This document shows positions 1 to 64,000 of a DNA stretch of 64,000 nucleotides, one piece after another (positions within the stretch are counted from its first letter, which is position 1; each line of letters begins with the position of its first letter). This stretch comes from Escherichia phage 241Ecol014PP, in sequence record OR062943.1; one strand, given 5' to 3'. Under the pieces are notes generated by a model. The model did no database searches. It saw only the letters and a list, made by a program, of their open reading frames with translations, and was not told where the DNA came from. Position numbers and translations under genes: made by a program.

Positions 1-37
1 TGAAAGATTCTATCGTTGTTGATGTCTGGAGGTATTA

Positions 38-3000
38 ATGCCAATTGCAATGATTGATAACATCGTTGCTTCTGCAAGATCTTCAAGTTATGACTGGAAC
101 GCATCCAAGGCAGCTCTGGCTGACAGCCTGAACACTGTTACCACCAGAACTCTGGATAAGATTTTTGAGGGCAACAAATCTTACAGAAGTCAGCAAGATA
201 GACAAAAGCTTCTCAGATCTTCTGCTGCACCTTGCTCTGTAGTGTATGGGAAGACACGCACATCCGGATTGCTTGCGTTTTTGGAGCAGGATAGCGACAG
301 AACCCTCCATTGTGCTATTGTTCTTGCTAATCATCCTCTGGAAGGTATAGAAGACATACTCATCGACGGTAATCCTATTTCCTCGTATGGAGATCTGGTA
401 TCGTGGGAGCTACATAACGACAGAAAAACATCTGATCCTTTCATGGGTACACACTGCCCATCATGGTCACCTGACATGATAGGTAGAGGGATTAGTTGGC
501 TACGTGCCAGTTTCAAGTTTGACCCTAACAAGTTTCCTTTTGGGTTGCCAAACGTTACACTCGTTAAGGTTGGTAAAAAATGCTATGATCCTCGTATCAG
601 TAAAGAGGTGTACACCAATAACGCAGCCTTGGTGATCCTAGACTATTTAAGAACGTACCTTAAATGTCCTGACGAAACCATCAACTGGGAGTCCTTTAAG
701 GAGGCTGCCAACATATGCGACGAAGCGGTAAAAAACGCTGACGGAACCAGTGAGCGACGTTACACCATTAACGGTGAGTTCGACATGGATGAGGCTCCAG
801 CAAGTATTATGGCAGAAATGTTGAAAGCTTGTGGTGCAGATCTCAGTTATGTAGCTGGTAAGTATGGTTTGCTGGTTGGTGCATACTATGGCCCGGCAAC
901 AATGACACTGAGTGAGGACTGTGTCTGCGGTGAGGTCAAGATCTATCCGGAAGCCTCGTTTGACAAAAGATCCAACACAATAACTGGCAGATTCACTAGT
1001 CCGACCAAAGGGTATTCTGAAACAGATTTTCCATCAGTGTTTGTCCCAGAGTGGATAGAGAAGGATGGAGAAAGAAAGATAATCGATATAGACTATCGCT
1101 TTGTTACCAGCCCTTATCAAGCTCAGCGTGTTTCTGCAATCTTCTTAAGACGTGCTAGAGCTGGCAGGATTATTGAAGTCACCTGCAATATGCGAGGTTT
1201 TAAATTTAAGCCTGGTCGTTATGTTACAATGGACCTCCCAAGTATTGGTATAGTGGGCCAAGAAATGAGGGTTCTTGAATGGGAGTTCACCAAAAAGGGC
1301 GGTGTCAAGGTAAAACTTCGTCAAGATGCTAAAGAGTGGAATGATGCCACAGGGCAACTTCCGGATTCCGGTGATGTAGATATTCCGATATCCCCGTCCG
1401 GTGTAGCTCAGCCGCAAAACTTCAGATACTCCGTTCTCCAAGCTGGGGAAGTAACTCACGGTGTTTTGGCTTGGGACAACGTTGGGACTTACGCTCAAAA
1501 TATTGTGCAAGTAAGAAAGAACGGAGAGATTGTTTGGACAGCACAGACAGTTGAGCAGTTTGTCAGAGTAGAAGGTTTGACCAAAGGGTCATACACAGCA
1601 ACCGTGGTTGCAACATCTTATAAAGGTGGTGTATCTCCAGAAGCGTACTGTGAGTTTAACATTCAGGCACCTGAAGCTCCGGTTTCTGTAGAGGTTAAGC
1701 AAGGATACTTTGCTATCACCTTGATTCCGCATAGTAGGGATTTAGCAAGTGTTAGCACCCAGTATGACTTTTGGACATCTGGTATGACAAGGTTGCCCGA
1801 CACCAGTGATGCAACCGTTACTTCAAACGCCACCCGTATGGGTGTTGGTTCAACTTGGACATCTGAAGGCCTGCAGAACGATAAGGTTTATTATTGGTAT
1901 ATTCGAACCACAAACGCTTTTGGTAGTTCTCAGTTTGTAGAATGCGCTGCACGTTGCTACACCTCTATTGAGGATTTGATGCCTCAGATAGATGCTGAAT
2001 TCAAAAAGACAGAAACTTATAAAGAGTTGATGAGCACTTTGGATTCCTCTATTGAAGAGGTTGAAAATCGTGTCACAGAACTTAACAGGTACATGGATGG
2101 TAGGGTAGATGAAGCGTTCCAGCAACTTGGGGACAGAATAGGTGCGGTAGTTACAGAAACAACTCAGAAGTTTGAAGATGTCAATGGTAACATTACAGCG
2201 CTGGATAGGAAACTTGTTGCTGCACAGAACAAGTTCACCAACGATCTGAACACTGAAAGTGGAAGATTGGCATCCCTGATTGAGACAACCAATAAAGCAA
2301 CTACTGATCTTCTGAACAAAAAGACAGAGGCTTTAGATGAGAAATTGGTTGCCGCCAAAGGTGAGCTGGTAGAGCAGATAGAGGGAGTTGAGAGCGGGTA
2401 TTTAGCCGGAGATAAAACTCTGGATGGTAAGATCAATACCCAGAGAACAGAACTTGACGCAAGCATCTTGAGCACTAACCAGGCCACTGTGGATCTTTTG
2501 AACAGGACATCTGAAACTCTGGATCAAAAGATCAGTCAGACAAACGCGACGGTATCTAAAAACTATACCACCCTGGATGGCAAGATAACCACCGCAAAAA
2601 CTGACCTCAACACCTTGATTGCCAATACCAACAAGACCACCACTGACTTGTTGAATCAGAAAACATCTGCACTGTCAGAGCAAATAACTTCTGCACGTGG
2701 GGAGATCTCTACCAACAAGCAAGCGATTGATGCTTTGGATGGAAAACTGACCTCCACAAAAACAGCGCTGGATGCTACAATTTCCGATACCAACAAGGCC
2801 ACTGTGGACCTTATCAACGGCACAGCGTCAGCTATTCGTCAAGAACTTGCTGTTGCTAAGCAGGAGATCATTGATGATGTTGGAGATGTGTCCGAGATCA
2901 GGGCTGCAGTAGCTACAACATCTAAGGCTGTGACCGACTTAGAGGGTAAAGTAAATGCTCAGTGGGGCACAAAAATACAGGTAGACTCCGCAGGGAATAA

Positions 3001-3877
3001 ATATGTTGCAGGTATCCAGTTGGGGATGGAAGGGTCTGGGGGCCAAGTTCAATCCTACTTCATGGTTAGTGCAAACAATTTTGCGGTATACAACCCCGGC
3101 AATGGAACAGCAACCCTTGCTTTCGCAATCAAGAACAACCAAGCATTCTTGAAAGACGCTTTTATAGAGAATGGCACGATCTCCTCTGCCAAGATCGCAC
3201 AAGAAATTTCGTCAAACAACTACGATGGCAACGGGTACCATAAATACGGTTGGTATATTAACAAGAACGGGCACGCCCAATTTATGGATGTGTGGGTGAA
3301 AGGCAACATCAACGCTAGTTCTGGTAACTTCACAGGGGCAGTTAACGCCACTAGTGGTACCTTCCGTGGAGATGTTTATGCCAATAATGGTAGCTTCAGG
3401 GGCACCATAGATGCAACCGGAGGTACCTTCCGTGGGCGTGTAGAAGCTTCTGTTATTCGTGCCAACCAGTTTGAAGGTGCAATTGTTGCACACAGGACTT
3501 ACGGGGATTGTGCACCAGTATACAACTCCCGGCAGAGGGTTTGCCGTTGGAGGTGGAGATACGTAGATAACGTTTCAGGTCAGGGTAAGAACGTAACATT
3601 CTTCTTTAAACTGAACGGTACTCGTGCCAACTCCCAACTAAATGCGTGGATAGCTGGTCATCAACTCCTTGCTGGCAAGAAGTACGGAAACGACAACGAT
3701 GGCATGTGTGCAGTTGGGATAACAGGTCTAGGTGAACAAACTATAGACATTATTATTGAAATCTACACCCCGTGGTCAACGTCAAACGTGACAGGTATTA
3801 CAATATCCTGTCCTACTGTGGTTGTTAGTCGTTCTAACTCCAGCTTCCAGGGACCTTGGAACGAGTCTCACGACTAA
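38..3877 (+). CDS. large tail/baseplate-associated fibre protein (host-specificity-like)
   Basis: 1279-aa ORF, GGAGG RBS upstream of ATG; central ~35-aa coiled-coil tandem repeats (LDGKITT..TDLLN), C-terminal TFRG/GxF beta repeats; terminator follows. Confidence 0.6.
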   Translation: MPIAMIDNIVASARSSSYDWNASKAALADSLNTVTTRTLDKIFEGNKSYRSQQDRQKLLRSSAAPCSVVYGKTRTSGLLAFLEQDSDRTLHCAIVLANHPLEGIEDILIDGNPISSYGDLVSWELHNDRKTSDPFMGTHCPSWSPDMIGRGISWLRASFKFDPNKFPFGLPNVTLVKVGKKCYDPRISKEVYTNNAALVILDYLRTYLKCPDETINWESFKEAANICDEAVKNADGTSERRYTINGEFDMDEAPASIMAEMLKACGADLSYVAGKYGLLVGAYYGPATMTLSEDCVCGEVKIYPEASFDKRSNTITGRFTSPTKGYSETDFPSVFVPEWIEKDGERKIIDIDYRFVTSPYQAQRVSAIFLRRARAGRIIEVTCNMRGFKFKPGRYVTMDLPSIGIVGQEMRVLEWEFTKKGGVKVKLRQDAKEWNDATGQLPDSGDVDIPISPSGVAQPQNFRYSVLQAGEVTHGVLAWDNVGTYAQNIVQVRKNGEIVWTAQTVEQFVRVEGLTKGSYTATVVATSYKGGVSPEAYCEFNIQAPEAPVSVEVKQGYFAITLIPHSRDLASVSTQYDFWTSGMTRLPDTSDATVTSNATRMGVGSTWTSEGLQNDKVYYWYIRTTNAFGSSQFVECAARCYTSIEDLMPQIDAEFKKTETYKELMSTLDSSIEEVENRVTELNRYMDGRVDEAFQQLGDRIGAVVTETTQKFEDVNGNITALDRKLVAAQNKFTNDLNTESGRLASLIETTNKATTDLLNKKTEALDEKLVAAKGELVEQIEGVESGYLAGDKTLDGKINTQRTELDASILSTNQATVDLLNRTSETLDQKISQTNATVSKNYTTLDGKITTAKTDLNTLIANTNKTTTDLLNQKTSALSEQITSARGEISTNKQAIDALDGKLTSTKTALDATISDTNKATVDLINGTASAIRQELAVAKQEIIDDVGDVSEIRAAVATTSKAVTDLEGKVNAQWGTKIQVDSAGNKYVAGIQLGMEGSGGQVQSYFMVSANNFAVYNPGNGTATLAFAIKNNQAFLKDAFIENGTISSAKIAQEISSNNYDGNGYHKYGWYINKNGHAQFMDVWVKGNINASSGNFTGAVNATSGTFRGDVYANNGSFRGTIDATGGTFRGRVEASVIRANQFEGAIVAHRTYGDCAPVYNSRQRVCRWRWRYVDNVSGQGKNVTFFFKLNGTRANSQLNAWIAGHQLLAGKKYGNDNDGMCAVGITGLGEQTIDIIIEIYTPWSTSNVTGITISCPTVVVSRSNSSFQGPWNESHD

Positions 3878-3885
3878 CCTTTAAA

Positions 3886-3912
3886 GCCCCGCTTCGGCGG
3901 GGTTTATTTTTA
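3886..3912 (+). terminator. rho-independent terminator
   Basis: hairpin CCCCGC-TTCG-GCGGGG followed by TTTATTTTT, 9 nt after stop. Confidence 0.75.
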
Positions 3913-3920
3913 TGCTCAGA

Positions 3921-3949
3921 TTGACTATTGTTACAAAATTTGGTAAAAT
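3921..3949 (+). promoter_or_regulatory. sigma70-like promoter
   Basis: TTGACT, 17-nt spacer, TAAAAT; upstream of GTG start at 3983. Confidence 0.5.
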
Positions 3950-3982
3950 ACCTTGTAGAGATTTTCATACCGGAGGAGTGAC

Positions 3983-5473
3983 GTGGCTAAGTATGGATTG
4001 ACAGAGGCTGGTTTCGTTATACCAACCCTAAATGACCTAATCGTTGAAACTAAGCAAAGCCTGATCCGTGCTTTTGGCGAAAACTTCAACGTACAGAGTA
4101 ACTCCGTTGCAGATAAGCTGACCACTATCTTCAACGAGCGAGAGTATCAACTTATTCTTATGGCAGCATCTGTATACGCATCACAGACGCTGTATGGGGC
4201 AGAAGGTATTTACCTAGATGAGCTTCTTGGAAGACAGGGTATTTACCGAAGAGGCCGTTCTAAATCATCAGGTACCTGCCAGTTGACAATCAACACAACT
4301 GTGCCGTACAATATGATTTATGATTCCAAAACTTATACGCTGGACAGTGGCAACTTTGTTCTTAGTAATGATGTGCAAGTAGCAGGGAATCTTATTGCTC
4401 ACAGAATAAATGCTCCAGACCTAAGGATTGGGAAATACAACTTCCAAATTACCAACCAAACAGACGGAAGTATCAAAACAAAAAGCCTGGTTTTAACAGA
4501 TAAGTCTCTGGACTCTTCTGATTTGCCAAGCTTTTACGGAGAGATTAAGCAATTCATTGTCGATAATACAACCCTGTTGAACGACGATTTGATTCAGATC
4601 GATATGTTGACAGGAACGTTGTGGATAGGGTACAATTCGAATCTTGATCAAGTTGGGCTTAACAGCAGGGTAGATTTCAGAGTATCCCCGATTGTAGGGG
4701 AAAGAACTATCACACTGGATGTTATCGCTAACGAGGCTGGTGAGCTGTCAAGAGAGGCAGAAACCGTGACAACAATGTCACCTACTCCCAGTGGATTCAT
4801 CAAGCTTACCAACCGAGAAAGATTCAATGAGGGCAGGGATGTTGAGAAAGACTCAGAGTATCGCTTAAGAGCTTCCAGCACAAAACAGTTAACATCTAAG
4901 GCTACCCGTCCTGCAATCCTTAGCGCTGTAAGCGAGGTGAAAGGTGTTGAGAAAGTGAGAGTGTTCTCCAACAACACCGATAAAACTGATGCTAAAGGTA
5001 TACCTCCTTACAAGTTCCAAGTGGTTGTGTTTGGTGGTGCAACGGAGGACATTTGCCAAGCACTTTACCAAACTATAGCCTGTACGAACAGGACTTATGG
5101 TAATATTTTCTACGATGTAACTACATCTGACGGTCAAACTGAAAGAATTTATTACTCCAAGGCAAATACCTACCGCCTAGATGTAAGAATTACCTACTCC
5201 GGTGCCGCACTTTCCACAACAGAAAAAGATGCCATTGTAGAGGCTCTTTTGCAGGTTGTTAACGGACTGGATGTTGCAGATACGTTGTATAATATCCAAT
5301 TGGTCGGTGCTGCATCTGCTGCTGTGTCAATAGGCAGATTTAATAGACTGGTAATTCAAGTTAAGCCAGTAGGAGCTTCTGATGAAGCTTACACTACAAA
5401 CGATATTGTTGCGAACATGACCGAGGTGTTTGACCTCGACGAAAGTAATATAACTTTCCAACAAACTATTTAA
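3983..5473 (+). CDS. baseplate wedge protein (Baseplate_J / gp6-like)
   Basis: 496-aa ORF, GTG start 5 nt after GGAGG; N-terminal region resembles baseplate J family as recalled; position in tail module. Confidence 0.45.
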   Translation: MAKYGLTEAGFVIPTLNDLIVETKQSLIRAFGENFNVQSNSVADKLTTIFNEREYQLILMAASVYASQTLYGAEGIYLDELLGRQGIYRRGRSKSSGTCQLTINTTVPYNMIYDSKTYTLDSGNFVLSNDVQVAGNLIAHRINAPDLRIGKYNFQITNQTDGSIKTKSLVLTDKSLDSSDLPSFYGEIKQFIVDNTTLLNDDLIQIDMLTGTLWIGYNSNLDQVGLNSRVDFRVSPIVGERTITLDVIANEAGELSREAETVTTMSPTPSGFIKLTNRERFNEGRDVEKDSEYRLRASSTKQLTSKATRPAILSAVSEVKGVEKVRVFSNNTDKTDAKGIPPYKFQVVVFGGATEDICQALYQTIACTNRTYGNIFYDVTTSDGQTERIYYSKANTYRLDVRITYSGAALSTTEKDAIVEALLQVVNGLDVADTLYNIQLVGAASAAVSIGRFNRLVIQVKPVGASDEAYTTNDIVANMTEVFDLDESNITFQQTI

Positions 5474-5484
5474 GGCGGCGAGAT

Positions 5485-6171
5485 ATGGCAGAGATTAAGT
5501 CGGATGTTAACCACATCCACACTCTGCCAGATTTTGTTCAGGGGGGTCTTGACTACCTACCTGGAGATTTTCTGGCTGAGAAGGTTAATTTAGTCACATT
5601 CTTAACCGTATACCTTAAAAGGTTGGAGGATGTTGATAAGATGCTGGTAGGTTTGGCTGAAGGAAGATTGCTTAACAATGCCAGCGGAAGATACCTTGAC
5701 GAAGTTGGTAATCAACTTGGTATTCTTAGGAATGGACTTTCAGATGCTGATTTTCGTGCCACACTAATTATTCAGCAGGCCGCAGCATCAAGGGGCGGGA
5801 CTCGCGAAGATGTCATCTCCACCTTGCGACAATTGTTCGGAAGAGACAATTTCGATACGTGGAAAGGAGACAACTTCAGGTTTGACATAAATATTAGAAA
5901 AACTTGCTTTGACATATTGCAGTCTATCGATCAGATCTTAGATATGCTACCATTGCCTTGTCATTTGCGTCTTACAGAATCGCAAGGGCAAGCTTTTGGT
6001 TTTGAAGGGGACTCTACAGCTCTGGGCTTCGGATCAGTGTGGGAAGAAAACCAATTCGGAGTTGGTGGGCTGGCTACTTTGCTGTATGTTCCTGACGTAA
6101 GACCTGATTGGGACACCACAACCATTTATTGTGAAAGTATTACAGTAAACGCAACTAGACAGGAGGGTTAA
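5485..6171 (+). CDS. baseplate/tail protein (P2 gpI-like, DUF2313-like)
   Basis: 228-aa ORF directly after baseplate J-like gene; synteny-based call, weak motif support. Confidence 0.35.
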   Translation: MAEIKSDVNHIHTLPDFVQGGLDYLPGDFLAEKVNLVTFLTVYLKRLEDVDKMLVGLAEGRLLNNASGRYLDEVGNQLGILRNGLSDADFRATLIIQQAAASRGGTREDVISTLRQLFGRDNFDTWKGDNFRFDINIRKTCFDILQSIDQILDMLPLPCHLRLTESQGQAFGFEGDSTALGFGSVWEENQFGVGGLATLLYVPDVRPDWDTTTIYCESITVNATRQEG

Positions 6172-8243
6172 TGGCAACAGCTGTTTTTAAACCTTACCGT
6201 GATTACTCTACAATGGCTGCACAGTTTCATTACCGAACAGTTCAGGATACTGCCGTTCCTGGTAGAGATTATAATCATGTTGAGGGCGATGTAACTATCC
6301 CAATTGGGGCAACCAGTATTGAGATCCCCGTGGAAATTGTTGACAAATTACCCAACAGGTTGCCAAGAAGCTTCTTTATGGAGTTTTCATCAAAATCTCA
6401 AGGGGTAATGATTGGAACACAAAGGGCGAAATGTACAATAGTTTCAGATGAGAATCTCGACAGGATATCTTGGGATACTGTTGAGGAGAGAATGTTCCAC
6501 CCAAGATATTGGGTTACAACTACTCAGCAGACTGAAAGTACCTGTATTGTTGCAGATAACAACTGTTGTATTAACCGTTTAGTGTCAAGAACATATGGAG
6601 GTATGGCTGGGTGCATTTGGGAAACAGTTGACAAGTATGACCATTTCGGCATTGGGTTTGATGATCATTATGAGATGAGAAACACCAAGCTATGGTTCAG
6701 AATGTCAATAACCAACGCCAGCAACTTCTCCACTCCTGAAAAGATGATTATGACTGTAGACCTTGTTGATGGCACAATCATCTATGTTCCTTTAGCTCAA
6801 TATGCTGTCAGCATCTCAGAGGATAAGAATGTTGCAGAAATTCATATTGATTTTGAGGACTGCGTCGGGATGGACCAGAACAACAACATGATGGGTGTTG
6901 ATCCTCGGCAGGTGAGAAGGATTTTAATACCACTTATGCCTAAAGACTGGGTAAGTAACAGCACAGACCCGAGAACGGAAAACGTAGAGTGTGAGTTGCG
7001 CCTAGATCTGCTTCAGCCAGACACAGGCTGGAAAATGATGCAACTTAATAATATCCAGGTGAAAGAACACGACGTTGGAATCTGCACAGCATATGACGAT
7101 ATGTGGAACGTATCCCCTTTAAGGGTGTTGAACAATATCAAACGTCTGGGCTATACCGGAACCATAAACCATTATGTTGGTATGAGTCATTATTATGACT
7201 ACACATGGTCAGGAACCCAATGGTCTATAAACAAAACAGGAGCGCTAAACGCTGCAGCTTATAAATGGCATGATGATTTTATGTACAATGCCAAACGACA
7301 TAACTTCGACGTTATGCAATCTGTAAGTTTTGAGCTTTTCAGTGATGCCTGCCCGTTGGAATGGACCCAAAGAGACTGGAACGATAACTACGCTAAAACA
7401 GGGTATACACCTTGTAGTTACCTCCTGTCTCCAACCATTGAAGAGGGTATGAATTTTCTTACTGCAGTATTTAAGAATTTTGCATCAGCCGCTATGAGAA
7501 ACAATCTGCCAGTGATTATGCAGGTTGGTGAACCATGGTGGTGGTACAATACCGATACTCGTAGACCTTGTATTTATGATTACCCTACAAAGCAGGCGTT
7601 TTATGATGAGACAGGTGAGTATGCATTAGATATTGGGACTATTGACGATCCTAAAACTGGCGGTGTTTACGATAAGTATGTAGCATTTTGTCGTGGTAAG
7701 CTTGGCGCTCGTATTGCAGCTATTTCAAAGGCAATAAAGGCACACGCTGCATCAGCTCAGATGACAGCTTTGCTGTTTTTCCCAACCATCATGGAAACCG
7801 AGCTTACACAAAAGCTGAACCTTGCTGACCAATATAAAAAGGAAGCAGGTGCTCTTGATTTCTTCTGTACCGAGTGCTACGATTGGGTGATGCAGGGAGG
7901 TATTGAAAAGGCAAAAGAGTCTGTAAACATACCTATCGTTAAGTTAGGCTGGCAACCGTCTGAAATACAATACCTTGCAGGGTTCGTTCCTAGTAAAGAG
8001 CTTGCTCCGGTATATGGCTACGACCCAACTAGGAATTACCAAGAATTTTTATGGAGATGTATTTGCGGAAACATGGCAACTATAGAGTATAGATACCCTG
8101 AGGTAAAACAGTATGTGTGGGCATACCCGCAAGTAATGTCTGACAGCATCACTGTTACCGCTAGAGATTCTACCGTGCTTCATATGGGGCAGGTTGCTCT
8201 GAAAGGGTATGTAGAAGATGTTGTCCCGCCAGACTTCTCATAA
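6171..8243 (+). CDS. tail-associated protein with N-terminal Calx-beta-like domain
   Basis: 690-aa ORF, start overlaps upstream stop (TAATGG); N-terminal AVPGRDY..GDVTIPIGATSIEIPVEIVD fits Calx-beta pattern; rest unassigned. Confidence 0.35.
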   Translation: MATAVFKPYRDYSTMAAQFHYRTVQDTAVPGRDYNHVEGDVTIPIGATSIEIPVEIVDKLPNRLPRSFFMEFSSKSQGVMIGTQRAKCTIVSDENLDRISWDTVEERMFHPRYWVTTTQQTESTCIVADNNCCINRLVSRTYGGMAGCIWETVDKYDHFGIGFDDHYEMRNTKLWFRMSITNASNFSTPEKMIMTVDLVDGTIIYVPLAQYAVSISEDKNVAEIHIDFEDCVGMDQNNNMMGVDPRQVRRILIPLMPKDWVSNSTDPRTENVECELRLDLLQPDTGWKMMQLNNIQVKEHDVGICTAYDDMWNVSPLRVLNNIKRLGYTGTINHYVGMSHYYDYTWSGTQWSINKTGALNAAAYKWHDDFMYNAKRHNFDVMQSVSFELFSDACPLEWTQRDWNDNYAKTGYTPCSYLLSPTIEEGMNFLTAVFKNFASAAMRNNLPVIMQVGEPWWWYNTDTRRPCIYDYPTKQAFYDETGEYALDIGTIDDPKTGGVYDKYVAFCRGKLGARIAAISKAIKAHAASAQMTALLFFPTIMETELTQKLNLADQYKKEAGALDFFCTECYDWVMQGGIEKAKESVNIPIVKLGWQPSEIQYLAGFVPSKELAPVYGYDPTRNYQEFLWRCICGNMATIEYRYPEVKQYVWAYPQVMSDSITVTARDSTVLHMGQVALKGYVEDVVPPDFS

Positions 8244-8255
8244 TCAGGAGATAAA

Positions 8256-9296
8256 ATGTCAAAACCTAGTTTTCCATTAGAGATTTGGGCAGAGGAGGAT
8301 CAGGTTCTGCCTAACACCCACAGACAGAACAGGCTACGCCCGATTGATGATTTGTGGAGAAAAGGTTGGGATCTTGGTCAAAAGCCCTCATGTGAAGAAC
8401 TTAACTATATTTTCAATATGCTCGGGACTTGGGCAAAATACATTGCTGACGAGCAGATCCCCGCTCAAGAAGGCCGTTATCTGGTACGTGATAATAACTT
8501 GAGTGATCTTTTGAACATTCCTGTTGCCCGTAGAAACCTTGGGATTATTACTAAGGAAGAGGCAGACGCCAGGTATGTAAAAGTTACAGGTGATACAATG
8601 ACAGGCCCACTGGGTTTGCAACGTATCAACTTTAAAGCTGCCGAGACAGATAAGGCTTGGATAGAGACAACTATTGGCCCAGATAAGACAACTCTCGACT
8701 TTGGGTTAAGTGATAATATTGGGTCGTTTGATGATGGTGGCACATCTACAATAGATGCGTTTCGTTGGAGATTCCAGCCAACTCAGCCGGATATTAATCC
8801 AGAGTTCACTTTGATGTACCTTAACGCGATCACGGCTAACCGTGCGCTGTTGAAAGTGGTCGGCAATGTTGAAGTTGTCGATAACATGAGGTGCAATAAC
8901 CTTACTATCAGCAATACAGCAACATTCACCAACTGTAATGTGGCTAGTCAGTTGACGGCTGGGTCAGTATATGTTAATGGTGGTGCAAGTTGTGACAGTA
9001 TGGTTGTAAGAAGCCAGCACTGTGTTGTAGGTAACAGAAATGTGGTTCGCTCTGTGAACGGAGTGACGGCTAACGGTAACGGTGATGTAACGATCACTAT
9101 CCCGCAGACGGGTGTGCAAGACATCAGAATCGGTGCAAGACTTGTGGACGGCGTTTCTGAATCTCCAATCCGCAACGGCTACGTTGTCACAGGCTGGCAT
9201 TTCGGTGACAAAAAAGAGATGCGTGGTTCAACTTACTGGGCAGGACCTTTACAAAAACTTGTAAATGGTCAATGGATCACTGTTAATTATGCATAG
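8256..9296 (+). CDS. tail fibre protein, paralogue A
   Basis: 346 aa; N-terminus PLEIWA..LPN and C-terminus QKLVNGQWITVNYA shared with ORF 10308-11354; Gly/Asn/Thr-rich beta-type centre. Confidence 0.55.
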   Translation: MSKPSFPLEIWAEEDQVLPNTHRQNRLRPIDDLWRKGWDLGQKPSCEELNYIFNMLGTWAKYIADEQIPAQEGRYLVRDNNLSDLLNIPVARRNLGIITKEEADARYVKVTGDTMTGPLGLQRINFKAAETDKAWIETTIGPDKTTLDFGLSDNIGSFDDGGTSTIDAFRWRFQPTQPDINPEFTLMYLNAITANRALLKVVGNVEVVDNMRCNNLTISNTATFTNCNVASQLTAGSVYVNGGASCDSMVVRSQHCVVGNRNVVRSVNGVTANGNGDVTITIPQTGVQDIRIGARLVDGVSESPIRNGYVVTGWHFGDKKEMRGSTYWAGPLQKLVNGQWITVNYA

Positions 9297-9310
9297 ATCG
9301 GAGGACTAGC

Positions 9311-9895
9311 ATGAAAATACTTCAAGAGTTTAAACTTTACCAACCGGGATCTGGCGAATACCACGCCAACAAGGAAACCAAAGAGCTGACCCCTCAAGAG
9401 GTCGAGGATTACACCGCATACACTGGGTATTTTTTACGTAATGATGATGGTGATTGGTATGTGCAGTCACGAACATTACGACAAGAAAATCCAGGGTGTA
9501 TCTTCCTACTTGTTGACGAGAAGGGAATTCTTAAGACATCTACAGAAGAACCTGATGCCTTATGGCCTGCTCCAGGTCTTCGTGTGGTTATCGCCAAAAA
9601 AGAAGAGGTACCAGAAAACATTATGCTTCACCACGACGATTTGCGTTTAGTTGGTGATGAATTTGTCACAGACAATGAATTCTTTGTTCAACAGGCAGAG
9701 GGTGTCATAGAGACAGAACTTGCTTGGGCTACTGCTAGAATTGGTGCCTATCAAGACATGATTGACCTTGAATATGATCTTACTGATGACCAGAAACGTA
9801 ACATCAGAGATTTGAAAATGTACAGGGTAAAACTTCTTGAAATAGATACATCTAAAGCCCCTGACATTTTCTTCCCGGAGCGACCTACCCTCTAA
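9311..9895 (+). CDS. hypothetical protein (possible tail-fibre chaperone by position)
   Basis: 194-aa ORF between the two fibre paralogues; no motif recognised. Confidence 0.35.
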   Translation: MKILQEFKLYQPGSGEYHANKETKELTPQEVEDYTAYTGYFLRNDDGDWYVQSRTLRQENPGCIFLLVDEKGILKTSTEEPDALWPAPGLRVVIAKKEEVPENIMLHHDDLRLVGDEFVTDNEFFVQQAEGVIETELAWATARIGAYQDMIDLEYDLTDDQKRNIRDLKMYRVKLLEIDTSKAPDIFFPERPTL

Positions 9896-9906
9896 GAGGA
9901 GGTGTT

Positions 9907-10221
9907 GTGGAGTTGGATTTGGCGGCATTGTACGGTATCTGCATGGGTACCGTTGTCCCGATCTGTGTATGGGCTTTCAACCAGTGGCACACCAAATGGA
10001 AAGGCATTTCCAAGAGGTTGGAAGAGCTGGAGAAAGACCTCATCTTAGTGAAAAACAGTATGGTTACAAAAGATAAACTTGATTCCGTTATAGAGACCCG
10101 GTTAAGCAAGCTAGAGGCCGATATTAACGACCTTAAGCAGGATGTCAGGACAGATGTCTCCGGCATCAGAGCCGATGTACAAAAGATTTTGCACATGCTC
10201 GTAGAGCATAGTAAAAGGTAA
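9907..10221 (+). CDS. membrane-anchored coiled-coil protein
   Basis: GTG start after GGAGG; one N-terminal hydrophobic helix then heptad-like LEELEKDL..LSKLEADINDLKQD. Confidence 0.35.
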   Translation: MELDLAALYGICMGTVVPICVWAFNQWHTKWKGISKRLEELEKDLILVKNSMVTKDKLDSVIETRLSKLEADINDLKQDVRTDVSGIRADVQKILHMLVEHSKR

Positions 10222-10230
10222 ACAAAGGTC

Positions 10231-10263
10231 AGAACGGAAAGGACTCCGTTCTTGCATTTTGTT
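10231..10263 (+). terminator. rho-independent terminator
   Basis: hairpin AGAACGGA-AAGGAC-TCCGTTCT then TGCATTTTGTT. Confidence 0.5.
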
Positions 10264-10307
10264 CCCTAAAGTGTTAAAATAGTCCTAAGGAATTTTCTCA
10301 GGAGAAC

Positions 10308-11354
10308 GTGATGACTAAACCAGTTATCCCTCTTGATATTTGGGCCAATCAGGATGTTGTGCTTGAAAATACGGGAGAGTTGAATAAGTCTCAACCAAAA
10401 AAAGAAGAGAGATTGAAAGGTTGGGATATGACACAAAGAGTGGCATGTGAAGTTGTTAACTTTGAACTTCACATGCTTTCTGCGTGGTTAAAGCATTTAA
10501 CAGAAGATGTTGTCCCAGGATGGGATAATAGATTCTTAAGGGTCACTAATAATCTAGCAGACGTTCCAGACAAAGCTGCTGCACGTCAAGTTCTCAATGT
10601 ATACTCGCCTGAAGAAATGGACGATCTGTATGTTGACAAGTCTGGAGACATAATGACTCAGACTCAAACTTTAGGCCTTCAAAGAATCGAGTTTGCATCT
10701 GCGTCAACAGACAATGCGGCAATATATACCACCATAACTCCAGACAAGACGACGATGGACTTCTGGATTATGGACAACATCGGTGGTGCTGACGGCACAG
10801 ACCTTGATGATCCTTCTCACCAAATAGACGGGTTCCGTTGGAGATTTCAACCTTCTGGTGGGCAGCCTGTGTTTTCGGCTATGAAGCTCAATGCTATAAC
10901 TGCCAACCGTGCAAGACTGGCTATCCAAGGAAATCTTGAATGCAACGATGCAAAAAGTTCCTCTGCAAATGCCAATGCGGTCACGATACCAAGAGCCACT
11001 GTTAACGGACAACAATCCTGCGGAAGCGCTCAAATAGGTGGAAGAGTTGATTGTAACGATGAAACCGTTAGAGGCCAATATGCAACCGTTGGTGGAAGAA
11101 ACGTGGTCCGCAGGGTAAACGGTAACAGCGCAGACGGTAGTGGTAACCTTACTGTCCCTATGCCCAGTAGAGGGGTTGACGATGTAAGGATAGCGAACCG
11201 TTTCAAAACCACCTACAGAGAGTCAAGAGTCTACCCTGGACATGTGATGTGCTCTGGTAACTACGCTTATAAACACCCTTATCAAGGTGATTACTGGACA
11301 GGTGCTATCCAAAAACTTGTAAACGGTCAATGGATCACTATATCTTATGCTTAA
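10308..11354 (+). CDS. tail fibre protein, paralogue B
   Basis: 348 aa; likely ATG at 10311 after AGGAGAA; homologous end-to-end with 8256-9296, identical C-terminal QKLVNGQWIT motif. Confidence 0.55.
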   Translation: MMTKPVIPLDIWANQDVVLENTGELNKSQPKKEERLKGWDMTQRVACEVVNFELHMLSAWLKHLTEDVVPGWDNRFLRVTNNLADVPDKAAARQVLNVYSPEEMDDLYVDKSGDIMTQTQTLGLQRIEFASASTDNAAIYTTITPDKTTMDFWIMDNIGGADGTDLDDPSHQIDGFRWRFQPSGGQPVFSAMKLNAITANRARLAIQGNLECNDAKSSSANANAVTIPRATVNGQQSCGSAQIGGRVDCNDETVRGQYATVGGRNVVRRVNGNSADGSGNLTVPMPSRGVDDVRIANRFKTTYRESRVYPGHVMCSGNYAYKHPYQGDYWTGAIQKLVNGQWITISYA

Positions 11355-11365
11355 AAAGAGGGTAA

Positions 11366-11632
11366 ATGAAACTAACTCAGTTTTTATGGGGACTGGTTGC
11401 GGCATCTGATGACCCTACGAAAGTATCCCAATCTAAGCTATGGTCGAACATAGGCATGGCGGTGATGACTGGGGTGTTTATTCATATGGGGTATAATGAT
11501 ACGCTTCCTGAATGGTATGCGTGGATATATGCACCTTCAGTAGCCTGCCCCCAGCTTATTAGCAAATTCATCTCGCTCCGGTGGGGTTGCCAGCACCCTG
11601 ACCACGTTAAAAACGAAGAGCAAAAAGCTTAA
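11366..11632 (+). CDS. small membrane protein
   Basis: 88 aa with two hydrophobic segments; RBS GAGGG present. Confidence 0.35.
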   Translation: MKLTQFLWGLVAASDDPTKVSQSKLWSNIGMAVMTGVFIHMGYNDTLPEWYAWIYAPSVACPQLISKFISLRWGCQHPDHVKNEEQKA

Positions 11633-11641
11633 GGAGAAATC

Positions 11642-13387
11642 ATGGCGCAAGACATGACAAGCTTCGAGCAGGCGGTAGATCAAGTAATTGTTGATTCTGA
11701 ACGTTTGCACTTGATTGTCAACGGTAACGCTGTGGATGAAGTTGTCGTAGAGGATGGGACCACTATCCCTACGGTACGAAAAGCCATGCTTGACACCCTT
11801 TATTTTAAAACGCCACCAATCCCTTGGGCGTATGGTGCATCCACAACAGTTTTTAACCAGTTGTATGAGTTTAAAGGGGATACAGGCACTCAGTGGTGGT
11901 ACGCCCCAGCAGCATCAAAATCTAACCCGGTTAGAATGCCAGCAGATCCTTCACAATCTCCAAACTGGAGATTATACACCGACTCTGCAGTAATGGCAAA
12001 ATACTACGCAAAACTTAACAGCCCAAGGTTCGAAGGTGACCCGCGAGTACCTACACCTCCAATGGACGATAAGTCAGAGTCCATAGCAAACACAGAGTTT
12101 GTTGTTGACTATGTTGATAGCATATTTAAAGCCATGGAGGGGATGAAAGTTACTGTAGGATCTTTGGTGGTAAAAGGTCTTACAGAACTCGCTAACACTA
12201 TAGTTGGTGGCACCCTTACCTTACATGGACCTGTTAATGGGGCAGATTCTACTGCACGCTTTAGGAATCTAATCCTCACGGCAAATACTTCTACACTTAC
12301 TTTTGCGTGGAGCGATCCTAAGCATGCAGACTGGAGAAGTACAGAGCTGCAACCTCATGAAGTGTCCACCCACAGGGTTATAGCTGACACTATAACTTCT
12401 GGGAAACCAGTGGCTAATAATAACGATGTGCATTTTGATGGTCTGGGTAATAACTTTTTTGACTACGTGTACATTCGTGGTAATGCCATGAAGGCAGCAA
12501 CCGAGCCGACATTGCAGGTCGATGGGACCGCCAGGGTTAAGAACCTTGAGGTGACAGGCACCGTTACAGGGATAACATACTCTGTCGATGGCACCATGAT
12601 CTACCCTAGCTATATTGAAAGCACGGGTGATGCATTGATAAATGGCGATTTGGAGGTTGGCGGATCTGTAGTTATTCGAGGTACAGCCTCTATCCAAAAC
12701 ATAGCTCTGAATACCCTAAGAGTCAATGAGCGTGCAACTTTTGAAGGGGAAGGACTTACAGCCAACAAAGGTGTAATTACCGAGCTGACAACCACTACTT
12801 TAACTGCAACAACTGCAAACTCTGAAAACTGCAACGTTACCAGAAACTTGCAGGTAAATGGAGATGTTAGTTTAAACGCAGCAGGGACGGGCACCACCTA
12901 CCTTCACAACCTTGAAATATCCGGCACAGTGACTGGGTGGCTGCCAGACTTCTCTAATGTCAACTTTGTTTGTAATGGCATTAACTCCAGTGGCAAGATA
13001 ACCACCTCTCAAGAAATTGAGGCGGGTAAAACCATTACTGCCCCTACTTTCCACGCAGGAAAGGTAGATTTTGATTTAGAGGAGGTTGACGCGTCCAGTG
13101 GGACATGGACACCTAACGGGCAGGCCAGTATGTATGTTGTCCACGCGAAAGGGGATTTTACAATAGGACAATGGCCTGGGACATCAGCGGAAGATAAACC
13201 TTATCCATTCACTGCAGTTATCTATGTCATTCAGGATGCTGTAGGTCACAACGTGACTTTGCACGATAAGTATGCTATCCTGTCGGCAACACCTGTTATT
13301 AACAACAAGGCTAACAGTGTTACCTTGCTGCAATTAACGTATTGTGGTGTTGGTGATATTGTAGACGTAGTAATTGCACAACGTTAA
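11642..13387 (+). CDS. tail fibre / tail spike-like protein
   Basis: 581 aa, Thr/Gly/Asn-rich beta-helix-like repeats (LTATTANSEN.., GTGTTYLHNLEISGTVTG). Confidence 0.45.
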   Translation: MAQDMTSFEQAVDQVIVDSERLHLIVNGNAVDEVVVEDGTTIPTVRKAMLDTLYFKTPPIPWAYGASTTVFNQLYEFKGDTGTQWWYAPAASKSNPVRMPADPSQSPNWRLYTDSAVMAKYYAKLNSPRFEGDPRVPTPPMDDKSESIANTEFVVDYVDSIFKAMEGMKVTVGSLVVKGLTELANTIVGGTLTLHGPVNGADSTARFRNLILTANTSTLTFAWSDPKHADWRSTELQPHEVSTHRVIADTITSGKPVANNNDVHFDGLGNNFFDYVYIRGNAMKAATEPTLQVDGTARVKNLEVTGTVTGITYSVDGTMIYPSYIESTGDALINGDLEVGGSVVIRGTASIQNIALNTLRVNERATFEGEGLTANKGVITELTTTTLTATTANSENCNVTRNLQVNGDVSLNAAGTGTTYLHNLEISGTVTGWLPDFSNVNFVCNGINSSGKITTSQEIEAGKTITAPTFHAGKVDFDLEEVDASSGTWTPNGQASMYVVHAKGDFTIGQWPGTSAEDKPYPFTAVIYVIQDAVGHNVTLHDKYAILSATPVINNKANSVTLLQLTYCGVGDIVDVVIAQR

Positions 13388-13396
13388 TATATCTAA

Positions 13397-13421
13397 CCGC
13401 TCCTGACGGGGCGGTTTTCTT
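13397..13421 (+). terminator. rho-independent terminator
   Basis: hairpin CCGCTCC-TGAC-GGGGCGG then TTTTCTT. Confidence 0.55.
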
Positions 13422-13435
13422 ATCTGGAGAACACA

Positions 13436-16400
13436 ATGCTTCCAATCCCTTTGCTAAAACTTGGTCGTCATTTCCTCGATAAGAGGGGTGGAATTAAGGA
13501 ACTTGCTGTTCTGTCATACCCAATAGACAACAGTGATGGTACAAGCAACACAGTATCCTATGTAAATAGCTTAGCTATACTTTTTGATGATGGTCAGCTT
13601 AATATTACTGGCTATAATAGGTTCGGAGAGTGTCGGACTGGAGATCTTGATACAATAAACTATCCTAATGAGGCTGCCTGGAACGTTGATCATGTGTGGA
13701 GAGCAGACCGTGCGTTTGTGATCCGAACTTTTGATAACCAGTTTTTCTACATCGGCTGCACTGCAGGGCTTATTGGGTCTGATGCTGCAGGCGGTAATGA
13801 TGTTTGTGTAAGAGAGTGGACACCTCTTCCTGAACAGATCGTTAAAGGGTTGCACCTTGACACCCACCCAGAGCGCCTTATTGAGGTGATGGGTGGTATT
13901 AACAACACTGTCTGGGTTATTGCAGAGGCAGAAGGCACTGGCATACTTAACCTGTATGGATCTGGTAACAACACCTACGGATCTTTGCATGTAGATAAAA
14001 ACCAGCATGCAACCCCTGTAAAGATTGGTGAGACATCGGAAAATCCTGAAACAGGCCCTTGGAAAAACCCAAGCATCAACTGTGAGGTGCATGACAACTC
14101 TGTTATTTTCGGTGGTCCTAGGGGTTTCTGGATTGCTGGATACGACTTTCTAAGAAATAACAGTAGAAACGACCTTGTTTGGCCTCCTGTGCAGATTACT
14201 CGTAACGATTTGAGAGGCATTCCTGCAGATGAGGAGTGGAAAGGGTTTATGTGCGGTCCTAACGGGGCAATAATTGCCACACAGAGGATGCACACACCTA
14301 ATGACCAGCAGCTTGTTAACGTATTCTACGGGCAAGACGTTTGGGGAGATGACACATGGCGTTCCTTAAATATCACCTACACCCATGAGGTGATAATGGC
14401 TCGTGGATACGGCACAAGTGGCATTTTCTTCAATAATGGCACTAAACAGTATCGTGGATTCTCTCGCAACTTGTGTAATGATATTGGTGCACAATCTGCA
14501 AACAATAGCCCTAGGGCTAATTTTATCCACTATCAGGCTCTTGCTACAGCTAAATATGTTGAGCAACGCCTGCCAGTTAGCTGGACAGAGAGTGTTTATT
14601 TCCAAGGCATCCACAGGGAAGGTTTCTTAGGAACCTTTACTGTTGTTAATGGCAAACTTTGGTGGTCAGGCATCCCAAGGGGAAGTTTTGCAGGCTCTAA
14701 CAACCTGTTTGGCGGCAGACTTAATAGCCAGGGGTTCACAGAGGTTCCTGAGAATTGGTATAAAAATGTCCCGGTAGATAGTTGGGGTGTTGATGATATT
14801 TTCGACGTTAACGGTGTTAGCAGCGTTAGCAATATTTACATTGGTGACACGGTCAAGATGAAATTGAAGCCTCAGCCAGAGGGGGCTACGTTCATTATTG
14901 ACAAGATTGAACTGGTAAATGCTGCAGGCACGGTTGTTACAGATGCAAATTACCAATTCTCCACCAACTGGAACCACGGCGGGGCCAACGAAGTTGTTGT
15001 TACCCAATATAACAGAAATGTTAACAGACGTGGACTGTACTCTGTAAAAATAACCTATCATGACAAACATGGCACAGGCAGAACCCACACAACAAGGACT
15101 TTGAACTGGAACACTATCGTCCCAGCGTACCCGTCTGATGGTAAATGGCATACTGTCGGTAGAAACAAACAGTTCCATGTTAATGATACTGTATACTTTG
15201 GGCTGAATGCGGCTCAGCCTGCAGTAGAAGGGGATACATCGTATATGGTCAGACTCCACAGAATGGATGCTGGATCAGTAACTTATGATGTTACCCAAGA
15301 GATTTATAATCAGCGACGAAATACCTATGATAACTTGGTGCAGACACAGGCCTTATGGGAGTTCAACCCAAACGGCAGAGGTGGTAAAATGTTGCAGGTC
15401 AATGAACAAAACGGGACATCGTTGACTGTCCATGAACATCCAAATCCTTGGCCTGATCCTGGAAAACCTAACTCTGGTGCTCGTACACTGAAAATTGTTA
15501 GCCATGATGCAGGATATTTCGGAATACGCTGGGAAGCCACAGTAAGATATGCCGACGGGACAACAAACAATATAGGGATCACCCTTGGTGGCACTAGTGA
15601 GGATAACTCACTGAAAATTGCCTACACCCCTAGAGGCATCTCTATTGACAATATGGATGTTGTTCGCAACGGTTACGGCGATGTGAATGTCAAAGTTACT
15701 CTTGGCGAACATCTTGGTGGGGAAAGGATCATCATGTATGCCTTTGATCATGATCCGCGCACCAATGGGACTTATGCAAATCAGGCATGGAGTTATCTGA
15801 TAAATGCACCTGAGCCGAATACTAAAGAGTTCTACTACGGTATGAAGCGAGATGTGTGCAAGAAAACAGGAACACATGACTGGATTGCTATCTGCGTTAA
15901 AGATGAGCGCACAGCTTGGGATGAGCCTGTTAACAGATGGTTCATAGGTATTCCTACCAGAAGTGATAAGTATGTCGCAGAATATATTGTATGCATGGGC
16001 GGTACCAACCTAAACATGTGTTGGAACGAAGATGTAAACAAATACTCTGATTATGACTATATGAGGGATTACTCTTGTAATTTGTGGTTTAACCAAACTA
16101 CAGGTTACCCTCCGCGTCAGGCAAGGGTAAATCCTGCAATCTTTACAGATACGCAGGTTTTCTTGACAAAACAGGCCAACGAGGTCCAGACCTTCAAGAA
16201 CAAATACGACCCTAATAAGTGGTTCTATAACTGCTATGGGGCATTTTTCTGGGGACCTGGAGAATTACCTGGTGGTGGCTCTTGTTTTGAGGCTGCAACT
16301 TACGCCAGTGACAGATTTATGGGCCAGGTCAAGAAATACAAGATAATTCCAGGGCCTGAAACTTTAGGCAACGCTGTCGACCCCTATATCATCATGAGTG

Positions 16401-19072
16401 ATCTAAGATCGAACATGGATGGAACATCCATATCTATGCAAGTTCCGGTAACAAACGGATACAAGCGTGTTGTGATGATCATTAAGTGCGATCTGATAGG
16501 TAAGCAAGTTCTTGCAGAGAACGGAACTTCCACCCACCTATTTGAGACTGCTCTGCACTATCAGTTTGCTGATTCACCTTTTGCAGGGGATAAGAGAATA
16601 TCTGACACAGACGCTGTGCGATGCAAGAAATTTATGCTAGGTGGTGGGTGGTGGTGGTATGAATTTGACTTAACAGACAAATTCACCGACACGTCTAAAG
16701 TAGTGACGGGGCTTCGTCTAGACCTTGGCGAAAACATGCACAAAAGTGTTTGTGATGGCACCTACGGTGACCCAACAATCTACTTAAAGTATGTCTCTTT
16801 TGAGCACCCAGAGGATGTTGTTTATGGTCCAAAACTGAGACTGTTTGGCAATTGGATTGCTAAAGACAGGGTAGGTATGGGCAAGAAGGTAAGAGGCTTC
16901 TTAATGGATGCCGGTACAGAGGACATGCTAGTCAATGCAGTGTGGCCTGAATTACCTGGGACTCAGTGGAACAACTCAGCCAAATCTATAAACTGGTTCA
17001 ATATCCACAGGGCTATGTGGACAACCAACTGTTACCTGTGGAAAGAGCTGAATGACGGCGCTTTCGGGTTCACAGGCGGCAGAAGAATGGCAATCATTTG
17101 CTGGACAACGTTGCAAAGATGTTATGACCATGACTACGAGATTGGAGGTAGGGCATGGAAAAATATTAGGGATAGAATCATAACCAACTTTGCAGATCCT
17201 AACGGTGGTGGAGCGTATGGCTTCGACTGCAGCAGGCTCATCCATTTGAACGGATCCTCTGCCTACAAGAAAGAAGGTTACTCTGGGTCTATGATAGAAT
17301 GGGGCCTGGTGAAAGATGCTCGCGTGCTGATGGGTCAACAACTTGCTGCTGCAATAGGTCCTAATGCAGTGCAATCTGTTAAACCTGCGTGGTTTGATAT
17401 CCCATTGTGGTCATCCGGTACACCAGGAACTGCTGCAATCAACCCTACCACGGGGGATCTGGAAATCTCTTGGGAGGACTTGAAGCAGGTTGGAGGCTGG
17501 GATAAAACAGGGTATCAGGTCCAGTGGTGGAGGGCTGATGGATCTTTAGCCGCTGATGAGTTTGTTAAGGACAATTTCTACACCATGTCCTCTGCAAAAG
17601 CACAGCAATTATTTGGTCAGGCCACTCCGTCAACGATCACCATGTCTATGTGCTGTAAAGACAACAGGACTGGAGCTTTGGGGCCAAGGGTTGCTAAGGT
17701 TTTCTCAGGTATTAAATGGAATCTCCCTGTTCAAAGTGTTTCATGGAAGCAAATAGGTGATAACAAGCTGCTGGTTACCCCTGCCTGTCAGTTCAACGCA
17801 ACTCTTAACGTTGATCCTGCTGTTGCGGCAAACTCAGCTAAAGCTTCTGACTTCTCTGTGTCTAACACTGCTATGGCAGATGTGAGGAAGATTGACACAC
17901 TGAACGCCAGAATTACCTGTAAAAACACTTATGGCACATTCCAAATCATCAACAACTTCACAGATGCTGATTCTAAGGTAGTAAGGACAGCAAGCCAGAC
18001 TCTGAGTTTAGGGACTCTAGCCTATGCGGCCATGATCACCGAACAGTCGGCAACACTCCAAGGAGGCGGTGTAGGCAAGTCCATTGCAACACCTGTGTGG
18101 AAGCCGAATGAGTGGGTTGTGTTTGATTTGACTGTGGACTTCTCCAGTGATAATAACTGGACATGGGTAAGGAATTGTTTGTCACAGTTGATGGGCGGTC
18201 CAAGCTCCATTAGCGATAGTCACGACTCTACTGACCCGAGCGTGTTCCAGGTGGGTAAAACTCACCCAGAGACTGGAGAAACGTTGCCTGACAGGAAGTA
18301 TGCTTTGGTTTGCATCTCTTACGGGAAGGCAGATGTCACCTTCTCAGGGACACACACTTATAACGGAACCTACAACTTCTCAAGGAAGTATAGTCTCAAA
18401 GCAGGGAACATTGTAGACGAGGTTGGTGTGCTGTATAATCCAGGTAACGGCATAGGGATTGTGGGTGGTAAACTGCAGATGCAGGAACCTTCTATTACCC
18501 CTTCCAACGTATCCGGTATTAGAAAGACTTGGGAAAGTAGTAATACCAACATTGCAACAGTGGATGCTGCCACAGGGCTGGTAACATTTAAAGCTACTGG
18601 GAATGTCACCATAAAGTTTGTAGTTACTGATGATGCAGGGCGCAAAACGTCTTCAACATCTTTTACTGTCAAACAGATGGCACCACAGTGGAGAATGTGG
18701 ATAGGTACAGCAACAAACGGGGCATACCCTAATCCGGCAGGTACTTCTGGTATGAAGACTTTCTCTACAAGCAAACCGATGGAGTACGGCAGCGGTCCTA
18801 AGGTAGGGCAGATGGTGTACTTTGGTGCGTATATTCCTGAAATTATAGGGCTTCCTAGAAGTCAGCTTCAGTTGCTGTTTGGGGCTGGTGTTGACGATCT
18901 TGCCACTTTCGGGTATAGCGACAACATCGAGGCTGCAAGGAGTTCAGGATGGGTAGGGTTCAGAATGGAGTCTGGAAAGGAAGGCAGGATTCTAGGGACA
19001 GCCTCTATAGGTGTTATGTTCCCTGGTGACCAGCAGTATCGTCTAGAAGCCTACGCAACCTTTTCTCGTTAA
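13436..19072 (+). CDS. giant virion-associated adhesin-like protein with Big_2 Ig-like domain
   Basis: 1878-aa ORF; near C-terminus ITPSNVSGIRKTW..TGLVTFKATGNVTIKFVVTDDAGRKTSSTSFTVKQ fits bacterial Ig-like group 2 pattern. Confidence 0.5.
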   Translation: MLPIPLLKLGRHFLDKRGGIKELAVLSYPIDNSDGTSNTVSYVNSLAILFDDGQLNITGYNRFGECRTGDLDTINYPNEAAWNVDHVWRADRAFVIRTFDNQFFYIGCTAGLIGSDAAGGNDVCVREWTPLPEQIVKGLHLDTHPERLIEVMGGINNTVWVIAEAEGTGILNLYGSGNNTYGSLHVDKNQHATPVKIGETSENPETGPWKNPSINCEVHDNSVIFGGPRGFWIAGYDFLRNNSRNDLVWPPVQITRNDLRGIPADEEWKGFMCGPNGAIIATQRMHTPNDQQLVNVFYGQDVWGDDTWRSLNITYTHEVIMARGYGTSGIFFNNGTKQYRGFSRNLCNDIGAQSANNSPRANFIHYQALATAKYVEQRLPVSWTESVYFQGIHREGFLGTFTVVNGKLWWSGIPRGSFAGSNNLFGGRLNSQGFTEVPENWYKNVPVDSWGVDDIFDVNGVSSVSNIYIGDTVKMKLKPQPEGATFIIDKIELVNAAGTVVTDANYQFSTNWNHGGANEVVVTQYNRNVNRRGLYSVKITYHDKHGTGRTHTTRTLNWNTIVPAYPSDGKWHTVGRNKQFHVNDTVYFGLNAAQPAVEGDTSYMVRLHRMDAGSVTYDVTQEIYNQRRNTYDNLVQTQALWEFNPNGRGGKMLQVNEQNGTSLTVHEHPNPWPDPGKPNSGARTLKIVSHDAGYFGIRWEATVRYADGTTNNIGITLGGTSEDNSLKIAYTPRGISIDNMDVVRNGYGDVNVKVTLGEHLGGERIIMYAFDHDPRTNGTYANQAWSYLINAPEPNTKEFYYGMKRDVCKKTGTHDWIAICVKDERTAWDEPVNRWFIGIPTRSDKYVAEYIVCMGGTNLNMCWNEDVNKYSDYDYMRDYSCNLWFNQTTGYPPRQARVNPAIFTDTQVFLTKQANEVQTFKNKYDPNKWFYNCYGAFFWGPGELPGGGSCFEAATYASDRFMGQVKKYKIIPGPETLGNAVDPYIIMSDLRSNMDGTSISMQVPVTNGYKRVVMIIKCDLIGKQVLAENGTSTHLFETALHYQFADSPFAGDKRISDTDAVRCKKFMLGGGWWWYEFDLTDKFTDTSKVVTGLRLDLGENMHKSVCDGTYGDPTIYLKYVSFEHPEDVVYGPKLRLFGNWIAKDRVGMGKKVRGFLMDAGTEDMLVNAVWPELPGTQWNNSAKSINWFNIHRAMWTTNCYLWKELNDGAFGFTGGRRMAIICWTTLQRCYDHDYEIGGRAWKNIRDRIITNFADPNGGGAYGFDCSRLIHLNGSSAYKKEGYSGSMIEWGLVKDARVLMGQQLAAAIGPNAVQSVKPAWFDIPLWSSGTPGTAAINPTTGDLEISWEDLKQVGGWDKTGYQVQWWRADGSLAADEFVKDNFYTMSSAKAQQLFGQATPSTITMSMCCKDNRTGALGPRVAKVFSGIKWNLPVQSVSWKQIGDNKLLVTPACQFNATLNVDPAVAANSAKASDFSVSNTAMADVRKIDTLNARITCKNTYGTFQIINNFTDADSKVVRTASQTLSLGTLAYAAMITEQSATLQGGGVGKSIATPVWKPNEWVVFDLTVDFSSDNNWTWVRNCLSQLMGGPSSISDSHDSTDPSVFQVGKTHPETGETLPDRKYALVCISYGKADVTFSGTHTYNGTYNFSRKYSLKAGNIVDEVGVLYNPGNGIGIVGGKLQMQEPSITPSNVSGIRKTWESSNTNIATVDAATGLVTFKATGNVTIKFVVTDDAGRKTSSTSFTVKQMAPQWRMWIGTATNGAYPNPAGTSGMKTFSTSKPMEYGSGPKVGQMVYFGAYIPEIIGLPRSQLQLLFGAGVDDLATFGYSDNIEAARSSGWVGFRMESGKEGRILGTASIGVMFPGDQQYRLEAYATFSR

Positions 19073-19083
19073 CAAGGGGGTAA

Positions 19084-19116
19084 ATAAAAAAGGGGCCGTT
19101 TGGCCCCTTTCTTTTT
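19084..19116. terminator. bidirectional rho-independent terminator
   Basis: AAAAAA-AGGGGCC-GTTT-GGCCCCT-TTCTTTTT between convergent genes ending at 19072 (+) and 19121 (-). Confidence 0.75.
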
Positions 19117-19120
19117 ATAG

Positions 19121-19321
19121 TTAGTAATACTCCCAACATGCCCCATCTTCAGACGGCTTGACGCGCTTACCTTTATGGTCAACATAGGTATAGCCACAAC
19201 CTTCACAAATAACAGGTGCTGCATAGCCTTCCTTCCACTGATCCTCAGTGATCAGACCTTCCAAATCTTTGCAGTCAAAGCCAAACAACTCTTCAGAACA
19301 GTCTTTACAAAAATCAGCCAT
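19121..19321 (-). CDS. small Cys-rich putative zinc-binding protein
   Basis: 66 aa with CxxC...CxxC pairs. Confidence 0.4.
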   Translation of the reverse strand: MADFCKDCSEELFGFDCKDLEGLITEDQWKEGYAAPVICEGCGYTYVDHKGKRVKPSEDGACWEYY

Positions 19322-19390
19322 CTCTATCAGTCTCCATATTTAACCAATCTATATTACATATTGCCGAAGAAACAGTATTTCATTTCATCA

Positions 19391-19609
19391 TCACAGATCT
19401 CCAACAACTTCCCAAATACCCCAGTGAGCATCTATATCCTTGATAAAGTATCTTTCTCCACGGTTTGTCCACACACCTATCCCAACTTTACCATCTATCC
19501 CATTGTATACATCTGCCTCATACTCTTTGCCCGGTGTAAAGTGTACACCCATCATAAGGGCTGTTATTCCATTAGGATTTTTAAATTTAACAAATTTTAC
19601 TTTGCTCAT
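19391..19609 (-). CDS. hypothetical protein
   Basis: 72-aa ORF in co-directional minus-strand block. Confidence 0.4.
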   Translation of the reverse strand: MSKVKFVKFKNPNGITALMMGVHFTPGKEYEADVYNGIDGKVGIGVWTNRGERYFIKDIDAHWGIWEVVGDL

Positions 19610-19610
19610 A

Positions 19611-19940
19611 TTACTTAATCCTTGCAGTTACAGTAGCGCTATACCCCATGTAGTTATGAGACATAAAGAATGTAAGCCCTTTAAGTTCAGGATTCTTTCT
19701 AAGAAATCGTTTCAATTTTCGAATGCAATTAACACCATGATCATAGTTTGAGAAATTAAATTTAATACCCTGCTCCATCATAGTGCACACTTCTTCATGG
19801 GTATGCCATTGTCTATCGTGGTCACAAAACCAGTAACCAATACCTTCTTTTTCTTGGATATGCAATCCCCAAAATACTTTATGCATTGGATATTTTGGTT
19901 TTCTACCATGATAATGTAGTTTAATATTCACATGTGCCAT
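19611..19940 (-). CDS. hypothetical protein
   Basis: 109-aa ORF, stop-start coupled with downstream gene. Confidence 0.4.
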   Translation of the reverse strand: MAHVNIKLHYHGRKPKYPMHKVFWGLHIQEKEGIGYWFCDHDRQWHTHEEVCTMMEQGIKFNFSNYDHGVNCIRKLKRFLRKNPELKGLTFFMSHNYMGYSATVTARIK

Positions 19941-20111
19941 TTTTTTTTGTTACTCCGTTCTGTATCTGTGATAATGAGAATAGCAAACTGGGGTGTGTGC
20001 TGTCAACAACATTTTTAAGCGTTTTGGGGAAGTTTTTTGAAAGGTGGGTGTAATCACAAGAGAGGGTGGAGTTATTGAAGGCACAGGCCTCTTTTGAGGC
20101 CTTAAAATCGA

Positions 20112-20492
20112 TTATGACACTTTGACGTAGCGCTCTGACAGAGCTGGAAAGCCAAAAGCAGTACCTATACTACCGTATGCTACCCACCATTGAAGTTCAT
20201 CGTGACACCATTTTCCGATCAGGAAGGTGCTGGGGTAGCGGGTCAGTATTTTGGCATAAGCTTTAGGGTCTGCATCTTCTGGGATAATGATACTTGGAAC
20301 ATCTTTGTTATGGCCACAGCAGCAGTTTAGAGTTTTCAATCCTGCCGCCCATAGACTCATGATAGGCTTAGCCATGCACTTATCAAGGCACACACGTTTT
20401 TTGCCGTCACGGAGCTTTTTAGGCACATCAACGATAACATTTTGATGCTTGGCACCTTTCACTTTCCAATTATAGGATTTACACTTGCACAT
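20112..20492 (-). CDS. hypothetical Cys-rich protein
   Basis: 126-aa ORF. Confidence 0.4.
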   Translation of the reverse strand: MCKCKSYNWKVKGAKHQNVIVDVPKKLRDGKKRVCLDKCMAKPIMSLWAAGLKTLNCCCGHNKDVPSIIIPEDADPKAYAKILTRYPSTFLIGKWCHDELQWWVAYGSIGTAFGFPALSERYVKVS

Positions 20493-20522
20493 TTAATCAG
20501 TCTCCATCTAGAAAGTAATACT

Positions 20523-20693
20523 TTACTTAAAATCTTTGTCACCTATTACGATTGCACGAATCCACTCATTGTGATGTTCAATGGCGGTAAGGTGTAACAT
20601 AATGCAGTGATTGTCATTACCAAACACGGTGCGGTAAGCTTTAGCAGCACCATGATATAACTTCCACATCAGGTAATGATATCTTCGCCTCAT
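20523..20693 (-). CDS. small hypothetical protein (56 aa)
   Basis: ATG preceded by GGAG on minus strand; below the 60-aa track cutoff; found by eye. Confidence 0.25.
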   Translation of the reverse strand: MRRRYHYLMWKLYHGAAKAYRTVFGNDNHCIMLHLTAIEHHNEWIRAIVIGDKDFK

Positions 20694-20698
20694 GGCTC

Positions 20699-21169
20699 TT
20701 ACTCCGGTTCAGGATCTGGGTAATCTTCAATAATAAAGGGCCATCCGTTCCGCTTAGCCTCAGACTTATACTCGATCTCCTTCATTGCAAACTCTAACTG
20801 ATTCTTAGCCGGAATACATGCCGGAGAATCATCAATCCAGATATCTGGGTAGATATCAAACTGCGCCAGATAGGCTGCCTTCTGAACACCACCAGTATAA
20901 AACACACCAACATCGAGCTCCTTGCGCCAATACTCAATGTCTACATTGTCTTGAGTAATGAATCGGAAAGTTACAAGGTAGACTGTCCACCCCTCATTCT
21001 TTAGATCCCTGATCAGGCGGGAGAAGATGAAAGGGCTCGCATTAAACGTTCCATCAAAGTCAATGGCAATGATGTGCGTGCCGTGGCGAGTCTCATATGG
21101 ATTGCTAGTGGTAAGATTGCTGTAGTTAAAAGGAACTTCTTCCCCGCAGTAGCTGTAGTCCATATTCAC
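20699..21169 (-). CDS. HAD-superfamily phosphatase (nucleotidase-like)
   Basis: motif I IIAIDFDGT and acidic WIDDSP motif. Confidence 0.5.
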   Translation of the reverse strand: MNMDYSYCGEEVPFNYSNLTTSNPYETRHGTHIIAIDFDGTFNASPFIFSRLIRDLKNEGWTVYLVTFRFITQDNVDIEYWRKELDVGVFYTGGVQKAAYLAQFDIYPDIWIDDSPACIPAKNQLEFAMKEIEYKSEAKRNGWPFIIEDYPDPEPE

Positions 21170-21441
21170 ACCTTCTCGTTGATAAATTTACGGGCGGTTT
21201 GGTGAGTTGTTTCTGCTGTCTTCAGAATGATATTAATTTTATTGTCAAGATCATTCATCTCTGCAGTTAATTCAGGAATCTCTCCGGCATGCATAGTGAA
21301 ATCATACATAGACATTCCCAGAATCTCATTGATGCGGCGGTTGCATTCTGCAGCACGCTGGTTCATTTTCCAAGCTAACACCAAAGCCTCCTGCGTAGCC
21401 TCTAGTGCAAAATCTAATACGTCGGCCTCTTCTTTCGTCAT
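21166..21441 (-). CDS. hypothetical protein
   Basis: 91-aa ORF overlapping neighbour by 4 nt. Confidence 0.4.
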   Translation of the reverse strand: MTKEEADVLDFALEATQEALVLAWKMNQRAAECNRRINEILGMSMYDFTMHAGEIPELTAEMNDLDNKINIILKTAETTHQTARKFINEKV

Positions 21442-21498
21442 GTCAGTCTCTCCTGTTGTATTGTTGGTAGGTGTATGAATACCTTATAACTCACCTTT

Positions 21499-22065
21499 TT
21501 ATTCAAACTGCAATAGTAAATCCACCACCGCGCTAGGTCTGTCAACAAATTCCCCTGGCCCACATGCCCATAAAGGGTATCCGTCTACATACCGCCAAAT
21601 CCAACCTGCAGTGTGGAGTTCGAGCAGGGCAGTACCGTCCTTGCTGTCAACCACTCTTTCCCACAGTGTTGGGCAGCGAAGCTTGAGAATCGGATCACCT
21701 CCCTTATACCCATCCATGTAGATACCCATTGCAAAGTTCAGCATCATCTTTTTGTGCACCGATCTCTTACTGAGGGTGCTCATCACTTCCTCTTTGTGAA
21801 TGTTTGTAAGCCTCTCCTTGGCTACCCGCAGATCGTTGCAACCATTGTTCAGCAGATCTTCCAGACACTTGATCCGAAGGTCGTGAATGTCTTTGTCGTG
21901 TACCGTTGGCACAGGGTCGTAGCGGTATAGCACTGTTGATACAAGGTTGCTCGGGTGTGGGTCTGACAGCAACCCATAACCCCAATACTCTTCTGTATCT
22001 GAAAGGACAAGACACCCAATGTCTCTGTCAAGCTTTCCTGTGTTGTAAGCCACATTGACCGCCAT
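21499..22065 (-). CDS. hypothetical protein
   Basis: 188-aa ORF. Confidence 0.4.
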   Translation of the reverse strand: MAVNVAYNTGKLDRDIGCLVLSDTEEYWGYGLLSDPHPSNLVSTVLYRYDPVPTVHDKDIHDLRIKCLEDLLNNGCNDLRVAKERLTNIHKEEVMSTLSKRSVHKKMMLNFAMGIYMDGYKGGDPILKLRCPTLWERVVDSKDGTALLELHTAGWIWRYVDGYPLWACGPGEFVDRPSAVVDLLLQFE

Positions 22066-22067
22066 GA

Positions 22068-22313
22068 CTATAGCTCCACTAGCAAAGTGCTTTCAAAGTG
22101 CCGTTCATGCAGACCGTTGTAAGGAACCACTTCTACAACGCCATCACGGACATATGAGGCCATCATGGTGGTATAATCTCCAAACGGGTTGGTATTGTCA
22201 CTAACCACAACCACCTTCTGCCCTTCCTTGGCAGAGTGCCAAATAGATCTGCACTTCATCAGGTGTTCGAGAGCTCCAGGTAAAATTTTGTTACGTTCTT
22301 TACGGGTCTTCAT
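22068..22313 (-). CDS. hypothetical protein
   Basis: 81-aa ORF. Confidence 0.4.
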   Translation of the reverse strand: MKTRKERNKILPGALEHLMKCRSIWHSAKEGQKVVVVSDNTNPFGDYTTMMASYVRDGVVEVVPYNGLHERHFESTLLVEL

Positions 22314-22759
22314 AACAGATATAGCTCCTTATGAAAGTGGTCTTTTAATTTCTCACTGAGAAACTTCTTGATACCTTCCTCTAAAGTGTTTTCGATGTAG
22401 TCCAGCTTAACTGCTTCGATGGACATATCATAGATCGCCAGCTCTAAGCTGTCAAGTCCCATCATAGCATGAACCATAAGATTTTCATCTTCAGATACAT
22501 TTAGGGGACTTCCTATAACATCTGGAGGCAGAATAGTTTCCCAATTATTCTGGGTGGTAGTTCTCCCTCCCTCTACTTTACGGCGCAGTTCGAATGTGTT
22601 CTTAGTGTAGAACACTTCATAAGAAACGATACGACTGTCGCTCTCATAATAAACGAAGTTCAGGTAGGAGCCTAGCCGCAGTCGGCAAACTTCCACCCCA
22701 AACCATTGTTTCTTATAAGAATTCAGGCTAATGCTGTCGCATTCACGTTTGCTCAACAC
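22310..22759 (-). CDS. hypothetical protein
   Basis: 149-aa ORF. Confidence 0.4.
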   Translation of the reverse strand: MLSKRECDSISLNSYKKQWFGVEVCRLRLGSYLNFVYYESDSRIVSYEVFYTKNTFELRRKVEGGRTTTQNNWETILPPDVIGSPLNVSEDENLMVHAMMGLDSLELAIYDMSIEAVKLDYIENTLEEGIKKFLSEKLKDHFHKELYLL

Positions 22760-22775
22760 GGCTCTCTCCTTTTTG

Positions 22776-23009
22776 TTAATCTTCGTAAATCAGGATTTCT
22801 GCTTTAGGTTTTCGTGCTTTCAGGTCCAGCTCTATCCAGTGCACCATAGCTGTTTCAAGAAAAACAGCTTGGATGCATCCGTCCTCAGCGTGCCCCACCA
22901 ACATAACAAGATCTTCACCTTCGTCATCTGCATCACGAACATACAGAATCTCTCCAGATTCAAAGTCTTTCACAACCTGATTGTTGGATAATTTACGAAT
23001 TTTTGCCAT
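22776..23009 (-). CDS. hypothetical protein
   Basis: 77-aa ORF. Confidence 0.4.
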   Translation of the reverse strand: MAKIRKLSNNQVVKDFESGEILYVRDADDEGEDLVMLVGHAEDGCIQAVFLETAMVHWIELDLKARKPKAEILIYED

Positions 23010-23010
23010 A

Positions 23011-23274
23011 TCAGAAACCCTCTAAAAAGCTCTTGTAGAAAACAATCTCAGTATCAACACCAGTAACGATCTTGTCGTTCCTGATTTCATCCGTAAGGTA
23101 GGTGTCAAAACGCAGAACCTGTGTGGTATTGTCACACATCCACTCAGCTGTGACCATAGCGAAAATCTTAGCATCTTCATTATCTGGTGTGAATGTTACC
23201 ACCTCGCCGCATTTAAACTTTTCGATGGGTTGAGTGTTAGCTTTCGGTTCTGCAATGGTGATTTTCGTGGTCAT
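23011..23274 (-). CDS. hypothetical protein
   Basis: 87-aa ORF. Confidence 0.4.
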   Translation of the reverse strand: MTTKITIAEPKANTQPIEKFKCGEVVTFTPDNEDAKIFAMVTAEWMCDNTTQVLRFDTYLTDEIRNDKIVTGVDTEIVFYKSFLEGF

Positions 23275-23534
23275 TACTCTTCCTCCATAGTTTCACCAAA
23301 TACTTCGATACGAGCATCGAGCTCGGTTGCTTTCAGCTCTCCAACAAAATCTTTTAGTTCTTTCTCGTCCAGATCGTAAGCCCACACACAAGAGGAACAT
23401 GCAGATTTCACAATCAGCAGCGTAGATACACGGCCTGACTCTGTGATCATGCTCACAATGGTTCCCACAGGGAACGTGTTGATAGCTTTTTTTTTAACTG
23501 GGCGTTCAGATTTGATTACTACTTCTGTTGCCAT
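23274..23534 (-). CDS. hypothetical protein
   Basis: 86-aa ORF. Confidence 0.4.
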   Translation of the reverse strand: MATEVVIKSERPVKKKAINTFPVGTIVSMITESGRVSTLLIVKSACSSCVWAYDLDEKELKDFVGELKATELDARIEVFGETMEEE

Positions 23535-23549
23535 AAATAACGTCCTCTC

Positions 23550-25031
23550 TTACTTGGCGTACTCGATTAATTCCACAGTTTTCCCAAAGCTAGGGATATA
23601 ATTTTTATTATACCCTTCAGTGAGAACCCATAAAGTATCGTACTTTTTCCACTTATTGTCAACAGCCTTTTGTTCAAAGTTATGCTCAAAGTATAGGTCG
23701 GTCAGGACGATGACATCTTTTGCATTCGGTATGTTGGCATCCAGATACTCGAACACGCAAGCAGCTGTTGTGCCCCATGTTGAGTGGACCTCATAGTTGA
23801 TCATCTCATCTATGTTACCGCGAGTGTATACTTTGACCTCTCCAACCTCGGTTGACCAACAGAACATCGTAACCTTAAACTCTTTATACAGATTGCACAA
23901 TCCGGTGATTTCATTGAACATTTTCTTTAAAGTTCTTTGAGATATCGAGCCAGAAACGTCTAAAGCTACAACAATATCTATAGTGTTTTCAGGATTACGA
24001 CCGGGAACAATAACGTGCTGGTTCTTGTTTATAGCCCCAACTTTTCGCATTGTGCTGGTCAAAGAACCAGATCGGCGACCAGGTTTTCTGTAGGTCAGTT
24101 CAGCCTTTCGTTTAGACAACATGCGTTGCTTAATAATGTCTATATAGTTGATTACAGGCTTACCTCTGTTCTTGACAAACTCACGCACCGCCTCAGGGCA
24201 ACGACCTCCGGAAGCTTGCATTGCTGCCTCCAGCATGTCACCAGAGTCCTGCATGGCCTGATCTTTATCAGATTGGCTGATTACAGGTTGTGGCTGATCA
24301 TATCCCAGAGCCTTTCCAAGATCATCACTGGTGCCACCGTTCCCACTCATGTGATCATCGGTTTGTCGCTTATCCCCTTGAGAGTTCTCACCTTTACCGC
24401 TCTTACTTTTACCGTTATTCTGATCTCTTTGCTTATCAAGAACTGCATAGACGTTCTCAGCAATCCACCCATGAAACTTCATGTCGCAGTAGCAGCTGGC
24501 TAAGAAGCCAAAAGGCTTACCTTTCACAAACGTAGTGCTTTTCCCCTTCGGGAAGAAAACACAAGGGGGCTTGCTAAAGTCAACCACAAGACCTGTGTTG
24601 ATAACGTGATCACAAGCAATATTGAACAGTTCCGGCTCAAAGCTTTTGCCACGGACCAGGTGATCACAGATAATATGCCCCACCTCATGTGACAGAAGGA
24701 AAGCCACCTCTTTCACAGATTTGGGGGAATAGAAAACTTCAGCCATCTCAAACTGCTCGCCAGTTAGAGAGGCCTTAAGAATAGCCTTGCGTTCATCAGC
24801 CAACCCCATAATGAACTCAGGACTGTAATAGATGCGTTTATGGTCGGTTGCCATGGTGGAGCACCATGTGTGGTTTTCTACGAACTGTAACCCTGACAGC
24901 AGTGTGCCATAAAACGGCAGCTTTTCAAGGAGATACATACGTGCAGCCTGTAACATTCTCAGGGCATCATCTTTCTGTGAGGCAATGATTTCTGAACTTC
25001 TGCTATCCATTAAAACTCCAGAAGGGGCCAT
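23550..25031 (-). CDS. vWA-domain protein with N-terminal HExxH metallopeptidase-like motif
   Basis: 493 aa; LSHEVGHIICDH (HExxH) in N-half; C-half VVALDVSGSISQ MIDAS-type motif. Confidence 0.55.
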   Translation of the reverse strand: MAPSGVLMDSRSSEIIASQKDDALRMLQAARMYLLEKLPFYGTLLSGLQFVENHTWCSTMATDHKRIYYSPEFIMGLADERKAILKASLTGEQFEMAEVFYSPKSVKEVAFLLSHEVGHIICDHLVRGKSFEPELFNIACDHVINTGLVVDFSKPPCVFFPKGKSTTFVKGKPFGFLASCYCDMKFHGWIAENVYAVLDKQRDQNNGKSKSGKGENSQGDKRQTDDHMSGNGGTSDDLGKALGYDQPQPVISQSDKDQAMQDSGDMLEAAMQASGGRCPEAVREFVKNRGKPVINYIDIIKQRMLSKRKAELTYRKPGRRSGSLTSTMRKVGAINKNQHVIVPGRNPENTIDIVVALDVSGSISQRTLKKMFNEITGLCNLYKEFKVTMFCWSTEVGEVKVYTRGNIDEMINYEVHSTWGTTAACVFEYLDANIPNAKDVIVLTDLYFEHNFEQKAVDNKWKKYDTLWVLTEGYNKNYIPSFGKTVELIEYAK

Positions 25032-25043
25032 TGGCCCCTGTTA

Positions 25044-26087
25044 TTATTTAACGTGTTTGAAAATACCTGCCAACTCGGTCATTGTCATGCGGGTGGTCTT
25101 CATAAGATCTGTCATAGCTTTCTCCATAATTGGGGATACTACCATAAAGTTTCCTTTAGTGAAACCTTTATTCCAGTCGGTCACTAACAGGGGTTTAAGT
25201 CCAGCTCCGAGACGTTCACCAGTTAAAGCACAGCATTTGCGAATATACAAACTCTTAAATTGGCTGAACGACAGATCAACCTTCATACCTGCATCGTAGA
25301 ACGTTTGACAATAGAAAGTGTAAGCCTTAGCAACCTCAACATCATCAGGCAGTGCAGGAACCTCTTCTGCAATCTCCTCTTCGACCTCCTGAGGCTCTTT
25401 TTCCTCTTCAGAGTTCTGTTCTTCAATTTCTTCTGTCACAGTTTCGTTTACGATGTCTGAAATGTGTTTGTTGGCTGCACGATCAGCCATGAAATTTTTA
25501 AAGTCCTGCATTGGTGACATATCTTCTTCCTCTTCGTCAAAAAGTGCTAGTTTATCTTCTTCTGTCCCGTATTGCAAGATGAAATCTTCAAAAGTATAAT
25601 CACCTTTCAATTTCTCCATACGCTCTTCGCTCAGGTGGAGCATCATCTGCTGGACAATTTTTCGATCAGTTTCGTCTTTAATCAAGACTGCAGTCTTTTT
25701 ATCTACCAGACAGTCCTTCAGAGCGTTGCACCTCAACCCTACCACACAACAATTATCAATTGCGTAAGGACCTTCATCATCTATCCGCTCCAGAGATGGG
25801 TAGAAAGGATTTCCCAGTCCGTTTTCATCTGTGTGCGTGTCGAAAGGTATAAGGGTATAGTCGCATACCCCTTCTCCTAAAAGTTTTTTACCAAATAGGA
25901 GGTATTCTTCCCACGACAGTTCGAACTCTATATCTCGTTTCCGTGCATTATTCTTTTTGCGTCTATATTTTTTGAGCAGGCGCTCTAACTCTTCTGTTGT
26001 ATAATATTTTTCAAGATTCATGAGTTGTCTCTCGTGCTCTGTAAGTGAAGAAATCGTATCAATTGTCTCAACAGATGTCAACATCAA
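25044..26087 (-). CDS. HNH_3-like nuclease-domain protein (two tandem modules, acidic linker)
   Basis: 347 aa; PSLERIDDEGPYAIDNC..CN motif and a weaker second copy; Glu-rich linker; likely ATG at 26084. Confidence 0.35.
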   Translation of the reverse strand: MMLTSVETIDTISSLTEHERQLMNLEKYYTTEELERLLKKYRRKKNNARKRDIEFELSWEEYLLFGKKLLGEGVCDYTLIPFDTHTDENGLGNPFYPSLERIDDEGPYAIDNCCVVGLRCNALKDCLVDKKTAVLIKDETDRKIVQQMMLHLSEERMEKLKGDYTFEDFILQYGTEEDKLALFDEEEEDMSPMQDFKNFMADRAANKHISDIVNETVTEEIEEQNSEEEKEPQEVEEEIAEEVPALPDDVEVAKAYTFYCQTFYDAGMKVDLSFSQFKSLYIRKCCALTGERLGAGLKPLLVTDWNKGFTKGNFMVVSPIMEKAMTDLMKTTRMTMTELAGIFKHVK

Positions 26088-26094
26088 GAACGTG

Positions 26095-26123
26095 TTGACT
26101 TTACTCTAAATCTCCGATATAGT
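26095..26123 (+). promoter_or_regulatory. sigma70-like promoter in divergent intergenic region
   Basis: TTGACT, 17-nt spacer, TATAGT; 40 nt upstream of ATG at 26164. Confidence 0.5.
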
Positions 26124-26163
26124 GCACCCATTCGAAAGAAAACCAACATAGGAGCACTCACTC

Positions 26164-27063
26164 ATGGCAAATCTTAACAGTTTTAGTACTCGGTGGCAAC
26201 AGGATATAACAACCAATCTCTCGGCTGGAGACATTCTTTCTGCAATTTACGAGGCTTTAGATGCTAAAGCTACTTCAAAAGCGGTTTGTACCAACCCCCT
26301 AATCCCTGTAGTGATGAAGGTGATTGAGCGTAGATTGGTATCTGGGTCTGATAAGTGGACATATTTAGATAATGAAGGACACACCTATTCCAATGGGTAT
26401 GTCGATATAAAAGTAGAATACGCGGTATCATACCGCCGGAGCGGTTCTGTAACTTTCAACTTCTCTGGAGGTTTTCGATCTCTGGCTACCTCACCTTTTG
26501 TTTCCTCAGAGGAGAAGTATGAGCTGCCATTTCTTTGGATGATGGCTAACGCGACAGGAAAAACCCCCGTTAGCATCCGAGTAGAATACAACTACAACGG
26601 ATCTAGTAAGATCTATGCCGAAAGTGTCTCAGCAAGTTTTTATTTTGTGATGGGGGATGGAATCCTCAAACATATAAAGATGTGTGATATGCATGATGTT
26701 ATAAATGAAGTGACTGATAAGAATGTTCTAGTGAAAGACCTCAACAATTTTTATACACCCGGAGACTATTACGTCAGCCGTCCACTGTGCATCTTTAATG
26801 CCGCACATCCTCTAGGTGAGTATTTGATCGCCAATAGCGATATTGCCAATAACCGCTTCGAGGTAGCAAGAGTTCAGAATGAGGTATTGACATCTTGTAA
26901 GAGCGGTGATAAGTTTACCGAAGAAGAGATGGGTGTTTTAGAAATGATGGGATATAAGTGTAGCCTTTGGGTAGATGAGGTGTTCAATGATTGCATCTAT
27001 GGACAGGATATTTACCCATTAAAGAAGTATACTGATTCCAGTTTAATTTACGCGGAGATTTGA
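26164..27063 (+). CDS. hypothetical protein
   Basis: 299-aa ORF, first gene of + strand block. Confidence 0.45.
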   Translation: MANLNSFSTRWQQDITTNLSAGDILSAIYEALDAKATSKAVCTNPLIPVVMKVIERRLVSGSDKWTYLDNEGHTYSNGYVDIKVEYAVSYRRSGSVTFNFSGGFRSLATSPFVSSEEKYELPFLWMMANATGKTPVSIRVEYNYNGSSKIYAESVSASFYFVMGDGILKHIKMCDMHDVINEVTDKNVLVKDLNNFYTPGDYYVSRPLCIFNAAHPLGEYLIANSDIANNRFEVARVQNEVLTSCKSGDKFTEEEMGVLEMMGYKCSLWVDEVFNDCIYGQDIYPLKKYTDSSLIYAEI

Positions 27064-27338
27064 CTATGATGAAGTCATGTGGTAGTGTATATTATGTTGG
27101 TGAGAATGTTCAGGCAGATAGTGTGTGGAAATCCATTAAGTCCACCACCGATGATGCCTTTCTGAGCGGGTTATGTTTTCCCAGCCCAGGGGACACTCTC
27201 CCTTACCCTGGAGATTTTGTTGTCAACAAGATGGACGGTTATACCGTGTGCCTGATGGTTGAAAAAATCTTTTTAGACACTAGACACAATCACCGTCTTG
27301 TGTTAAAATTTCAAGAATGTAAAATGACAATTGCCTAA
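27060..27338 (+). CDS. hypothetical protein
   Basis: 92-aa ORF, 4-nt overlap with upstream gene. Confidence 0.35.
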   Translation: MTMMKSCGSVYYVGENVQADSVWKSIKSTTDDAFLSGLCFPSPGDTLPYPGDFVVNKMDGYTVCLMVEKIFLDTRHNHRLVLKFQECKMTIA

Positions 27339-27351
27339 GGAGACCTTGCCG

Positions 27352-27708
27352 ATGTCTAAAGTTACTTATCGTGCAGCTATTTACTGCAATGAACACCCAA
27401 TCAATAATGATGGTCACTGCCTTTTTAAAGAAAATCAATTGGGCTGTATTGTCCTCCCTGATGAAGGGGAAGGTTATCTGATTGCATTGACAGGGTTTGA
27501 ACCTGAGGCTCTGGAAGCCAATCTGGACTACCTGGTAGAAGAGGGTGCTGCAGACCTGGTTGCCAATGGCCTCTCCATAAGCCTTGACGAAGTGGAGCGC
27601 TTCATGGGTAATTACCGTGTAGTGCGTGAGTTTACTATCGAGGTTGAAACTCCAGAGTGGGGCAGCCCTGAAACTAATGTCGAAGAAAAAGAAGAGGAGG
27701 TAGAATAA
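27352..27708 (+). CDS. hypothetical acidic protein
   Basis: ATG at 27352, 8 nt after AGGAGA; track ORF begins earlier at TTG 27331. Confidence 0.4.
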   Translation: MSKVTYRAAIYCNEHPINNDGHCLFKENQLGCIVLPDEGEGYLIALTGFEPEALEANLDYLVEEGAADLVANGLSISLDEVERFMGNYRVVREFTIEVETPEWGSPETNVEEKEEEVE

Positions 27709-27965
27709 TGAAAGTGCAGATCTTGACTAATGCCGAGAAGATGTTTATTGAAGATACACCTTTTGAAGCTGGTGAGCTACAGTTCGTTTATTTTGTTGAC
27801 TTAGATAAGGTGTTTCCTGCACTGAATCTAGGTTTTGATGAAGTTCCTCATAAGGTTTTGTGCCAAGTTGTTCGTGCCTTAGCGGCAGAGGGGGAGTTCC
27901 GCACCCTTCAAGATGTCCAGACCTACGGGTACCTTGAACTACAACGAGAAGAAGAGGTGGACTGA
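27708..27965 (+). CDS. hypothetical protein
   Basis: 85-aa ORF with GAGGAGG RBS. Confidence 0.4.
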   Translation: MKVQILTNAEKMFIEDTPFEAGELQFVYFVDLDKVFPALNLGFDEVPHKVLCQVVRALAAEGEFRTLQDVQTYGYLELQREEEVD

Positions 27966-27967
27966 TA

Positions 27968-28348
27968 ATGGCTCAGTGGAAGACAACAGTTGACCTTCAT
28001 GATCAGTGGTTAGGACGCATCACTGAAGACGGGAAGCTAGTGGAGTGGGACAATAAGCATGTTAGCGAGTTGGCAAGTATTGTGGCTGGTAAGTTACGCT
28101 CCAAGTTCCCTGAACAACTGGATCCTGATAGTTCAAAGTTCGATCCTGAGTTGGAGGATGTTGTATACTACTTCGATACCGTGGATGACTACGATGCGTG
28201 GTTTGCAGCACGGGAGCTTTACCCACAAGGCTCTGCTATGCGCCAGATGGAAGAAGATTATCCTCCGTGTGAGCAATTCAATAGTGCAATGACTTGCCTC
28301 TATGATTGGGCAGATAAGAACCTTGTCTGGATTCGGACTGCATTTTAG
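27968..28348 (+). CDS. hypothetical protein
   Basis: 126-aa ORF. Confidence 0.4.
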   Translation: MAQWKTTVDLHDQWLGRITEDGKLVEWDNKHVSELASIVAGKLRSKFPEQLDPDSSKFDPELEDVVYYFDTVDDYDAWFAARELYPQGSAMRQMEEDYPPCEQFNSAMTCLYDWADKNLVWIRTAF

Positions 28349-28392
28349 TGGGCAGGAATGGCGGCAAGGATGCTGCTTAAGGAGTAGTAGAG

Positions 28393-28662
28393 ATGTTATA
28401 CCAGCAATATGAACTTCGTGCAGAAAAAGAGTTAAATTTTGACAAAGATATTCACAGATATTATTATGGGAAAGTTAGAGGGCAAGCAAGAAAGTGTACT
28501 CCAACACTCTTTTATGCCAGCAGACGACTAGCGCCAGAAGAGGCAACAGCAGAAAGGGTTGCGTTCAACTGGAAAGTCACGTATGATATTGACAGATCCG
28601 ATGTGATATCTGTTTTGGAAAACTTTGAAAACACTTACACACAAGTAGAGGACTTTTACTAA
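28393..28662 (+). CDS. hypothetical protein
   Basis: 89-aa ORF, AGGAG RBS. Confidence 0.4.
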   Translation: MLYQQYELRAEKELNFDKDIHRYYYGKVRGQARKCTPTLFYASRRLAPEEATAERVAFNWKVTYDIDRSDVISVLENFENTYTQVEDFY

Positions 28663-29846
28663 TGTCAAGAAACGTATTCGAAAGTGGTCAAATCACTGTC
28701 CGTGAGTTGCCAGCTATTATTCAGTTTGCCCAACGTCATAGCCGATCTGTCCTAATTTTGGGACCAATGGGTGTGGGTAAAAGCCAGGTGATGAAGCAGA
28801 TCGCTGATAATATGTTCGGTGAGCGAGATGACAACCTTATTGACGTGCGACTGTCAGATAAAGATCCTGCCGACTTATCTGGGCTACCTATCCCTGTAGA
28901 AGCGGATGGAACTACACGTACAGTGTTTGCAATTCCAGAATTTTGGCCTGCGGATCCTGACTGGAGCGGAATTATCTTTCTGGATGAGCTCACTCATGCA
29001 GATAACTACCTGCAAAAGGTTGCAATGCAAATTATGCTTGACCACAAGTGCGGCACCTATGCATTCCCTAAGGGTTCTGTTTTTGTGGCTGCGGGTAACC
29101 GTTCTACAGATGGTGCGGTTCTTTCGGCGCTCGAAGCCCCTCTGGCTAACCGTTTTATCATTGTAGAGGTTACAAGCAATGCAGAGGTGTTTATTGAGGA
29201 CTACGCATTCCTTAATGGGGTGCATTCCTCTGTAATTGGATATTTGAAAAGAGTTCCCTCAGCTATCGATAATTATGAGGCCATGGCTGAGATTAATTGT
29301 CCATCTTTTGCCACACCGCGATCTTGGGTTGCTGCATCTGATATCTTGCACGATTTTGACAGCGGTATTATTTCTGACGCTATGGCCCGTGTTCTTCTGC
29401 AAGGTGCTATTGGTCACACTGCAGCGGTAGAGATCTGGACCTACCACACCAAGAAGCGCAACTTACCGGAAATTGGTCGGATTATGGCAGGGGGTTGCAA
29501 AGAATACGTCGGTCCTAAACAGCCAGACATCTTGTGGATTCTTGGATCTGAAGGTTGTATCGCTATTCGTAATATGATGGAAAATGCAAGTATCTCAGAC
29601 GAAGATCTTGTCAGCTGCGTGGCAAACTTCCTTGATTTCCTTTGGGAAAACTTCAAGGACGAGAACCGAGATTTTGTATTCTCAGTCTTTATGGCGATGA
29701 TGAAACCTAATGCCTTAGGAAATGCCTTGCTTATCGGTAAAGGGCGTGACAAGATCGTTGCTCAACTGATCAAAGCGTATCCAAACCTGATGAAGATTGT
29801 AAAAGAGTTTGGTGAAGAGTTTAGCGCCATTTTAGCTAAAGCTTGA
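28662..29846 (+). CDS. MoxR-like AAA+ ATPase
   Basis: Walker A GPMGVGKS, Walker B IIFLDELTHA, 394 aa. Confidence 0.6.
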   Translation: MSRNVFESGQITVRELPAIIQFAQRHSRSVLILGPMGVGKSQVMKQIADNMFGERDDNLIDVRLSDKDPADLSGLPIPVEADGTTRTVFAIPEFWPADPDWSGIIFLDELTHADNYLQKVAMQIMLDHKCGTYAFPKGSVFVAAGNRSTDGAVLSALEAPLANRFIIVEVTSNAEVFIEDYAFLNGVHSSVIGYLKRVPSAIDNYEAMAEINCPSFATPRSWVAASDILHDFDSGIISDAMARVLLQGAIGHTAAVEIWTYHTKKRNLPEIGRIMAGGCKEYVGPKQPDILWILGSEGCIAIRNMMENASISDEDLVSCVANFLDFLWENFKDENRDFVFSVFMAMMKPNALGNALLIGKGRDKIVAQLIKAYPNLMKIVKEFGEEFSAILAKA

Positions 29847-29855
29847 GGAGGTTGT

Positions 29856-30236
29856 ATGGCTAAAGTAGGTAAGCGGGGAAACTACTTGGTAGTATTGACC
29901 GAGGAGCCGGAGAAGGAGTACGAATGCAGCTCCACTTGCGTGATCGATATCCGAGAAAAAGATGTAGATGAAATCTGGTTTGAAATATTAGACGCTTGCG
30001 ACAGCAGTGATTATTTCTTCATCTATGTCAACGATAAGGCTGGGTTCTTCCATGACGACGGAGAGTTGCCATATGAAATCTATGAACTTGTAGAGGCTTG
30101 CCATCGTGGAGATGCAGAGTTGTTTGGCCTACGGCTGAAAAGTGGTAAATTCTTCTATCAAGATGAGTGCATGAATCTTCATAACTTTGTAGAGGGAACT
30201 TGCAACGATGGAGAGATTTTGGCACACTACGATTAA
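29856..30236 (+). CDS. hypothetical protein
   Basis: 126-aa ORF, GAGGAGG RBS. Confidence 0.4.
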   Translation: MAKVGKRGNYLVVLTEEPEKEYECSSTCVIDIREKDVDEIWFEILDACDSSDYFFIYVNDKAGFFHDDGELPYEIYELVEACHRGDAELFGLRLKSGKFFYQDECMNLHNFVEGTCNDGEILAHYD

Positions 30237-30247
30237 TTTCTAAGACA

Positions 30248-30275
30248 CCCCCGCTTCGGCGGGGATTTTCTATTT
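30248..30275 (+). terminator. rho-independent terminator
   Basis: CCCCGC-TTCG-GCGGGG hairpin (same stem-loop as at 3886) then ATTTTCTATTT. Confidence 0.7.
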
Positions 30276-30284
30276 GGAGTTATT

Positions 30285-30785
30285 GTGAAAATTAAGATCT
30301 TTGCTATTATTTTGAGCGCATTTTTATCGCTGCCTGTTGTTGCAGCACCAAAACAAAAAGTATATCATACTTGCAAGCCCTCAGATACTAAGGAAAACAT
30401 TCTGGCATGCAATATCTACAGGGAAGCTAGAGGAGATGGCACGATGGGTATGCTGGCATCTGGGTTTGCCACACTGAACAGGAAATCCCACCCTAAATAC
30501 CCAGACACTATAAGAAAGATTGTCTACCAACCTAACCAATTTTCGTGGACAAACCACGGCAAAACTTTTAAGGTGACAGAAAAAGATTCATGGGATCACG
30601 CTAAAAGTCTTGCAAAGATGCTTCTAAAGGTTTATAATAACAACCATGTTGCATACATGGCTATGGATATAACAGGTGGAGCAACACACTACCATACAAC
30701 CAAAGTACGACCGAAATGGGCAAAAAAGATGCAGAGGACAGCTCAATTCGGGAACCATATCTACTACAAGGAGCGCAATAAATGA
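30285..30785 (+). CDS. SleB-like cell-wall hydrolase (putative endolysin) with signal peptide
   Basis: GTG start after GGAG; N-terminal MKIKIFAIILSAFLSLPVVAAP signal-like segment; NIYREARGDG region fits SleB/Hydrolase_2 pattern. Confidence 0.55.
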   Translation: MKIKIFAIILSAFLSLPVVAAPKQKVYHTCKPSDTKENILACNIYREARGDGTMGMLASGFATLNRKSHPKYPDTIRKIVYQPNQFSWTNHGKTFKVTEKDSWDHAKSLAKMLLKVYNNNHVAYMAMDITGGATHYHTTKVRPKWAKKMQRTAQFGNHIYYKERNK

Positions 30786-32764
30786 TTGTAAACAGTAATG
30801 AAACTAAAGCAGTGCTAACCGGAAATATGGAGGTCACCAGGGGCTCAATTTCTCTGAACAAAGAGACTTTTGGGCTAATCATTAAAGGGATTTACGAAGA
30901 TAAGGTGCTGGCAAGCTGCCGTGAACCAATCTTCAATGCTGTAGACTCCCATGTTGAGTCTGGACGGGGTGATGTACCGATCATCATTCACTCCCCTACA
31001 GACCTTGAACCATACTTCTTTGTGCAGGACGTTGGATTGGGCATGTCAGAAGAGATGGTCCGCAACACGTTCATGAACCTTGGAGAGTCAACCAAGCGCA
31101 ACAGCAACGCTCTGGTAGGTAATAAAGGTGTTGGTTCAAAGGCTCCGTTCAGCATGGTGGACACTTTCGATGTTATCAGTGTGCACAATGGTGTTGAAAG
31201 CACATATCTATTGTTCTTGGATCAGGGTATCCCAAACGTTACCAAGATCCGCGAGCGGAAGACTAAAGAGCACAACGGGGTAAAAGTTCAGTTTCATGTT
31301 AAGAAAGAGCATGTCCTGAAATATCGCACTGCTATTGCATCGTGCTTACGCTACGCGAAGTTTCCGTTCACCGTCACCGATCCCATGACCAGTAAGATGC
31401 TGGAAGGTGACAAGGTTGAGGCGCAGTATCAATACGAGAAAGATGGTTGGAAAATGACCATCCTGAAAGGTTATACCAGCTCTGACGAGAGTCGCGTGGT
31501 AATGGGTCACCAACCTTACCGCTCCAAGTTCCTGGAAACATTAACCGATTATCCTGCGATCTGTGTAGAAATCCCTATCGGGGATTGCAATATTAACCCT
31601 GGGCGCGAATGGACCATAGAGGGTCACGACGATGGTGGATTCCAAGAGCGTTTGGAGGCTTTTGTCAAAGAAGGTATCCGTCTTCGTGGGGCAGAAGTTG
31701 TTGCAGAACTGGAGACGGCAAAAACCTCCGCAGAAGCACGTGAAATGATGAAGAATAGTGGAGTGTTCGGACACATCTTCGGCAAAAACTTTATGTGGAA
31801 CCGTTGGGAAGAAACAGGGCTTGGCGACTTAGGCGATTGTGAAATTTTCGCTGGCGGCTTAAATAAAGGCCGCATAGGCTATGCTCGTTACGGAAAGTCG
31901 GAGTTCTTACGGGGGGTCTACTTAGTATTTAACGACGGAGACGGCAAATATAACCGAAATAAGTGTAACTACTTAAGCGAGATCACCGGACGCAACGTTT
32001 TCTATTGCCGTAACACGGATCTGGTGGAAGAGTTTAAAGAAGCGGCACACCACCCGTTCTTTGCAGATACGGTCAAATTGTTATCAGAGCTCCCTCGCCG
32101 ACCTGTAAAGAAAGGTGAAACAAAAACTCACTATGAGCCAGGGTATTGGGTTAAAAAACTTGAGAAAGACGGTTACTTCCGTCGTGAGCGTATTACTAAG
32201 GCAGAGTTCAAGAAGATTAAGCACTGCATTCCTTATGAGGGTGATATCCAACGTGGAAGTTGTTGGCTGGGACAGCTAAGTAACATCTACCAGCAAAATT
32301 ATGACCGTGTGCGTGCGGCACTCCAGATTCCTGAAGGGGAAGATCTGTACCTGGTATCAGAATCTCGTCTGCTTTGGACTGATCCTGATTGCCAGTATGT
32401 TACAGAGAAGAATGTGGAACATTTGTTGAAAGAGGATGCTTGGAAATTCTTACTAACTCGCGCAGCAAATGAAACTTCATATGACAGCCTGTATAGACAA
32501 TTAGGGAAAATTATCCCCATGCAAGATTTTGGAAATTATCAGCCACATTTCCACAAGTGGGAAGGTAACACCACGTGGAAGCACAGTGAGCTAAATCATC
32601 GTGCCAAAATCTTAATCGCCAACCGAGTCAAGTGCGGGAAGGCCTATATTGCAAGATTGGAAAAGAAATACCCACTTTTGAAGCATGTAGGCTTGAAATA
32701 TTGGGACACCCCTGCTATGATTGAATACCGTGAACTGATTGACACAAAGAATAACACCAACTAA
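30782..32764 (+). CDS. rIIA: rIIA-like protein (N-terminal GHKL ATPase fold)
   Basis: 660 aa; ETKAVLTGNMEV N-terminus, NAVD / DVGLGMSEE / GNKGVGSKAPF boxes typical of HATPase_c as in T4 rIIA; rIIB-like gene follows. Confidence 0.55.
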   Translation: MIVNSNETKAVLTGNMEVTRGSISLNKETFGLIIKGIYEDKVLASCREPIFNAVDSHVESGRGDVPIIIHSPTDLEPYFFVQDVGLGMSEEMVRNTFMNLGESTKRNSNALVGNKGVGSKAPFSMVDTFDVISVHNGVESTYLLFLDQGIPNVTKIRERKTKEHNGVKVQFHVKKEHVLKYRTAIASCLRYAKFPFTVTDPMTSKMLEGDKVEAQYQYEKDGWKMTILKGYTSSDESRVVMGHQPYRSKFLETLTDYPAICVEIPIGDCNINPGREWTIEGHDDGGFQERLEAFVKEGIRLRGAEVVAELETAKTSAEAREMMKNSGVFGHIFGKNFMWNRWEETGLGDLGDCEIFAGGLNKGRIGYARYGKSEFLRGVYLVFNDGDGKYNRNKCNYLSEITGRNVFYCRNTDLVEEFKEAAHHPFFADTVKLLSELPRRPVKKGETKTHYEPGYWVKKLEKDGYFRRERITKAEFKKIKHCIPYEGDIQRGSCWLGQLSNIYQQNYDRVRAALQIPEGEDLYLVSESRLLWTDPDCQYVTEKNVEHLLKEDAWKFLLTRAANETSYDSLYRQLGKIIPMQDFGNYQPHFHKWEGNTTWKHSELNHRAKILIANRVKCGKAYIARLEKKYPLLKHVGLKYWDTPAMIEYRELIDTKNNTN

Positions 32765-32774
32765 GGAGACCAAG

Positions 32775-33980
32775 ATGATTTTCATCTACGAACATTTCAA
32801 AACTCGTAAAGAAGCACGCGACCGCCGTGCAGAACTTGAGAGGAAGGGTTTCACATGTGCCATTGAGAAAGGTAACACAACCTGGACACTGGCAGTGGGT
32901 GCCCCAGAGGTGTTCGATCCTGACCGTGACAGCGTCTGCTACACCCGTGAGGATTTTGAAACCCGTGAAGAGGCCCGTTTATTCCGCTATGGACTGGAAG
33001 ACAACGGTAAGTACGCCATGATCTTAGACTTAGGTGAGGGTTCCGTTAAACGTTGGGGTGTGGTATACCCACTGTGTGTTGTTCACGGTGTGGGGTTCAC
33101 TGGGGTGGCAATCAAGTCAGAAGAACCTTTAGTAGAAGTCAAAGATCCGGTGCTGGAGGTGGTGAGCAGTGTGTCTCAGCAACAGACTCGAAGCATCGAG
33201 CCTTTAGTGGTTATTTGCGGGGAACTCCTCCAGATCACCTGCAACGAAGGCATTTTTGAAATTCGCCGCAGTGAAAGTGAGGAAGTTTACCAGAAAGTCT
33301 TCGACCATATCTCTGTTCAGGAATATGACGAGGCAATTGGTGAAATCCTTGTCTGGTTGGAACGCAAGAATGAGTTCACCACACTTGCAGACAACCTGAT
33401 CATGAAGGATGGTAAGCTCTACTACTACGGTGTAGAGATGCGATCCACCATTGCAAAGAAAATTGAGAAAGATTATGCAGACGGAACACTGGATGACCGC
33501 TATGTGAAATTCTTAGTTCGCCTGCTACGCAATCCTTCTGCAAAATCTGTAAACATGCTCTACGATTTTATGCAGGCCAATGATATTCAGATTGCAGAAG
33601 ATGGTCGAATCATTTGCTACAAAGGGGTTCAGTTTAACGGAAGCAAGTGGGTGGACTGGCACAGTGGTAAAGTTCCACAATACCAGGGTGCTTTTGTATC
33701 CATGCCTCGTAACTTTGTAGAGGATGATCCGGAAGCTGCGTGCTCCTATGGCTTACACTGCGCCAGCAAAGAGTATGCAAAGAGCTACGGTACTGTAATG
33801 ACTGTCATGGTTGATCCTGCAGATGTGGTTAGTGTGCCATACCAACACAATAGCGCCAAGTGCCGTGCATGCCGATATGAGATTGTGGTAGCTCCGGAAG
33901 CACGCAAGGACGGAGACCCGATTGAATACGTGGTTGACCGAGACGGCAACACTATCGACATTCTTTACGAGGAGGCGTAA
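32775..33980 (+). CDS. rIIB: rIIB-like protein
   Basis: ATG 32775 after AAGGAGA; C-terminal blocks LYDFMQANDIQIAEDG, SYGLHCASKEY, VDPADVVSVPY..CRYEIV resemble T4 rIIB as recalled; follows rIIA. Confidence 0.45.
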   Translation: MIFIYEHFKTRKEARDRRAELERKGFTCAIEKGNTTWTLAVGAPEVFDPDRDSVCYTREDFETREEARLFRYGLEDNGKYAMILDLGEGSVKRWGVVYPLCVVHGVGFTGVAIKSEEPLVEVKDPVLEVVSSVSQQQTRSIEPLVVICGELLQITCNEGIFEIRRSESEEVYQKVFDHISVQEYDEAIGEILVWLERKNEFTTLADNLIMKDGKLYYYGVEMRSTIAKKIEKDYADGTLDDRYVKFLVRLLRNPSAKSVNMLYDFMQANDIQIAEDGRIICYKGVQFNGSKWVDWHSGKVPQYQGAFVSMPRNFVEDDPEAACSYGLHCASKEYAKSYGTVMTVMVDPADVVSVPYQHNSAKCRACRYEIVVAPEARKDGDPIEYVVDRDGNTIDILYEEA

Positions 33981-35350
33981 TGGAAAAAGGGCAGTATGAT
34001 GTAGGCACAGATGCTGCCCTCGTTGCAATCATGAGCGGTGAGAATGTCTTCGTTTCAGGACCTGCAGGTTGTGGGAAGACGTACCTCATCAACATGATCC
34101 AGTCAATGTATGGGGACTCTTGCATAACGGTTGCCCCGACAGGGGTAGCCGCTTTAAACGTTAATGGAGCAACAGCACACCGAACCTTCGATCTTGCAGC
34201 AGGTGTGAGCATGGAGTCAGACTGGACCGCAATAAGGGCAAAAACAGCAAAGCCTTTGAAAAGCAAGGCATTTACCATCCTAATTATCGATGAAATCTCT
34301 ATGATCCGTGCTGATAAGTTTATAGAGATGGATAGGAAACTTCGCTTCCTTCGAAAAAATGACAAACCTTTCGGAGGCATACAGGTCATATTGTTTGGCG
34401 ATTTTTACCAGGCACCTCCTGTTGTCTCTTCTATGGAGAAGGAGGCCTACTTCAACTTCTACCATACAGACCTGTGTTGCTATACCGAATCTTGGAAAGA
34501 GCTTGACCTCCACAACATAGCCCTAATAGATCAGTTCCGACAGGAGTCTATTCGATTTGCCACAATGCTCAACTGTGTTCGTGAGGGTCGTCGCATAAAA
34601 GAGGTTGTAGCAGAGCTTAATGCTCGCTGTTACAAAGGTGGTGTACCAACAGACGCTCTCACAATTTGCGCCACCAACAAACAAGCAGAGGAAGTGAACA
34701 GAAGGTTCTATGATGCCATCAACGCCCCAGAGAAGGTATACACTGGTGAAATGAAGGGTAAGTTTCCCTCCACCCTGCCAGTTGAGCAGGAGATGAAGTT
34801 GAAAATTGGCATGAAAGTTATGATAACCGCCAACGATGTTGACCCGACGCACAAAGTACCTTATTATGTTAACGGAACACGTGCCACAATTGTTAAATTT
34901 AAGAACAAGGCGGTGGTGGTAGAGCTTGAAGATGGAACACAGGTTGACATAGAGCAGAGGTTATGGGAGAATAACGAGTATAAGCCATCTCAGAGATACA
35001 ACATTGCAGAAAGGAAGATGGAGAAGTTTATAGAGAGGGTAGTGATTGGGTCATACAAGCAACTTCCTCTGAAATCTGGGTACGCCGTAACATCTCATAA
35101 AAGTCAAGGACTTACGCTAGATTGTTACAACCTAGACCTTGGAAAGAACGGAGCTTTCTCTCCTGGGATGACATATGTCGCTTTGAGTAGAGTTAAGACA
35201 ATACAAGGAATAAACTTGTTGCGTCCACTAAGAGAAGTTGACATTATTGTTGACCCGCGAGTCGTAGAGTTTTACAATACAACATTCCCTGACTTAGACA
35301 AAATTGTCAGGAAAGATTTTGAAACCAGAGCCGAAGAGGGGGACGTATGA
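33980..35350 (+). CDS. Dda/RecD/Pif1-like SF1B DNA helicase
   Basis: Walker A GPAGCGKTY, Walker B IIDEISM, C-terminal VTSHKSQGLT motif; 456 aa. Confidence 0.65.
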   Translation: MEKGQYDVGTDAALVAIMSGENVFVSGPAGCGKTYLINMIQSMYGDSCITVAPTGVAALNVNGATAHRTFDLAAGVSMESDWTAIRAKTAKPLKSKAFTILIIDEISMIRADKFIEMDRKLRFLRKNDKPFGGIQVILFGDFYQAPPVVSSMEKEAYFNFYHTDLCCYTESWKELDLHNIALIDQFRQESIRFATMLNCVREGRRIKEVVAELNARCYKGGVPTDALTICATNKQAEEVNRRFYDAINAPEKVYTGEMKGKFPSTLPVEQEMKLKIGMKVMITANDVDPTHKVPYYVNGTRATIVKFKNKAVVVELEDGTQVDIEQRLWENNEYKPSQRYNIAERKMEKFIERVVIGSYKQLPLKSGYAVTSHKSQGLTLDCYNLDLGKNGAFSPGMTYVALSRVKTIQGINLLRPLREVDIIVDPRVVEFYNTTFPDLDKIVRKDFETRAEEGDV

Positions 35351-35688
35351 GTTTGTGGAGAAATATAGTTAACTACGTGTGTGGCAATCCAACTCCTGAA
35401 GAGAAGGATGTTGTGATTCACGATTTTACTAAAAGATCTCGTGAAAAAGATCTACTGCTAACAAAGGTGACTGATAAAGATCCTGCAGTAGGGGACTGGG
35501 CAGGTTTTGCGTTCACATCGGACAAATACACCTTTAACAAAGGTGACTACCTTGTTGTGGATTTTAACGAGGACATCGAGGGTGCTGAACCTTACTATCA
35601 GACCCTTATCGTTGCAGGGTGTGTTAATCTCTCTGCAGGTGTGCACAGTTTGATTCTTTTTGAGCTTGACTCTGAAGACCTCCAGTAG
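35347..35688 (+). CDS. hypothetical protein
   Basis: 113-aa ORF. Confidence 0.4.
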   Translation: MSLWRNIVNYVCGNPTPEEKDVVIHDFTKRSREKDLLLTKVTDKDPAVGDWAGFAFTSDKYTFNKGDYLVVDFNEDIEGAEPYYQTLIVAGCVNLSAGVHSLILFELDSEDLQ

Positions 35689-35748
35689 TAAGATGTGAGT
35701 ATAAAGGGGAGGCACTCCTCCCCACAAAAACTAAGGAAGCACTGAACG

Positions 35749-36051
35749 ATGAAACGTTATAAACCATACACTTTTGAAATCGATTTCGAACTTGACGATA
35801 TGTTCACTGTAGAAGCTCAGGCAGTTGTCCAGTTGCCAGACCCGGAGTGCCGTGATTCTGATGTTGACTATTACGGATTTAGACAAATTACCGATGTGCA
35901 TGTTTACCACAACGGTGAAGAGGTGGACTTCCACAAACTGCCAAACGATATGCGCCACTCAATTTACAAACGTGCAGCCCGTGAACTAGAGTCCTATCTG
36001 GATGCAGCGACGACAGCAGCTGCATTTGCTGAAGAAGTGGGAGGTTTCTGA
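35749..36051 (+). CDS. hypothetical protein
   Basis: 100-aa ORF with AAGGAAG RBS. Confidence 0.4.
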   Translation: MKRYKPYTFEIDFELDDMFTVEAQAVVQLPDPECRDSDVDYYGFRQITDVHVYHNGEEVDFHKLPNDMRHSIYKRAARELESYLDAATTAAAFAEEVGGF

Positions 36052-36446
36052 TGATTACAGGTGTGAAGGTTATCCAATACCACTTAACCAAATTGGAAGA
36101 TGCTGAAAAAGAGCTTGCAGAAGTTCTGAATAGTGGATATACTTTGCTATCATGCGCCTGCTCAGACACCTACGTTGTGTGGACACTTATCCGGAAGGAA
36201 GAGCCTGCAGGGATCTTGGTGCCAAACCATAAGATTATTAGTGAGGTGGATGACTACTCTCAGGACGGACTGCCGGAAGTATGGGAAGTATGGGAAGGTG
36301 GTGAAAATCCTGCACCAGGTAAGTGGGTAAAATACAAACTACGTAGCGGTGCACAGTACGCTGACTACTCTGATGACCTAGACTGGAGTCATTCTTCACC
36401 AGGATCATCTGCAAGTTCATATGATATCATAGCTTTTCAGGAATAA
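36051..36446 (+). CDS. hypothetical protein
   Basis: 131-aa ORF, start overlaps upstream stop. Confidence 0.4.
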   Translation: MITGVKVIQYHLTKLEDAEKELAEVLNSGYTLLSCACSDTYVVWTLIRKEEPAGILVPNHKIISEVDDYSQDGLPEVWEVWEGGENPAPGKWVKYKLRSGAQYADYSDDLDWSHSSPGSSASSYDIIAFQE

Positions 36447-36458
36447 GGAGAAGAAGGT

Positions 36459-36941
36459 ATGTCAGATTTTATGTGGAAAGTAGGTTACGCAACCCCTGAA
36501 ATGTGTGAGGCTTGCTTTGTTAAAATAGGCCGCGAGGATATCGACAAAGTGATCCTTAAGTTTCGTGATGTGGCTGTGATCGGCAACCGAGTGCTTAAGC
36601 ACTTAAAGAATCTGAAGCTCACCAAAAAGAAGTTCTTCGGACTTTTCGAAGAGAAGGTTGATGCTTGGACTCATTGCATTCAGGAAGCCAAATCTCACTA
36701 CAGTGCCATCGTTACTCCAGAACGGGTAGCAAAGATGGAAGGATTCATCAACAGCACAGAATTTGAGTGCCTAAAGGCTGCCCTTGATAGCTATCCAAAG
36801 TGCCTCAAACACCTTGACAAGTATGCAGAAAAGGATGGTGAAATGTATCTCACCCTGGACGCATATTATGAGATGCAAGAAATTTTAAATTTAGATTTGA
36901 CATTGGTATCCACCGAGTATACAATAGGTATCCGGGTTTAA
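36459..36941 (+). CDS. hypothetical protein
   Basis: 160-aa ORF, AAGGAGAAG RBS. Confidence 0.4.
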   Translation: MSDFMWKVGYATPEMCEACFVKIGREDIDKVILKFRDVAVIGNRVLKHLKNLKLTKKKFFGLFEEKVDAWTHCIQEAKSHYSAIVTPERVAKMEGFINSTEFECLKAALDSYPKCLKHLDKYAEKDGEMYLTLDAYYEMQEILNLDLTLVSTEYTIGIRV

Positions 36942-36947
36942 CACTAG

Positions 36948-36974
36948 GCCCTGCCCGAAAGGGTGGGGCTTTTT
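36948..36974 (+). terminator. rho-independent terminator
   Basis: GCCCTGCCC-GAAA-GGGTGGGGC with GAAA tetraloop then TTTTT; same hairpin recurs at 49592. Confidence 0.65.
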
Positions 36975-36992
36975 GCATTAGGAGACAGCAAA

Positions 36993-37757
36993 TTGAAATT
37001 TATCTACAAAGAACACTACCACAAAGGTGTTGTGTGGAGTCTATTTGACGGATCTGGTGGTGCAGTCATTGACTGGGCAAAAGCTGGGTACCTGTGCCTG
37101 TGCTTTAATGCAGAAGGTGCTGATCACGGCAGTTATGCAGAGGTGATAACCGATCATCACAACATTCACTATGTGGATTATTGGATTGACCCATGGTTCC
37201 CTCAGGAAACTTTTTGCATGTACCCAGCTCCAGACTTTATTCTTGCATTTCCTCCGTGCACGCATTTAGCGGTATCGGGTGCTGCACATTTTAAGAAAAA
37301 GCTGGCTAAGGACCCCATGATCCAAATTAATGCTGTAAAGGATGCTCGGGTTGCGGAAGAGCTGGGAGAGATTTACGATTGCCCGTGGCATGTAGAGAAT
37401 CCTGTTGGTGTTATGTCCACACTGTGGCGCAAACCTGATTACCGTTTTCATCCTTCTGACTATGGCGGGTATTTACCGGAGGATGATGTAAACCCCTGGT
37501 TTCCTGAATTTATAGCTCCACGTGATGCCTATCCAAAAATAACTTGCGGCTGGATAGGTAATGGATTTATAATCCCGGCCACAAAACCTGTCCCGCAAAT
37601 AGTTGACGCGGTTAGTGGGTATTCAATGCAACACGCCAAGCTGGGTGGAAAGAGTGCAAGAACGAAGATGATTCGAAGCCTCACACCACGTGGCTGGGCA
37701 AAAGCCGTATTCTTAGCAAACGAGCCTGCAGTAAGGAGCAGAATTAATGGGAAGTAA
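36993..37757 (+). CDS. C5-cytosine methyltransferase-like protein (compact, no obvious target-recognition domain)
   Basis: TTG 36993 after AGGAGA (track ORF starts inside the terminator); motif I LFDGSGGA, motif IV-like FPPCTHLAVSG, motif VI-like HVENPVG. Confidence 0.4.
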   Translation: MKFIYKEHYHKGVVWSLFDGSGGAVIDWAKAGYLCLCFNAEGADHGSYAEVITDHHNIHYVDYWIDPWFPQETFCMYPAPDFILAFPPCTHLAVSGAAHFKKKLAKDPMIQINAVKDARVAEELGEIYDCPWHVENPVGVMSTLWRKPDYRFHPSDYGGYLPEDDVNPWFPEFIAPRDAYPKITCGWIGNGFIIPATKPVPQIVDAVSGYSMQHAKLGGKSARTKMIRSLTPRGWAKAVFLANEPAVRSRINGK

Positions 37758-39825
37758 ATTTATGGCATCTGCATACAACCGTTTCGGTGAGCCAAACCCG
37801 GTTGCAACAAGATACAAAAGTGGGGGTAGTATGAAACGAGACTATCGTGATGAAAAAGAGGTTGAAACTGTAGAGACTGTTTTAGAAAATACTAAAATTG
37901 TCCCTGTCCCACAACAAAATATCGGTCTGATGGCTGCACAATATTTTGGTGTGCGATCAGCATTGTCCCAAGAAGACGGTGTGACAGTCACTGCAACATA
38001 TTTCCCATATTACGACCGCTACGGGAATCTGTCCGGTTTCAAAAAGCGTGACTGGACTAAGCCGAAAGAGCAGAAAGGACACTGGTCTGTAGTAGGCATC
38101 GTAAAGGCCAACTCCCAGATGTTTGGTCAAAAGTTGTGTGCATCTTCCAACAACCGTAAGCAGATTAACGTTTGTGAGGGGGAAGGCGATGTTATTGCAG
38201 CATGGCAGGCTGCATATCAGATACAGGTAAAAGGGATTCTCACCAACGCTAAAGCTCCGGCAAAGGTGAAGCAGTGGGCTAAAGAGGTCCAGGACGGGAT
38301 CGACGCAGTTATCAACGGTGGTGATCTGGCAGGAAAACCCTGCCTGCCTTTTGTTGGAATTAACTGTGGATGTGCAAACGCAGTAGATACTTTTGCAAAC
38401 AATGAGAAGTTTATCCGTAGCTATGGAACAGTTGTGCTGGCAATGGATAACGATGCAGCTAACGAGGTAGAAAAGCAAAAACACGTCATTAAAGGTGTTG
38501 AGGCAACTCACAATATCGCAGCATTTTTGATGGCTGATAACGTTTACCACGTAGAATATCCCGGTGAGGTAAACGATCCTGACGGTGTAAAAGATATCCG
38601 TGACATGCTGAAGGCTAAAAAGCTAGAAGATATTGTCAACATGTTCCGGCATCCTGTTAAATATGTACCTGATGCTGTGTCGGATTTAGAAGACTTCTCT
38701 ATCGAGTCTTTGCGGAAAAAGACTTCCAACGGGGTGGATATCAGCGCAGAGTTCCCAAAACTGCAAAAAATGCTAAAAGGCTTGCACAAAGGGACACTCG
38801 TAATGCTTACAGGTCCATCGGGGGGCGGTAAAACAACTATAGCTAAAAAACTGGAACACTGTATTGCAAGATACCTAATGGACCCAACATGCCCGAAGGC
38901 TGATGACTACGAGGAGGATGATCGTCTATGCATGATCCATCTTGAGGAGGACCCAGAGGAAGCAATTAACTCCTTGTATGCAAACCAGTTGGGGTTCGAT
39001 GTTAAAGAGTTTGTTGAAGATCCTAGCCGGTTTTTAACTGATCAGGAACACGCAGAGATTCACCAATCATGGGCAAAAGCCGGAAAAATCAAAGTGTTCA
39101 AACATTTCGGGTCTATTCCGGTGGACGAGTTGATTACCAAGCTTAAGCAAATGGTTTGCCTGTACCATTGCCGTTATATTGTGCTGGATCACCTGTCCAT
39201 GGTAATTTCAGGGCTTAATGTTAAGGATGAGCGAAAAGAACTGGACATGGCTATGACCCAACTGGCTGCGTTTTGTAAGCAGTTTAATGTGTTTATCTTG
39301 GTGATCGCTCACCTCAAACGTACAGAGATTGTGCCCCCTAAGGACAAGGATGGTAACCCGTTACCTTTCTGGTATCCTGTGCGAAAAGAGAATTTGCGAG
39401 GATCGGCTGGGCTTGAGCAGTTGAGTTGGGTAGTCATAGGTGTCGAGGCCGAAGAAATGGTGGATCGTTCTCGTGGGCGTGTCCGTCTGGTAAGTCTTAA
39501 AAACCGTCCAGCAAAAACTTTAGGTATTGCTGACACTTTAGTTATGGACCCGCACACAGGTAAGTTCCATGATGCCAGTAATTGGTACTGGGACAAAGAA
39601 ATGCAGATGTTTACAGACGGAGAAGGTGGGGAGGTTGTTTGGAGACCTCAGGCTATGTTTGAGGATCAGGAGCATGCAGTTGTAGAAACACCTGTTGGCA
39701 AGGTTGTGGCTGATAAGGTTGTAACTTCTACTGTTAAACCTGTTGACACGCAGGAAGACCTCCAGTACGATGATCCATCCTCTGACCCTGTCCCTGGTTT
39801 TGAGGATGATGAAACGCCTTTTTAA
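37747..39825 (+). CDS. primase-helicase (T7 gp4-like: TOPRIM + DnaB-type helicase)
   Basis: TOPRIM CEGEGDVIAAW and LAMDNDAAN; Walker A GPSGGGKTT; 692 aa; no N-terminal Cys4 zinc ribbon. Confidence 0.7.
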   Translation: MGSKFMASAYNRFGEPNPVATRYKSGGSMKRDYRDEKEVETVETVLENTKIVPVPQQNIGLMAAQYFGVRSALSQEDGVTVTATYFPYYDRYGNLSGFKKRDWTKPKEQKGHWSVVGIVKANSQMFGQKLCASSNNRKQINVCEGEGDVIAAWQAAYQIQVKGILTNAKAPAKVKQWAKEVQDGIDAVINGGDLAGKPCLPFVGINCGCANAVDTFANNEKFIRSYGTVVLAMDNDAANEVEKQKHVIKGVEATHNIAAFLMADNVYHVEYPGEVNDPDGVKDIRDMLKAKKLEDIVNMFRHPVKYVPDAVSDLEDFSIESLRKKTSNGVDISAEFPKLQKMLKGLHKGTLVMLTGPSGGGKTTIAKKLEHCIARYLMDPTCPKADDYEEDDRLCMIHLEEDPEEAINSLYANQLGFDVKEFVEDPSRFLTDQEHAEIHQSWAKAGKIKVFKHFGSIPVDELITKLKQMVCLYHCRYIVLDHLSMVISGLNVKDERKELDMAMTQLAAFCKQFNVFILVIAHLKRTEIVPPKDKDGNPLPFWYPVRKENLRGSAGLEQLSWVVIGVEAEEMVDRSRGRVRLVSLKNRPAKTLGIADTLVMDPHTGKFHDASNWYWDKEMQMFTDGEGGEVVWRPQAMFEDQEHAVVETPVGKVVADKVVTSTVKPVDTQEDLQYDDPSSDPVPGFEDDETPF

Positions 39826-39883
39826 TGTTTAACCAAGAGTGGGAGGGGTAGTACAACCGCCTCCCCTTTAAGGAGAACACTTT

Positions 39884-42800
39884 ATGAGCATGTATAGCTT
39901 CGATTTTGAGGCCTCCGGGCTTTTGGAAGACCCAGATCTTTATTACCACTGCGGCCTGTTTAAAGAGCTGAATAAGAACCGTTTTATGCTGTTCCTCCCT
40001 CTAAATGACCGCACACACTACTCCGAGGAGGATATAGAGAAGGCTAAGAACTTCATTCTGGCAAAGAAAACTCTTTATAAAGATTTTGAAGTTCGCATAG
40101 CAGATTTTTCGGAGTTGGAAGGTTGGCTTACAGGCAATTCCGACTGGTCACCAACAGCTTTGAACTGCCATAACTGCTACAGTTATGACTTTATGCTGAT
40201 GGAGAAATTATCCGGTATTCATTTTGATATGTTCCGTGATCCTAAATGCATGGGTACTATCAACGATCACCAGGTTAACCTGTTCGATACGTTGGCGATG
40301 AGCCGAATCTTGTGGCCTGATCGCCCTTTACCAAAAGGTTGTCCGGACTCTGTATTCAACCCGGTTACTAAGAAAATGCAGCCTGTTGGTGCCCACGGCC
40401 TTATGGCATGGGGCTACGCCCTTGGTAACCAGAAAGTTCAAATTGATGACTGGCGTGATCTTCCGTTGTGGAAGTATGTGGATCGTGTATTCGAGGACGT
40501 TATCATCCAGGAGCTGCTCTGGAAAGAGCTGGTAGCGGAATCAAAAGGTGTATTCTACGGCAAATCTGACATGCAGAACTTTATGTACGATCCTGCCAAA
40601 GAGAAGCCGAAAGGGTTCAAGAAGATCACCTGGAAGAACGCATTACGCCGGGGTATGCTGCAGCACTTCCTGATGGAGCTGCAGGCCCGTCAGGGTGTAT
40701 ACTTCGACATAGATGGAGCTATTGCTTTACGTGACCGTTGCGATGCGTGGATGAAAGAGATCGCTGATCGTGTTGAACCTCAACTTCCTTTAAAAGAGTT
40801 GTCAATGTCTCAGCGGCCCAAGTTCCCTGAAAAGCCGTTTAACCAAGATGGGACAATCTCCAATAATGGTTGGAAATGGTTAAAAGATAAGCTTGGCTAT
40901 CCTGTGGACATGAGTGCTTTAGAGTTCAAAGCCCCGCCTAAGCGAGCATTTACCTCCACAGGAGATGTCAGCAAGATGGGGATAAAATGGTGTGAAGAGA
41001 TGGGCTGCAAAGACCCCGATAAGATGGCTGATTTCTTGAGAGGCTATATTAAGGGCACTTCCACACCACACCCTTTACCTAAAGAGCTGATGGATCAGGC
41101 GATAAGTGATCTACAGCAGAAGCGAATGCCGGACTGCAAGATACCTATGAAAATCAGCAATCAGGACGACATTAAGCGATACCTGATCAGTGCTGGTTGG
41201 CTTCCGACAATGTGGAGAACTAAGGATGTAACTAAAGACAGCAAGAAGAAAGCTCTACCTGATGCAGATGTTGATGCACGAGTATATGCATATATGGACG
41301 AGCTTTTAGAGTCAGAGTATTGTGATCTGATTATCAACTTCTGGAACAAAACTGATGCTAAGTTCCAGACAACCGTGCACAAGTTCCGAAGCTTTCCTAA
41401 CTCCGAAAGGATTAAAAAGGAAGTGTTCGGGAAAATACGTAGAAAAGCCAGAGCACTTATTACTTCTCCGCAGCTGAAAGATACGTTTGGACACCTATGC
41501 CCAAATCTTGAAAAATTGAACGGAGAGATGGCTAAAGATATCGTCTTGTGGTTATCATTGCGAAACCGCAGATCGGTCCTTGATCCAATCAAGGAGGATA
41601 AGGTTGATACTGGTCTTCTTAATCACCCACGTTTGAAGATTGACCATAAGCTTCCTGCTAAAAGTTCTGGGTTAACAAACACTTCCCGACAGAAACACAG
41701 TATTTGTGCAAACATGCCTAAACCATCTCCTAAAGTGGTTATGGGTAAAGAGATGCGTAGTCTGTGGGGTGTTCCTCCAGGATACTTTGAGATCGGTATT
41801 GACGGGTCCAACTTAGAGCAGCTTATCGGGGCTTGGGGTGCCTTTGAGTTCGACAACGGCCTGTATTATGATGTTGTAAGTAACGGCGATGCACACTGTT
41901 ATTCAGGAGATACACAAATTCTCACGGAGAAAGGGTGGGTGAGGTTTGAAGATCTTGATCCGGGAACACAAGTGTTCCAGTACGATCACAACACCTCGTC
42001 GATGAACCTTGTTACTCCATTAAATTACGTTAAGCGTAGTTATTGTGGGGATATGTATCATTTCCACAACAGCAGTGTGGATTTTATGGTTACAGATCAA
42101 CACAGGATGCTGACCGTGGATCACAGAAGCAATAAATTGTTTGAAGATTTGGCAAAAGACCTGAAAGCAGGTAAAGGGTCTAATTCAGGAAGAAGGTTTA
42201 TCCATGCGGCAGAGTTTTATGGGAATACAACCTTATCTCCTGCCCAGATTAATTTGCTTATTGCTATTCACGATGATGGGCACTTGCATACAAATAAGGA
42301 CGGCAGCATCGTGTGCAGGATTCAGGTCGGGAAGGGCAGAAAAGTTGCAACGCTTTTAGATACTTTTTCTGCTCTAAGCCTTAGTTATGTAGAGCAGAGC
42401 GGGAAAACCACAAAAGGGGGCTTACTGGCGAGAAGGTTCCAATTCCACGTTCCGTCCTGGGTATTTGAGTTTTTGGACAGCAATAAGGATTTCACCTACA
42501 ACCTGATGGACCTTGATAAAGAATCTAAAAACCTGTTTATAGCTTCTTTATCTAACTGGGACGGATGGGTATCTTCCGAAGGTGGAAAAGTTGCCTACTA
42601 CTCTCAGTCCGAGTGCAGGAAGAAATCTGTAGAGGTTGTGTCTGCGCTGGCTACTCAGTGTGGTTTACGGAATAATACGGTGGCGATTCACAAAAAAGGT
42701 CGTTCCGTACAGCACAGAATCACGATTGGTAGCAAACAGAGAGCAGGGTTGCTGACACTATCTAAAGAGTCTGTCGAGGTGAGTGGTTCTTTGGTTTATT

Positions 42801-43276
42801 GCGTTACCGTCCCTTCTGGAGCAATCATTGTGAGAAGGAATGGTAAAGTGGCAGTGTGCGGTAACTGTAATAACGCCAAAGCTTACTCTTCTGTAGCAGG
42901 CAAGGAGATTTCCCGTAACGATGGTAAGCCTGTCACGTATGGGGTTATGTACGGGGCACAAAAAGATAAAGTTGCAGATATGCTGGATATCTCCCCAGAG
43001 TTGGGGCAAAGGGTGATCGATGCACTTTGGGATGCCAACCCCGGTCTTAAGGGGCGCAAAGAGGATCTGGAGAAATTCTGGGAAGCAACAGGTAAGAAGT
43101 TTATCTACTCTTTTGATGGTCATGCTATCTGGACTCGATCTAAACACTCTTTACTTAATGCATACCAACAAAATGGTGGTGCATCGCTGTGTGACTTAGT
43201 TGGGATACTCATGCACCACCAAATGGTGAAGCGTGGGTGGTACGATGAAGGTGTTCGTCGTATTATTTATTACCAT
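39884..43276 (+). CDS. family-A DNA polymerase, exon 1 (contains intein)
   Basis: Exo I FDFEASGL; motif A-like IDGSNLEQL; motif B-like RNDGKPVTYGVMYGA; ORF stops 2 codons after the His expected to begin motif C (HDE). Confidence 0.7.
41897..42865 (+). mobile_element. intein (323 aa) within DNA polymerase, putative LAGLIDADG endonuclease core
   Basis: in-frame insert between motifs A and B: starts CYSGDTQILTEKG, block B-like VTDQHRM, ends VYCVTV..NGKVAVCGN with +1 Cys; LLIAIHDDGHL and FIASLSNWDGW candidate LAGLIDADG motifs. Confidence 0.65.
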
Positions 43277-43552
43277 AAATAACATTGTGGCTTCATAGAG
43301 TAATCTATGTCGAATAACCTCTTTAACTGCGGGAAGCCTAAACCTTATGGCAAGGTAATCCGCAACGAAGCGCTCAAAAGAGCGAACGCTCAGAGGCCAT
43401 TCCGAAAGGAAGTAGACCAGCAAGTGCGGTCGAAATGGGAGGATTCCTGTGGTTGCTTATCATAGGAATATGAGATGGTCCGATCCTACGTGAAAACGTA
43501 TGGCTATGCACGTAATGGTGCGGGGTAGCTTAACGACCTACCTGAACTATTG
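43277..43552 (+). mobile_element. group I self-splicing intron (ORF-less) in DNA polymerase gene
   Basis: 276 nt; exon 1 ends ..CCAU pairing with GUGG guide at 43287-43290; P-like CTGCGGGAAG 43327, Q-like AATCCGCAAC 43357, P7 AGACCA 43414 / TGGTC 43476; last nt G; joins H|DE of motif C. Confidence 0.6.
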
Positions 43553-43906
43553 GATGAGTACCAAATTCAAGTCCCTGACACGCCTAAGTATAAGACTGTG
43601 TACACCTTCGACACAATTGAAGAACTGGAAGCATTTAAGGCAGAGCAGGAGGCCAAACTTCATGTGTTTGACGGTCATAAGTACAAAAAGGCACGCAAGG
43701 ATGAGAACGGAAACGAAGTGGTTGACAGAGACGGAAACACGGTGTACGATCCTATCCTGAACGATGACGGAAAGCTTGAACTTATCTGGAGCCCTGTGGG
43801 TGAAATGGTGGTGCATTGCTTCTGGCAAGCTTCTAAAATGATGGGCGTCCCGTTCCAGATCACAGGTGAATACTTGTGTGGGGCTAATTGGGGTAGTTGC
43901 CATTGA
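43553..43906 (+). CDS. family-A DNA polymerase, exon 2 (C-terminal part)
   Basis: begins DEYQIQV (motif C DE), ends GANWGSCH resembling the family-A C-terminus; no RBS or ATG of its own. Confidence 0.6.
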   Translation, partial: DEYQIQVPDTPKYKTVYTFDTIEELEAFKAEQEAKLHVFDGHKYKKARKDENGNEVVDRDGNTVYDPILNDDGKLELIWSPVGEMVVHCFWQASKMMGVPFQITGEYLCGANWGSCH

Positions 43907-43926
43907 TCTGATAAGAGATATTTGCT

Positions 43927-44574
43927 ATGGAAGAATGGAGAAAACTGGTTGGCAGGGAGGCCAACTATGAAGTTAGCAGTAAAGGAAGGATTAAAAGGCT
44001 GTCTTACCTGAGGAAGTACAGTAACCAAACAGGTAAAGTTACTTTCAAAGCTGTCCCTGACAGGATTTTAAAAGGTAGCGTAGACAGTAGCGGTTACATT
44101 CAAGTAAATGTAGATGGAAGATCGGAATTGCTTCACAGGTTAATTGCCGAGACCTTTCTAGAGCCTCCTTCAAAAGAGCTTGTAGAGGAATGTAAGGCAG
44201 CAGGGCTGGACTATGTGCCGATCAATCATAAAGACCATAACCGCCTAAACAATGCTGCTGACAACCTTGAATGGGCCTCGCCTTCAAAAAATGCACAAGA
44301 TGTGGACTACGACTACCATAAAACAAGAGGGGAAAGTTCATACTGTGCAAAACTTAAAGAGCGAGATGTTGACGAAATATTAAAGCTTTCCAAAACAGGT
44401 ATGTCACAGCAAGCTATAGCAGATCTTTTCGGTGTTAATCAGATAACCATTTCCAATATCTTGACAGGTAGGAGTTGGGCATGGTACACTGGGATACCTA
44501 AAACCGCAAGGTGTAAAAACAAAAGGGGGAGATCCCCGAAAAGCATGTCTGAGCAAAATTTCTCTGTAAGCTGA
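43927..44574 (+). CDS. HNH homing endonuclease (NUMOD4-like N-term, HTH C-term)
   Basis: EEWRKLVG..YEVSSKGRIKR N-terminus; INHKDHNRLNN..NLEW HNH core; C-terminal MSQQAIADLFGVNQITISNIL helix-turn-helix. Confidence 0.6.
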   Translation: MEEWRKLVGREANYEVSSKGRIKRLSYLRKYSNQTGKVTFKAVPDRILKGSVDSSGYIQVNVDGRSELLHRLIAETFLEPPSKELVEECKAAGLDYVPINHKDHNRLNNAADNLEWASPSKNAQDVDYDYHKTRGESSYCAKLKERDVDEILKLSKTGMSQQAIADLFGVNQITISNILTGRSWAWYTGIPKTARCKNKRGRSPKSMSEQNFSVS

Positions 44575-44633
44575 TTGTCACTAATGTAAACTATCAACAC
44601 ATGGAAGTGTTGTTGAGCAAAGAGGAGACTTTT

Positions 44634-44918
44634 ATGGTAGTAGAACCAACAAAAACATTTACATCTATGACTATCCCTGTTATTATGCAGGTGGAGTGTG
44701 TTCAGGTATCTCAAGTGTGGCCTGGCACCAAAATCCCAACAGGGCCTGATTTCTTTCAGGTTGGCAAAGTGTACAATGTCTGGAAGGCACCAGATTGTTA
44801 CCCTTTCATTAAAGATGACCGTGGGATGCTGTGGTATCTTGGAAATGATTTGACACTGCACCTTGGGAATGCTATTATTGCAGTATTCAGACTTAACAAG
44901 AAGGAGACCGATCAATGA
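44634..44918 (+). CDS. hypothetical protein
   Basis: ATG 44634 after AGAGGAGA; track ORF begins at 44601. Confidence 0.35.
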   Translation: MVVEPTKTFTSMTIPVIMQVECVQVSQVWPGTKIPTGPDFFQVGKVYNVWKAPDCYPFIKDDRGMLWYLGNDLTLHLGNAIIAVFRLNKKETDQ

Positions 44919-45142
44919 CAACTTTGGTTAAAGCTACTTTTGTAGAAGAAAAGATGACAGACCTGTCCTTCTTTAAAGAAGGAAAGACCTACGAGGTTTA
45001 TTACGATAAAGATCGTGCAAACAAGATGATTAAAGACGAGGAAGGGATTGCCTGGTTTATCTCCCATCTGGCAAACGGTGAGTATCATATCTACGGAACC
45101 ACCCTGCTTGCCAAGTTTGTAGCTGTCGAAGAGGACCTATGA
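44915..45142 (+). CDS. hypothetical protein
   Basis: 75-aa ORF, AAGGAGA RBS. Confidence 0.4.
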   Translation: MTTLVKATFVEEKMTDLSFFKEGKTYEVYYDKDRANKMIKDEEGIAWFISHLANGEYHIYGTTLLAKFVAVEEDL

Positions 45143-45333
45143 AAGTAAAGTATCTGGCTGAGGGCATGAGCAGGTATTTTACCCTTGGTGAAGAATATTG
45201 GCCCTTTACAAACAACGGTGATGTCTACGTGAAAGATAATTTCGGCACGCCGTGGTTTCTGCACTCTAATGGGCTGGGATACTCCATTTACTGCGGTGCA
45301 GTGAACAACACAACTCTTGCAGAGTTCGTTTAG
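45139..45333 (+). CDS. hypothetical protein
   Basis: 64-aa ORF. Confidence 0.4.
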   Translation: MKVKYLAEGMSRYFTLGEEYWPFTNNGDVYVKDNFGTPWFLHSNGLGYSIYCGAVNNTTLAEFV

Positions 45334-45343
45334 AGGAGGTAGG

Positions 45344-45715
45344 ATGTTAGTAAAAGGTACCCACACAGTCAAACAACGTATTGAAGTTGAGATTGATGAT
45401 TGTGAGCTGAAGCATATTTTACGGTCATGCTCCAACGTTTTGCTCCTTAGTATTCTTCAGGAGCGAGCGGAGAACGAGTTCTTAAATGCACTGGCAGGCC
45501 GTCCTGGTGACTTCTGTGTGCGTAAGCGTGGTGACAACAAGTCATGGCTGTGGGAAATCGATGCCGACTGGGATTACCACAAAAATGAGGGTATAGATGA
45601 GCCTATTCGTGAACTGACGGACAAAGAGGTTCAGATGTACAATGAAGTTTGTCAGTGGGCAAAAAGTCAACAAACTTATCTTGATCCTTGGTGGATGATC
45701 GAAAATAGTCGTTGA
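45344..45715 (+). CDS. hypothetical protein
   Basis: ATG 45344 after GAGGAGG; track ORF starts at 45317. Confidence 0.4.
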   Translation: MLVKGTHTVKQRIEVEIDDCELKHILRSCSNVLLLSILQERAENEFLNALAGRPGDFCVRKRGDNKSWLWEIDADWDYHKNEGIDEPIRELTDKEVQMYNEVCQWAKSQQTYLDPWWMIENSR

Positions 45716-45738
45716 CAGGAAGTAAGATTAGATATAAG
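45712..45738 (+). promoter_or_regulatory. sigma70-like promoter (weaker spacing)
   Basis: TTGACA overlapping stop codon, 15-nt spacer, TATAAG. Confidence 0.35.
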
Positions 45739-45791
45739 ATGCTTCACACAAACAGAGCGTTGATTGTTTAACACTTAAGGAGACCGCTAAG

Positions 45792-46046
45792 ATGAAAATC
45801 ATGTTGAAACCAGAGTGCGTTGCAAATGACCGAGCTTTTAAAGATTGCACGCTTGGTGCTATTTATGAAGCCGAGTTTTGTGATAACCCTCTGGTAAAAG
45901 CTCTCCTGGAAGAGGGTGCCCCTTTATCTCAAGAAGAGATTGATGAACTGGAAAACTCAGCCCAGTGCCTTACCTTTAAAGATGATGAAGGAGATTCTGT
46001 CTGGTGCACCGTTAACGAAGTGGTTTTTGTAAAACCTGAACATTAA
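45792..46046 (+). CDS. hypothetical small protein (paralogue of 46110-46370)
   Basis: 84 aa; KPECVANDRAFKDCT and DDEGDSVWCT blocks shared with next gene. Confidence 0.4.
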   Translation: MKIMLKPECVANDRAFKDCTLGAIYEAEFCDNPLVKALLEEGAPLSQEEIDELENSAQCLTFKDDEGDSVWCTVNEVVFVKPEH

Positions 46047-46049
46047 TAC

Positions 46050-46078
46050 TTGACAAGAAAGATGGGACCTATTATAAT
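46050..46078 (+). promoter_or_regulatory. sigma70 promoter, consensus hexamers
   Basis: TTGACA, 17-nt spacer, TATAAT. Confidence 0.65.
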
Positions 46079-46109
46079 GGCCCTATCAAAACGAAAGGGG
46101 ACCACAGTA

Positions 46110-46370
46110 ATGACCAAACAATATCAACGAATTAAAGCCAAGGTTAAGCCAGACTATCTGGAGAAGGACTCTGCTTTTCGGGACTGCACAGCCGACAAAG
46201 TTTACACAGGAGCTGTCCTGTTGAACGATAAACTTGAAGTAGATGTGCTGGGTAAAGAGGCCGTTATCGAGGATGACAACGGTGACTGTGTTTTCTGCAC
46301 CACACGGGAGCTGGAAGTCTTAGAATACTTCGGTGAAATCTTCAACTCCTTAGACGACGAGGAAGCGTGA
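46110..46370 (+). CDS. hypothetical small protein (paralogue of 45792-46046)
   Basis: ATG 46110 downstream of the promoter; track ORF starts at 46050 inside the promoter. Confidence 0.4.
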   Translation: MTKQYQRIKAKVKPDYLEKDSAFRDCTADKVYTGAVLLNDKLEVDVLGKEAVIEDDNGDCVFCTTRELEVLEYFGEIFNSLDDEEA

Positions 46371-46759
46371 TGAAAAATATTTGGGATATTGATATCTTTG
46401 AAGCCTCTAAGCTTGACGGTGCTGATGGAGTTATTATGGTGTCTGATGGCAAGGCAACACTAACTTCTGGAGATATCATCTATGCCTTGGACGAGCTGGC
46501 GCTTCTGAAATCTACCGGTAACACTTTAGAGGAGCGTCTTCAAGGCTTCGCCTTCAAAGAAGGCACAAATACCGCCATGATGTGCACCACACGGACAGTT
46601 CAGGTTGGTAACGGTGTCTATATGATCATTGCTGTGTGTCCTAAATTCAGCAACGTCAATAAAGATGATGCTGACGCTGTCAACGATGGGGTTGTTCTCT
46701 TCGTGGGTGACGCTATGGCAGATCTGATGAATGCAGGAGAAGCAGCAAATGAAGACTGA
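46367..46759 (+). CDS. hypothetical protein
   Basis: 130-aa ORF, start overlaps upstream stop. Confidence 0.4.
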   Translation: MMKNIWDIDIFEASKLDGADGVIMVSDGKATLTSGDIIYALDELALLKSTGNTLEERLQGFAFKEGTNTAMMCTTRTVQVGNGVYMIIAVCPKFSNVNKDDADAVNDGVVLFVGDAMADLMNAGEAANED

Positions 46760-47051
46760 AAACATCACCCCAGCAGGGTTTTTAAAAGTATACCGTGAAC
46801 TGCTATATACTACAGAGGACAGTGTTCTAGAGTATCCAGAATATCTTTTGCTGTATAAGTATCTGCAGGAGGCTGGTGAAAATCTGCCAGTTAGTGCAGA
46901 AGGTGGTCCGAACTGGATATACAGCGCATGGAGAAAGGTTGACATTCTCCCAGATCCAGGTAAAGATATGGTAGTTTGGCAGCTTATCAACAACATCGGG
47001 ATTCCAATCTTTGATGAAGCTGTTAAAATCTATTTTGAACTTGACGATTAA
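46749..47051 (+). CDS. hypothetical protein
   Basis: ATG 46749 after AGGAGAAG; track ORF begins at 46731. Confidence 0.4.
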   Translation: MKTENITPAGFLKVYRELLYTTEDSVLEYPEYLLLYKYLQEAGENLPVSAEGGPNWIYSAWRKVDILPDPGKDMVVWQLINNIGIPIFDEAVKIYFELDD

Positions 47052-47068
47052 TATCAGGAGACCTTAAG

Positions 47069-47314
47069 ATGACTGAAGTAGTTGCTCGCGCAGGACAGAA
47101 AGTACGTTGTGTTGAAGTAGGTTTTGGTGGCAAAGGGTGTCAAAACTTGACTCAAGGTAAGGAATACGCTGTTATTTCTGGTGGTGGCGACGAAAGTATT
47201 GTGTTCGAGGGCCACATCCTGGATGCTGAAAACTTTGAAATCTTTGACGACGATGGGGATCCGATCACCTGCCTGCTGGACGGGAATTGGGGAACTTTCG
47301 AAGTGATTGGCTAA
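47069..47314 (+). CDS. hypothetical protein
   Basis: 81-aa ORF, AGGAGA RBS. Confidence 0.4.
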   Translation: MTEVVARAGQKVRCVEVGFGGKGCQNLTQGKEYAVISGGGDESIVFEGHILDAENFEIFDDDGDPITCLLDGNWGTFEVIG

Positions 47315-47324
47315 CAAATACCTA

Positions 47325-47353
47325 TTGTAATTTACAGAAGGGGATGCTAAAAT
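47325..47353 (+). promoter_or_regulatory. sigma70-like promoter
   Basis: TTGTAA, 17-nt spacer, TAAAAT. Confidence 0.45.
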
Positions 47354-47397
47354 AGTGTCTCCTTCTATGTTGTTCAAATAAAATCGGAGATTCCATA

Positions 47398-47763
47398 ATG
47401 GAACAAATGAACGATCAAGCGTCGGTTGCGATGAACGAGCAAGAACAACCTCAAGAATTTTTCTTAGGGTTAAGTAAAGATCAAGTGTCTCTTTTGCTAG
47501 TGCTTTCTTCTTTCATGGGAAGACTTCAGGAGCTCACACAACAGCCGGAGGCTGAACAATTATTTCAGGCTCTGCGTGAAGAAGAAAAATATCGTCGTTT
47601 GGACTATGCCTTAGGTTGGGTAGCTCAACAACGAGATATGCTGATGGCCCTCTCTGGGACCACAAGTTTTGCAATGGGCCTGTTGGCTCAAGTTCAGGAC
47701 AAATTAATTCAAGCAGGGTTTGCACACACGGCAAACACTAACGAAGAACAAGGAGACAAATAA
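47398..47763 (+). CDS. hypothetical Gln/Glu-rich protein
   Basis: 121-aa ORF; codon choice CTG/CGT-rich. Confidence 0.4.
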   Translation: MEQMNDQASVAMNEQEQPQEFFLGLSKDQVSLLLVLSSFMGRLQELTQQPEAEQLFQALREEEKYRRLDYALGWVAQQRDMLMALSGTTSFAMGLLAQVQDKLIQAGFAHTANTNEEQGDK

Positions 47764-48989
47764 TGAGCGTTATTCAACAATTCGCTAACCCGATGAATCC
47801 GCGTGAAACTGTTTTACTGGCTCACGGCATGATTAAACGCGTCAGCATCAAGCCTATCAAAGGTGCTGATCCTACAACAGGTATTAAAACCACTGTGTGG
47901 CAAGGTAAGAAAATTGAGTCCAGCCACACCATCTCTTTACTGATTTCTGAACTGGATTCCTCTGATAACCTGCTTCAAGGTGGTGAAGAAGTCTGGATCA
48001 GCATGGGTGATAAACTGCTTAAACCGGGTCATCAAGACTCTGTCTCTGTTAAAATTGATGACAAGTGGGAAACCGTAACACCGGGATGGATCGTAAATAT
48101 TCCTTTGAAGGCAAACGAGCATAACGGTAAGACCTATTACAAAGGCTCACTGGCTAAGATGGTCAAGCTGGGTGCAGGAGAGGCTCCAGCAGCGACTCAG
48201 CAGCAAAAACAGCAACAAGGTGCACAATCACAAGGCCAGAAGCAGAAACCTCAGCAGAATGCCAATCAGGACGTTTTACGCATCTACGGTGATGTGACTC
48301 AGATTGTTGGCAACGTGGTTACTGTTAATGACCACAAGATTGGCGAAGGTGCTATGGTTGTCACTGATGAGCAGCTTAAAGACCTGGTGGTGGGTGGTCG
48401 TGTTGCCGCCATTGTTGACAAAGACACCGGAAACATTATCAGTGGTTTCAAAGCCTATCCACCTAAGGCAGAGAACGGCACTCAAGGCTCTGGTGGCAAG
48501 CGTAAATCATCTTACGACCCTATCGGTGTGGAAACGGGGCATAGCATCAATGCGTTGCAGATCATCCTGGATCGCGGGTTTAAGGTAGACGACCCACTGG
48601 GCGTGGCTAAAACACTGCACGTAGTCACCATTGAGCTTAAGAAAGAGTATGCTCAAGCCACCAACCGAACTGAAGATGAAGTAGGTGCCAGTGTCGGTAA
48701 TGCGGTGTTGAACGCTTGTCGCCGTATTGACAAGAAAACGAAAGTTGATGATTTTGCAGCGGCAATTACTGCAGAAGCAAAAGATGTCTTGACTAATCTG
48801 GCTGAACCGTTGTACGATTGGATCAAGAACGGTGCTGGGTCAACCGACCATCAAGAACCTCAGGCTGCCAAACAGGAAGCAGCTCCACAGCAAAACACTG
48901 TAGACGCTCCTCCTGTAAATGATGAGGGAGATGACCCGATGGATCAGAATCCAGCACAGTATGAGTTCGATGACTCGATCCCTTTCTGA
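47763..48989 (+). CDS. SSB-like single-stranded DNA-binding protein with acidic C-terminal tip
   Basis: 408 aa; Gln-rich linker; C-terminus DDPMDQNPAQYEFDDSIPF resembles the bacterial SSB ...DDDIPF tail. Confidence 0.45.
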   Translation: MSVIQQFANPMNPRETVLLAHGMIKRVSIKPIKGADPTTGIKTTVWQGKKIESSHTISLLISELDSSDNLLQGGEEVWISMGDKLLKPGHQDSVSVKIDDKWETVTPGWIVNIPLKANEHNGKTYYKGSLAKMVKLGAGEAPAATQQQKQQQGAQSQGQKQKPQQNANQDVLRIYGDVTQIVGNVVTVNDHKIGEGAMVVTDEQLKDLVVGGRVAAIVDKDTGNIISGFKAYPPKAENGTQGSGGKRKSSYDPIGVETGHSINALQIILDRGFKVDDPLGVAKTLHVVTIELKKEYAQATNRTEDEVGASVGNAVLNACRRIDKKTKVDDFAAAITAEAKDVLTNLAEPLYDWIKNGAGSTDHQEPQAAKQEAAPQQNTVDAPPVNDEGDDPMDQNPAQYEFDDSIPF

Positions 48990-48997
48990 GGTCAGTT

Positions 48998-49576
48998 ATG
49001 AAATGCAAACGTTGTGGAGAGGACAAGGAGGCCTCCGACTTCTACACCAGTAACAAATCAACGTGCAAAGAGTGTTGCAAGAAGGCCAGCAGGGAGGCTG
49101 ACCAATTTGCTAAAGACTCTTCAGAAAAAGGTGTAATACGCGTGCTGTACAAGTCTCAAAAGTGCAACAGCAAGCAAAGAGGTCACCCTCCTCCGACTTA
49201 CACCAAAAAAGAGTTTAAGGAGTGGCTATACCTGAACGGTTACAAAGAGTTGTATGATCAGTGGGTAGCCAGCGGATACGACAAAAGGAAAAAGCCTTCT
49301 TGTGACAGGATAGATGATTTCAAAGGGTACTCTTTTGATAATATCCGTTTAACGACTTGGGGAGAAAATAAAGACAAGCAGACAGAAGATATTCTGTTAC
49401 ATAGAAGCACCAGCGGTAGACGGTGCAAAAATGTAAGGAGGTTGGACATGAATGGTAACGTTCTTAAAGAATGGGTATCCCACAACTCTTGTAGCAGAGA
49501 AACCGGAATATATATTGGTTACTACATTCATGAAAAAATTCCAGCTCCAGATGGATACTTCTATGAATACTTTTAG
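48998..49576 (+). CDS. HNH_3-type endonuclease with N-terminal Cys-rich zinc finger
   Basis: CKRCG..CKECC pairs; PSCDRIDDFKGYSFDNIRLTTWGEN HNH_3-like core. Confidence 0.5.
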   Translation: MKCKRCGEDKEASDFYTSNKSTCKECCKKASREADQFAKDSSEKGVIRVLYKSQKCNSKQRGHPPPTYTKKEFKEWLYLNGYKELYDQWVASGYDKRKKPSCDRIDDFKGYSFDNIRLTTWGENKDKQTEDILLHRSTSGRRCKNVRRLDMNGNVLKEWVSHNSCSRETGIYIGYYIHEKIPAPDGYFYEYF

Positions 49577-49591
49577 CACCTAACTGACATA

Positions 49592-49620
49592 GCCCTGCCC
49601 GAAAGGGTGGGGCATTTTTG
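49592..49620 (+). terminator. rho-independent terminator
   Basis: GCCCTGCCC-GAAA-GGGTGGGGC then ATTTTTG; same hairpin as at 36948. Confidence 0.65.
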
Positions 49621-49638
49621 TATAAGGAGATCTGAAAA

Positions 49639-50055
49639 ATGACATTAGAAGATATCATTGTTAAGCCTGAGAACTATGACCAATACAACCTGTCAACTCA
49701 ATCTGTAGACCTCGGATGCGCCACAGTCAGTGCATGGCTGGTTAACGGAAAAGAGCTTGACGAGTGCCTGGAAGCACACATGTCGGTGAATAAATTCCTT
49801 GATGAAAATACCCACTGGCTAGAGGGTGCAGGAGTATATGCTTCATGGTTGGAGAGTATGGGATTCAACTACCAATCTGAAGAGGGGTGGTGGAGCTATT
49901 TAGCTATCTGCCCAGAGACGCTGCAATGCTTCATGAAATATTCTGAAGATTTGGAGTACCGGGCGGTGGTTGATAGTGCTATTGCCCGTTATAGCCGTAA
50001 ACCTTTTTCCCACGACATTAAAACTGTGGAAGAATTTGTTGAAGTTTTCTGTTGA
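49639..50055 (+). CDS. hypothetical protein
   Basis: 138-aa ORF, AAGGAGA RBS. Confidence 0.4.
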   Translation: MTLEDIIVKPENYDQYNLSTQSVDLGCATVSAWLVNGKELDECLEAHMSVNKFLDENTHWLEGAGVYASWLESMGFNYQSEEGWWSYLAICPETLQCFMKYSEDLEYRAVVDSAIARYSRKPFSHDIKTVEEFVEVFC

Positions 50056-50080
50056 CACAGGTTGAAAGGTGTGCAATTAT
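50052..50080 (+). promoter_or_regulatory. sigma70-like promoter (weak -10)
   Basis: TTGACA overlapping stop codon, 17-nt spacer, AATTAT. Confidence 0.35.
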
Positions 50081-50151
50081 AACTTCATAGAACGGGAGGA
50101 CGTGATGAACGAAGAAAACTGGGATGTATAACTAACAGGAGGCCACTGCCC

Positions 50152-50349
50152 ATGATTTATCGAATCCGTGTAAGAGAAGATGCACCAGGCTGTTACTTTG
50201 ACTGGCGTGGGTGGTGGTTTCTCCACCCGATGGATGGACTCACAGATAGAATGCTGGATGCTGCCCTTTATACAGATACCGATATAGAATATAATCTCTA
50301 TCTGAAGGACGGTATAGATAACGGCCTATTTGAAGCAATTCCTGTGTAA
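50152..50349 (+). CDS. hypothetical protein
   Basis: 65-aa ORF with AGGAGG RBS. Confidence 0.4.
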   Translation: MIYRIRVREDAPGCYFDWRGWWFLHPMDGLTDRMLDAALYTDTDIEYNLYLKDGIDNGLFEAIPV

Positions 50350-50417
50350 GAGACTGTGATAGCTATGTTTTATGATCTTCCTGTAGCGCCACCACCTGTT
50401 GAACCCGGAGAACTAAG

Positions 50418-50843
50418 ATGATCTATGAAATGCCAAAACTGATTCGTGACGATGCCCAAAACGCTCACACCATTATTATGGGCAAACGCATGGATATTAT
50501 TTGTCATAAAGATTTCTGGGAAGGAAGTTACTTCACAGAGTATTTTGGTAAACTGGACAATGGTCTGCTGATCCAGTTCTACACCGATGCGGAAAACAAC
50601 ATTCCCTGGGAGTTCGAAACTGAAGATGTCAATAAACTTTTCACCTTCCTCGGTATTAAGGTTAAGGCCAAGTTTGAAGAAGGTGAGTGCGACGATTGTG
50701 GATTTTATGAGGTAACAGATTTCTACCTTCCTAGCGGTAAGAACCTTTACTATGAAAGCCACTTCGGTAACTCCAATATGCCACAGTGCTGGACTGAGTT
50801 TTTTGAAATTGCGGAAGAGGAGCTGGCTTACCGTGATTATTGA
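50418..50843 (+). CDS. hypothetical protein
   Basis: 141-aa ORF; ends 11 nt inside the macro-domain gene. Confidence 0.4.
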   Translation: MIYEMPKLIRDDAQNAHTIIMGKRMDIICHKDFWEGSYFTEYFGKLDNGLLIQFYTDAENNIPWEFETEDVNKLFTFLGIKVKAKFEEGECDDCGFYEVTDFYLPSGKNLYYESHFGNSNMPQCWTEFFEIAEEELAYRDY

Positions 50844-51291
50844 TACTGTAGAGGGAGATTTAATCTCCCTTTTTAAGAGCGGTGCTGGTCACCTGATCCA
50901 CGGTTGTAACTGCTTCCACACAATGGGCAAGGGTATAGCAAAACAGATTGCCCGTGAGTTTCCTCAAGCACTGTCAGCCGACAAAGAGACTAGATACGGT
51001 TGCCTAAGTAAACTGGGTGCGTTCTCCCGATGGGAGCACTTATCTCCGATAGGTATTGTCTACGGAATCAATCTATATACCCAGTTCTACCCAGGACCTA
51101 ATGCTGAGTATTTCTCAATCCTGAAAGGCTTTGAGCTAGTCAATGAAGTATTCAGCGGATCGACTTTACCATTCTACATCCCTAAGATCGGGTGCGGCAT
51201 AGGCGGTTTGAAGTGGGAACACGTAGAGGACGTTATTAACCTTGCCACTTTCGACATAGATATTGTCGTGGTGGAGTACAAAAAGTGTTGA
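50833..51291 (+). CDS. macro-domain protein (ADP-ribose binding/hydrolase fold)
   Basis: GTG 50833 after GAGGAG; GDLISLFKSGAGHLIHGCNCFHTMGKGIAKQI and IPKIGCGIGGLKWEHV fit macro-domain signature. Confidence 0.55.
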   Translation: MIIDTVEGDLISLFKSGAGHLIHGCNCFHTMGKGIAKQIAREFPQALSADKETRYGCLSKLGAFSRWEHLSPIGIVYGINLYTQFYPGPNAEYFSILKGFELVNEVFSGSTLPFYIPKIGCGIGGLKWEHVEDVINLATFDIDIVVVEYKKC

Positions 51292-51316
51292 CGACCATCT
51301 TCTGAGGTGATATAGT
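51288..51316 (+). promoter_or_regulatory. sigma70-like promoter
   Basis: TTGACG overlapping stop codon, 17-nt spacer, TATAGT. Confidence 0.5.
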
Positions 51317-51345
51317 TTCCACGACAACTAAGAGAGGAGAGCACT

Positions 51346-51516
51346 GTGGAGACTAAAATCTTAATTCTTGCTGTGGTAGATACAACCGAAGGAGCTATAT
51401 TCGAATCTGCAGGAGGGTATTTCTACCTACCATACGGAAAAAGAACTTCCGAGCCAAGTAAAGATTCAATCCTCAAAGTGTTCCCGTGTGCTTTCTGGCT
51501 GGAGATTTTGGTATAA
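51346..51516 (+). CDS. small hypothetical protein (56 aa)
   Basis: GTG after AGAGAGGAGAG, downstream of the 51288 promoter; below track cutoff. Confidence 0.3.
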   Translation: METKILILAVVDTTEGAIFESAGGYFYLPYGKRTSEPSKDSILKVFPCAFWLEILV

Positions 51517-51542
51517 GATTGCAGAGGATTTGGGAGAGAATT

Positions 51543-51737
51543 ATGAGAAACAAGAAAGAACTTTACTCCGGTGAGTGGATCAACGATCAACAGGTGGGAG
51601 AGGTAACCTGCTTCCGATGTTTTACCAGGTACAATCTTAAAACTGCACCAAAAAGTGTTCCAAAGACTGACGGTTACTACATAAAAGAACCTCATTGCCC
51701 AAAATGTAAATGCCGATTGTACTGGAGCAATCTATAA
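51543..51737 (+). CDS. zinc-ribbon protein
   Basis: ATG 51543; CFRC..(24 aa)..CPKCKC pattern; track ORF starts at GTG 51486. Confidence 0.4.
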   Translation: MRNKKELYSGEWINDQQVGEVTCFRCFTRYNLKTAPKSVPKTDGYYIKEPHCPKCKCRLYWSNL

Positions 51738-51741
51738 GAGG

Positions 51742-51769
51742 TTGACATCTGAAAACTGCAGTGTATAGT
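51742..51769 (+). promoter_or_regulatory. sigma70-like promoter
   Basis: TTGACA, 16-nt spacer, TATAGT. Confidence 0.5.
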
Positions 51770-51800
51770 ATACGCATAAACTAACAGAGAGCGATGTATT

Positions 51801-51992
51801 ATGGTAATTTTTAACCGGGATGGTATCATAGTTAGACAGCACCCGTTCCTTGAATACTATCAAATTGAGCAATGGTGCTACGGGGATTGCAGTCACTCCT
51901 ATGGGCAAAGTTGGGGATATCGTACAGTTTTTGAATCAACAGACCTTGACAAAGTAAGACAGAAAGTTTTAGAACTTATTAACAACAAGTGA
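51801..51992 (+). CDS. hypothetical protein
   Basis: 63-aa ORF. Confidence 0.35.
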   Translation: MVIFNRDGIIVRQHPFLEYYQIEQWCYGDCSHSYGQSWGYRTVFESTDLDKVRQKVLELINNK

Positions 51993-52001
51993 GTATGATA
52001 T

Positions 52002-52334
52002 ATGGTAACATTAGAAAGACGTAAAGCTATCGCCGCCACACTGGCAGACATCTTTTGGGATTGCAACTTAAAAGATACCCGAAATTGTGGCGCATCTGTA
52101 GATGTATTATTCCCACGGCCCACCATTGTTGCAATGGGAAACCTGTTAAACGTAGTGTACGGAGCATGGGACAAAGAAGGTGGATTCTATGTCTGGCAAC
52201 CTGACTACGGAGCCTGGAAAGAGGTAAGGGGTGCGGATGACTTTGGGCCTACAGTTGCTAAGATGGATGGCTGGCAAATTTATGTTGGAAACGACATGGA
52301 ACTGAAAGGCGAAATTGTTTACTGGTTACCTTAA
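52002..52334 (+). CDS. hypothetical protein
   Basis: 110-aa ORF. Confidence 0.4.
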   Translation: MVTLERRKAIAATLADIFWDCNLKDTRNCGASVDVLFPRPTIVAMGNLLNVVYGAWDKEGGFYVWQPDYGAWKEVRGADDFGPTVAKMDGWQIYVGNDMELKGEIVYWLP

Positions 52335-52354
52335 GAAAGTGCAGGAGATAAAGC

Positions 52355-52600
52355 ATGAACAAAGAATGGACATTAGTAGACGGCGTTAAAAACATGCCTC
52401 TCGGAAAGTATATCGTAGCCATGACGGATGAGAATGGCAATGTGGATTTCGGAGCTTGCGAGGTTGTTCTTGCAGGATCTGGTAACTACGTGGACAAAAC
52501 TGGGATAATTAACGGTCAGTTCTACTTTGATCACAACCCTGTTGTAGCGTATATGGCTATGCCAGAGTTCAAGCTACCAAAGGAGTGCGCTAATGTTTAA
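52355..52600 (+). CDS. hypothetical protein
   Basis: 81-aa ORF with GCAGGAGA RBS. Confidence 0.4.
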   Translation: MNKEWTLVDGVKNMPLGKYIVAMTDENGNVDFGACEVVLAGSGNYVDKTGIINGQFYFDHNPVVAYMAMPEFKLPKECANV

Positions 52601-52790
52601 GCTAAAATCCGCATGGAACATTGCTGTAGGAGATGAGATCCGCATCCCAGGCGGGAAGACCATTATGAAGATATCTCGTATTGAGTACGAAGGTGACCGT
52701 GTATTCCACATCTTTGCAGAAGATGGTCGAGAAATTTATGTGCAGGCAGGCTCTCACATCTATATCCGTAAGAAAGGAGATGACAAATGA
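52593..52790 (+). CDS. hypothetical protein
   Basis: 65-aa ORF. Confidence 0.4.
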   Translation: MFKLKSAWNIAVGDEIRIPGGKTIMKISRIEYEGDRVFHIFAEDGREIYVQAGSHIYIRKKGDDK

Positions 52791-53113
52791 CAGAGATCAT
52801 CATTTCAACTGCAGGGTATGTATTCCTGACAATCCTTGCGCTGACTATTTTGGTGGTGGTATATGGGATTGTTATTCTCCCTATTCTTGAGACAATTAGT
52901 TTGTGTCGGTGTTGGAGAAAGGCTTACGGTCCACAGCCGTGGAAGGACTGGCCCCACCTGGTGCACATAGCGTTCTCTTATGCCTACGATCACTCTAGCA
53001 GTGCATGCATAACCGGATACCACGCCCACAATTGGAGATGGGAAGGGTTGAGGAAGTGGAATGTTACAAAGACTATACCTCTGCGCATGTACAAAGGAAA
53101 AAGGAGGGATTGA
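52787..53113 (+). CDS. membrane protein
   Basis: 108 aa; long N-terminal hydrophobic segment YVFLTILALTILVVVYGIVILPIL. Confidence 0.4.
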   Translation: MTEIIISTAGYVFLTILALTILVVVYGIVILPILETISLCRCWRKAYGPQPWKDWPHLVHIAFSYAYDHSSSACITGYHAHNWRWEGLRKWNVTKTIPLRMYKGKRRD

Positions 53114-53757
53114 TGGGAATACCTGTTAAAGACAGAAAAATATGTGGTCGTGGAGTAAACGATTTAAAAGACAAAGTCCCAATGTACCAATCTGTTAATG
53201 GTAAGAGAGTACCAGAACCTCACTATGCTACATGGAAAGCATTATTCCAGAGGTGCTACGGCGATAACTCAAAGTACCATACAGGTTGTGAAGTTGTAGA
53301 AGATTGGTGGTTGTTCTCAGAATTCTGGAAATGGATGGATACACAAGAGTGGAAAAGAAACGCTAAGAAGTTCACTCTTGACAAAGATCTGAAAATCCCC
53401 GGAAACAGAATATACTCCCCAGAAACATGTATGTTTGCTCCACCACAAATAAACACCTTATTTGGCATAAGACAGGCAGCACGAGGGGATTTACCTTTGG
53501 GTGTGACACTTAGAAAAGATGTAAACAAGTACCTCGTGCATTGTCATCAAGATGGAAAAATTGTTCATGGTGGTCATTTCGCTGATCCGCAGATAGCACA
53601 CAAGGTGTGGCAAGAAATGAAACTTGAGGAGATGAAGCTTCAAGCTATTAAAAACAAAGATGAGATTTGGCTGTTCGCCATTAAACGTGCAATAACTATC
53701 CTTGAGAATGATTTGAAAAATAATAAGGAGACTATAACATTGGTGAAATTTATTTAA
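53113..53757 (+). CDS. HNH_3-type endonuclease
   Basis: ATG 53113 after AAGGAGGG; Trp-rich region then TLDKDLKIPGNRIYSPETCMFAPPQIN core; track ORF begins at 53005. Confidence 0.5.
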   Translation: MGIPVKDRKICGRGVNDLKDKVPMYQSVNGKRVPEPHYATWKALFQRCYGDNSKYHTGCEVVEDWWLFSEFWKWMDTQEWKRNAKKFTLDKDLKIPGNRIYSPETCMFAPPQINTLFGIRQAARGDLPLGVTLRKDVNKYLVHCHQDGKIVHGGHFADPQIAHKVWQEMKLEEMKLQAIKNKDEIWLFAIKRAITILENDLKNNKETITLVKFI

Positions 53758-54085
53758 GATATTTATGGTAGTATTTATTTTAAAATTATAAAAATTTTAG
53801 GTGATGAGGGAAAATATGTAATGGATTTTCCCTTATTTATCAGATATTTGCAGATATTTGGAAATCCTTAGAAAATCAGAAAATGGATCGAAAACTAAAA
53901 TGGATTTTTCAGGGTAGACACGATGAGCTGAACCACTCATCCTATCGTTTGCGGCATATTCCGGACTACCATTCCAGATTTTCCGCGTATGCTCACATCC
54001 TCCTACTAGAACTTCCCCCACTTATCCTTGACCTTTTATGGTAATAATATAACCACTATCTTGAAGTTGCGGTGCAGCTTTCCAG

Positions 54086-54173
54086 GTACTCGATCTGTTT
54101 TTCGTTTCAAAGATTGAATTTTCTGAAAATTTTTCTCGATAAATTTCTTAGTACTCGATCTGTTTTTCGTTTT
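54086..54173. repeat. 22-bp direct repeat pair (GTACTCGATCTGTTTTTCGTTT) within ORF-free region
   Basis: copies at 54086-54107 and 54151-54173; surrounded by further short repeats (AAATGGAT x3, CAGATATTTG x2). Confidence 0.6.
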
Positions 54174-54377
54174 CTGAATCAGATTTTCTGGAAATCGTTC
54201 CGGCGCTCGACCTAAAATTTTTGGGGGCGAAATCGATTTTTCGTTTTCAGAAATGGATTTTTAAAATTTATATATGGGGATATTTTATGGGATATTGTTT
54301 TATAGGAAATTGTTACGGAGGATAATTAGCATGCTAATTAAATTTATTAAATGTGAGGAGTTCTCATTTAGAATTTT

Positions 54378-54392
54378 GAATGATAATCATTC
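54378..54392. promoter_or_regulatory. 15-bp palindrome GAATGATAATCATTC (operator-like)
   Basis: near-perfect dyad symmetry directly upstream of first GC-rich element copy. Confidence 0.35.
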
Positions 54393-54409
54393 TCGTTTGC
54401 AGAATAACG

Positions 54410-54432
54410 GGCAGGCCCGGTGATTGTCTCCC
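54410..54432. repeat. GC-rich element, copy 1 (direct)
   Basis: GGCAGGCCCGGTGATTGTCTCCC; 22/23 match to reverse complement of 62071-62093. Confidence 0.6.
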
Positions 54433-54548
54433 GGCCCCTGTTGCCCCGGCTTGTTATTATAGTATCACACAGGACAAAGAAGGCAAGGATTTTTTGCATA
54501 AATTTTTAAATGATAATGATAACCGTTCTCATTTTATGCAGCGCCCAT

Positions 54549-54586
54549 CTCCGGTGGTTGTCTCCCCCGTCACCGGTGCCTGCCGT
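54549..54586. repeat. GC-rich element, copy 2 (direct, longer)
   Basis: CTCCGGTGGTTGTCTCCCCCGTCACCGGTGCCTGCC; matches reverse complement of 62051-62093 with few mismatches. Confidence 0.6.
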
Positions 54587-54755
54587 CCTTTCGATAGGTA
54601 TATTGTGCCACCTGGCGGGGCCGCTGTCAACACTTTTCAAAAAATTTTTCTAACCTGGTGCGCTAACCGTTGCAACCTGGCGGGGCCAGCCTGGCAGGGG
54701 GGTGAAAGCTTGCAAACCTGGTAGTAGGGTAAACAATTGAAGAGGAGGTACAAAA

Positions 54756-54914
54756 ATGAAAGGTAATGCTACTCACCTGGAAAATGTAGCGATTAATGAC
54801 GCTGAGGCTATCGCCCTGGTTGAAAAGGCTATGGCGGGAGCGTTGGAACATAAAGAAGAGTACGAAAAAATGGTGGTTAACCTGGAGGGGGGCGGCAGGT
54901 GGATTCTATCATAA
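54756..54914 (+). CDS. small hypothetical protein (52 aa)
   Basis: ATG 7 nt after GAGGAGG; below track cutoff. Confidence 0.4.
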   Translation: MKGNATHLENVAINDAEAIALVEKAMAGALEHKEEYEKMVVNLEGGGRWILS

Positions 54915-54933
54915 AAATAATTTAAAATAGTCG

Positions 54934-54961
54934 TTGACAACAAGGTTAATCATGGTATTAT
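54934..54961 (+). promoter_or_regulatory. sigma70-like promoter
   Basis: TTGACA, 16-nt spacer, TATTAT. Confidence 0.5.
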
Positions 54962-55011
54962 TACCCTACAAGGTGAACAACACCGCACTAACCAGTAAAG
55001 AGGATAAATTT

Positions 55012-55209
55012 ATGAACGCATACGGGATCAAAGTACGTCGCAACACTCGCCAGGTGGTCACCAATCAAGTGATTTGCCGGGTGGATGTAACCATCAACAA
55101 CGGGCAAGGCCTTTATAAATTTCGTCGCGGTCATAGCTATACTCTGCAACAGCTTAATCGTTGCGCCCTGACAAAAGGTCAGATCAACCACTGGTTTAAT
55201 AAAAAATAA
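55012..55209 (+). CDS. hypothetical basic protein
   Basis: ATG 55012 after AAAGAGGA; track ORF begins inside the promoter at 54934. Confidence 0.4.
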   Translation: MNAYGIKVRRNTRQVVTNQVICRVDVTINNGQGLYKFRRGHSYTLQQLNRCALTKGQINHWFNKK

Positions 55210-55212
55210 ATA

Positions 55213-55241
55213 TTGACATGTAGTCTGAAACAAAATATACT
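55213..55241 (+). promoter_or_regulatory. sigma70-like promoter
   Basis: TTGACA, 17-nt spacer, TATACT. Confidence 0.6.
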
Positions 55242-55273
55242 GAAAGCACAAAAGACACTAAGAGGATAAAATC

Positions 55274-55672
55274 ATGAAAACCACAACCTTTAATTTTGAC
55301 AATGCTGACTTCTCTTTTTCTGATGTTAAAAGCTGCCGCCGTGATCGCGGATTCTACAAGGCCTATAATCTGGTTGGCCTGGACGATGATAATAATTTGC
55401 ACGAAGTAGCGGAGATCCGGTACTATGCCGCCGCCAGCGGTAACACTCACTACTGTGTATTTTGGATTCACGACAACAAGAACAATAAGTACGGTTATAC
55501 TGGCGGCAAGGCGAGCGGTCACGGTTATGATAAAGCCAACGCTGCACTTGAAAGCGCATTAAGTGCCATGGGAATCACTGCCGACGGCTGGATCTATGAA
55601 GAAGAGTTTTTGGCGGCACTTGCTAACCACCTAGGCTATAAAAAGCACATTGTAACATGCGCCCACGAATAA
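55274..55672 (+). CDS. hypothetical protein
   Basis: 132-aa ORF, AAGAGGA RBS; CTG/GGC/CGC-rich codon choice. Confidence 0.45.
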   Translation: MKTTTFNFDNADFSFSDVKSCRRDRGFYKAYNLVGLDDDNNLHEVAEIRYYAAASGNTHYCVFWIHDNKNNKYGYTGGKASGHGYDKANAALESALSAMGITADGWIYEEEFLAALANHLGYKKHIVTCAHE

Positions 55673-55682
55673 AAAAAAATTA

Positions 55683-55710
55683 TTGACACGCTGCAAAATT
55701 AAAGTAAACT
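55683..55710 (+). promoter_or_regulatory. sigma70-like promoter
   Basis: TTGACA, 16-nt spacer, TAAACT. Confidence 0.55.
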
Positions 55711-55720
55711 AGACACAAAA

Positions 55721-55739
55721 GGCGGGAATGTTTCCCGCC
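55721..55739 (+). promoter_or_regulatory. conserved 5' leader hairpin GGCGGGAA-TGT-TTCCCGCC
   Basis: perfect 8-bp stem downstream of promoter, upstream of RBS; near-identical hairpin at 57922. Confidence 0.5.
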
Positions 55740-55758
55740 AGCACAAAGGAAAAAGATC

Positions 55759-56163
55759 ATGAATAAGAACGTACGCCGCATCATGAACGAACTGGCAAAC
55801 GATGAAAAAATTATTGATATGCATTTGGTCAACATTTGCCGCCGTTGTGTAACATACAACAACCGAGCCGCAAAAGCGCGTGAGATGAACGCAAAAGGCA
55901 CCTTAAAGCCATTCCAGGTGGTGGTAAAGGCCATTAAAGATGTAACTAATACGGCAAACCAGGTACAGGGGAACACCAACGAGAGTACCAATATTGATCC
56001 GGCTTACATCATGAAACGGATCCGGACCTGCAAGAACAAAGAGCAAGTGTATAATGTTATAGACTGGTTGGATTCTATGGGCGATGTGGTTTACAATAGG
56101 TTTTCTGCAGCTATTGAGATCCAGCTTGACAGGTTGGACGGTAAAGTACTGAAAACTTACTGA
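55759..56163 (+). CDS. hypothetical protein
   Basis: 134-aa ORF. Confidence 0.45.
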   Translation: MNKNVRRIMNELANDEKIIDMHLVNICRRCVTYNNRAAKAREMNAKGTLKPFQVVVKAIKDVTNTANQVQGNTNESTNIDPAYIMKRIRTCKNKEQVYNVIDWLDSMGDVVYNRFSAAIEIQLDRLDGKVLKTY

Positions 56164-56164
56164 G

Positions 56165-56205
56165 TTTATTTTTAGATGGCCTTGACACCAGGGCCATCAA
56201 TAAAG
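56165..56205 (+). repeat. 41-bp promoter/palindrome cassette, copy 1
   Basis: TTTATTTTTAGATGGCCTTGACACCAGGGCCATCAATAAAG; dyad GATGGCC..GGCCATC surrounds TTGACA. Confidence 0.65.
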
Positions 56206-56243
56206 TAAACTAATCTCAACTAAGCGAAAAAGGGGGCTTTAAG

Positions 56244-56363
56244 ATGAGCGCTACACGCCAATACACAAAGGTAACTATTATCGTTTGCGTTGTCGGTTAC
56301 ATCCTGGCGCAAATGTTAATGAGTAGCGCTAACAGTTTTGCAAAATTTTTCTTAAATTTTTAA
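56244..56363 (+). CDS. small hydrophobic peptide (39 aa)
   Basis: ATG after AAAGGGGG; single transmembrane-like segment; below track cutoff. Confidence 0.3.
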   Translation: MSATRQYTKVTIIVCVVGYILAQMLMSSANSFAKFFLNF

Positions 56364-56391
56364 TTGACAAACTAACTTAGATCAATATACT
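56364..56391 (+). promoter_or_regulatory. sigma70-like promoter
   Basis: TTGACA, 16-nt spacer, TATACT; followed by leader hairpin GGGAAAACTTCCC at 56405. Confidence 0.55.
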
Positions 56392-56442
56392 TAAACACGT
56401 AAACGGGAAAACTTCCCAGAGCACACAAAAGGAGAAAACACC

Positions 56443-56784
56443 ATGACTACTATGACCGCCGAAGAAAAAGCCCTGCAGATCGCCGCTCTGAAAAAACAGA
56501 TTGCAGAACTTGAAGACAAGATCGACAATTTTGAAATCGACGAAGACAAACACGACGATAAATATGATGAATGGTTAGACGAGATCTACGGCGAAATCAT
56601 GATCGGAAACATTTCTTTTCTTCCGTCGCGTATCCTCAAGGAGCTAGATCCTATCGCTTACCGCTGCGGATTTAGCGACTACATCGACAGCCTGGATATT
56701 GAGGACGATGAAGAATACCAAGAATTACAGACAGAGCTTGAAGAAGTGAAAGAAGAGCTTGCAGAACTGGAAGAAAACGAGTAA
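56443..56784 (+). CDS. highly acidic protein (candidate DNA mimic)
   Basis: 113 aa with roughly one third Asp/Glu and few basic residues; AAAGGAGAA RBS. Confidence 0.45.
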   Translation: MTTMTAEEKALQIAALKKQIAELEDKIDNFEIDEDKHDDKYDEWLDEIYGEIMIGNISFLPSRILKELDPIAYRCGFSDYIDSLDIEDDEEYQELQTELEEVKEELAELEENE

Positions 56785-56826
56785 ATTTATTTTTAGATGG
56801 CCTTGACACCAGGGCCATCAATAAAG
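56785..56826 (+). repeat. promoter/palindrome cassette, copy 2
   Basis: ATTTATTTTTAGATGGCCTTGACACCAGGGCCATCAATAAAG. Confidence 0.65.
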
Positions 56827-56859
56827 ATAATTTATTAACACCATGAAAGGAGAAAGTAC

Positions 56860-57213
56860 ATGATCAGCGGGGCTAGTTTTATTATTGGCGCTATTGCTAC
56901 GGCTTTAATTGTAAACAAGATCCAATCTAAAAACGAAAAAGATAGCAACGCGCTCACAGAATACCCATTTTGGGTATTCAACGACAACGAAGACTACATA
57001 ATCAAGTACAAGAATGAGAAGGGCGACCAGGTAACACCGCGACCGATCCCGGCTTACAAAATGCAAGAAACACTATACCGCCTAAAGGCTGGAGGCGCAA
57101 AAATCGTAGACTTTTGGGGATATGATTGCAAGGATCAGGAGGTTATAAAACGGCGTATCCGGGCGATTCAGGCAAATATTGAGATCAGTAAGGGGGGAAG
57201 TTATGAAAATTAA
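56860..57213 (+). CDS. membrane-anchored protein
   Basis: 117 aa; N-terminal hydrophobic helix ISGASFIIGAIATALIV. Confidence 0.45.
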   Translation: MISGASFIIGAIATALIVNKIQSKNEKDSNALTEYPFWVFNDNEDYIIKYKNEKGDQVTPRPIPAYKMQETLYRLKAGGAKIVDFWGYDCKDQEVIKRRIRAIQANIEISKGGSYEN

Positions 57214-57400
57214 TTTCGAAAAAATTGTAAAGCGCCCCCACGATTCCGAAGAGCTGCCGGAACGCCGCCAGCGCAACAATAAACTGAATAAACCGAAAAG
57301 ATTTGGGAAGATCTGGCGGAATCATTATGATCGTAAACTGCCTGTCCTACTTTTGGAACGTGAACGACAGGCGGAACGATACCGCCACAAAGGCAAATAA
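57203..57400 (+). CDS. small basic protein
   Basis: ATG 57203 after AGGGGGGAAG; Arg/Lys-rich; overlaps end of upstream gene. Confidence 0.35.
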   Translation: MKINFEKIVKRPHDSEELPERRQRNNKLNKPKRFGKIWRNHYDRKLPVLLLERERQAERYRHKGK

Positions 57401-57408
57401 CAACCAAC

Positions 57409-57438
57409 GCCCCGCCATTGTGCGGGGCTTTTTATTTC
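57409..57438 (+). terminator. rho-independent terminator
   Basis: GCCCCGC-CATTGT-GCGGGGC then TTTTTATTTC. Confidence 0.7.
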
Positions 57439-57570
57439 TATCCTACGAATAGCGCCCCTGGTTGGCCCTACAAACGCCACAAAAGCCCCTACCTATGCAA
57501 TCCCCTTTCTTAGCCTGAAAACATCACCCAGGGCCGTTTTATGGTGTTAAAAATATCTTTTATTTAAAGC

Positions 57571-57598
57571 TTGACACCTTGGAATCGCCTGATATACT
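57571..57598 (+). promoter_or_regulatory. sigma70-like promoter
   Basis: TTGACA, 16-nt spacer, TATACT. Confidence 0.55.
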
Positions 57599-57633
57599 AA
57601 CCACATCAAAGCAAGAAGGAAGGAGTAAACGCC

Positions 57634-57894
57634 ATGCGTAAATTAAAAAATTTTGATAAAGTCGATGTTGTCCTGAATAATTTTTACTACTGCAACAACA
57701 AGGCCATTTGGTGGCGTGATAGTTCCACCGATAAAGTCAAGGCGCGCTTTCTCCAGGGGCACTGGCAAGGCCGCCCAGTGATTAAAATCATGGGGCAATT
57801 GGTAGCGTTTAAAAATTGCCGCCGTGTTGATGACGTTGAAGAGATTCTAAACATTTTACGCCACAATAATTTAAAAAATAGTGTTGACAAGTAA
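57634..57894 (+). CDS. hypothetical protein
   Basis: 86-aa ORF with AGGAAGGAG RBS. Confidence 0.45.
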   Translation: MRKLKNFDKVDVVLNNFYYCNNKAIWWRDSSTDKVKARFLQGHWQGRPVIKIMGQLVAFKNCRRVDDVEEILNILRHNNLKNSVDK

Positions 57895-57911
57895 GCCTCA
57901 ATAAGTATACT
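57884..57911 (+). promoter_or_regulatory. sigma70-like promoter
   Basis: TTGACA overlapping stop codon, 16-nt spacer, TATACT. Confidence 0.55.
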
Positions 57912-57921
57912 TAAACACGCA

Positions 57922-57940
57922 GGCGGGAAAACTTCCCGCC
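57922..57940 (+). promoter_or_regulatory. conserved 5' leader hairpin GGCGGGAA-AAC-TTCCCGCC
   Basis: same stem as 55721-55739, located between promoter and RBS. Confidence 0.5.
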
Positions 57941-57968
57941 ACTAACAAAGAAAATAGGAGAAAATATC

Positions 57969-58592
57969 ATGACCACCGTTAACATTACTACAGGTTACAA
58001 TTTATCTTTCGACGTGCTGACCGACGAACAAAAAGAAAAAGCCGTTGAAATGGTCCGCGAAAGAGAAGAACACAGCGGGGATAACTTTTTTGCAGAAAGT
58101 GTAATTGAAGACTATAAAGAATATGTCTTTCCAGAGTATGGCCTTGAAGATACCAAGGTACATTGGTCCGGCTTTTGGTGCCAGGGTGACGGCGCGTCAA
58201 TCAGTGCGGAAAACGTGGATTTAGAAAAATTCTTGCGTAAAGTAAAGGCCCTGACCAAGTTCCGATCAATTCGTCACTTGTTCGGCACAATGCACGATGG
58301 CGAGCTATCCGCAAGTGTTGAGCGTGATCCATATAGCCGCTATAGTCACGAAAACACTGTAAGCGGGTACATCGATACTACATGGCTAGACCTGACCGCC
58401 AAACAAGAAAATAAAGTGGAAGATCTGGAAGAGCTGATCACCGAGACGGTACGGGAGCTATCCCGCAAGGTTTACGTAGACCTGGAGGGGGCCTATCTTG
58501 AACAATTCACTACCGAAAACCTGATCGGCCTTATCAAGGCCAATGATTGGCGGTTTGATGTGGATGAAGATGGCGAGATGACTTTTTCATAA
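57969..58592 (+). CDS. hypothetical protein
   Basis: 207-aa ORF, acidic. Confidence 0.45.
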   Translation: MTTVNITTGYNLSFDVLTDEQKEKAVEMVREREEHSGDNFFAESVIEDYKEYVFPEYGLEDTKVHWSGFWCQGDGASISAENVDLEKFLRKVKALTKFRSIRHLFGTMHDGELSASVERDPYSRYSHENTVSGYIDTTWLDLTAKQENKVEDLEELITETVRELSRKVYVDLEGAYLEQFTTENLIGLIKANDWRFDVDEDGEMTFS

Positions 58593-58682
58593 ATAAAGTG
58601 TTGCAATAACCTAAAAACCTGCTATATTAAAACTCAAGGGGGCAAGACGTTTGCCCCCACACAAAACAAAGAGGAAAACATC

Positions 58683-59063
58683 ATGAAAAACACTACTAAA
58701 GCTATTGACACCGTTATGTTTAACCTGGTTACCTTTCGCGAGGATATGAAAGATCTTCCACGTGAAACAGTGTGCGATCACATTGAAAACTATCGCAAAC
58801 TAATCAAAGAGTTGCCTTTAAAACGTGATCAGTATGCGGCTAACGCCATGCTTAATGCCATGATCAAAAAGATGATCCAGTGTGATTTAACTCTAGCCTA
58901 TGATTATGCGGGTGGTCGTTTTGCAGTATACAATCAGCCCGTGCCTGGTATGAGCACCACAGAAGAATTGCACGCGTTAAATCTAAAACAAGACGTGTGG
59001 GATAGTATGCCCCGCGTGGTGGTATGGGTAGAAAGCGGGAAGATTTACGGCGATAATTTTTAA
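58683..59063 (+). CDS. hypothetical protein
   Basis: 126-aa ORF with AAGAGGAAA RBS. Confidence 0.45.
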   Translation: MKNTTKAIDTVMFNLVTFREDMKDLPRETVCDHIENYRKLIKELPLKRDQYAANAMLNAMIKKMIQCDLTLAYDYAGGRFAVYNQPVPGMSTTEELHALNLKQDVWDSMPRVVVWVESGKIYGDNF

Positions 59064-59073
59064 TCAGGTAACA

Positions 59074-59102
59074 GGCGGCGGCATATTTGCCGCCTTATTG
59101 TT
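59074..59102 (+). terminator. rho-independent terminator
   Basis: GGCGGCA-TATT-TGCCGCC then TTATTGTT. Confidence 0.6.
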
Positions 59103-59130
59103 AAACAGAACTGCAAAAGAGGTACATAGA

Positions 59131-59502
59131 ATGGAATTTATTATTTTGGCTGTATTGGTTGCCTTGTTTAACGCCTGGATCGCTGGCAAGATGGGCAGAT
59201 CCGCCTTTTTATGGTTTATTATATCTATTTTCCTGGGGGTGGTTGCAACTATTGTATTGGTTATCCTTGCAATTGTTGACAAGGGGAATAATAGAAAGGG
59301 TAAAGTATTTTCAGACCTGTACGACGCTCAAACGTTTGTCAACGCATATTATAGTGATCTCCCAGTCTCCCTACGCTGCAGCCTGGCACAACAAGTTTTC
59401 GATGAGGCTAAAACCAGAGATCAAGCCCATGAGATATGTTTAACTGAGGCGGATCGCCTATTTGAGAGGAATAGAAAATATGTGGGCCAACCGTTTAAAT
59501 AA
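59131..59502 (+). CDS. two-helix membrane protein
   Basis: ATG 59131 after AAAGAGG; two hydrophobic segments in first 60 aa; track ORF starts at TTG 59098. Confidence 0.45.
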   Translation: MEFIILAVLVALFNAWIAGKMGRSAFLWFIISIFLGVVATIVLVILAIVDKGNNRKGKVFSDLYDAQTFVNAYYSDLPVSLRCSLAQQVFDEAKTRDQAHEICLTEADRLFERNRKYVGQPFK

Positions 59503-59725
59503 TGCCACGTTAATTAATCCCTTTAGTGAAGATTTGAAGCCAGCCGCCTGGCGTGATGGATTCAATACCGAACGCTTTATTTTCAGGCCTGATCTTGAGG
59601 AATTTTATAACAATGGATCGAACAACGACAGAGATAATTTTTCTTGTGATGTGCGTAGTGATGGTACTCCTGGGGGCCATTGTAAACCACGTCACTACTA
59701 CCAGGAGGAAAGGTGGAGACGATGA
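59480..59725 (+). CDS. hypothetical protein (uncertain)
   Basis: ATG 59480; overlaps both neighbours; weak RBS. Confidence 0.25.
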   Translation: MWANRLNNATLINPFSEDLKPAAWRDGFNTERFIFRPDLEEFYNNGSNNDRDNFSCDVRSDGTPGGHCKPRHYYQEERWRR

Positions 59726-59841
59726 CACCCAAGGATAAGCCACGCACCGATAAGGCGCGCCGTGTTATGGTGTGGCTGGAGATCATCGCCCTTGAAATAT
59801 TGTTAGGCGTAGGGATGTACTTTATCGCTATAAGTAACTAA
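59722..59841 (+). CDS. small membrane peptide (39 aa)
   Basis: ATG after AGGAGGAAAGGTGGAG; C-terminal hydrophobic helix; terminator follows. Confidence 0.35.
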   Translation: MTPKDKPRTDKARRVMVWLEIIALEILLGVGMYFIAISN

Positions 59842-59846
59842 GAACG

Positions 59847-59876
59847 GCCCCCGATCATGGGGGCTTATCTTTTTAA
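59847..59876 (+). terminator. rho-independent terminator
   Basis: GCCCCC-GATCAT-GGGGGC then TTATCTTTTT. Confidence 0.7.
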
Positions 59877-59980
59877 AAAATTTTTCTTCTAGGGTGTTGC
59901 AATCCGGTCCGGAATGTGGATAATGACAATCAACGGGGAGCTAATCCCCACCAACACAAAAACCAGAAAGGAGAAACAAA

Positions 59981-60181
59981 ATGAGCAACAATATCCGCGT
60001 TATTAACTTCAAAAAAGAAGAAAAAATTGCCGTGCTGATTGACGGTCAAGAAATCTTCAAGGGCGATTATGAAGATCATCAAACGGCGATTAGTATCACT
60101 CGCGTGATCGGTTACCATAATTTCTACCCCCAAGGCGCTGAGGCAGCAGTTAAACGAATCAAAGAGATTGTAGGCCTGTAA
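59981..60181 (+). CDS. hypothetical protein
   Basis: 66-aa ORF, AAAGGAGAA RBS. Confidence 0.4.
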   Translation: MSNNIRVINFKKEEKIAVLIDGQEIFKGDYEDHQTAISITRVIGYHNFYPQGAEAAVKRIKEIVGL

Positions 60182-60182
60182 A

Positions 60183-60224
60183 ATTTATTTTTAGATGGCC
60201 TTGACCCCAGGGCCATCAATAAAG
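60183..60224 (+). repeat. promoter/palindrome cassette, copy 3 (TTGACC variant)
   Basis: ATTTATTTTTAGATGGCCTTGACCCCAGGGCCATCAATAAAG. Confidence 0.65.
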
Positions 60225-60272
60225 TAAATTTAAACCCTGTTAAAATAATCAGTACAAAAAGGAGTAATGATC

Positions 60273-60572
60273 ATGTTTATACCCGCCAATAATCTTTATT
60301 TCTTTGATGGTCAGATCGTAGACGGTGTGGAAGTGGAGATCACCGGGTGCCCTGGCGGTCAGGCTATGACTTTTCGGAATAATGCCTTTGATGATTCTCA
60401 TATCGTTATGAGAATGGAAGTTACGAAGCTGGACGACAAGAAAACACTTATTGACTATTCTGTGAAAGATCATCCAGACTACCGCATGATCCATGGCGAT
60501 TTGTGCATTGTTGACCGTGACAAGGTGGGCGGCATTGTGATCGCTATTGTGAACGATGTTTTCTCAAACTAA
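60273..60572 (+). CDS. hypothetical protein
   Basis: ATG 60273 is 8 nt after GGAG; track start 60267 is too close to the RBS. Confidence 0.4.
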   Translation: MFIPANNLYFFDGQIVDGVEVEITGCPGGQAMTFRNNAFDDSHIVMRMEVTKLDDKKTLIDYSVKDHPDYRMIHGDLCIVDRDKVGGIVIAIVNDVFSN

Positions 60573-60589
60573 TTTCAGCAGGTGATTTT

Positions 60590-60940
60590 ATGAAAGTTAA
60601 ACTATATTACCTTAATGAGCTTAACCCCCTTGCCCAGGTCCGCGCCCTGGCTAATACCTTGATTTGTGAGAAATCTGCATATTGTGTTGAGCTTAACGCC
60701 ATGCGTGAACGTCTTAAAGGGGGTTACTTTGACATCCATGCTGCAATCAACGGCCTGAATATGGAATTTATACGCTTACGTAACAGCCGCCGGAATCTGG
60801 TAAGAATGGAACAAGATCCGGCCCACCTTCGTAAGCTGGTTATTGAAAACCATCTGATGTTTAATGCCGAGGGTGATTATTACCATTTTCACCGCAAACG
60901 TTGGTACCGTGGCGGCAATACAAGCAAGAATGCAAAATAA
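60590..60940 (+). CDS. hypothetical basic protein
   Basis: 116-aa ORF. Confidence 0.4.
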   Translation: MKVKLYYLNELNPLAQVRALANTLICEKSAYCVELNAMRERLKGGYFDIHAAINGLNMEFIRLRNSRRNLVRMEQDPAHLRKLVIENHLMFNAEGDYYHFHRKRWYRGGNTSKNAK

Positions 60941-61143
60941 GGCCCCTAGCAGGGCCTGCAGCTATATAATCACATAAAGGCTATGCGGTTGCATGGCCTT
61001 TATTATTTTAGCGTTACAGCGACCCCCCAAGGCGCTTAAAAAATTTTTTAAAGAAGTACTTGCATCATTCCCGACAATATGGATAATAAGAGTTATCGAG
61101 GGGGCGGCCCCAATCATTAACCAGATAGATAGGAGTTAAAACC

Positions 61144-61428
61144 ATGGCTATTGTTACCGCTGGTGATGTAGTAGAAATGGAAGCAAAATACTTAAAAGCT
61201 GGTATGCATATCATCCGCAATGATCTTGAACTGGTCCTCACTATGGTTGATTATAACCCTGGTCAAGATTATCCAAGTGTTGACTACTTTTTCCAGTATG
61301 TTGATGAAGAATTAAAAGAGGATGAGGCTTATCAGGGTGAATTTTGTAATTTCTTTTGCCCTGATGAGGTTGTAAAAGTTATTTATCGACCTGGCGTACC
61401 TTTCCCACTGCACGCTATCAATAAATAA
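61144..61428 (+). CDS. hypothetical protein
   Basis: 94-aa ORF with AGGAG RBS. Confidence 0.4.
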   Translation: MAIVTAGDVVEMEAKYLKAGMHIIRNDLELVLTMVDYNPGQDYPSVDYFFQYVDEELKEDEAYQGEFCNFFCPDEVVKVIYRPGVPFPLHAINK

Positions 61429-61485
61429 ACCTGGAGGGGCCGAAAAGGCCCCCCCAATTATGAAAATAAAGAGGGGCAAATCATC

Positions 61486-61719
61486 ATGATGGAACAAATT
61501 AAACGCGCTGAGGCTATTAATGGCAATGTGATCTATTTTGTCAGCAATAACGAAAAAGGCGTACCATATGCGGCGGTAATAGTACAGCCTGACGGCAATT
61601 ATTGGTTTACTGTATACGGATCTTATTCTTTCGGGCGTCCGGTGCATGATAGAATTTTGAAAGTAGCGAACCCCACCGGGAAGAATATCACGGCAGAAAA
61701 ATTTTTTGAAAATAATTGA
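61486..61719 (+). CDS. hypothetical protein
   Basis: 77-aa ORF. Confidence 0.4.
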   Translation: MMEQIKRAEAINGNVIYFVSNNEKGVPYAAVIVQPDGNYWFTVYGSYSFGRPVHDRILKVANPTGKNITAEKFFENN

Positions 61720-61743
61720 CAACGTTTTAAATTAGTTTAAGAT
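61716..61743 (+). promoter_or_regulatory. sigma70-like promoter
   Basis: TTGACA overlapping stop codon, 16-nt spacer, TAAGAT. Confidence 0.4.
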
Positions 61744-61793
61744 GTATCACGTAGGGCGGCAATGGTGCCGCTCACAACTGGAAGGAAAACACC

Positions 61794-61997
61794 ATGACTA
61801 CAGCTAACCGCCTGATCGCCGTCCTGAACAAAGCAAAGGCTAACCGCCTGGATGTTCAAATCAAAGAGCAAGCAAATGGCGAGATCCTTGCTACGGTGTC
61901 CGATGGCGGTTATGTATCGGAATCATTTTTATCAGGGAGCTTAGATCATCTTGTTTGGAAATTAGAAATTATCGTGGAGGATATGCAGATCATCTAA
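61794..61997 (+). CDS. hypothetical protein
   Basis: 67-aa ORF with GGAAGGAAA RBS. Confidence 0.4.
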   Translation: MTTANRLIAVLNKAKANRLDVQIKEQANGEILATVSDGGYVSESFLSGSLDHLVWKLEIIVEDMQII

Positions 61998-62006
61998 TCT
62001 TTACAA

Positions 62007-62037
62007 AACAGGGCTTGTTTTTGTCCTGTTTTTTGTT
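62007..62037 (+). terminator. rho-independent terminator
   Basis: AACAGGGC..GTCCTGTT stem then TTTTGTT. Confidence 0.55.
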
Positions 62038-62050
62038 ATACTTGTTTCAC

Positions 62051-62093
62051 GGCAGGCACCTGGCGACGGGGGGAGACAATCATCGGGCCTGCC
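62051..62093. repeat. GC-rich element, copy 3 (inverted relative to copies at 54410 and 54549)
   Basis: GGCAGGCACCTGGCGACGGGGGGAGACAATCATCGGGCCTGCC; ends GGCAGGC/GCCTGCC are self-complementary. Confidence 0.6.
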
Positions 62094-62118
62094 TGTCATA
62101 TAAGAACTATAAAAACCG

Positions 62119-62147
62119 TTGACATCTGCCAGGTGGTGGGGTAACAT
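62119..62147 (+). promoter_or_regulatory. sigma70-like promoter
   Basis: TTGACA, 17-nt spacer, TAACAT. Confidence 0.45.
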
Positions 62148-62201
62148 TTATCTTGAAGGGGCAAAAGTGCCCACACAACAACCAGAAGAGAGGAAAACAT
62201 T

Positions 62202-62474
62202 ATGTCAAGCTGGATTAATCAAGAAGTCGAATCACGTTTTAACGCTATTTGGGATCTCATCGAAAAAGAGGACGGAACATCAAGCCCTTATCTCAATAAT
62301 CTTGAATTCCATTTCGTGGAAGCGATGAACGCAGAACATGATCACGAAGGTGGTGCGGATGAATTCGCTAAAGGATATGGCTTCAACAATGCCAACGAAA
62401 TGATCGAGGCGGTTGTACTCCAGGCTGAGGAAGATTATCAATTAAAAACGCTTGAATTCTGCCGCCGTAAGTAA
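62202..62474 (+). CDS. hypothetical acidic protein
   Basis: 90-aa ORF with AGAGAGGAAAA RBS. Confidence 0.4.
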   Translation: MSSWINQEVESRFNAIWDLIEKEDGTSSPYLNNLEFHFVEAMNAEHDHEGGADEFAKGYGFNNANEMIEAVVLQAEEDYQLKTLEFCRRK

Positions 62475-62536
62475 TAAGATAATGACACGGGCCAAAAGGC
62501 CCACTAAACAAAAACCACATAAAGAGGAAAAACATC

Positions 62537-62800
62537 ATGAAACGTCTTGATCAGCTCAAATTAGTTCAATATATGGCTTATCGTGTTCTTGAAGTCCAGA
62601 AAGGTAGCAAAAAAGAGGTTTGCGAGAAAGCTTATAAGATCTTCACTCGCAAAAAAGATGACTGGATGCTGCGCCAGACTAAAAAGGCTGACATCTTGGG
62701 GTACCTGGAAGAAGAGATCCGCCTTGAAGAGCAAGAAGAGATCCGCCGTAGTGAGGCAGATTATCAGGCAGCTTGGGAAAACTGGATGAGCAACAAATAA
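62537..62800 (+). CDS. hypothetical protein
   Basis: 87-aa ORF with AAAGAGGAAAA RBS. Confidence 0.4.
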   Translation: MKRLDQLKLVQYMAYRVLEVQKGSKKEVCEKAYKIFTRKKDDWMLRQTKKADILGYLEEEIRLEEQEEIRRSEADYQAAWENWMSNK

Positions 62801-62819
62801 TACAACAAGGTGCACGGTC

Positions 62820-62845
62820 AGGGGCTTAAAGCCCCTTTCTTTTTG
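62820..62845 (+). terminator. rho-independent terminator
   Basis: AGGGGC-TTAAA-GCCCCT then TTCTTTTTG. Confidence 0.75.
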
Positions 62846-63449
62846 TCCGCTATTCCCTATCACAAACGGCCCCGCCTGACAAGTGGAATAATCAACAAGC
62901 CAGCAATTTCCCACACTGTACAAACATACAGGTAAAATAACTATTGCATAATTTTTCATTGTGTGGTAGCAGGGCCATTTTTACCCGTTTTTCCTCCCAA
63001 AATTGCACGTAATGCCGCTATTGCATAAATTTTAACCTGATGCACATCTTCAATATCTTGTCAACAAATAAAAATTCTTATAAGTCATACACTTACATAA
63101 CCACAAAAGCGCGTTCTACGTGAAAAATCGAGTATAACTATAGCCGCCAGATCTCAGAATTTACGTACGCTCACCATTCTATAGCCTGCTAAGTATTTAT
63201 TCCAACCATAGAATAACGGAATAGTCAATACCTGCATAAAATAATTATTCGTTTAAATTGCATAACATAAATCAGCCAGGGTGTCAACATTTTTCGTAAA
63301 CAGTCCGAAATTATCACTGTGAGTTATCATAAACAGAGAAATCTTTAGTCGTCTAATGTTTACTGTACGTTACTATACTAACCGGAATCATTAGATGACT
63401 AATAGAAAAGATAAGAAATAATCAACAATACAATTATTTTATCTGTAAC

Positions 63450-63680
63450 AATAAGGCAACTATGCAAACGAATGGCATGGCGCGACGGAGTCGCGACATA
63501 ATATAAAAGCAGTAACCATCACCCCCGTGATAGTTTGTCTGCAAACTATTAATCAGATCATAGTTGCCTTGTATTTAGTTAATCATGACATAACAAGCAA
63601 GGCAACTATAGATCTTCTAATAGTTGCCTTGCTTTTATATTATGTCATAAATTATTAACATGCAAACGAATGGCATGGCT
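63450..63680. repeat. operator-like repeat cluster (coordinates approximate)
   Basis: 11-mer AAGGCAACTAT in four alternating-orientation copies; 19-mer TGCAAACGAATGGCATGGC twice; 17-bp inverted pair GACATAATATAAAAGCA / TGCTTTTATATTATGTC. Confidence 0.55.
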
Positions 63681-63714
63681 TATCATTTTTGAGTAAATAG
63701 TCTACACGTGAACA

Positions 63715-63860
63715 GTTAGCTATGTAAACTATTAGTCATGTAAACCGTTAGGCATGTAAACAGTAGAGGGAGTGAATAGTGACAGCGTAAACAGTCAGGC
63801 ATGTCAATTATGTCAATCGTGTCAGTTATGTCACAGTATGTCTAAAGTGTCAGACAAGTT
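63715..63860. repeat. iteron-like periodic repeats (coordinates approximate)
   Basis: ATGTAAAC at 16-bp period (3-4 copies) then six 9-bp-period TGTCA units. Confidence 0.55.
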
Positions 63861-64000
63861 TTTCTCCTCTTTGTCAAGTGCTGCATGAAAAATTTACAAA
63901 CTGGTATGGTAGCATTTTTGCGGCCCTGTTTACATTCAGTAATGTATGTATGACCCTTGTTGTGTGGGCGTTTAGACGTCTAGACGGTTGGAAGTCTACA

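Follow-up and report, generated by a model that had tools for sequence, protein, structure and literature searches.

A 41-bp element used three times in the early region of an rV5-like phage is probably a composite early cassette, in which two signals are overlaid on the same stretch of sequence: a sigma70-type promoter that would be read from the DNA and a hairpin that would be read from the RNA. As double-stranded DNA, the cassette would serve as a host sigma70-type early promoter (T-rich tract, -35 TTGACN, 17–18 bp spacer, -10) driving the downstream ORFan gene. RNA reading through from upstream promoters would fold over these ~50 nt into a long hairpin of ~20 bp on the sense strand. From its base at the upstream gene's stop codon, this hairpin would comprise an AU-rich lower stem of 10–13 bp, an internal loop (2x3), and a GC-rich upper stem of 10 bp capped by a tetraloop. 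Such a hairpin would punctuate the polycistronic early RNA, either by processing together with 3'-end stabilization or by attenuation, rather than by canonical intrinsic termination; an RNase III-type substrate would be the likeliest form of processing. Finally, identical cassettes would let recombination remove or add the ORFan modules that lie between them.

The window analyzed here, a 64,000-nt stretch of Escherichia phage 241Ecol014PP (OR062943.1), belongs to a Vequintavirus (rV5-like, ~137 kb). The 41-mer TTTATTTTTAGATGGCCTTGACACCAGGGCCATCAATAAAG occurs at 56165–56205 and 56786–56826 without mismatch and at 60184–60224 with one (A to C), and no further copy is found in the window at three or fewer mismatches. 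The chance expectation is 0, with 0 matches in 100 shuffles. The repeat is 52 nt long and forms the top direct-repeat family of the window, and a covariance-model search of the window returned no cassette copies beyond the known three. An earlier note on this DNA had described the element as used three times with one C variant, which these matches bear out; its start at 56165 is exact, and its starts at 56785 and 60183 are each off by one. The note had also placed every copy just after a stop codon and before the next gene. Consistent with that description, a stop codon lies directly 5' of each copy (TGA 56161–56163, TAA 56782–56784, TAA 60179–60181), and the next ORFs begin at 56244, 56860, and 60267, with GGAG or GGGGG ahead of each. 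The flanking genes all belong to PHROGs of unknown function. The features of the region are as follows.

55759..56163, + strand: g134, ORFan upstream of A1 (134 aa, phrog_13245, unknown function); its stop codon overlaps the base of hairpin A1
56163..56211, + strand: cassette copy A1, full two-part hairpin (fold; covariance model, 81.4 bits)
56163–56172 with 56202–56211, + strand: A1 lower stem
56173–56174 and 56199–56201, + strand: A1 internal loop
56175–56184 with 56189–56198, + strand: A1 upper stem, with tetraloop ACAC at 56185–56188
56182..56211, + strand: A1 predicted sigma70-type promoter, -35 TTGACA 56182–56187, 18-bp spacer, -10 TAAACT 56206–56211; expected start ~56218; 10/12 hexamer positions match
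56244..56784, + strand: module between A1 and A2 (g39, internal promoter, g113)
56244–56363, + strand: g39
56364–56391, + strand: internal sigma70-like promoter of the g39/g113 module
56443–56784, + strand: g113
56781..56835, + strand: cassette copy 2, a recombinant A2/B joint (comparison with relatives; fold)
56796–56805 with 56810–56819, + strand: copy 2 upper stem
56803–56808 and 56826–56831, + strand: copy 2 predicted promoter hexamers, -35 TTGACA and -10 GATAAT
56860..57213, + strand: g117, downstream of copy 2 (117 aa, phrog_12734); preceded in relatives by the B-type copy described below
59981..60181, + strand: g66, upstream of A3 (66 aa, phrog_12347); its stop codon overlaps the base of hairpin A3
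60181..60231, + strand: cassette copy A3, full hairpin (repeat search, promoter scan, fold)
60181–60191 with 60221–60231, + strand: A3 lower stem
60194–60203 with 60208–60217, + strand: A3 upper stem, with loop ACCC at 60204–60207
60201–60206 and 60225–60230, + strand: A3 predicted promoter hexamers, -35 TTGACC and -10 TAAATT
60267..60572, + strand: g101, downstream of A3 (101 aa, phrog_7366)

The palindrome had been read as a GATGGCC/GGCCATC dyad with TTGACA in its loop. The dyad is there, but it is larger than that: the upper stem comprises 10 bp (GATGGCCTTG/CAGGGCCATC), including one T.G pair, and closes on the 4-nt loop ACAC, so that only ACA of the -35 hexamer is in the loop while TTG sits in the stem. 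The variant base of the third copy is a loop base. Outside the upper stem the AT-rich flanks pair as a second helix of 10–13 bp, and the whole is therefore a two-part hairpin of ~50 nt. The 10-bp upper stem, with its T.G pair across the -35, folds at -17.8 kcal/mol (z -6.8). The full unit is strongly strand-specific, at -22.4 to -30.3 kcal/mol (z -5.5 to -6.8) on the + strand and only -8.1 to -16.8 kcal/mol on the - strand. A1 folds at -25.1 kcal/mol (z -6.4) as against -16.8 on the - strand, copy 2 at -22.7 kcal/mol (z -6.4), and A3 at -23.6 kcal/mol (z -6.8). Set against the window's 43 sigma70-like promoter candidates, the hairpins of these three copies are outliers.

The cassette is found in ~120 Vequintavirus records, mostly as canonical copies at three BLAST places each, and all matches are to Vequintavirus. 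Relatives carry in addition a fourth, B-type copy, from which the -35 hexamer has been lost and in which the hairpin, the T-tract, and the ATAAAG tail are kept; it folds at -22.4 kcal/mol on one strand as against -8.1 on the other (antisense z -1.1). Variation was counted in orthologous regions located only by their flanking genes, and amounts to 7 variable columns of 81 in the stem, 8 of 17 in the loop, and 54 of 246 in the upstream coding flank. Six of the seven variable stem columns fall in the A1 right arm, the site of a 5-nt deletion in phage Gotham and of an extra loop base in L008. Point changes in the upper stem keep pairing in six of eight cases, always through G.U on the + strand. 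Pairing in the outer helix reaches 95.7%, as against 45–69% when the helix is slid out of register, with four pairs changed on both sides as against 0–1, although this covariation rests on few independent events among close relatives, whose relatedness inflates the shuffle statistics (the tool itself warns of this). Individual copies are dispensable: A1 has decayed in Gotham, and rV5_ev146 is without A1 and A3.

The B-type copy bears on which signal is being conserved. Its left arm reads GGTGG[T/C]CCTG against the right arm CAGGGCCATC, and the right arm, which is invariant, shows very high sequence conservation together with the ATAAAG tail. At the position where canonical copies keep the T.G wobble needed by TTG, the B-type copy has C-G. 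Of the 46 canonical copies, from 17 genomes, 45 retain TTGAC; next to it the loop bases vary freely, with A, T, C, or G at loop position 3 and C or T at position 4. Because the copy without a -35 keeps its hairpin and the canonical copies keep TTGAC, promoter and hairpin appear, as judged from these alignments, to be under separate selection.

The predicted promoter consists of a -35 (TTGACA or TTGACC), a 17–18 bp spacer, and a -10 (TAAACT, GATAAT, or TAAATT), with the AT-rich tract TTTATTTTTA upstream. Copies 1, 2, and 3 match the sigma70 hexamers at 10, 11, and 9 of 12 positions, all with a spacing of 17 ± 1 bp and with A2 and T6 of the -10 present. PhagePromoter called two cassette copies promoters in Gotham. 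The earlier proposal of a promoter with TTGACA as its -35 is thus supported by the hexamers, the spacer, the retention of TTGAC, and the Gotham calls, from which we infer promoter activity. The cassette is missing from the stringent promoter list of the rV5 authors and from the rV5 record, and a literature search found no transcript mapping for Vequintavirus.

Could the hairpin be the only signal, a sense-strand element for processing, stability, or attenuation whose resemblance to a promoter is incidental and unused? The persistence of the B-type copy would be expected on this account, as would the omission from the rV5 promoter table. The -10 of A1 and A3 is weak (only 4/6 matches, behind a non-optimal 18-bp spacer), and because the -10 region doubles as the 3' side of the lower stem, its conservation could be explained by pairing alone. 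The same cannot be said of the -35: TTGAC is retained even though two of its bases are loop bases with variable neighbors, and every canonical copy tolerates a destabilizing T.G just where TTG needs its T. Since, moreover, ~12 other consensus sigma70-like promoters fill the equivalent intergenic positions of the region, an unused promoter is unlikely. Unlikely too is a canonical Rho-independent terminator that ends upstream transcripts with an overlapping promoter to re-initiate, one form of the coupling of termination to re-initiation that the earlier note had suggested. Its hairpin is real and under selection, and a 10-bp GC-rich stem that comes straight after a stop codon and ahead of the next gene's promoter does resemble a terminator–promoter pair; in the Murica record the B-type copy and A3 carry terminator annotations (prediction only), and one stem-loop of the PeSL elements of T4-like phages, discussed below, lowered reporter expression like rrnB T1 (PMC2839356). 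Yet there is no U-tract 3' of the hairpin on either strand, the 3' sequence being AATAAAG, or TAAAAATAAA on the - strand. The T-run lies instead on the 5' side, where it pairs with the A-rich 3' side, and the terminator scan accordingly omits the cassette while listing true terminators in the neighborhood, at 57409 and 59073. A lower stem that is AU-rich and covaries is no feature of terminators, and strong termination at the promoter-less B-type copy, which stands between A2 and g117 in relatives, would leave g117 without a transcript there. For want of a U-tract, the cassette does not qualify as a canonical intrinsic terminator.

The strand-specificity of the fold weighs against readings in which the palindrome acts as DNA. 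That the dyad binds a dimeric phage or host regulator controlling the promoter, the other suggestion of the earlier note, would fit an inverted repeat that overlaps the -35 hexamer and the very high conservation of the right arm and tail, but is distinctly improbable. The changes in the arms (A to G, C to T, T to C, C to T at the closing pair, and A to G) are nearly all compatible with G.U on one strand and break the symmetry of the DNA dyad; the compensatory double changes of the outer helix preserve pairing and not base identity, so that symmetric half-sites with conserved bases are not seen; and the B-type copy folds asymmetrically between strands. A pattern of this kind, very largely of the G.U type, compensatory, and strand-asymmetric, indicates a single-stranded fold of the sense strand rather than a symmetric protein-binding site. 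More remote is a cruciform switch, in which supercoiling would extrude the palindrome, occlude the -35, and so make the promoter sensitive to supercoiling. A 24-nt palindrome with AT-rich flanks would be suited to extrusion, and as single-stranded DNA the canonical copy folds on both strands (-9.9 and -8.7 kcal/mol). Selection, however, is apparently one-stranded: what is a G.T pair on one strand is a C.A mismatch on its complement, and the B-type copy hardly folds in antisense. Least credible of all is that the copies are functionless leftovers of recent local duplications: they do lie within 4 kb of each other, and individual ones can be lost, but the cassette is far better conserved than its coding flanks among genomes differing by 6–10%, its variation is concentrated in the loop, and the same four positions (canonical and B-type) are occupied in nearly all of the ~120 genomes.

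The composite cassette preferred here also marks sites of genome rearrangement. With 41–52 bp of identity from copy to copy, the cassettes are substrates for homologous recombination, and recombinant joints are seen directly. Copy 2 of the window carries the A2 left flank and a canonical cassette as far as AATAAAG, beyond which it continues with the B-type right flank; ~334 bp present in all relatives examined (an 82-aa gene plus one cassette) are absent from the window, and this A2/B joint is not found in the best 60 relatives. Deletion of the g39–g113 module, leaving an A1/A2 joint, is seen in magaca, ime, ECP26, phiWec189, and one IMG/VR contig; these represent at least two flank haplotypes. 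The early region is rich in indels between ~93% identical relatives, and two of the ~8 indel types in the region end in cassettes. As deletion is to be expected between any direct repeats, recombination may be a by-product of the cassettes rather than their function. Neither this role in recombination nor the analogy that follows had been noticed in the first reading.

The closest analogue appears to be the PeSL (promoter-early stem-loop) cassette of the T4-like phages RB49/phi1, PST, and nt-1 (Arbiol et al., 2010, PMC2839356; Comeau et al., 2014, PMC4122927). In both systems repeated intergenic composites populate ORFan-rich, plastic early regions; an upstream stop codon in an AT-rich tract is followed by sigma70-like -35 and -10 elements and then by a Shine-Dalgarno sequence and start codon; the stem-loop contains G.T pairs and can overlap the -35 box; and indels between close relatives end in the elements, leaving a chimeric copy. 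The rV5-like cassette differs in its lineage (Vequintavirinae) and in a stem without the reported GGGG...CCCC motif of PeSLs, in numbering 3–4 copies per genome rather than the ~50 of phi1 and RB49, in a hairpin that encloses the whole promoter from T-tract to -10 with a covarying AU-rich lower stem, and in having a promoter-less variant. The promoter and terminator activity of PeSLs, and their mini-circles, have been demonstrated; for the present cassette, promoter activity is predicted from sequence. With matches confined to Vequintavirus and not T4-like phages, it is an analogue of PeSL and not a homologue.

PeSL-type linkers have been put forward to explain, in concrete mechanistic terms, how large lytic phages evolve by modules, and their discoverers stated that they had no evidence for such linkers outside the T4-like group (PMC2839356). 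The morons of lambdoid phages are likewise small accessory genes with their own promoter and boundary signal (Hendrix et al., 2000, via PMC2839356), but they have no conserved repeated linker as a crossover site, whereas here the cassette itself holds the crossover. A non-homologous cassette in rV5-like phages, similar to PeSL in layout and repeatedly the endpoint of module deletions that are seen directly in the genomes, would point to convergence: promoter-plus-hairpin linkers would have arisen more than once as a way of having accessory genes that are expressed and yet can be exchanged.

As to what the hairpin does, we infer an effect on the RNA through processing, stabilization, or attenuation. 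The early mRNA of phage T7 reportedly carries RNase III processing hairpins interleaved with promoters in intergenic gaps. Like these, the cassette hairpins are intergenic, sense-strand structures between early cistrons, contain G.U pairs, have promoters adjoining (from the T7 record), and share the plan of a ~10-bp upper stem, small loop, internal loop, and lower stem seen when the T7 hairpins were folded here. The two differ in that they have no sequence similarity and in that the T7 promoter lies beside its hairpin and the cassette promoter inside. An interrupted duplex of ~20 bp with an internal loop has the dimensions of an RNase III substrate, and the suggestion of RNase III is an analogy with T7 in dimensions only. 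A tentative extension of the composite reading, conceivable rather than probable, is that the cassette is dually coded: an early promoter as DNA, and as read-through RNA a site cut by RNase III or a phage factor, with a protective 3' hairpin left behind. A double-strand-specific enzyme would in that case cut the polycistronic early RNA at each ORFan end. Were this so, each ORFan module would carry its own "start" and its neighbor's "end" in one portable linker, which would explain the conservation of the linker, the persistence of a promoter-less copy, and the gain and loss of modules at cassettes.

The canonical and promoter-less B-type copies together constitute a natural experiment that separates the DNA-level from the RNA-level signal. 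Existing annotation of the cassette is in conflict: one GenBank record calls it a "promoter" and another a "terminator", and the type phage has no annotation for it.

The observation that a palindromic promoter cassette is reused in this region is confirmed, and is extended here beyond the earlier note. There are, as had been claimed, three near-identical copies of a 41-mer, two exact and one with a single mismatch; the first of their starts had been placed correctly, while the second and third were each off by one base:

56165-56205, + strand: copy A1, exact
56786-56826, + strand: copy 2 (an A2/B joint), exact
60184-60224, + strand: copy A3, one mismatch

No further match to the 41-mer at up to three mismatches occurs in the window, nor any in 100 shuffles, and a covariance model returns the same three window copies with no extra or diverged ones. 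The full repeat measures 52 nt and constitutes the largest direct-repeat family of the 64-kb window. Its position after a stop codon and before the next gene also holds: the cassette starts 1–2 nt past the stop, 40–45 nt before the next start codon.

The window belongs to a Vequintavirus, an rV5-like coliphage of ~137 kb, and its 55–61.5 kb stretch, 93–95% identical to APECc02, slur16, HdK5 and more than 100 others, is the early region, with small + strand ORFs of unknown function and about 12 consensus σ70-like promoters that have AT-rich tracts upstream. In most relatives there are four elements, arranged as g134-[A1]-g39-g113-[A2]-g82-[B]-g117 ... g66-[A3]-g101 (ORFs numbered by length in amino acids). 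With a 54-nt query the cassette is found in 120 phage records, all rV5-like and mostly at three places per record. Seventeen of these (MG0656xx), named “Campylobacter phage” with Campylobacter jejuni as host, match this rV5-like coliphage region at ~94% identity and probably carry a wrong label or come from contaminant assemblies. A metagenome scan with the right-arm 17-mer returned 120 loci, mostly chance matches pairing at 0–6 of 10 positions, with only a handful of true cassettes among them, and only two related loci were found in IMG/VR. The covariance model finds no cassette in the two-thirds of the Seunavirus PVP-SE1 genome that was scanned, and the cassette has no match in Rfam.

The dyad that the earlier note saw around the −35 hexamer is present, but it is longer than described, and only ACA lies in the loop, TTG being part of the stem. 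In this upper stem GATGGCCTTG pairs with CAGGGCCATC at ten positions, one of them T·G, and closes a 4-nt loop; the fold energy is −17.8 kcal/mol (z −6.8). The AT-rich flanks are paired as well, for example AGTTTATTTT with AAAGTAAACT, and the whole cassette is a ~50-nt hairpin comprising a lower stem of 10–13 bp, a 2×3 internal loop, the 10-bp upper stem and the tetraloop. In the lower stem the T-rich tract is the 5' strand and the −10 hexamer the 3' strand, and the hairpin base overlaps the stop codon of the upstream gene. Fold energies on the + strand are −22.4 to −30.3 kcal/mol, with z from −5.5 to −6.8; the − strand reaches only −8.1 to −16.8 kcal/mol. Of the window's 43 σ70-like promoter candidates, the cassettes stand out clearly in fold stability, all three at −23.6 to −25.1 kcal/mol, the next candidate reaching −16.6.

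Comparison among relatives points to two overlapping constraints, a sense-strand fold shared by canonical and B-type copies and a −35 hexamer confined to the canonical ones. Conservation was measured on intergenic regions found by their flanking genes only, a regular expression requiring the arms having been set aside as circular. Across ten loci, variable columns number 7/81 in the stem, 4/40 in the T-tract and 2/28 in the tail, as against 8/17 in the loop and 54/246 in the upstream coding flank. Six of the seven varying stem columns fall in the A1 right arm, the site of a 5-nt deletion in phage Gotham (L144 4030–4075), which removes that arm and cuts the spacer to 13, and of an extra loop base in a 137-kb IMG/VR contig, whose A1 has a 5-nt loop, TTGATAAC, on an intact stem. 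Single copies can decay or disappear in relatives. Over 17 loci the third position of the canonical loop may be any of the four bases and the fourth is C or T.

Six of the eight point differences in the upper stem are transitions that retain pairing on the + strand through G·U (A-U to G·U, U·G to C-G, C-G to U·G, U-A to U·G and, twice in different paralogues, G-C to G·U); the other two are transversions, each of which breaks its pair. The outer helix, which played no part in sequence selection, is 95.7% paired, as against 45–69% with the partner slid; four of its ten pairs are altered on both sides (slid control, 0–1), and its covariation score is 0.257 (slid, ≤0.086). One two-sided change, U-A to C-G at columns 9/53, is seen among orthologous B-type copies. 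These covarying and pairing-keeping changes, few in number and drawn from closely related sequences, lend the proposed fold moderate support.

The B-type copy, TTATTTTTTC GGTGG(T/C)CCTG nnnn CAGGGCCATC TATAAAG ATAAT, reads CCTGGCTG in place of the canonical TTGACA. Here the −35 hexamer is lost, all ten upper-stem pairs are retained via G·U, and the lower stem likewise persists; the loops are GCTG, GTGG, GTTG, GTAG or GTAA. The T·G wobble of canonical copies lies precisely where TTG requires T, and B-type copies have C-G there.

The promoter that had been proposed is supported by the retention of TTGAC in 45 of 46 canonical copies (17 loci) and by the Gotham record, in which A2 and A3 are annotated by PhagePromoter with the architecture TTGACT-18-TAAACT/TAAATT. 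A hairpin promoter of the N4 type, read by a virion RNA polymerase, was rejected once the window proved to belong to a Vequintavirus; for this group, host σ70-like promoters have been proposed in published descriptions (PMC3606486, PMC7344957). Coupling of termination to re-initiation, also raised by the earlier note, draws some weak support from the hairpin itself, and the Murica record lists 45-nt terminators at the B-type copy and at A3; however, neither strand has a T-run after the stem, and a terminator scan of the window lists true terminators nearby but not the cassette. A site for a dimeric regulator, for which the dyad had been the argument, is disfavoured: the one-sided G·U pattern and the compensatory changes speak against a symmetric protein operator, and equally against a DNA cruciform. 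We lean instead toward reading the cassette as a dual-coded promoter within a hairpin, akin to the promoter-early stem-loop (PeSL) cassettes of T4-like phages and serving also as a recombination linker; an effect of the hairpin on the RNA is what we infer.

PeSLs combine an AT-rich tract containing a stop codon with a strong σ70-like promoter and a stem-loop with G·T pairs, which can take any of five positions, one of them across the −35, and they flank ORFans in hyperplastic regions, where recombination between copies yields chimeric elements (PMC2839356, PMC4122927). They are the closest match, every one of these sequence-level traits being found in the cassette. The phage lineage differs, however, and the cassette stem is without the PeSL GGGG...CCCC motif; there are 3–4 copies rather than about 50; the hairpin encloses the entire promoter and has a covarying AU-rich lower stem; and a promoter-less variant exists. 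The two-part, ~20-bp hairpin is similar in dimensions to T7 early-mRNA hairpins in the gaps that contain the RNase III sites, and the likeness is one of shape alone.

The rV5 type record has no annotation at the four cassette positions, and the rV5 promoter table omits the cassette (PMC3606486). The Certrevirus authors reported UP elements at σ70-like early promoters and described no hairpin (PMC7344957); in the HdK5 paper, PeSLs are cited with reference to T4-likes. A literature search with longer cassette sequence strings returned no paper. Seunavirus PVP-SE1 (~25006(−), 21468(−), 40035(+)) has σ70-like promoters with a GC-rich hairpin between −35 and −10, e.g. TTTGACAAGCGCCGGGAGACTGGCGCATAAT, in the classic PeSL layout and unrelated to the cassette in sequence.

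Recombination at the cassette is seen at two joints. In alignment with six relatives, the window lacks ~334 bp, comprising g82 and one cassette, and the two alignment pieces overlap across the cassette by 26 bp in rV5_ev146 and by 46–54 bp in the other five. In copy 2 the left flank is that of A2 and the cassette is canonical as far as AATAAAG, after which the right flank is B-type (GATAAT...); base-level comparison places the crossover within the final 6 bp of the cassette, which is why copy 2 alone has a GATAAT −10. This joint is in none of the best 60 of 119 relatives. The A1/A2 joint, which removes g39 and g113 (598 bp), is carried by magaca, ime, ECP26, phiWec189 and an IMG/VR contig. The magaca deletion flanks match undeleted HdK5 at 100% identity, whereas ECP26 and phiWec189 have the other g134 allele (96–97.5% to the undeleted window, 89% to magaca), and this deletion therefore arose at least twice.

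Most other indels of the region end outside cassettes. None is found at the ends of 53095–53853, 48986–49570, 60566–60929, the 61722–62030 replacement or a 4.7-kb deletion in rV5_ev146, whose shared boundary words are only 7–9 nt (9 nt at 61722–62030). At 100-nt resolution the allele affinity of magaca and ECP26 seemed to change at the B-type copy, but informative sites put the switch at +106 to +128, 40–65 nt within g117, and the cassette was rejected as a mosaic breakpoint. Also rejected, at base resolution, was a deletion of 55746–56255 in rV5_ev146 via the 12-mer TAAAGTAAACTA shared near both ends, the actual joint being another imperfect microhomology within g39. The g117 gene has two alleles, ~85% identical (56924–57213 in the window; L005 8454–8476 and L146 6680–6702 in two compared sequences), and the four g82/g117 allele combinations found imply recombination in its conserved 5' end.

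The 757-bp segment 53095–53853 is window-specific and stands where each of the six compared relatives has ~100 bp; with the ORF at 53005–53757 encoding a 250-aa HNH endonuclease (phrog_953, E 2e-62), it is probably a homing-endonuclease insertion. The 585 bp of 48986–49570, missing from magaca and rV5_ev146, is likely another mobile nuclease gene, the corresponding gene being annotated “putative endonuclease VII” in SophiaRose. At 61722–62030 the window has ~280–309 bp where relatives have 1.4–2.3 kb, several small genes being missing or replaced.

Other repeats were noted in passing. A second cassette family, D6 (56364–56417 and 57884–57937, 78% identity), combines TTGACA, a 16-nt spacer and TATACT with a conserved 5'-UTR containing a small stem-loop, GGGAAAACTTCCC; in layout it is a promoter with a downstream stem-loop, of a different sequence family, and the position of its first copy is that of the σ70-type promoter P192 in the rV5 record, directly upstream of ORF192, the g113 counterpart. 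Three direct repeats of ~47–57 nt from families D3 and D5 (54076–54261), at spacings of 65 and 74 nt, lie within a ~335-nt stretch without an annotated gene in HdK5 and have no Rfam match; they could be iterons or a small RNA. Two terminator hairpins followed by T's are reused nearly identically at distant sites, GCCCTGCCCGAAAGGGTGGGGC at 36948–36974 and 49592–49618, and CCCCGCTTCGGCGGGG at 3887–3914 and 30249–30276.

What the first reader, a model, noticed from the sequence alone, without database searches (positions are those of the whole stretch)
56443..56784. Strongly acidic 113-aa early protein: candidate DNA mimic
Roughly one third of residues are Asp/Glu with few basic residues, in coiled-coil-like register (ELEDKIDNFEIDEDKHDDKYDEW..DDEEYQELQTELEEVKEELAELEENE). 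It has its own promoter and leader hairpin. This composition resembles Ocr/ArdA-type DNA mimics that block restriction or other DNA-binding defence proteins.
Basis: inference. Interest (0 to 1): 0.5.

Follow-up and report, generated by a model that had tools for sequence, protein, structure and literature searches.

The report
Acidic phage accessory protein, unannotated domain
This is a real, very acidic small gene of an rV5-like E. coli phage, built around a widespread but undescribed 48-residue domain; the phage needs it only on certain host strains, so it is probably a counter-defence protein, but nothing yet shows that it imitates DNA.

Summary
ORF 56443..56784 (+) encodes a 113-aa protein with 37 Asp/Glu, net charge -27 and pI 4.05. 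It is the most acidic ORF in the window, is under purifying selection, and has a conserved near-consensus sigma-70 promoter, leader stem-loop and Shine-Dalgarno site. It is the ortholog of rV5 gp187 and Bas54 bas54_0108.

A transposon-sequencing preprint reports bas54_0108 as dispensable on E. coli K-12 and undepleted on isolate CFE311. It was clearly depleted on isolate CFE303, except for insertions in the 3' end, which encodes the C-terminal acidic helix. Published plating data show vequintaviruses nearly immune to type I restriction despite 9-15 EcoKI sites.

Best reading: a strain-specific counter-defence protein acting through its acidic core, target unknown, with type I restriction as the first candidate to test. 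DNA mimicry is untested.

The parts
56364..56391 (+). Sigma-70-type promoter, TTGACA (56364-56369), 16-nt spacer, TATACT (56386-56391); equals rV5 P192
   Evidence: 11/12 consensus match. Conserved in rV5, Bas54 and Bas59, where rV5 and Bas54 read TATAAT. Annotated as a promoter in NC_011041. Activity not measured.
56405..56417 (+). Leader stem-loop GGGAA-AAC-TTCCC, about 8 nt after the expected transcription start
   Evidence: Invariant in four phages. The same promoter+hairpin cassette recurs at 57884-57937 (D4). Weak fold: -5.9 kcal/mol, z -1.3. No covariation is available to test it.
56429..56434 (+). Shine-Dalgarno AAGGAG, 8 nt before the ATG
   Evidence: Read directly from the sequence; conserved.
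56443..56784 (+). CDS, 113 aa plus stop; ortholog of rV5 gp187 (ORF192), bas59_0104 and bas54_0108; PHROG 9294
   Evidence: dN/dS 0.10-0.15.
56458..56526 (+). N-terminal heptad helix (residues 6-28), one of the two lineage-specific arms
56542..56691 (+). Conserved core domain (residues 34-83): helix alpha1 with an acidic stripe, beta-hairpin, and two helices carrying S-R-x-L-K-E-L-D-P-I-A-Y-R-C-G-F-S-D-Y
56710..56775 (+). C-terminal acidic heptad helix (residues 90-111), the second arm
   Evidence: AlphaFold2 helix. Replaced by Cys-rich, zinc-ribbon-like tails or missing in other members. In Bas54, the TA sites in the last 20% of the gene fall at residues 95, 98 and 102 of the 116-aa ortholog. 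The preprint reports high insertion counts in this 3' end on CFE303, so it appears dispensable there.
56162..56213 (+). Upstream PeSL-like cassette: strong stem-loop with TTGACA in the stem, followed by a -10-like TAAACT
   Evidence: Three copies in the window (D1). Fold -19.6 kcal/mol, z -5.8. Promoter-like match TTGACA-18-TAAACT.
56244..56363 (+). Small 39-aa hydrophobic ORF (rV5 gp188 ortholog) inside the same cassette-bounded unit
   Evidence: No Pfam hit. Coding status not tested.
56783..56834 (+). Downstream PeSL-like cassette, starting at the last two bases of the stop codon; carries TTGACA-17-GATAAT for the next gene
   Evidence: Fold -21.6 kcal/mol, z -6.7. It is a hybrid of the two copies that flank gp186 in rV5, a gene the window lacks.

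Best explanation
An accessory gene, probably expressed early, whose product neutralises a host factor present only in some E. coli strains. That factor is most likely an immune system that handles nucleic acid.

The working part is the roughly 48-residue core (residues 34-83). It is a rigid mini-domain whose first helix presents a conserved stripe of paired carboxylates. I propose this surface occupies the basic nucleic-acid-binding groove of the target, as a decoy or competitive inhibitor. The two heptad helices special to the rV5 lineage probably pack into an antiparallel stalk. They would add charge, solubility or oligomerisation but are not needed for activity.

Shown: the gene, its composition, its regulatory signals, the family and its conservation, the predicted fold, and (from a preprint) conditional requirement on one clinical isolate with tolerance of 3'-end insertions.

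Inferred: early timing, an anti-defence role rather than another host-specific role, decoy binding through the acidic stripe, and the identity of the target. Type I restriction-modification is the first candidate.
For: (1) bas54_0108 is the ortholog, 98.8% identical by tblastn (H27), with locus tag. HIDEN-SEQ calls it non-essential on K-12 (18/19 TA sites). On CFE311 its log2FC is -0.52, p 0.58. [quoted passage not shown]

(2) Conservation sits in the core, not the tails. The family is large and overwhelmingly viral: 3,772 clusters, and 172 phage records spanning hosts from Escherichia and Pseudomonas to Microbacterium. It gave one plasmid record (137,565 bp, Vequintavirus-sized, probably a mis-filed phage) and one bacterial genome locus.

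(3) Acidity is selected across the family. All 146 top representatives are net-negative, with median 27% Asp/Glu. Six alpha1 positions in an i, i+1, i+4, i+5, i+8, i+9 pattern are 68-94% Asp/Glu.

(4) Family members sit in early, small-gene regions. In Providencia and Proteus Autographiviridae they lie upstream of primase, among host-promoter-driven genes.

(5) The locus is cassette-like and variable. Its neighbour bas54_0106 is conditionally required on another isolate. Both features are typical of counter-defence islands.

(6) Vequintaviruses with 9-15 EcoKI sites plate at EOP 0.06-0.83 on EcoKI and about 0.2-1 or more on EcoCFT_I, yet at 1e-4 to 1e-3 on EcoRI and not at all on EcoCFT_II. 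A phage with 3 EcoKI sites drops to about 1e-4. An unidentified anti-type-I function therefore exists in this phage group.
Against: No binding partner, defence system or biochemical activity has been tied to this protein or to any family member.

The CFE303 result is a single sentence in the Methods of a preprint. The supplementary sheet labelled CFE303 actually holds the CFE311 run, so no numbers could be checked. The authors report no matching defence system for it.

Conditional requirement could reflect a non-immune host difference.

Most conserved core residues look structural (hydrophobic core, helix caps), so conservation alone does not mark a binding site.

Fold searches are silent, which neither supports nor excludes mimicry.

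The family is absent from plasmids, where general anti-restriction proteins are common.

Wild-type Bas54 is still sensitive to Druantia III-A and Mokosh, so those are not countered.
Confidence: 0.4

Rival explanations
1. The first reader's specific version, nested within the best explanation: a DNA mimic that blocks type I restriction-modification (and perhaps BREX) by occupying the DNA-binding groove of the methylase/specificity core, functionally like Ocr or ArdA but with an unrelated fold.
For: Net -27 on 113 aa is close to my recollection of Ocr's charge density. Bas53-Bas59 are almost unrestricted by two type I systems despite 9-15 EcoKI and 4-5 EcoCFT_I sites, while type II and III systems restrict them strongly. 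In the same study Ocr-encoding T7-like phages show a comparable pattern, with type I ineffective and type III potent. From my own knowledge, the K-12 reference host BW25113 carries hsdR514, so an anti-type-I gene would be dispensable there, as observed. Type I systems are near-universal, which fits the family's breadth. Acidic pairs one helical turn apart (about 6 A) are close to the phosphate spacing of B-DNA; this is inference and not measured.
Against: No sequence or fold relation to Ocr or ArdA. The C-terminal acidic helix is dispensable. A 48-aa core is much shorter than the DNA footprint of a type I enzyme unless it oligomerises. The family is absent from plasmids. Vequintaviruses encode two N6-adenine methyltransferases and a Dcm-like enzyme that could explain the phenotype instead. 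Nothing links the phenotype to this gene.
Confidence: 0.18
2. A counter-defence protein that works without nucleic-acid mimicry. It would bind a sensor or effector of a strain-specific system (an abortive-infection, toxin-antitoxin or signalling system) through a conventional protein-protein interface, with the acidity incidental or serving solubility.
For: The genetic evidence is the same as for the best explanation. Other anti-defence genes found in the same screen (nrdC.1, bas37_0203, bas54_0140) are small ORFans with no known domains. No DNA mimic appears among the fold matches.
Against: It does not explain why every family member, across unrelated architectures and host phyla, keeps a strong net negative charge and the alpha1 acidic stripe. 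A strain-specific sensor is also an unlikely target for a domain shared by phages of Proteobacteria and Actinobacteria.
Confidence: 0.17
3. Not an immune antagonist. It would be a host-adaptation factor that modulates a variable, non-immune host component (nucleoid proteins such as H-NS/StpA/HU, RecBCD, a protease or a metabolic function), with strain dependence reflecting host physiology.
For: Conditional essentiality by itself does not identify immunity; the preprint's authors make this caveat themselves. From my own knowledge, acidic phage proteins also target H-NS, HU, RecBCD and MukBEF. The broad host range of the family favours a universal housekeeping target.
Against: A universal housekeeping target should matter on K-12 as well, yet the gene is fully dispensable there and on CFE311.
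Confidence: 0.15
4. A structural or assembly helper, for example a prefoldin-like coiled-coil chaperone, scaffolding accessory or replication accessory. In this reading the acidity serves protein-protein contacts within the phage's own machinery.
For: The layout (helix, small beta-hairpin-containing domain, helix) superficially recalls prefoldin subunits, but only a sub-threshold Pfam Prefoldin_2 match supports this (E 0.65). Some relatives carry the domain in tandem inside long proteins with repeated AETFGA-type linkers and a C-terminal membrane anchor.
Against: It is non-essential on K-12, with insertions at 18/19 sites. It sits among small accessory genes, not in morphogenesis or replication modules. 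The arms that create the prefoldin-like look are not conserved in the family.
Confidence: 0.05

Closest known systems
T7 Ocr (gp0.3), Pfam PF08684
   Same: A small, early, host-promoter-driven phage protein with extreme negative charge, dispensable on restriction-deficient laboratory hosts. Its phage group shows immunity to type I R-M.
   Different: No sequence similarity and no fold match. From my own knowledge, Ocr is an all-helical elongated dimer, whereas this protein has a helix/beta-hairpin/helix/helix core with two optional arms. No activity against type I R-M or BREX has been demonstrated.
ArdA anti-restriction proteins, Pfam PF07275
   Same: An acidic protein of a mobile element that could act on widely conserved DNA-handling enzymes. 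The family has a very broad taxonomic spread.
   Different: No Pfam hit. It is much smaller than my recollection of the three-domain ArdA monomer. ArdA is typical of plasmids and conjugative elements, whereas this family is essentially absent from 72,556 plasmid records.
Other small acidic phage DNA mimics with unrelated folds (T7 gp5.9, lambda Gam, T4 Arn, Ugi/p56, AcrIIA4/AcrF2)
   Same: From my own knowledge, each has its own fold and the class is defined by function and charge pattern rather than homology. A new fold with an acidic helical stripe would therefore fit the class.
   Different: All of those have an identified DNA-binding target and a structure showing phosphate-like carboxylate spacing. 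Neither exists here.
ORFan anti-defence genes found by phage transposon sequencing (T4 nrdC.1 vs Septu, bas37_0203 vs Druantia III, bas54_0140 and bas54_0063 vs DS-28); bioRxiv 10.1101/2025.11.20.689424
   Same: The evidence type and gene class are the same: small, unannotated, non-essential on K-12 and depleted on a particular clinical isolate. bas54_0108, the ortholog, comes from that very screen.
   Different: Those genes were validated with clean knock-outs and paired with a cloned defence system. bas54_0108 is mentioned only in the Methods and is not paired with anything.
PeSL (promoter-early stem-loop) cassettes of RB49/phi1, Arbiol et al. 2010 (PMC2839356)
   Same: The gene is bracketed by repeated 52-nt units combining a strong stem-loop and a sigma-70-like promoter. 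A neighbouring gene (rV5 gp186) is present or absent exactly between two such units (abstract).
   Different: Here the -35 hexamer lies inside the stem, and the stem is not followed by a T-run. Terminator and promoter activity were not tested, and the phage is not T4-type.

Membership tests
Ocr (PF08684) | Sequence matches the Ocr family profile or the solved Ocr chain | tested here: not met
   Neither Ocr nor ArdA appears in the Pfam listing at E<=1, of which the best 25 of 26 families are shown. No Ocr chain at E<=10 in the PDB sequence search with the protein or the core profile.
Ocr (PF08684) | All-helical elongated fold forming a DNA-shaped dimer | tested here: not met
Ocr (PF08684) | Inhibits type I R-M and BREX by binding their DNA-binding methylase core | not testable with these tools
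   Only indirect evidence: vequintaviruses are nearly unrestricted by EcoKI and EcoCFT_I.
ArdA (PF07275) | Sequence matches the ArdA profile; three-domain monomer | tested here: not met
   No hit. The protein is 113 aa with a single small domain plus two helices.
DNA-mimic proteins (functional class) | High density of surface Asp/Glu and few basic residues | tested here: met
   32.7% Asp/Glu, net -27. The trait is conserved across the family.
DNA-mimic proteins (functional class) | Carboxylates placed like the phosphates of a DNA duplex or strand | not testable with these tools
   Model coordinates are not exposed. The only available fact is the i/i+4 periodicity of acidic pairs on helix alpha1, which is suggestive at best.
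DNA-mimic proteins (functional class) | Binds a DNA-binding protein and competes with DNA | not testable with these tools
   No partner is known. No complex prediction tool was available.
Phage counter-defence (anti-defence) genes | Dispensable on a permissive host and required on a host carrying the cognate defence | tested here: inconclusive
   Published data for the ortholog show the first half and state the second for CFE303. No cognate system has been identified, and the CFE303 table is missing from the supplement.
PHROG 9294 / 9396 / 37123 (unknown function) | Significant match to the family profile | tested here: met
   E 6.3e-52 over the full length to phrog_9294. E 2.7e-10 and 1.5e-9 to phrog_9396 and phrog_37123 over the core.
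PeSL-type regulatory cassettes (for the flanking repeats) | Repeated unit joining a sigma-70-like promoter and a stable stem-loop, flanking non-essential genes and marking indel boundaries | tested here: met
   Promoter and terminator activity were not testable.

The most novel reading that the evidence does not exclude
The 48-residue core is a new, very widespread nucleic-acid-mimicking inhibitor module of virulent phages. It would be used stand-alone, with coiled-coil arms, fused to zinc ribbons, or in tandem inside large multi-domain proteins. In rV5-like phages it would be the unidentified factor that makes them nearly immune to type I restriction.
Probability: 0.15. Interest if true: 0.75.

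Novelty: new member of a known kind. Interest (0 to 1): 0.55.

Why it matters
rV5-like phages are common therapy and biocontrol candidates against pathogenic E. coli, yet most of their small genes have no known function.

This gene has three useful properties. It carries a compact domain found in thousands of phage protein clusters that no curated library describes. One published screen gives it a host-specific phenotype. And its phage group has an unexplained immunity to type I restriction.

Pairing the gene with its host target would annotate a large piece of phage dark matter. It could also add a new inhibitor scaffold of only about 50 residues, small enough to be useful as a tool.

Tried and rejected
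Searches that found nothing specific:
- Pfam gave only sub-threshold coiled-coil noise (HalX, SlyX, GvpG and similar). This explains the spurious source names 'GvpG', 'SbcC ATPase' and 'Zn-ribbon protein'.
- NCBIfam found nothing.
- PDB sequence searches with the protein and with the core profile found nothing credible.
- BFVD returned only uncharacterised family members.
- The AFDB50 fold library was not available.
- Rfam found nothing on 53600-57000, and there are no tRNAs in 50-64 kb.

Context searches:
- Plasmids: one record, a 137,565-bp entry of Vequintavirus size, probably a mis-filed phage. P0100 gave none.
- Bacterial genomes: one locus.
- Neighbourhood clustering over 80 viral loci found recurrent small neighbours but no informative partner.
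- The long tandem-copy proteins led to a 123-kb viral contig with no PHROG hits at all. P0139 was not found in viral contigs.
- I could not document DUF3849 as a polyvalent-protein marker, so I make no such claim.

Readings I revised or dropped:
- I first took the BASEL text ('lack any effective protection' from R-M) as evidence against an anti-restriction role. The raw data show that statement holds for type II and III systems but not type I.
- I considered Druantia III of CFE303 as the target. Wild-type Bas54 is reported sensitive to a Druantia III-A system, and DNA mimics did not inhibit Druantia III in another study. I therefore do not favour it.
- I looked for the CFE303 resampling numbers. 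The sheets labelled S6 and S7 both contain the CFE311 run, and the per-site count sheets are truncated.

Full report
WHAT THE WINDOW IS. The region is 94-96% identical at the nucleotide level to rV5-like coliphages (Vequintavirus), including rV5 itself, APECc02 and several BASEL phages. An identical 113-aa protein is recorded from Escherichia phage 241Ecol014PP.

THE OBSERVATION. ORF 56443..56784 (+) exists as described.
- It has 23 Glu and 14 Asp among 113 residues (32.7%), 10 Lys/Arg, net charge -27 and pI 4.05.
- It is by far the most acidic of 180 ATG-started ORFs of at least 50 aa in the window. The next is 23.0%, and the mean for + strand ORFs of at least 80 aa is 13.4% with sd 6.0%.
- It is a real gene. 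dN/dS against rV5 and Bas59 is 0.10-0.15, and a strong AAGGAG site lies 8 nt upstream of the ATG.
- A TTGACA-16-TATACT promoter at 56364..56391 scores 11/12. It is conserved in four vequintaviruses and is annotated as sigma70 promoter P192 in the rV5 record, where the gene is gp187/ORF192.
- The leader stem-loop GGGAA-AAC-TTCCC (56405..56417) is invariant in the four phages. The whole promoter+hairpin unit recurs at 57884..57937 in front of another acidic ORF (D4). On energy alone it is unremarkable: -5.9 kcal/mol, z -1.3.
- 'Early' rests on the promoter type only.

WHAT IS CONSERVED. Seventy-four homologs were found at E<=1e-3. Aligning them shows that the conserved element is a central stretch, not the acidic tails. 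It reads Y-D-x-x-L-D-E-x-Y-G ... S-R-x-L-K-E-L-D-P-I-A-Y-R-C-G-F-S-D-Y, with Y41, S62, L65, D69, P70, I71, A72, Y73, C75 and D79 nearly invariant.

The flanks vary widely:
- Some relatives are 64-aa core-only proteins. P0059 is listed with 42 contigs and sits in TARA marine contigs that carry portal and terminase genes.
- Some replace the C-terminal helix with Cys-rich, zinc-ribbon-like tails.
- Some carry two or three tandem cores inside proteins of 200-840 aa.

An exhaustive profile search with the core alone found 3,772 clusters (at 50% identity) at E<=1e-3 and 1,585 at E<=1e-10. Among the best 146, the median length is 108 aa, the median Asp/Glu content is 27%, and none is net-neutral or positive.

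Within the core, six positions of the first helix are 68-94% Asp/Glu, arranged i, i+1, i+4, i+5, i+8, i+9. The few conserved basic residues are R63, K66 and R74. Cys75 is replaced by Val or Met in some members, so it looks like a buried position and not a catalytic one.

The family is known only as PHROGs 9294, 9396 and 37123, all of unknown function. It is absent from Pfam and NCBIfam.

DISTRIBUTION. tblastn finds the family in 172 phage records. They include relatives of vequintaviruses, Vibrio, Aeromonas and Pseudomonas phages (KPP10/PAK_P-type), Stenotrophomonas, and Microbacterium. BFVD adds Clavibacter, Gordonia and Pseudoalteromonas phages.

In Providencia and Proteus Autographiviridae the gene lies in the left-end early region, upstream of primase and helicase.

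It is essentially absent from 72,556 plasmid records. The single hit is a 137,565-bp record of Vequintavirus size, probably a mis-filed phage. A strict-motif scan of 185,579 bacterial and archaeal genomes found one locus. Clustering neighbours across 80 viral loci found no informative partner gene.

STRUCTURE. AlphaFold2 gives a confident model (pLDDT 92.8, pTM 0.72): helix 6-28, helix 34-49, a short beta-hairpin (52-54, 57-59), helices 61-68 and 70-83, and helix 90-111. The core alone folds the same way (pLDDT 92.7).

EXPERIMENTAL EVIDENCE FROM THE LITERATURE.

(a) HIDEN-SEQ (bioRxiv 10.1101/2025.11.20.689424) mapped gene essentiality in Bas54, which is phage MaxBurger, MZ501093. The ortholog of this ORF is bas54_0108, at 83882..84232, 98.8% identical.
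- It is classed non-essential on K-12, with 18 of 19 TA sites hit.
- It is not depleted on isolate CFE311: log2FC -0.52, p 0.58.
- The TA sites in that last 20% fall at residues 95, 98 and 102 of the 116-aa ortholog, inside the C-terminal heptad helix, plus the stop codon. A protein lacking most of that helix therefore still works. This agrees with the finding that the core is the conserved unit.
- No defence system was paired with the gene.
- The supplementary sheets labelled CFE303 and CFE311 both contain the CFE311 run, so the CFE303 numbers could not be checked.

(b) BASEL (PMC8594841). [quoted passage not shown] The raw data qualify this:
- Bas54-Bas59 carry 9-15 EcoKI and 4-5 EcoCFT_I sites.
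- They plate at EOP 0.06-0.83 on EcoKI and about 0.2-1 or more on EcoCFT_I.
- They plate at 1e-4 to 1e-3 on EcoRI, form almost no plaques on EcoRV, and form none on the type III system EcoCFT_II.
- Bas01, with only 3 EcoKI sites, drops to about 1e-4 on EcoKI.

These phages therefore behave as if they carry a type I-specific protection. In the same study, Ocr-encoding T7-like phages are also unaffected by type I systems and strongly restricted by type III. Nothing ties this to the present gene. The phages also encode two N6-adenine methyltransferases and a Dcm-like enzyme.

(c) Wild-type Bas54 remains sensitive to Mokosh and to a Druantia III-A system. A panel of DNA mimics did not inhibit Druantia III. 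The only cloned CFE303 system, Druantia III, is thus not an attractive target.

INTERPRETATION. The gene is best read as a strain-specific counter-defence gene, or at least a host-adaptation gene, whose active part is the conserved acidic core. I propose that the alpha1 carboxylate stripe engages a basic, nucleic-acid-binding surface of a host protein (confidence 0.4).

Other readings:
- An anti-defence role without mimicry (0.17) and a non-immune host-factor role (0.15) remain open.
- A structural or assembly role is unlikely, given non-essentiality and genomic position (0.05).

Membership in the Ocr or ArdA families was tested and failed. 'Works like a DNA mimic' is neither shown nor excluded. 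Each known mimic has its own fold, and the decisive features, charge geometry and competition with DNA, could not be tested here.

LOCUS ARCHITECTURE. The gene and the small hydrophobic ORF 56244..56363 are bracketed by two copies of a 52-nt unit (56162-56213 and 56783-56834; a third lies at 60181-60232). The unit folds into a very stable stem-loop (z -5.8 and -6.7) with a TTGACA inside the stem and a -10-like hexamer downstream.

In rV5 two such units flank gp186. The window has a single hybrid unit and lacks gp186. This is the behaviour described for promoter-early stem-loop (PeSL) cassettes in RB49/phi1. The neighbourhood therefore looks like a shuffling zone of accessory genes. The upstream neighbour's ortholog bas54_0106 is itself conditionally required on CFE311.

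VERDICT. It is a new member of a known kind (small acidic phage accessory or anti-defence proteins), carrying an undescribed and very widespread domain with no fold match to solved structures in these searches. Interest is moderate to good (0.55), because one knock-out and a handful of platings would decide the main question.

Noticed in passing
window 56162-56213, 56783-56834, 60181-60232: Three copies of a 52-nt cassette: a very stable stem-loop with TTGACA in the stem, followed by a -10-like hexamer. In rV5 two copies flank gp186, while the window has one hybrid copy and no gp186. This indicates gene gain or loss by recombination between cassettes, as described for PeSLs in RB49/phi1.
   Followed up: partly
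window 57884-57937 and ORF 57969..58592: The promoter+leader-hairpin unit of the acidic gene is repeated at 78% identity in front of a second acidic ORF (207 aa, 21% Asp/Glu, net -22; rV5 gp180, PHROG 5162, no Pfam hit). The two acidic genes may therefore be co-regulated.
   Followed up: partly
window 54076-54261: Iteron-like direct repeats, three copies of 47-57 nt at 65-74 nt spacing, lie in an ORF-poor stretch. The orthologous Bas54 segment (bas54_0100/0101) took no transposon insertions at 0 of 11 TA sites. This may be an essential cis-acting element rather than the tiny annotated ORFs. No Rfam match from 53600 onward.
   Followed up: partly
window 55759..56163 (+), 134 aa: The upstream neighbour (rV5 gp189, PHROG 13245) is the ortholog of bas54_0106. 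That gene is strongly depleted on clinical isolate CFE311 (log2FC -3.18, adjusted p 0) and is not discussed in the preprint, so it is another candidate counter-defence gene.
   Followed up: no
literature: BASEL S1 Data (PMC8594841) for Bas53-Bas59: Vequintaviruses with 9-15 EcoKI sites are almost unrestricted by two type I R-M systems but strongly restricted by type II and III systems. This contrasts with the paper's summary that they lack protection from R-M, and the responsible phage function is unknown.
   Followed up: partly
literature: Extended Data Table 8 of bioRxiv 10.1101/2025.11.20.689424: The sheet titled 'resampling_K-12_vs_CFE303' was generated from the CFE311 file (the console line names B54_2_311), and every row checked matches the next sheet. 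The CFE303 results therefore appear to be missing from the deposited table.
   Followed up: yes
proteins P0075-P0078, P0080, P0082, P0085; locus L011: Long metagenomic proteins carry two or three tandem copies of the core. They are separated from other segments by recurring AETFGA/AESF-type motifs and end in an EF-hand-like motif and a membrane anchor. The motifs look like protease processing sites of a polyprotein. The one viral contig recovered (123 kb) has no PHROG hits.
   Followed up: partly
proteins P0100, P0139, P0143, P0160: The core also occurs inside 280-820-aa multi-domain proteins with Thr/Asn-rich linkers, a DUF3849 or DUF6894 match and further unannotated domains. Their origin was not found in the plasmid or viral collections searched.
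   Followed up: partly
window 53005..53757 (+), 250 aa: This large ORF has no counterpart of that size in the rV5 annotation, which has only small ORFs at the corresponding place (gp195/gp194). It has no Pfam hit and could be an inserted mobile gene.
   Followed up: no

Follow-up and report, generated by a model that had tools for sequence, protein, structure and literature searches.

To our knowledge, the recognition, cutting, and duplication of genome ends in phages with short exact terminal repeats are understood in detail only for T7 and T3. Direct inspection of T7 reveals that the 160-bp terminal repeat is directly followed by CCTAAAG units, which recur at 13-bp intervals between positions 175 and 341. 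The right end has an imperfect 19-nt palindrome whose center lies ~190 bp before the repeat, with short repeats between the two. The short-repeat arrays of T7 are those reportedly named SRL and SRR by Dunn and Studier in 1983. Short repeated sites beside a defined cut are likewise known from the R sites of lambda cosB, the pac hexamers of P1, and pacL/pacR of SPP1, although these phages rely on cohesive ends or headful packaging, whereas an exact terminal repeat is at issue here. Terminases in general bind beside their cut site (PMC3896407). For duplication of the T7 repeat, one article sets out a proposed route that uses nicks together with strand displacement or priming and involves a hairpin intermediate; such an intermediate, containing the terminal repeat, is stated there to have been reported in T7 infection (PMC4281155, citing Molineux 2006 and Chung and Hinkle 1990).

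Among the vequintaviruses, terminal redundancies of 458 bp were reported for HdK5 and EdH4 by Korf et al. (PMC6563267), and 459-bp terminal repeats with a fixed packaging start were reported for Gotham by Dias et al. (PMC7471380). For Klebsiella phage KPP-1, which belongs to another genus, a direct terminal repeat (DTR) of 514 bp was established via twofold coverage and PhageTerm (PMC9862379). The rV5 genome paper of 2013 treated that genome as circularly permuted and drew the zone of interest only as a "non-coding" box (PMC3606486). Two later reports, on bov10K2 (in a table) and on BpE1AUH, call vequintavirus genomes permuted or headful-packaged. Such reports are evidence against fixed ends, yet weaker evidence than the exact repeats that have been deposited. 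The vequintavirus terminal repeat and the existence of a non-coding zone are thus already on record. The DTR reports give the repeat length only (PMC6563267, PMC7471380, PMC9862379), and neither they nor the rV5 paper (PMC3606486) describe the repeats that flank it or how these are conserved.

Presented here is an analysis of the DNA that adjoins this repeat in Escherichia phage 241Ecol014PP. The window is the entire 64-kb stretch of the phage DNA that was analyzed, and the region of interest is its last 1.2 kb. The region proves to be a close architectural counterpart of the flanks of the T7 terminal repeat. Its architecture, namely an invariant palindromic module bounded by 20-bp repeats, two-tier polar arrays, and hypervariability confined to the DTR flanks, was not found described earlier; the literature search returned neither a description of the flanking repeats nor a transcriptome of an rV5-like phage.

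Location of the region and its boundary with the terminal repeat

The window originates from a member of the genus Vequintavirus (rV5-like myoviruses of E. coli), to which all 119 matching phage records belong. Over the last 1.2 kb these records are 87-93% identical to the window, the closest being I29 at 92.6%, with none nearer in the phage collection. Fourteen sequences were aligned, and 17 were compared later. Eighteen of the 119 matches are GenBank records named "Campylobacter phage" (MG0656xx). In these the region is 76-90% identical to the window, and the DTR is 93-95% identical to that of the E. coli vequintaviruses. The host label is doubtful, and the one such record that was opened carries an UNVERIFIED mark.

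The coordinates of the features are provided in Table 1. The left edge of the gene-free zone is an intrinsic terminator that closes the last rightward gene and is annotated at the equivalent site in HdK5, Murica, Alma, and Gotham. In every annotated relative the rightward genes stop at this terminator, a mostly gene-free zone of ~2.5 kb follows, and leftward genes then begin, such that transcription from both sides runs toward the terminal-repeat zone. The last rightward gene is labeled "DNA translocase FtsK" in phages inoa and naam, a label that lacks Pfam or PHROGs support (phrog_11701, function not known), and in those two databases the gene gives no lead to a binding protein. Most relatives carry a 139-aa gene (phrog_12277, function not known) between it and the terminator; this gene is missing from the window, HdK5, Alma, and FV3.

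Table 1. Coordinates of the features in and beside the region, numbered from the first base of the window.
Feature	Position	Strand	Basis or remarks
Last rightward gene	62537-62800		87-aa ORF
Intrinsic terminator	62820-62846	+	7-bp stem, 5 G-C pairs, then TTCTTTTTGT
Conserved collinear non-coding DNA	62847-63445	.	~91% identity, 14 relatives
GTAAAC-type motifs within it	63296; 63358	+; -	
Imperfect 22-nt inverted repeat within it	63345-63366 / 63381-63402		
AT-richest stretch of the region	63400-63459		20% GC
Palindromic module (module A), 235 bp	63446-63680	.	Repeats and conservation
AAGGCAACTAT, four exact copies	63453; 63560; 63599; 63620	+; -; +; -	
ATGCAAACGAATGGCATGGC, 20-mer direct repeats	63462-63481; 63660-63679		Bound module A
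Three short hairpins in module A	63481-63495; 63514-63535; 63532-63547		
17-nt perfect inverted pair	63495-63511 / 63630-63646		Arms 118 nt apart
Insertion hot spots of module A	63589/63590 and 63649/63650		Alignment with relatives
15-nt palindrome arms	63595-63609 / 63620-63634		Center 63614/63615
GTRAAY (ATGTAAAC-type) array	63693-63792	+	Seven units, 15-16 bp spacing, direct orientation
ATGTAAAC units	63722; 63738; 63754		
(R)TGTCA array	63793-63852	+	Spacing 9-10 bp, direct orientation, last unit ends at DTR boundary
TGTCA, four copies	63802-63829		9 bp apart
Degenerate TGTCT, then TGTCA	63839; 63848		
First 148 bp of the 459-bp DTR	63853-64000	.	Homology to HdK5 DTR
Inverted GTAAACAG in the DTR	63926-63933		
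Tandem MetJ-box-like AGACGTCTAGACGGTT in the DTR	63974-63989		

The original prediction held that no ORF of 60 aa or more exists after position 62959, and indeed no complete one was found. A correction concerns an incomplete ORF in the DTR that starts at GTG 63878 and exits the window end. It is annotated in FFH2 and A51.2 and measures 67 aa in 10 of the 17 sequences, but it was rejected as a gene since it is cut or frameshifted in the remaining seven (to 42, 24, or 56 aa) and is not preceded by a ribosome-binding site. A 43-aa ORF in module A, with a GTG start and no ribosome-binding site, was rejected as well. The six small-ORF candidates of the region matched no Pfam family above threshold, and a tRNA search of the region found none.

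At least seven deposited relatives, in which the DTR has been mapped or annotated, open with the same 459-bp repeat: HdK5, EdH4, Gotham, YN3, bov22_2, bov10K2, and bov25_3. The HdK5 record contains an exact repeat of 459 bp common to both ends, and the Gotham record is annotated with a repeat_region at 1..459. The first five of these phages that are named above share the same first base and the same sequence, and bov10K2 and bov25_3 match at an offset equal to that of HdK5 and EdH4. The exact DTRs were deposited under four record prefixes, two of which are tied to separate publications.

A comparison with the terminal regions of related phages, suggested in the original prediction as a check, places the mapped DTR start of these relatives inside the region at position 63853, where the repeat opens with GACAAGTTTTTCTCC. 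Window positions 63853-63997 are 93% identical to positions 1-145 of the HdK5 DTR, and according to this alignment the repeat extends ~311 bp beyond the window end. The DTR is present at 93% identity or better in 119 of the 119 records. Its inner boundary falls at 63852/63853, with the sequence TGTCA/GACAAG, and the junction GTCA/GACAAG occurs in 16 of the 17 sequences. The ECP2303 record is linearized exactly at this boundary (...GTGTCA/). On the basis of homology to these relatives, phage 241Ecol014PP itself is predicted to have fixed ends and the DTR. The proposal that this DNA is "a control region or genome terminus" has accordingly held in its second half, given the DTR start and the ECP2303 terminus, and not in its first. 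From the comparisons it is well supported that the last 1.2 kb of the window would constitute non-coding DNA directly inside one end of a Vequintavirus genome.

The DTRs of HdK5 and EdH4 and that of Gotham are the same sequence with homologous boundaries, and the KPP-1 boundary is homologous as well: when the ends of KPP-1 and HdK5 were compared by hand, the only cross-genus comparison made, both aligned within 1-2 nt. Searches by blastn with the DTR and with module A returned no match beyond the genus Vequintavirus.

Several other observations were made in and around the DTR. The MetJ-box-like sequence resembles two tandem MetJ "met boxes" (2x AGACGTCT) with two mismatches; relatives conserve it, and no second match occurs in the window (0.11 expected). 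Shigella phage CM1 (MK962749) displays at 3377-4422 a perfect tandem duplication of a 523-bp unit (0 mismatches), in which the final 64 bp of the TGTCA array are joined to the 459-bp DTR. This is probably an assembly artifact at the repeat; if real, it would represent a mis-processed end. In I29 (ON286975), at ~4238-4517, a further, partial DTR copy comes after an inverted-duplication junction, GACAGGTAGAGTATGCATACTCTACCTGTC; the arrangement looks like a chimeric-read assembly artifact beside the DTR. On the far flank of the DTR, outside of the window, short duplications of the boundary-adjacent GGCAGCACTCC are observed in some relatives, and the non-coding DNA of this flank contains four copies of CTCTTCAGG. 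In HdK5, the non-coding junction 1014-1363 bp past the DTR start is 97-100% identical across 12 relatives, a conservation that tops that of module A.

The palindromic module and the direct-repeat arrays

The segment between the terminator and module A is collinear among the relatives, with an identity slightly under that of the neighboring genes (93-97%). The GTAAAC-type motifs, two of which it contains, cluster between ~730 bp before the DTR and 1200 bp after it, with few copies in other places. The only hypervariable part of the region lies at 63681-63852, where ~42% of the bases are identical in the top BLAST HSP. From 63853 on, the identity returns abruptly to 95% or better, such that conservation shifts sharply at the DTR boundary itself, from hypervariable arrays to a DTR at 95%.

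Module A is near-invariant in the 14-sequence alignment and kept in 118 of the 119 records. It is at least 95% identical in 96 of the 119, the lower values stemming from two insertion sites, and ~99% identical outside of the indels. At these hot spots a 33-bp insert is found in rV5, LL12, and A147, and an insert of 60-95 bp with two G+C-rich hairpins is found in 8 of 14 relatives; the latter is annotated as a terminator in Murica.

The repeats of the module are largely those claimed in the original prediction. All four alternating copies of AAGGCAACTAT are exact, and at one mismatch or fewer the motif has seven matches in the 64-kb window versus 1.5 expected. The near-perfect palindrome has arms of 15 nt that are 100% complementary. 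What had been described as two copies of a 19-mer is indeed present twice, but as the 20-mer ATGCAAACGAATGGCATGGC, which is absent from the rest of the window. The claimed 17-bp inverted pair is perfect, and its 17-mer occurs nowhere else in the 64 kb.

As a single strand, module A folds far better than shuffled sequences, on both strands and whether RNA or DNA parameters are used (z about -8), and its four 11-mers (AAGGCAACTAT) permit alternative pairings. Such stable folding is expected from DNA palindromes and is by itself no argument for an RNA. In the one phage that departs from this pattern, FV3 (NC_019517, 2520-2560, equivalent to window 63462-63679), a single 20-mer remains and exactly 198 bp between the ATGCAAACGAATGGCATGGC copies are missing, so that the 17-nt inverted pair and all but one of the four AAGGCAACTAT sites are gone. 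This loss is the product expected of recombination between direct repeats. Either the interior of the module is dispensable, or the deletion arose in cloning or assembly. The module was rejected as a mobile element, since none of 5,426 complete E. coli genomes carries it; in IMG/VR only two extra loci were found, both vequintavirus-like. On the same side of its DTR, KPP-1 has an analogue, a 21-nt perfect inverted pair with arms 164 nt apart, ~300 bp from the boundary.

The arrays fill the hypervariable segment. The ATGTAAAC units, for which a spacing of 16 bp had been claimed, are exactly 16 bp apart, and degenerate GTRAAY units lengthen this array to seven. The six TGTCA units said to be spaced by 9 bp require some revision, since four are exactly so spaced and the sixth, at 63872, is out of phase. 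Periodic runs such as those observed were reached in 0 of 1000 dinucleotide shuffles of the region, and four of the five copies of GTAAACAG in the window fall within it. Taken together, the repeats listed in the original prediction are all present, confined to the region, and above chance. Among the 17 sequences the array zone varies from 106 to 219 bp, with 1 to 8 GTRAAY units and 2 to 7 TGTCA units per relative. The units share one orientation, toward the boundary, and both motifs and orientation are retained in 17 of 17. In 16 of the 17 the last TGTCA unit ends at GTCA/GACAAG, and the array motif recurs inside the DTR. The equivalent DTR flank of KPP-1 has no TGTCA or GTRAAY arrays.

The likeness to T7 is one of layout. 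In both phages the order is palindrome, short-repeat array, and terminal repeat, with the palindrome centered 238 bp before the DTR here and ~190 bp before it in T7. In both, the arrays abut the terminal repeat, motif copies occur inside of the repeat, and the fixed ends carry a short exact repeat. The units themselves are unrelated, with CCTAAAG at 13-bp intervals in T7 as opposed to GTRAAY and TGTCA here, at intervals of 16 and 9 bp, respectively. Whereas T7 has arrays on both flanks, here one flank carries the long array and the other only one or two duplicated units. Furthermore, the phage under study is, unlike T7, a 137-kb myovirus whose genes converge on the genome end. In T7, end processing is tied to the RNA polymerase that the phage itself encodes. 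For rV5, by contrast, only host-type (sigma-70) promoters were found genome-wide (PMC3606486).

Proposed packaging signals and competing explanations

Our reading, held with somewhat better than even confidence, is that the region contains signals acting in cis when concatemers are cut, the DTR is duplicated, and the DNA is packaged, rather than signals for gene control. It is favored because the arrays stop at the mapped end, the units are polar, the motif recurs in the DTR, and no transcript needs control. Under such a scheme, 63852/63853 would be one of the two sites at which replicated concatemers are nicked or cut. The TGTCA and GTRAAY units would dock a multimeric protein, the most plausible candidate being the small terminase subunit together with the large one, and the docked protein would set the cut at the last TGTCA. 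Module A, with its center ~240 bp inside the boundary, might be a specific recognition site or a hairpin-forming element in duplication of the DTR. The element read by the terminase could be module A, the conserved first 50 bp of the DTR, or the arrays. Slippage, or cuts made now and then at an upstream unit and followed by recombination between unequal repeats, would most easily account for the instability of the arrays. The comparisons show where the region lies, its boundary, its pattern of conservation, and a T7-like layout; which protein binds and what each element does are inferred from these.

Besides the reports of permuted or headful-packaged genomes, several observations count against the packaging reading. 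Counts of 1 to 8 GTRAAY and 2 to 7 TGTCA units, among phages that are ~95% identical elsewhere, are unexpected for a strictly required recognition site. The corresponding flank of KPP-1 is free of arrays. Finally, FV3 lacks most of module A, and the module may thus be dispensable unless that deletion is an artifact.

If the region were instead a replication origin, the short repeats would be iterons for a phage initiator, the AT-richest stretch an unwinding element, and the palindromes auxiliary sites. The clustered direct repeats, the adjacent stretch of 20% GC, the palindromes, the lack of genes, and the genus-wide conservation would all suit such a function. Direct repeats beside an AT-rich stretch in a gene-free zone are indeed shared with the iteron origins of lambda (ori), P1 (oriR), and plasmids. 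A skew change at the zone was noted in the rV5 paper, but its authors credit it to the switch in transcription direction (PMC3606486). The region differs from iteron origins in that its units are 5-8 bp long at spacings of 9 and 16 bp, not 17-22 bp at helical multiples, their number shifts from one close relative to another, and the array stops precisely where the DTR begins. No DnaA box (one mismatch or fewer) occurs in the region, all 28 matches in the window being elsewhere, and with transcription convergent, forks leaving the zone would meet both flanking transcription units head-on. An origin is for these reasons considered unlikely, although a phage-specific initiator is conceivable. The term "iterons" in the original prediction is apt as a description of short direct repeats, but not in the sense of origin iterons, given the unit size, spacing, and unstable copy number.

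It is similarly improbable that the repeats are mere by-products, with the arrays arising from slippage or from imprecise nicking and repair where the DTR begins, and module A being a neutral or selfish palindromic insertion between 20-bp direct repeats. The rapid turnover of array length and unit number could be so explained, as could the short boundary-adjacent duplications on the other DTR flank, the loss of the module interior in FV3, apparently by recombination between the 20-mers, and the two small insertion hot spots within the module. However, 118 of 119 records keep module A near-invariant beside non-coding DNA that is ~9% different, and unit motifs and orientation are kept in all 17 sequences despite the turnover. 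The search of 5,426 complete E. coli genomes, moreover, gave no sign of mobility.

Alternatively, module A might encode a structured RNA of ~125 nt on the minus strand, with the AAGGCAACTAT palindrome as its operator. An extended -10 promoter-like site (63666 to 63639) and a terminator-like hairpin (63535 to 63514) share this strand and are correctly ordered, and the predicted fold is very stable (z = -8.1). In addition, the only common substitution in the palindrome, a change of T to C at 63629 that 13 of 14 sequences carry, leaves a G-U pair intact on the minus strand but not on the plus strand. However, the fold of the plus strand is just as good (z = -8.3), as is expected of DNA palindromes, and promoter-like sites overall are not above chance. 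In 8 of 14 relatives the 60-95-bp insertion splits the -35 from the -10 element. Rfam 15 searched with permissive thresholds gave nothing above noise, the only matches being sub-threshold hairpins of eukaryotic miRNA models. Module A, being invariant, provides no covariation signal, and an RNA would not explain why the arrays halt at the DTR boundary. We regard this possibility as decidedly unlikely.

A control region with palindromic operators and promoter-like TTGTCA/TTGACA elements, as originally predicted, is not supported, since the sigma-70 scan yielded 9 promoter-like sites versus 6.8 ± 2.9 expected, which is the chance level, and since the flanking genes converge on the zone and thus leave nothing downstream for promoters or operators to control. 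Nor does the region fit a lambda-like cos/cosB site, for no IHF consensus was found in the region and the relatives have a terminal repeat, not cohesive ends; the unstable copy number of the units also distinguishes the region from the lambda, P1, and SPP1 sites.

To return to the packaging reading, a more specific version of it can be entertained as a long shot. The arrays might be a fast-evolving element of packaging specificity, acting as a polar docking track for the terminase with units that diverge in number and sequence among phages otherwise ~95% identical, and module A might form a snap-back hairpin that primes duplication of the DTR.

Implications for vequintavirus genomes

The region reveals no new kind of system. 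Vequintaviruses are, however, widely used in the biocontrol of E. coli O157 and in phage collections, and many vequintavirus records have been deposited as "circularly permuted." The conserved TGTCA/GACAAG junction provides a landmark with which to orient such genomes and to spot assembly artifacts at the DTR. The anatomy of the region, with its invariant module, variable polar arrays, and DTR, offers defined targets for terminase-binding and packaging assays. If the snap-back hairpin and docking track described above proved to be true, the hairpin priming proposed for T7 would be extended to a large myovirus with only host-type promoters reported. The separation of co-infecting vequintaviruses, or of satellites and defense systems that read the packaging site, would then have an explanation as well.
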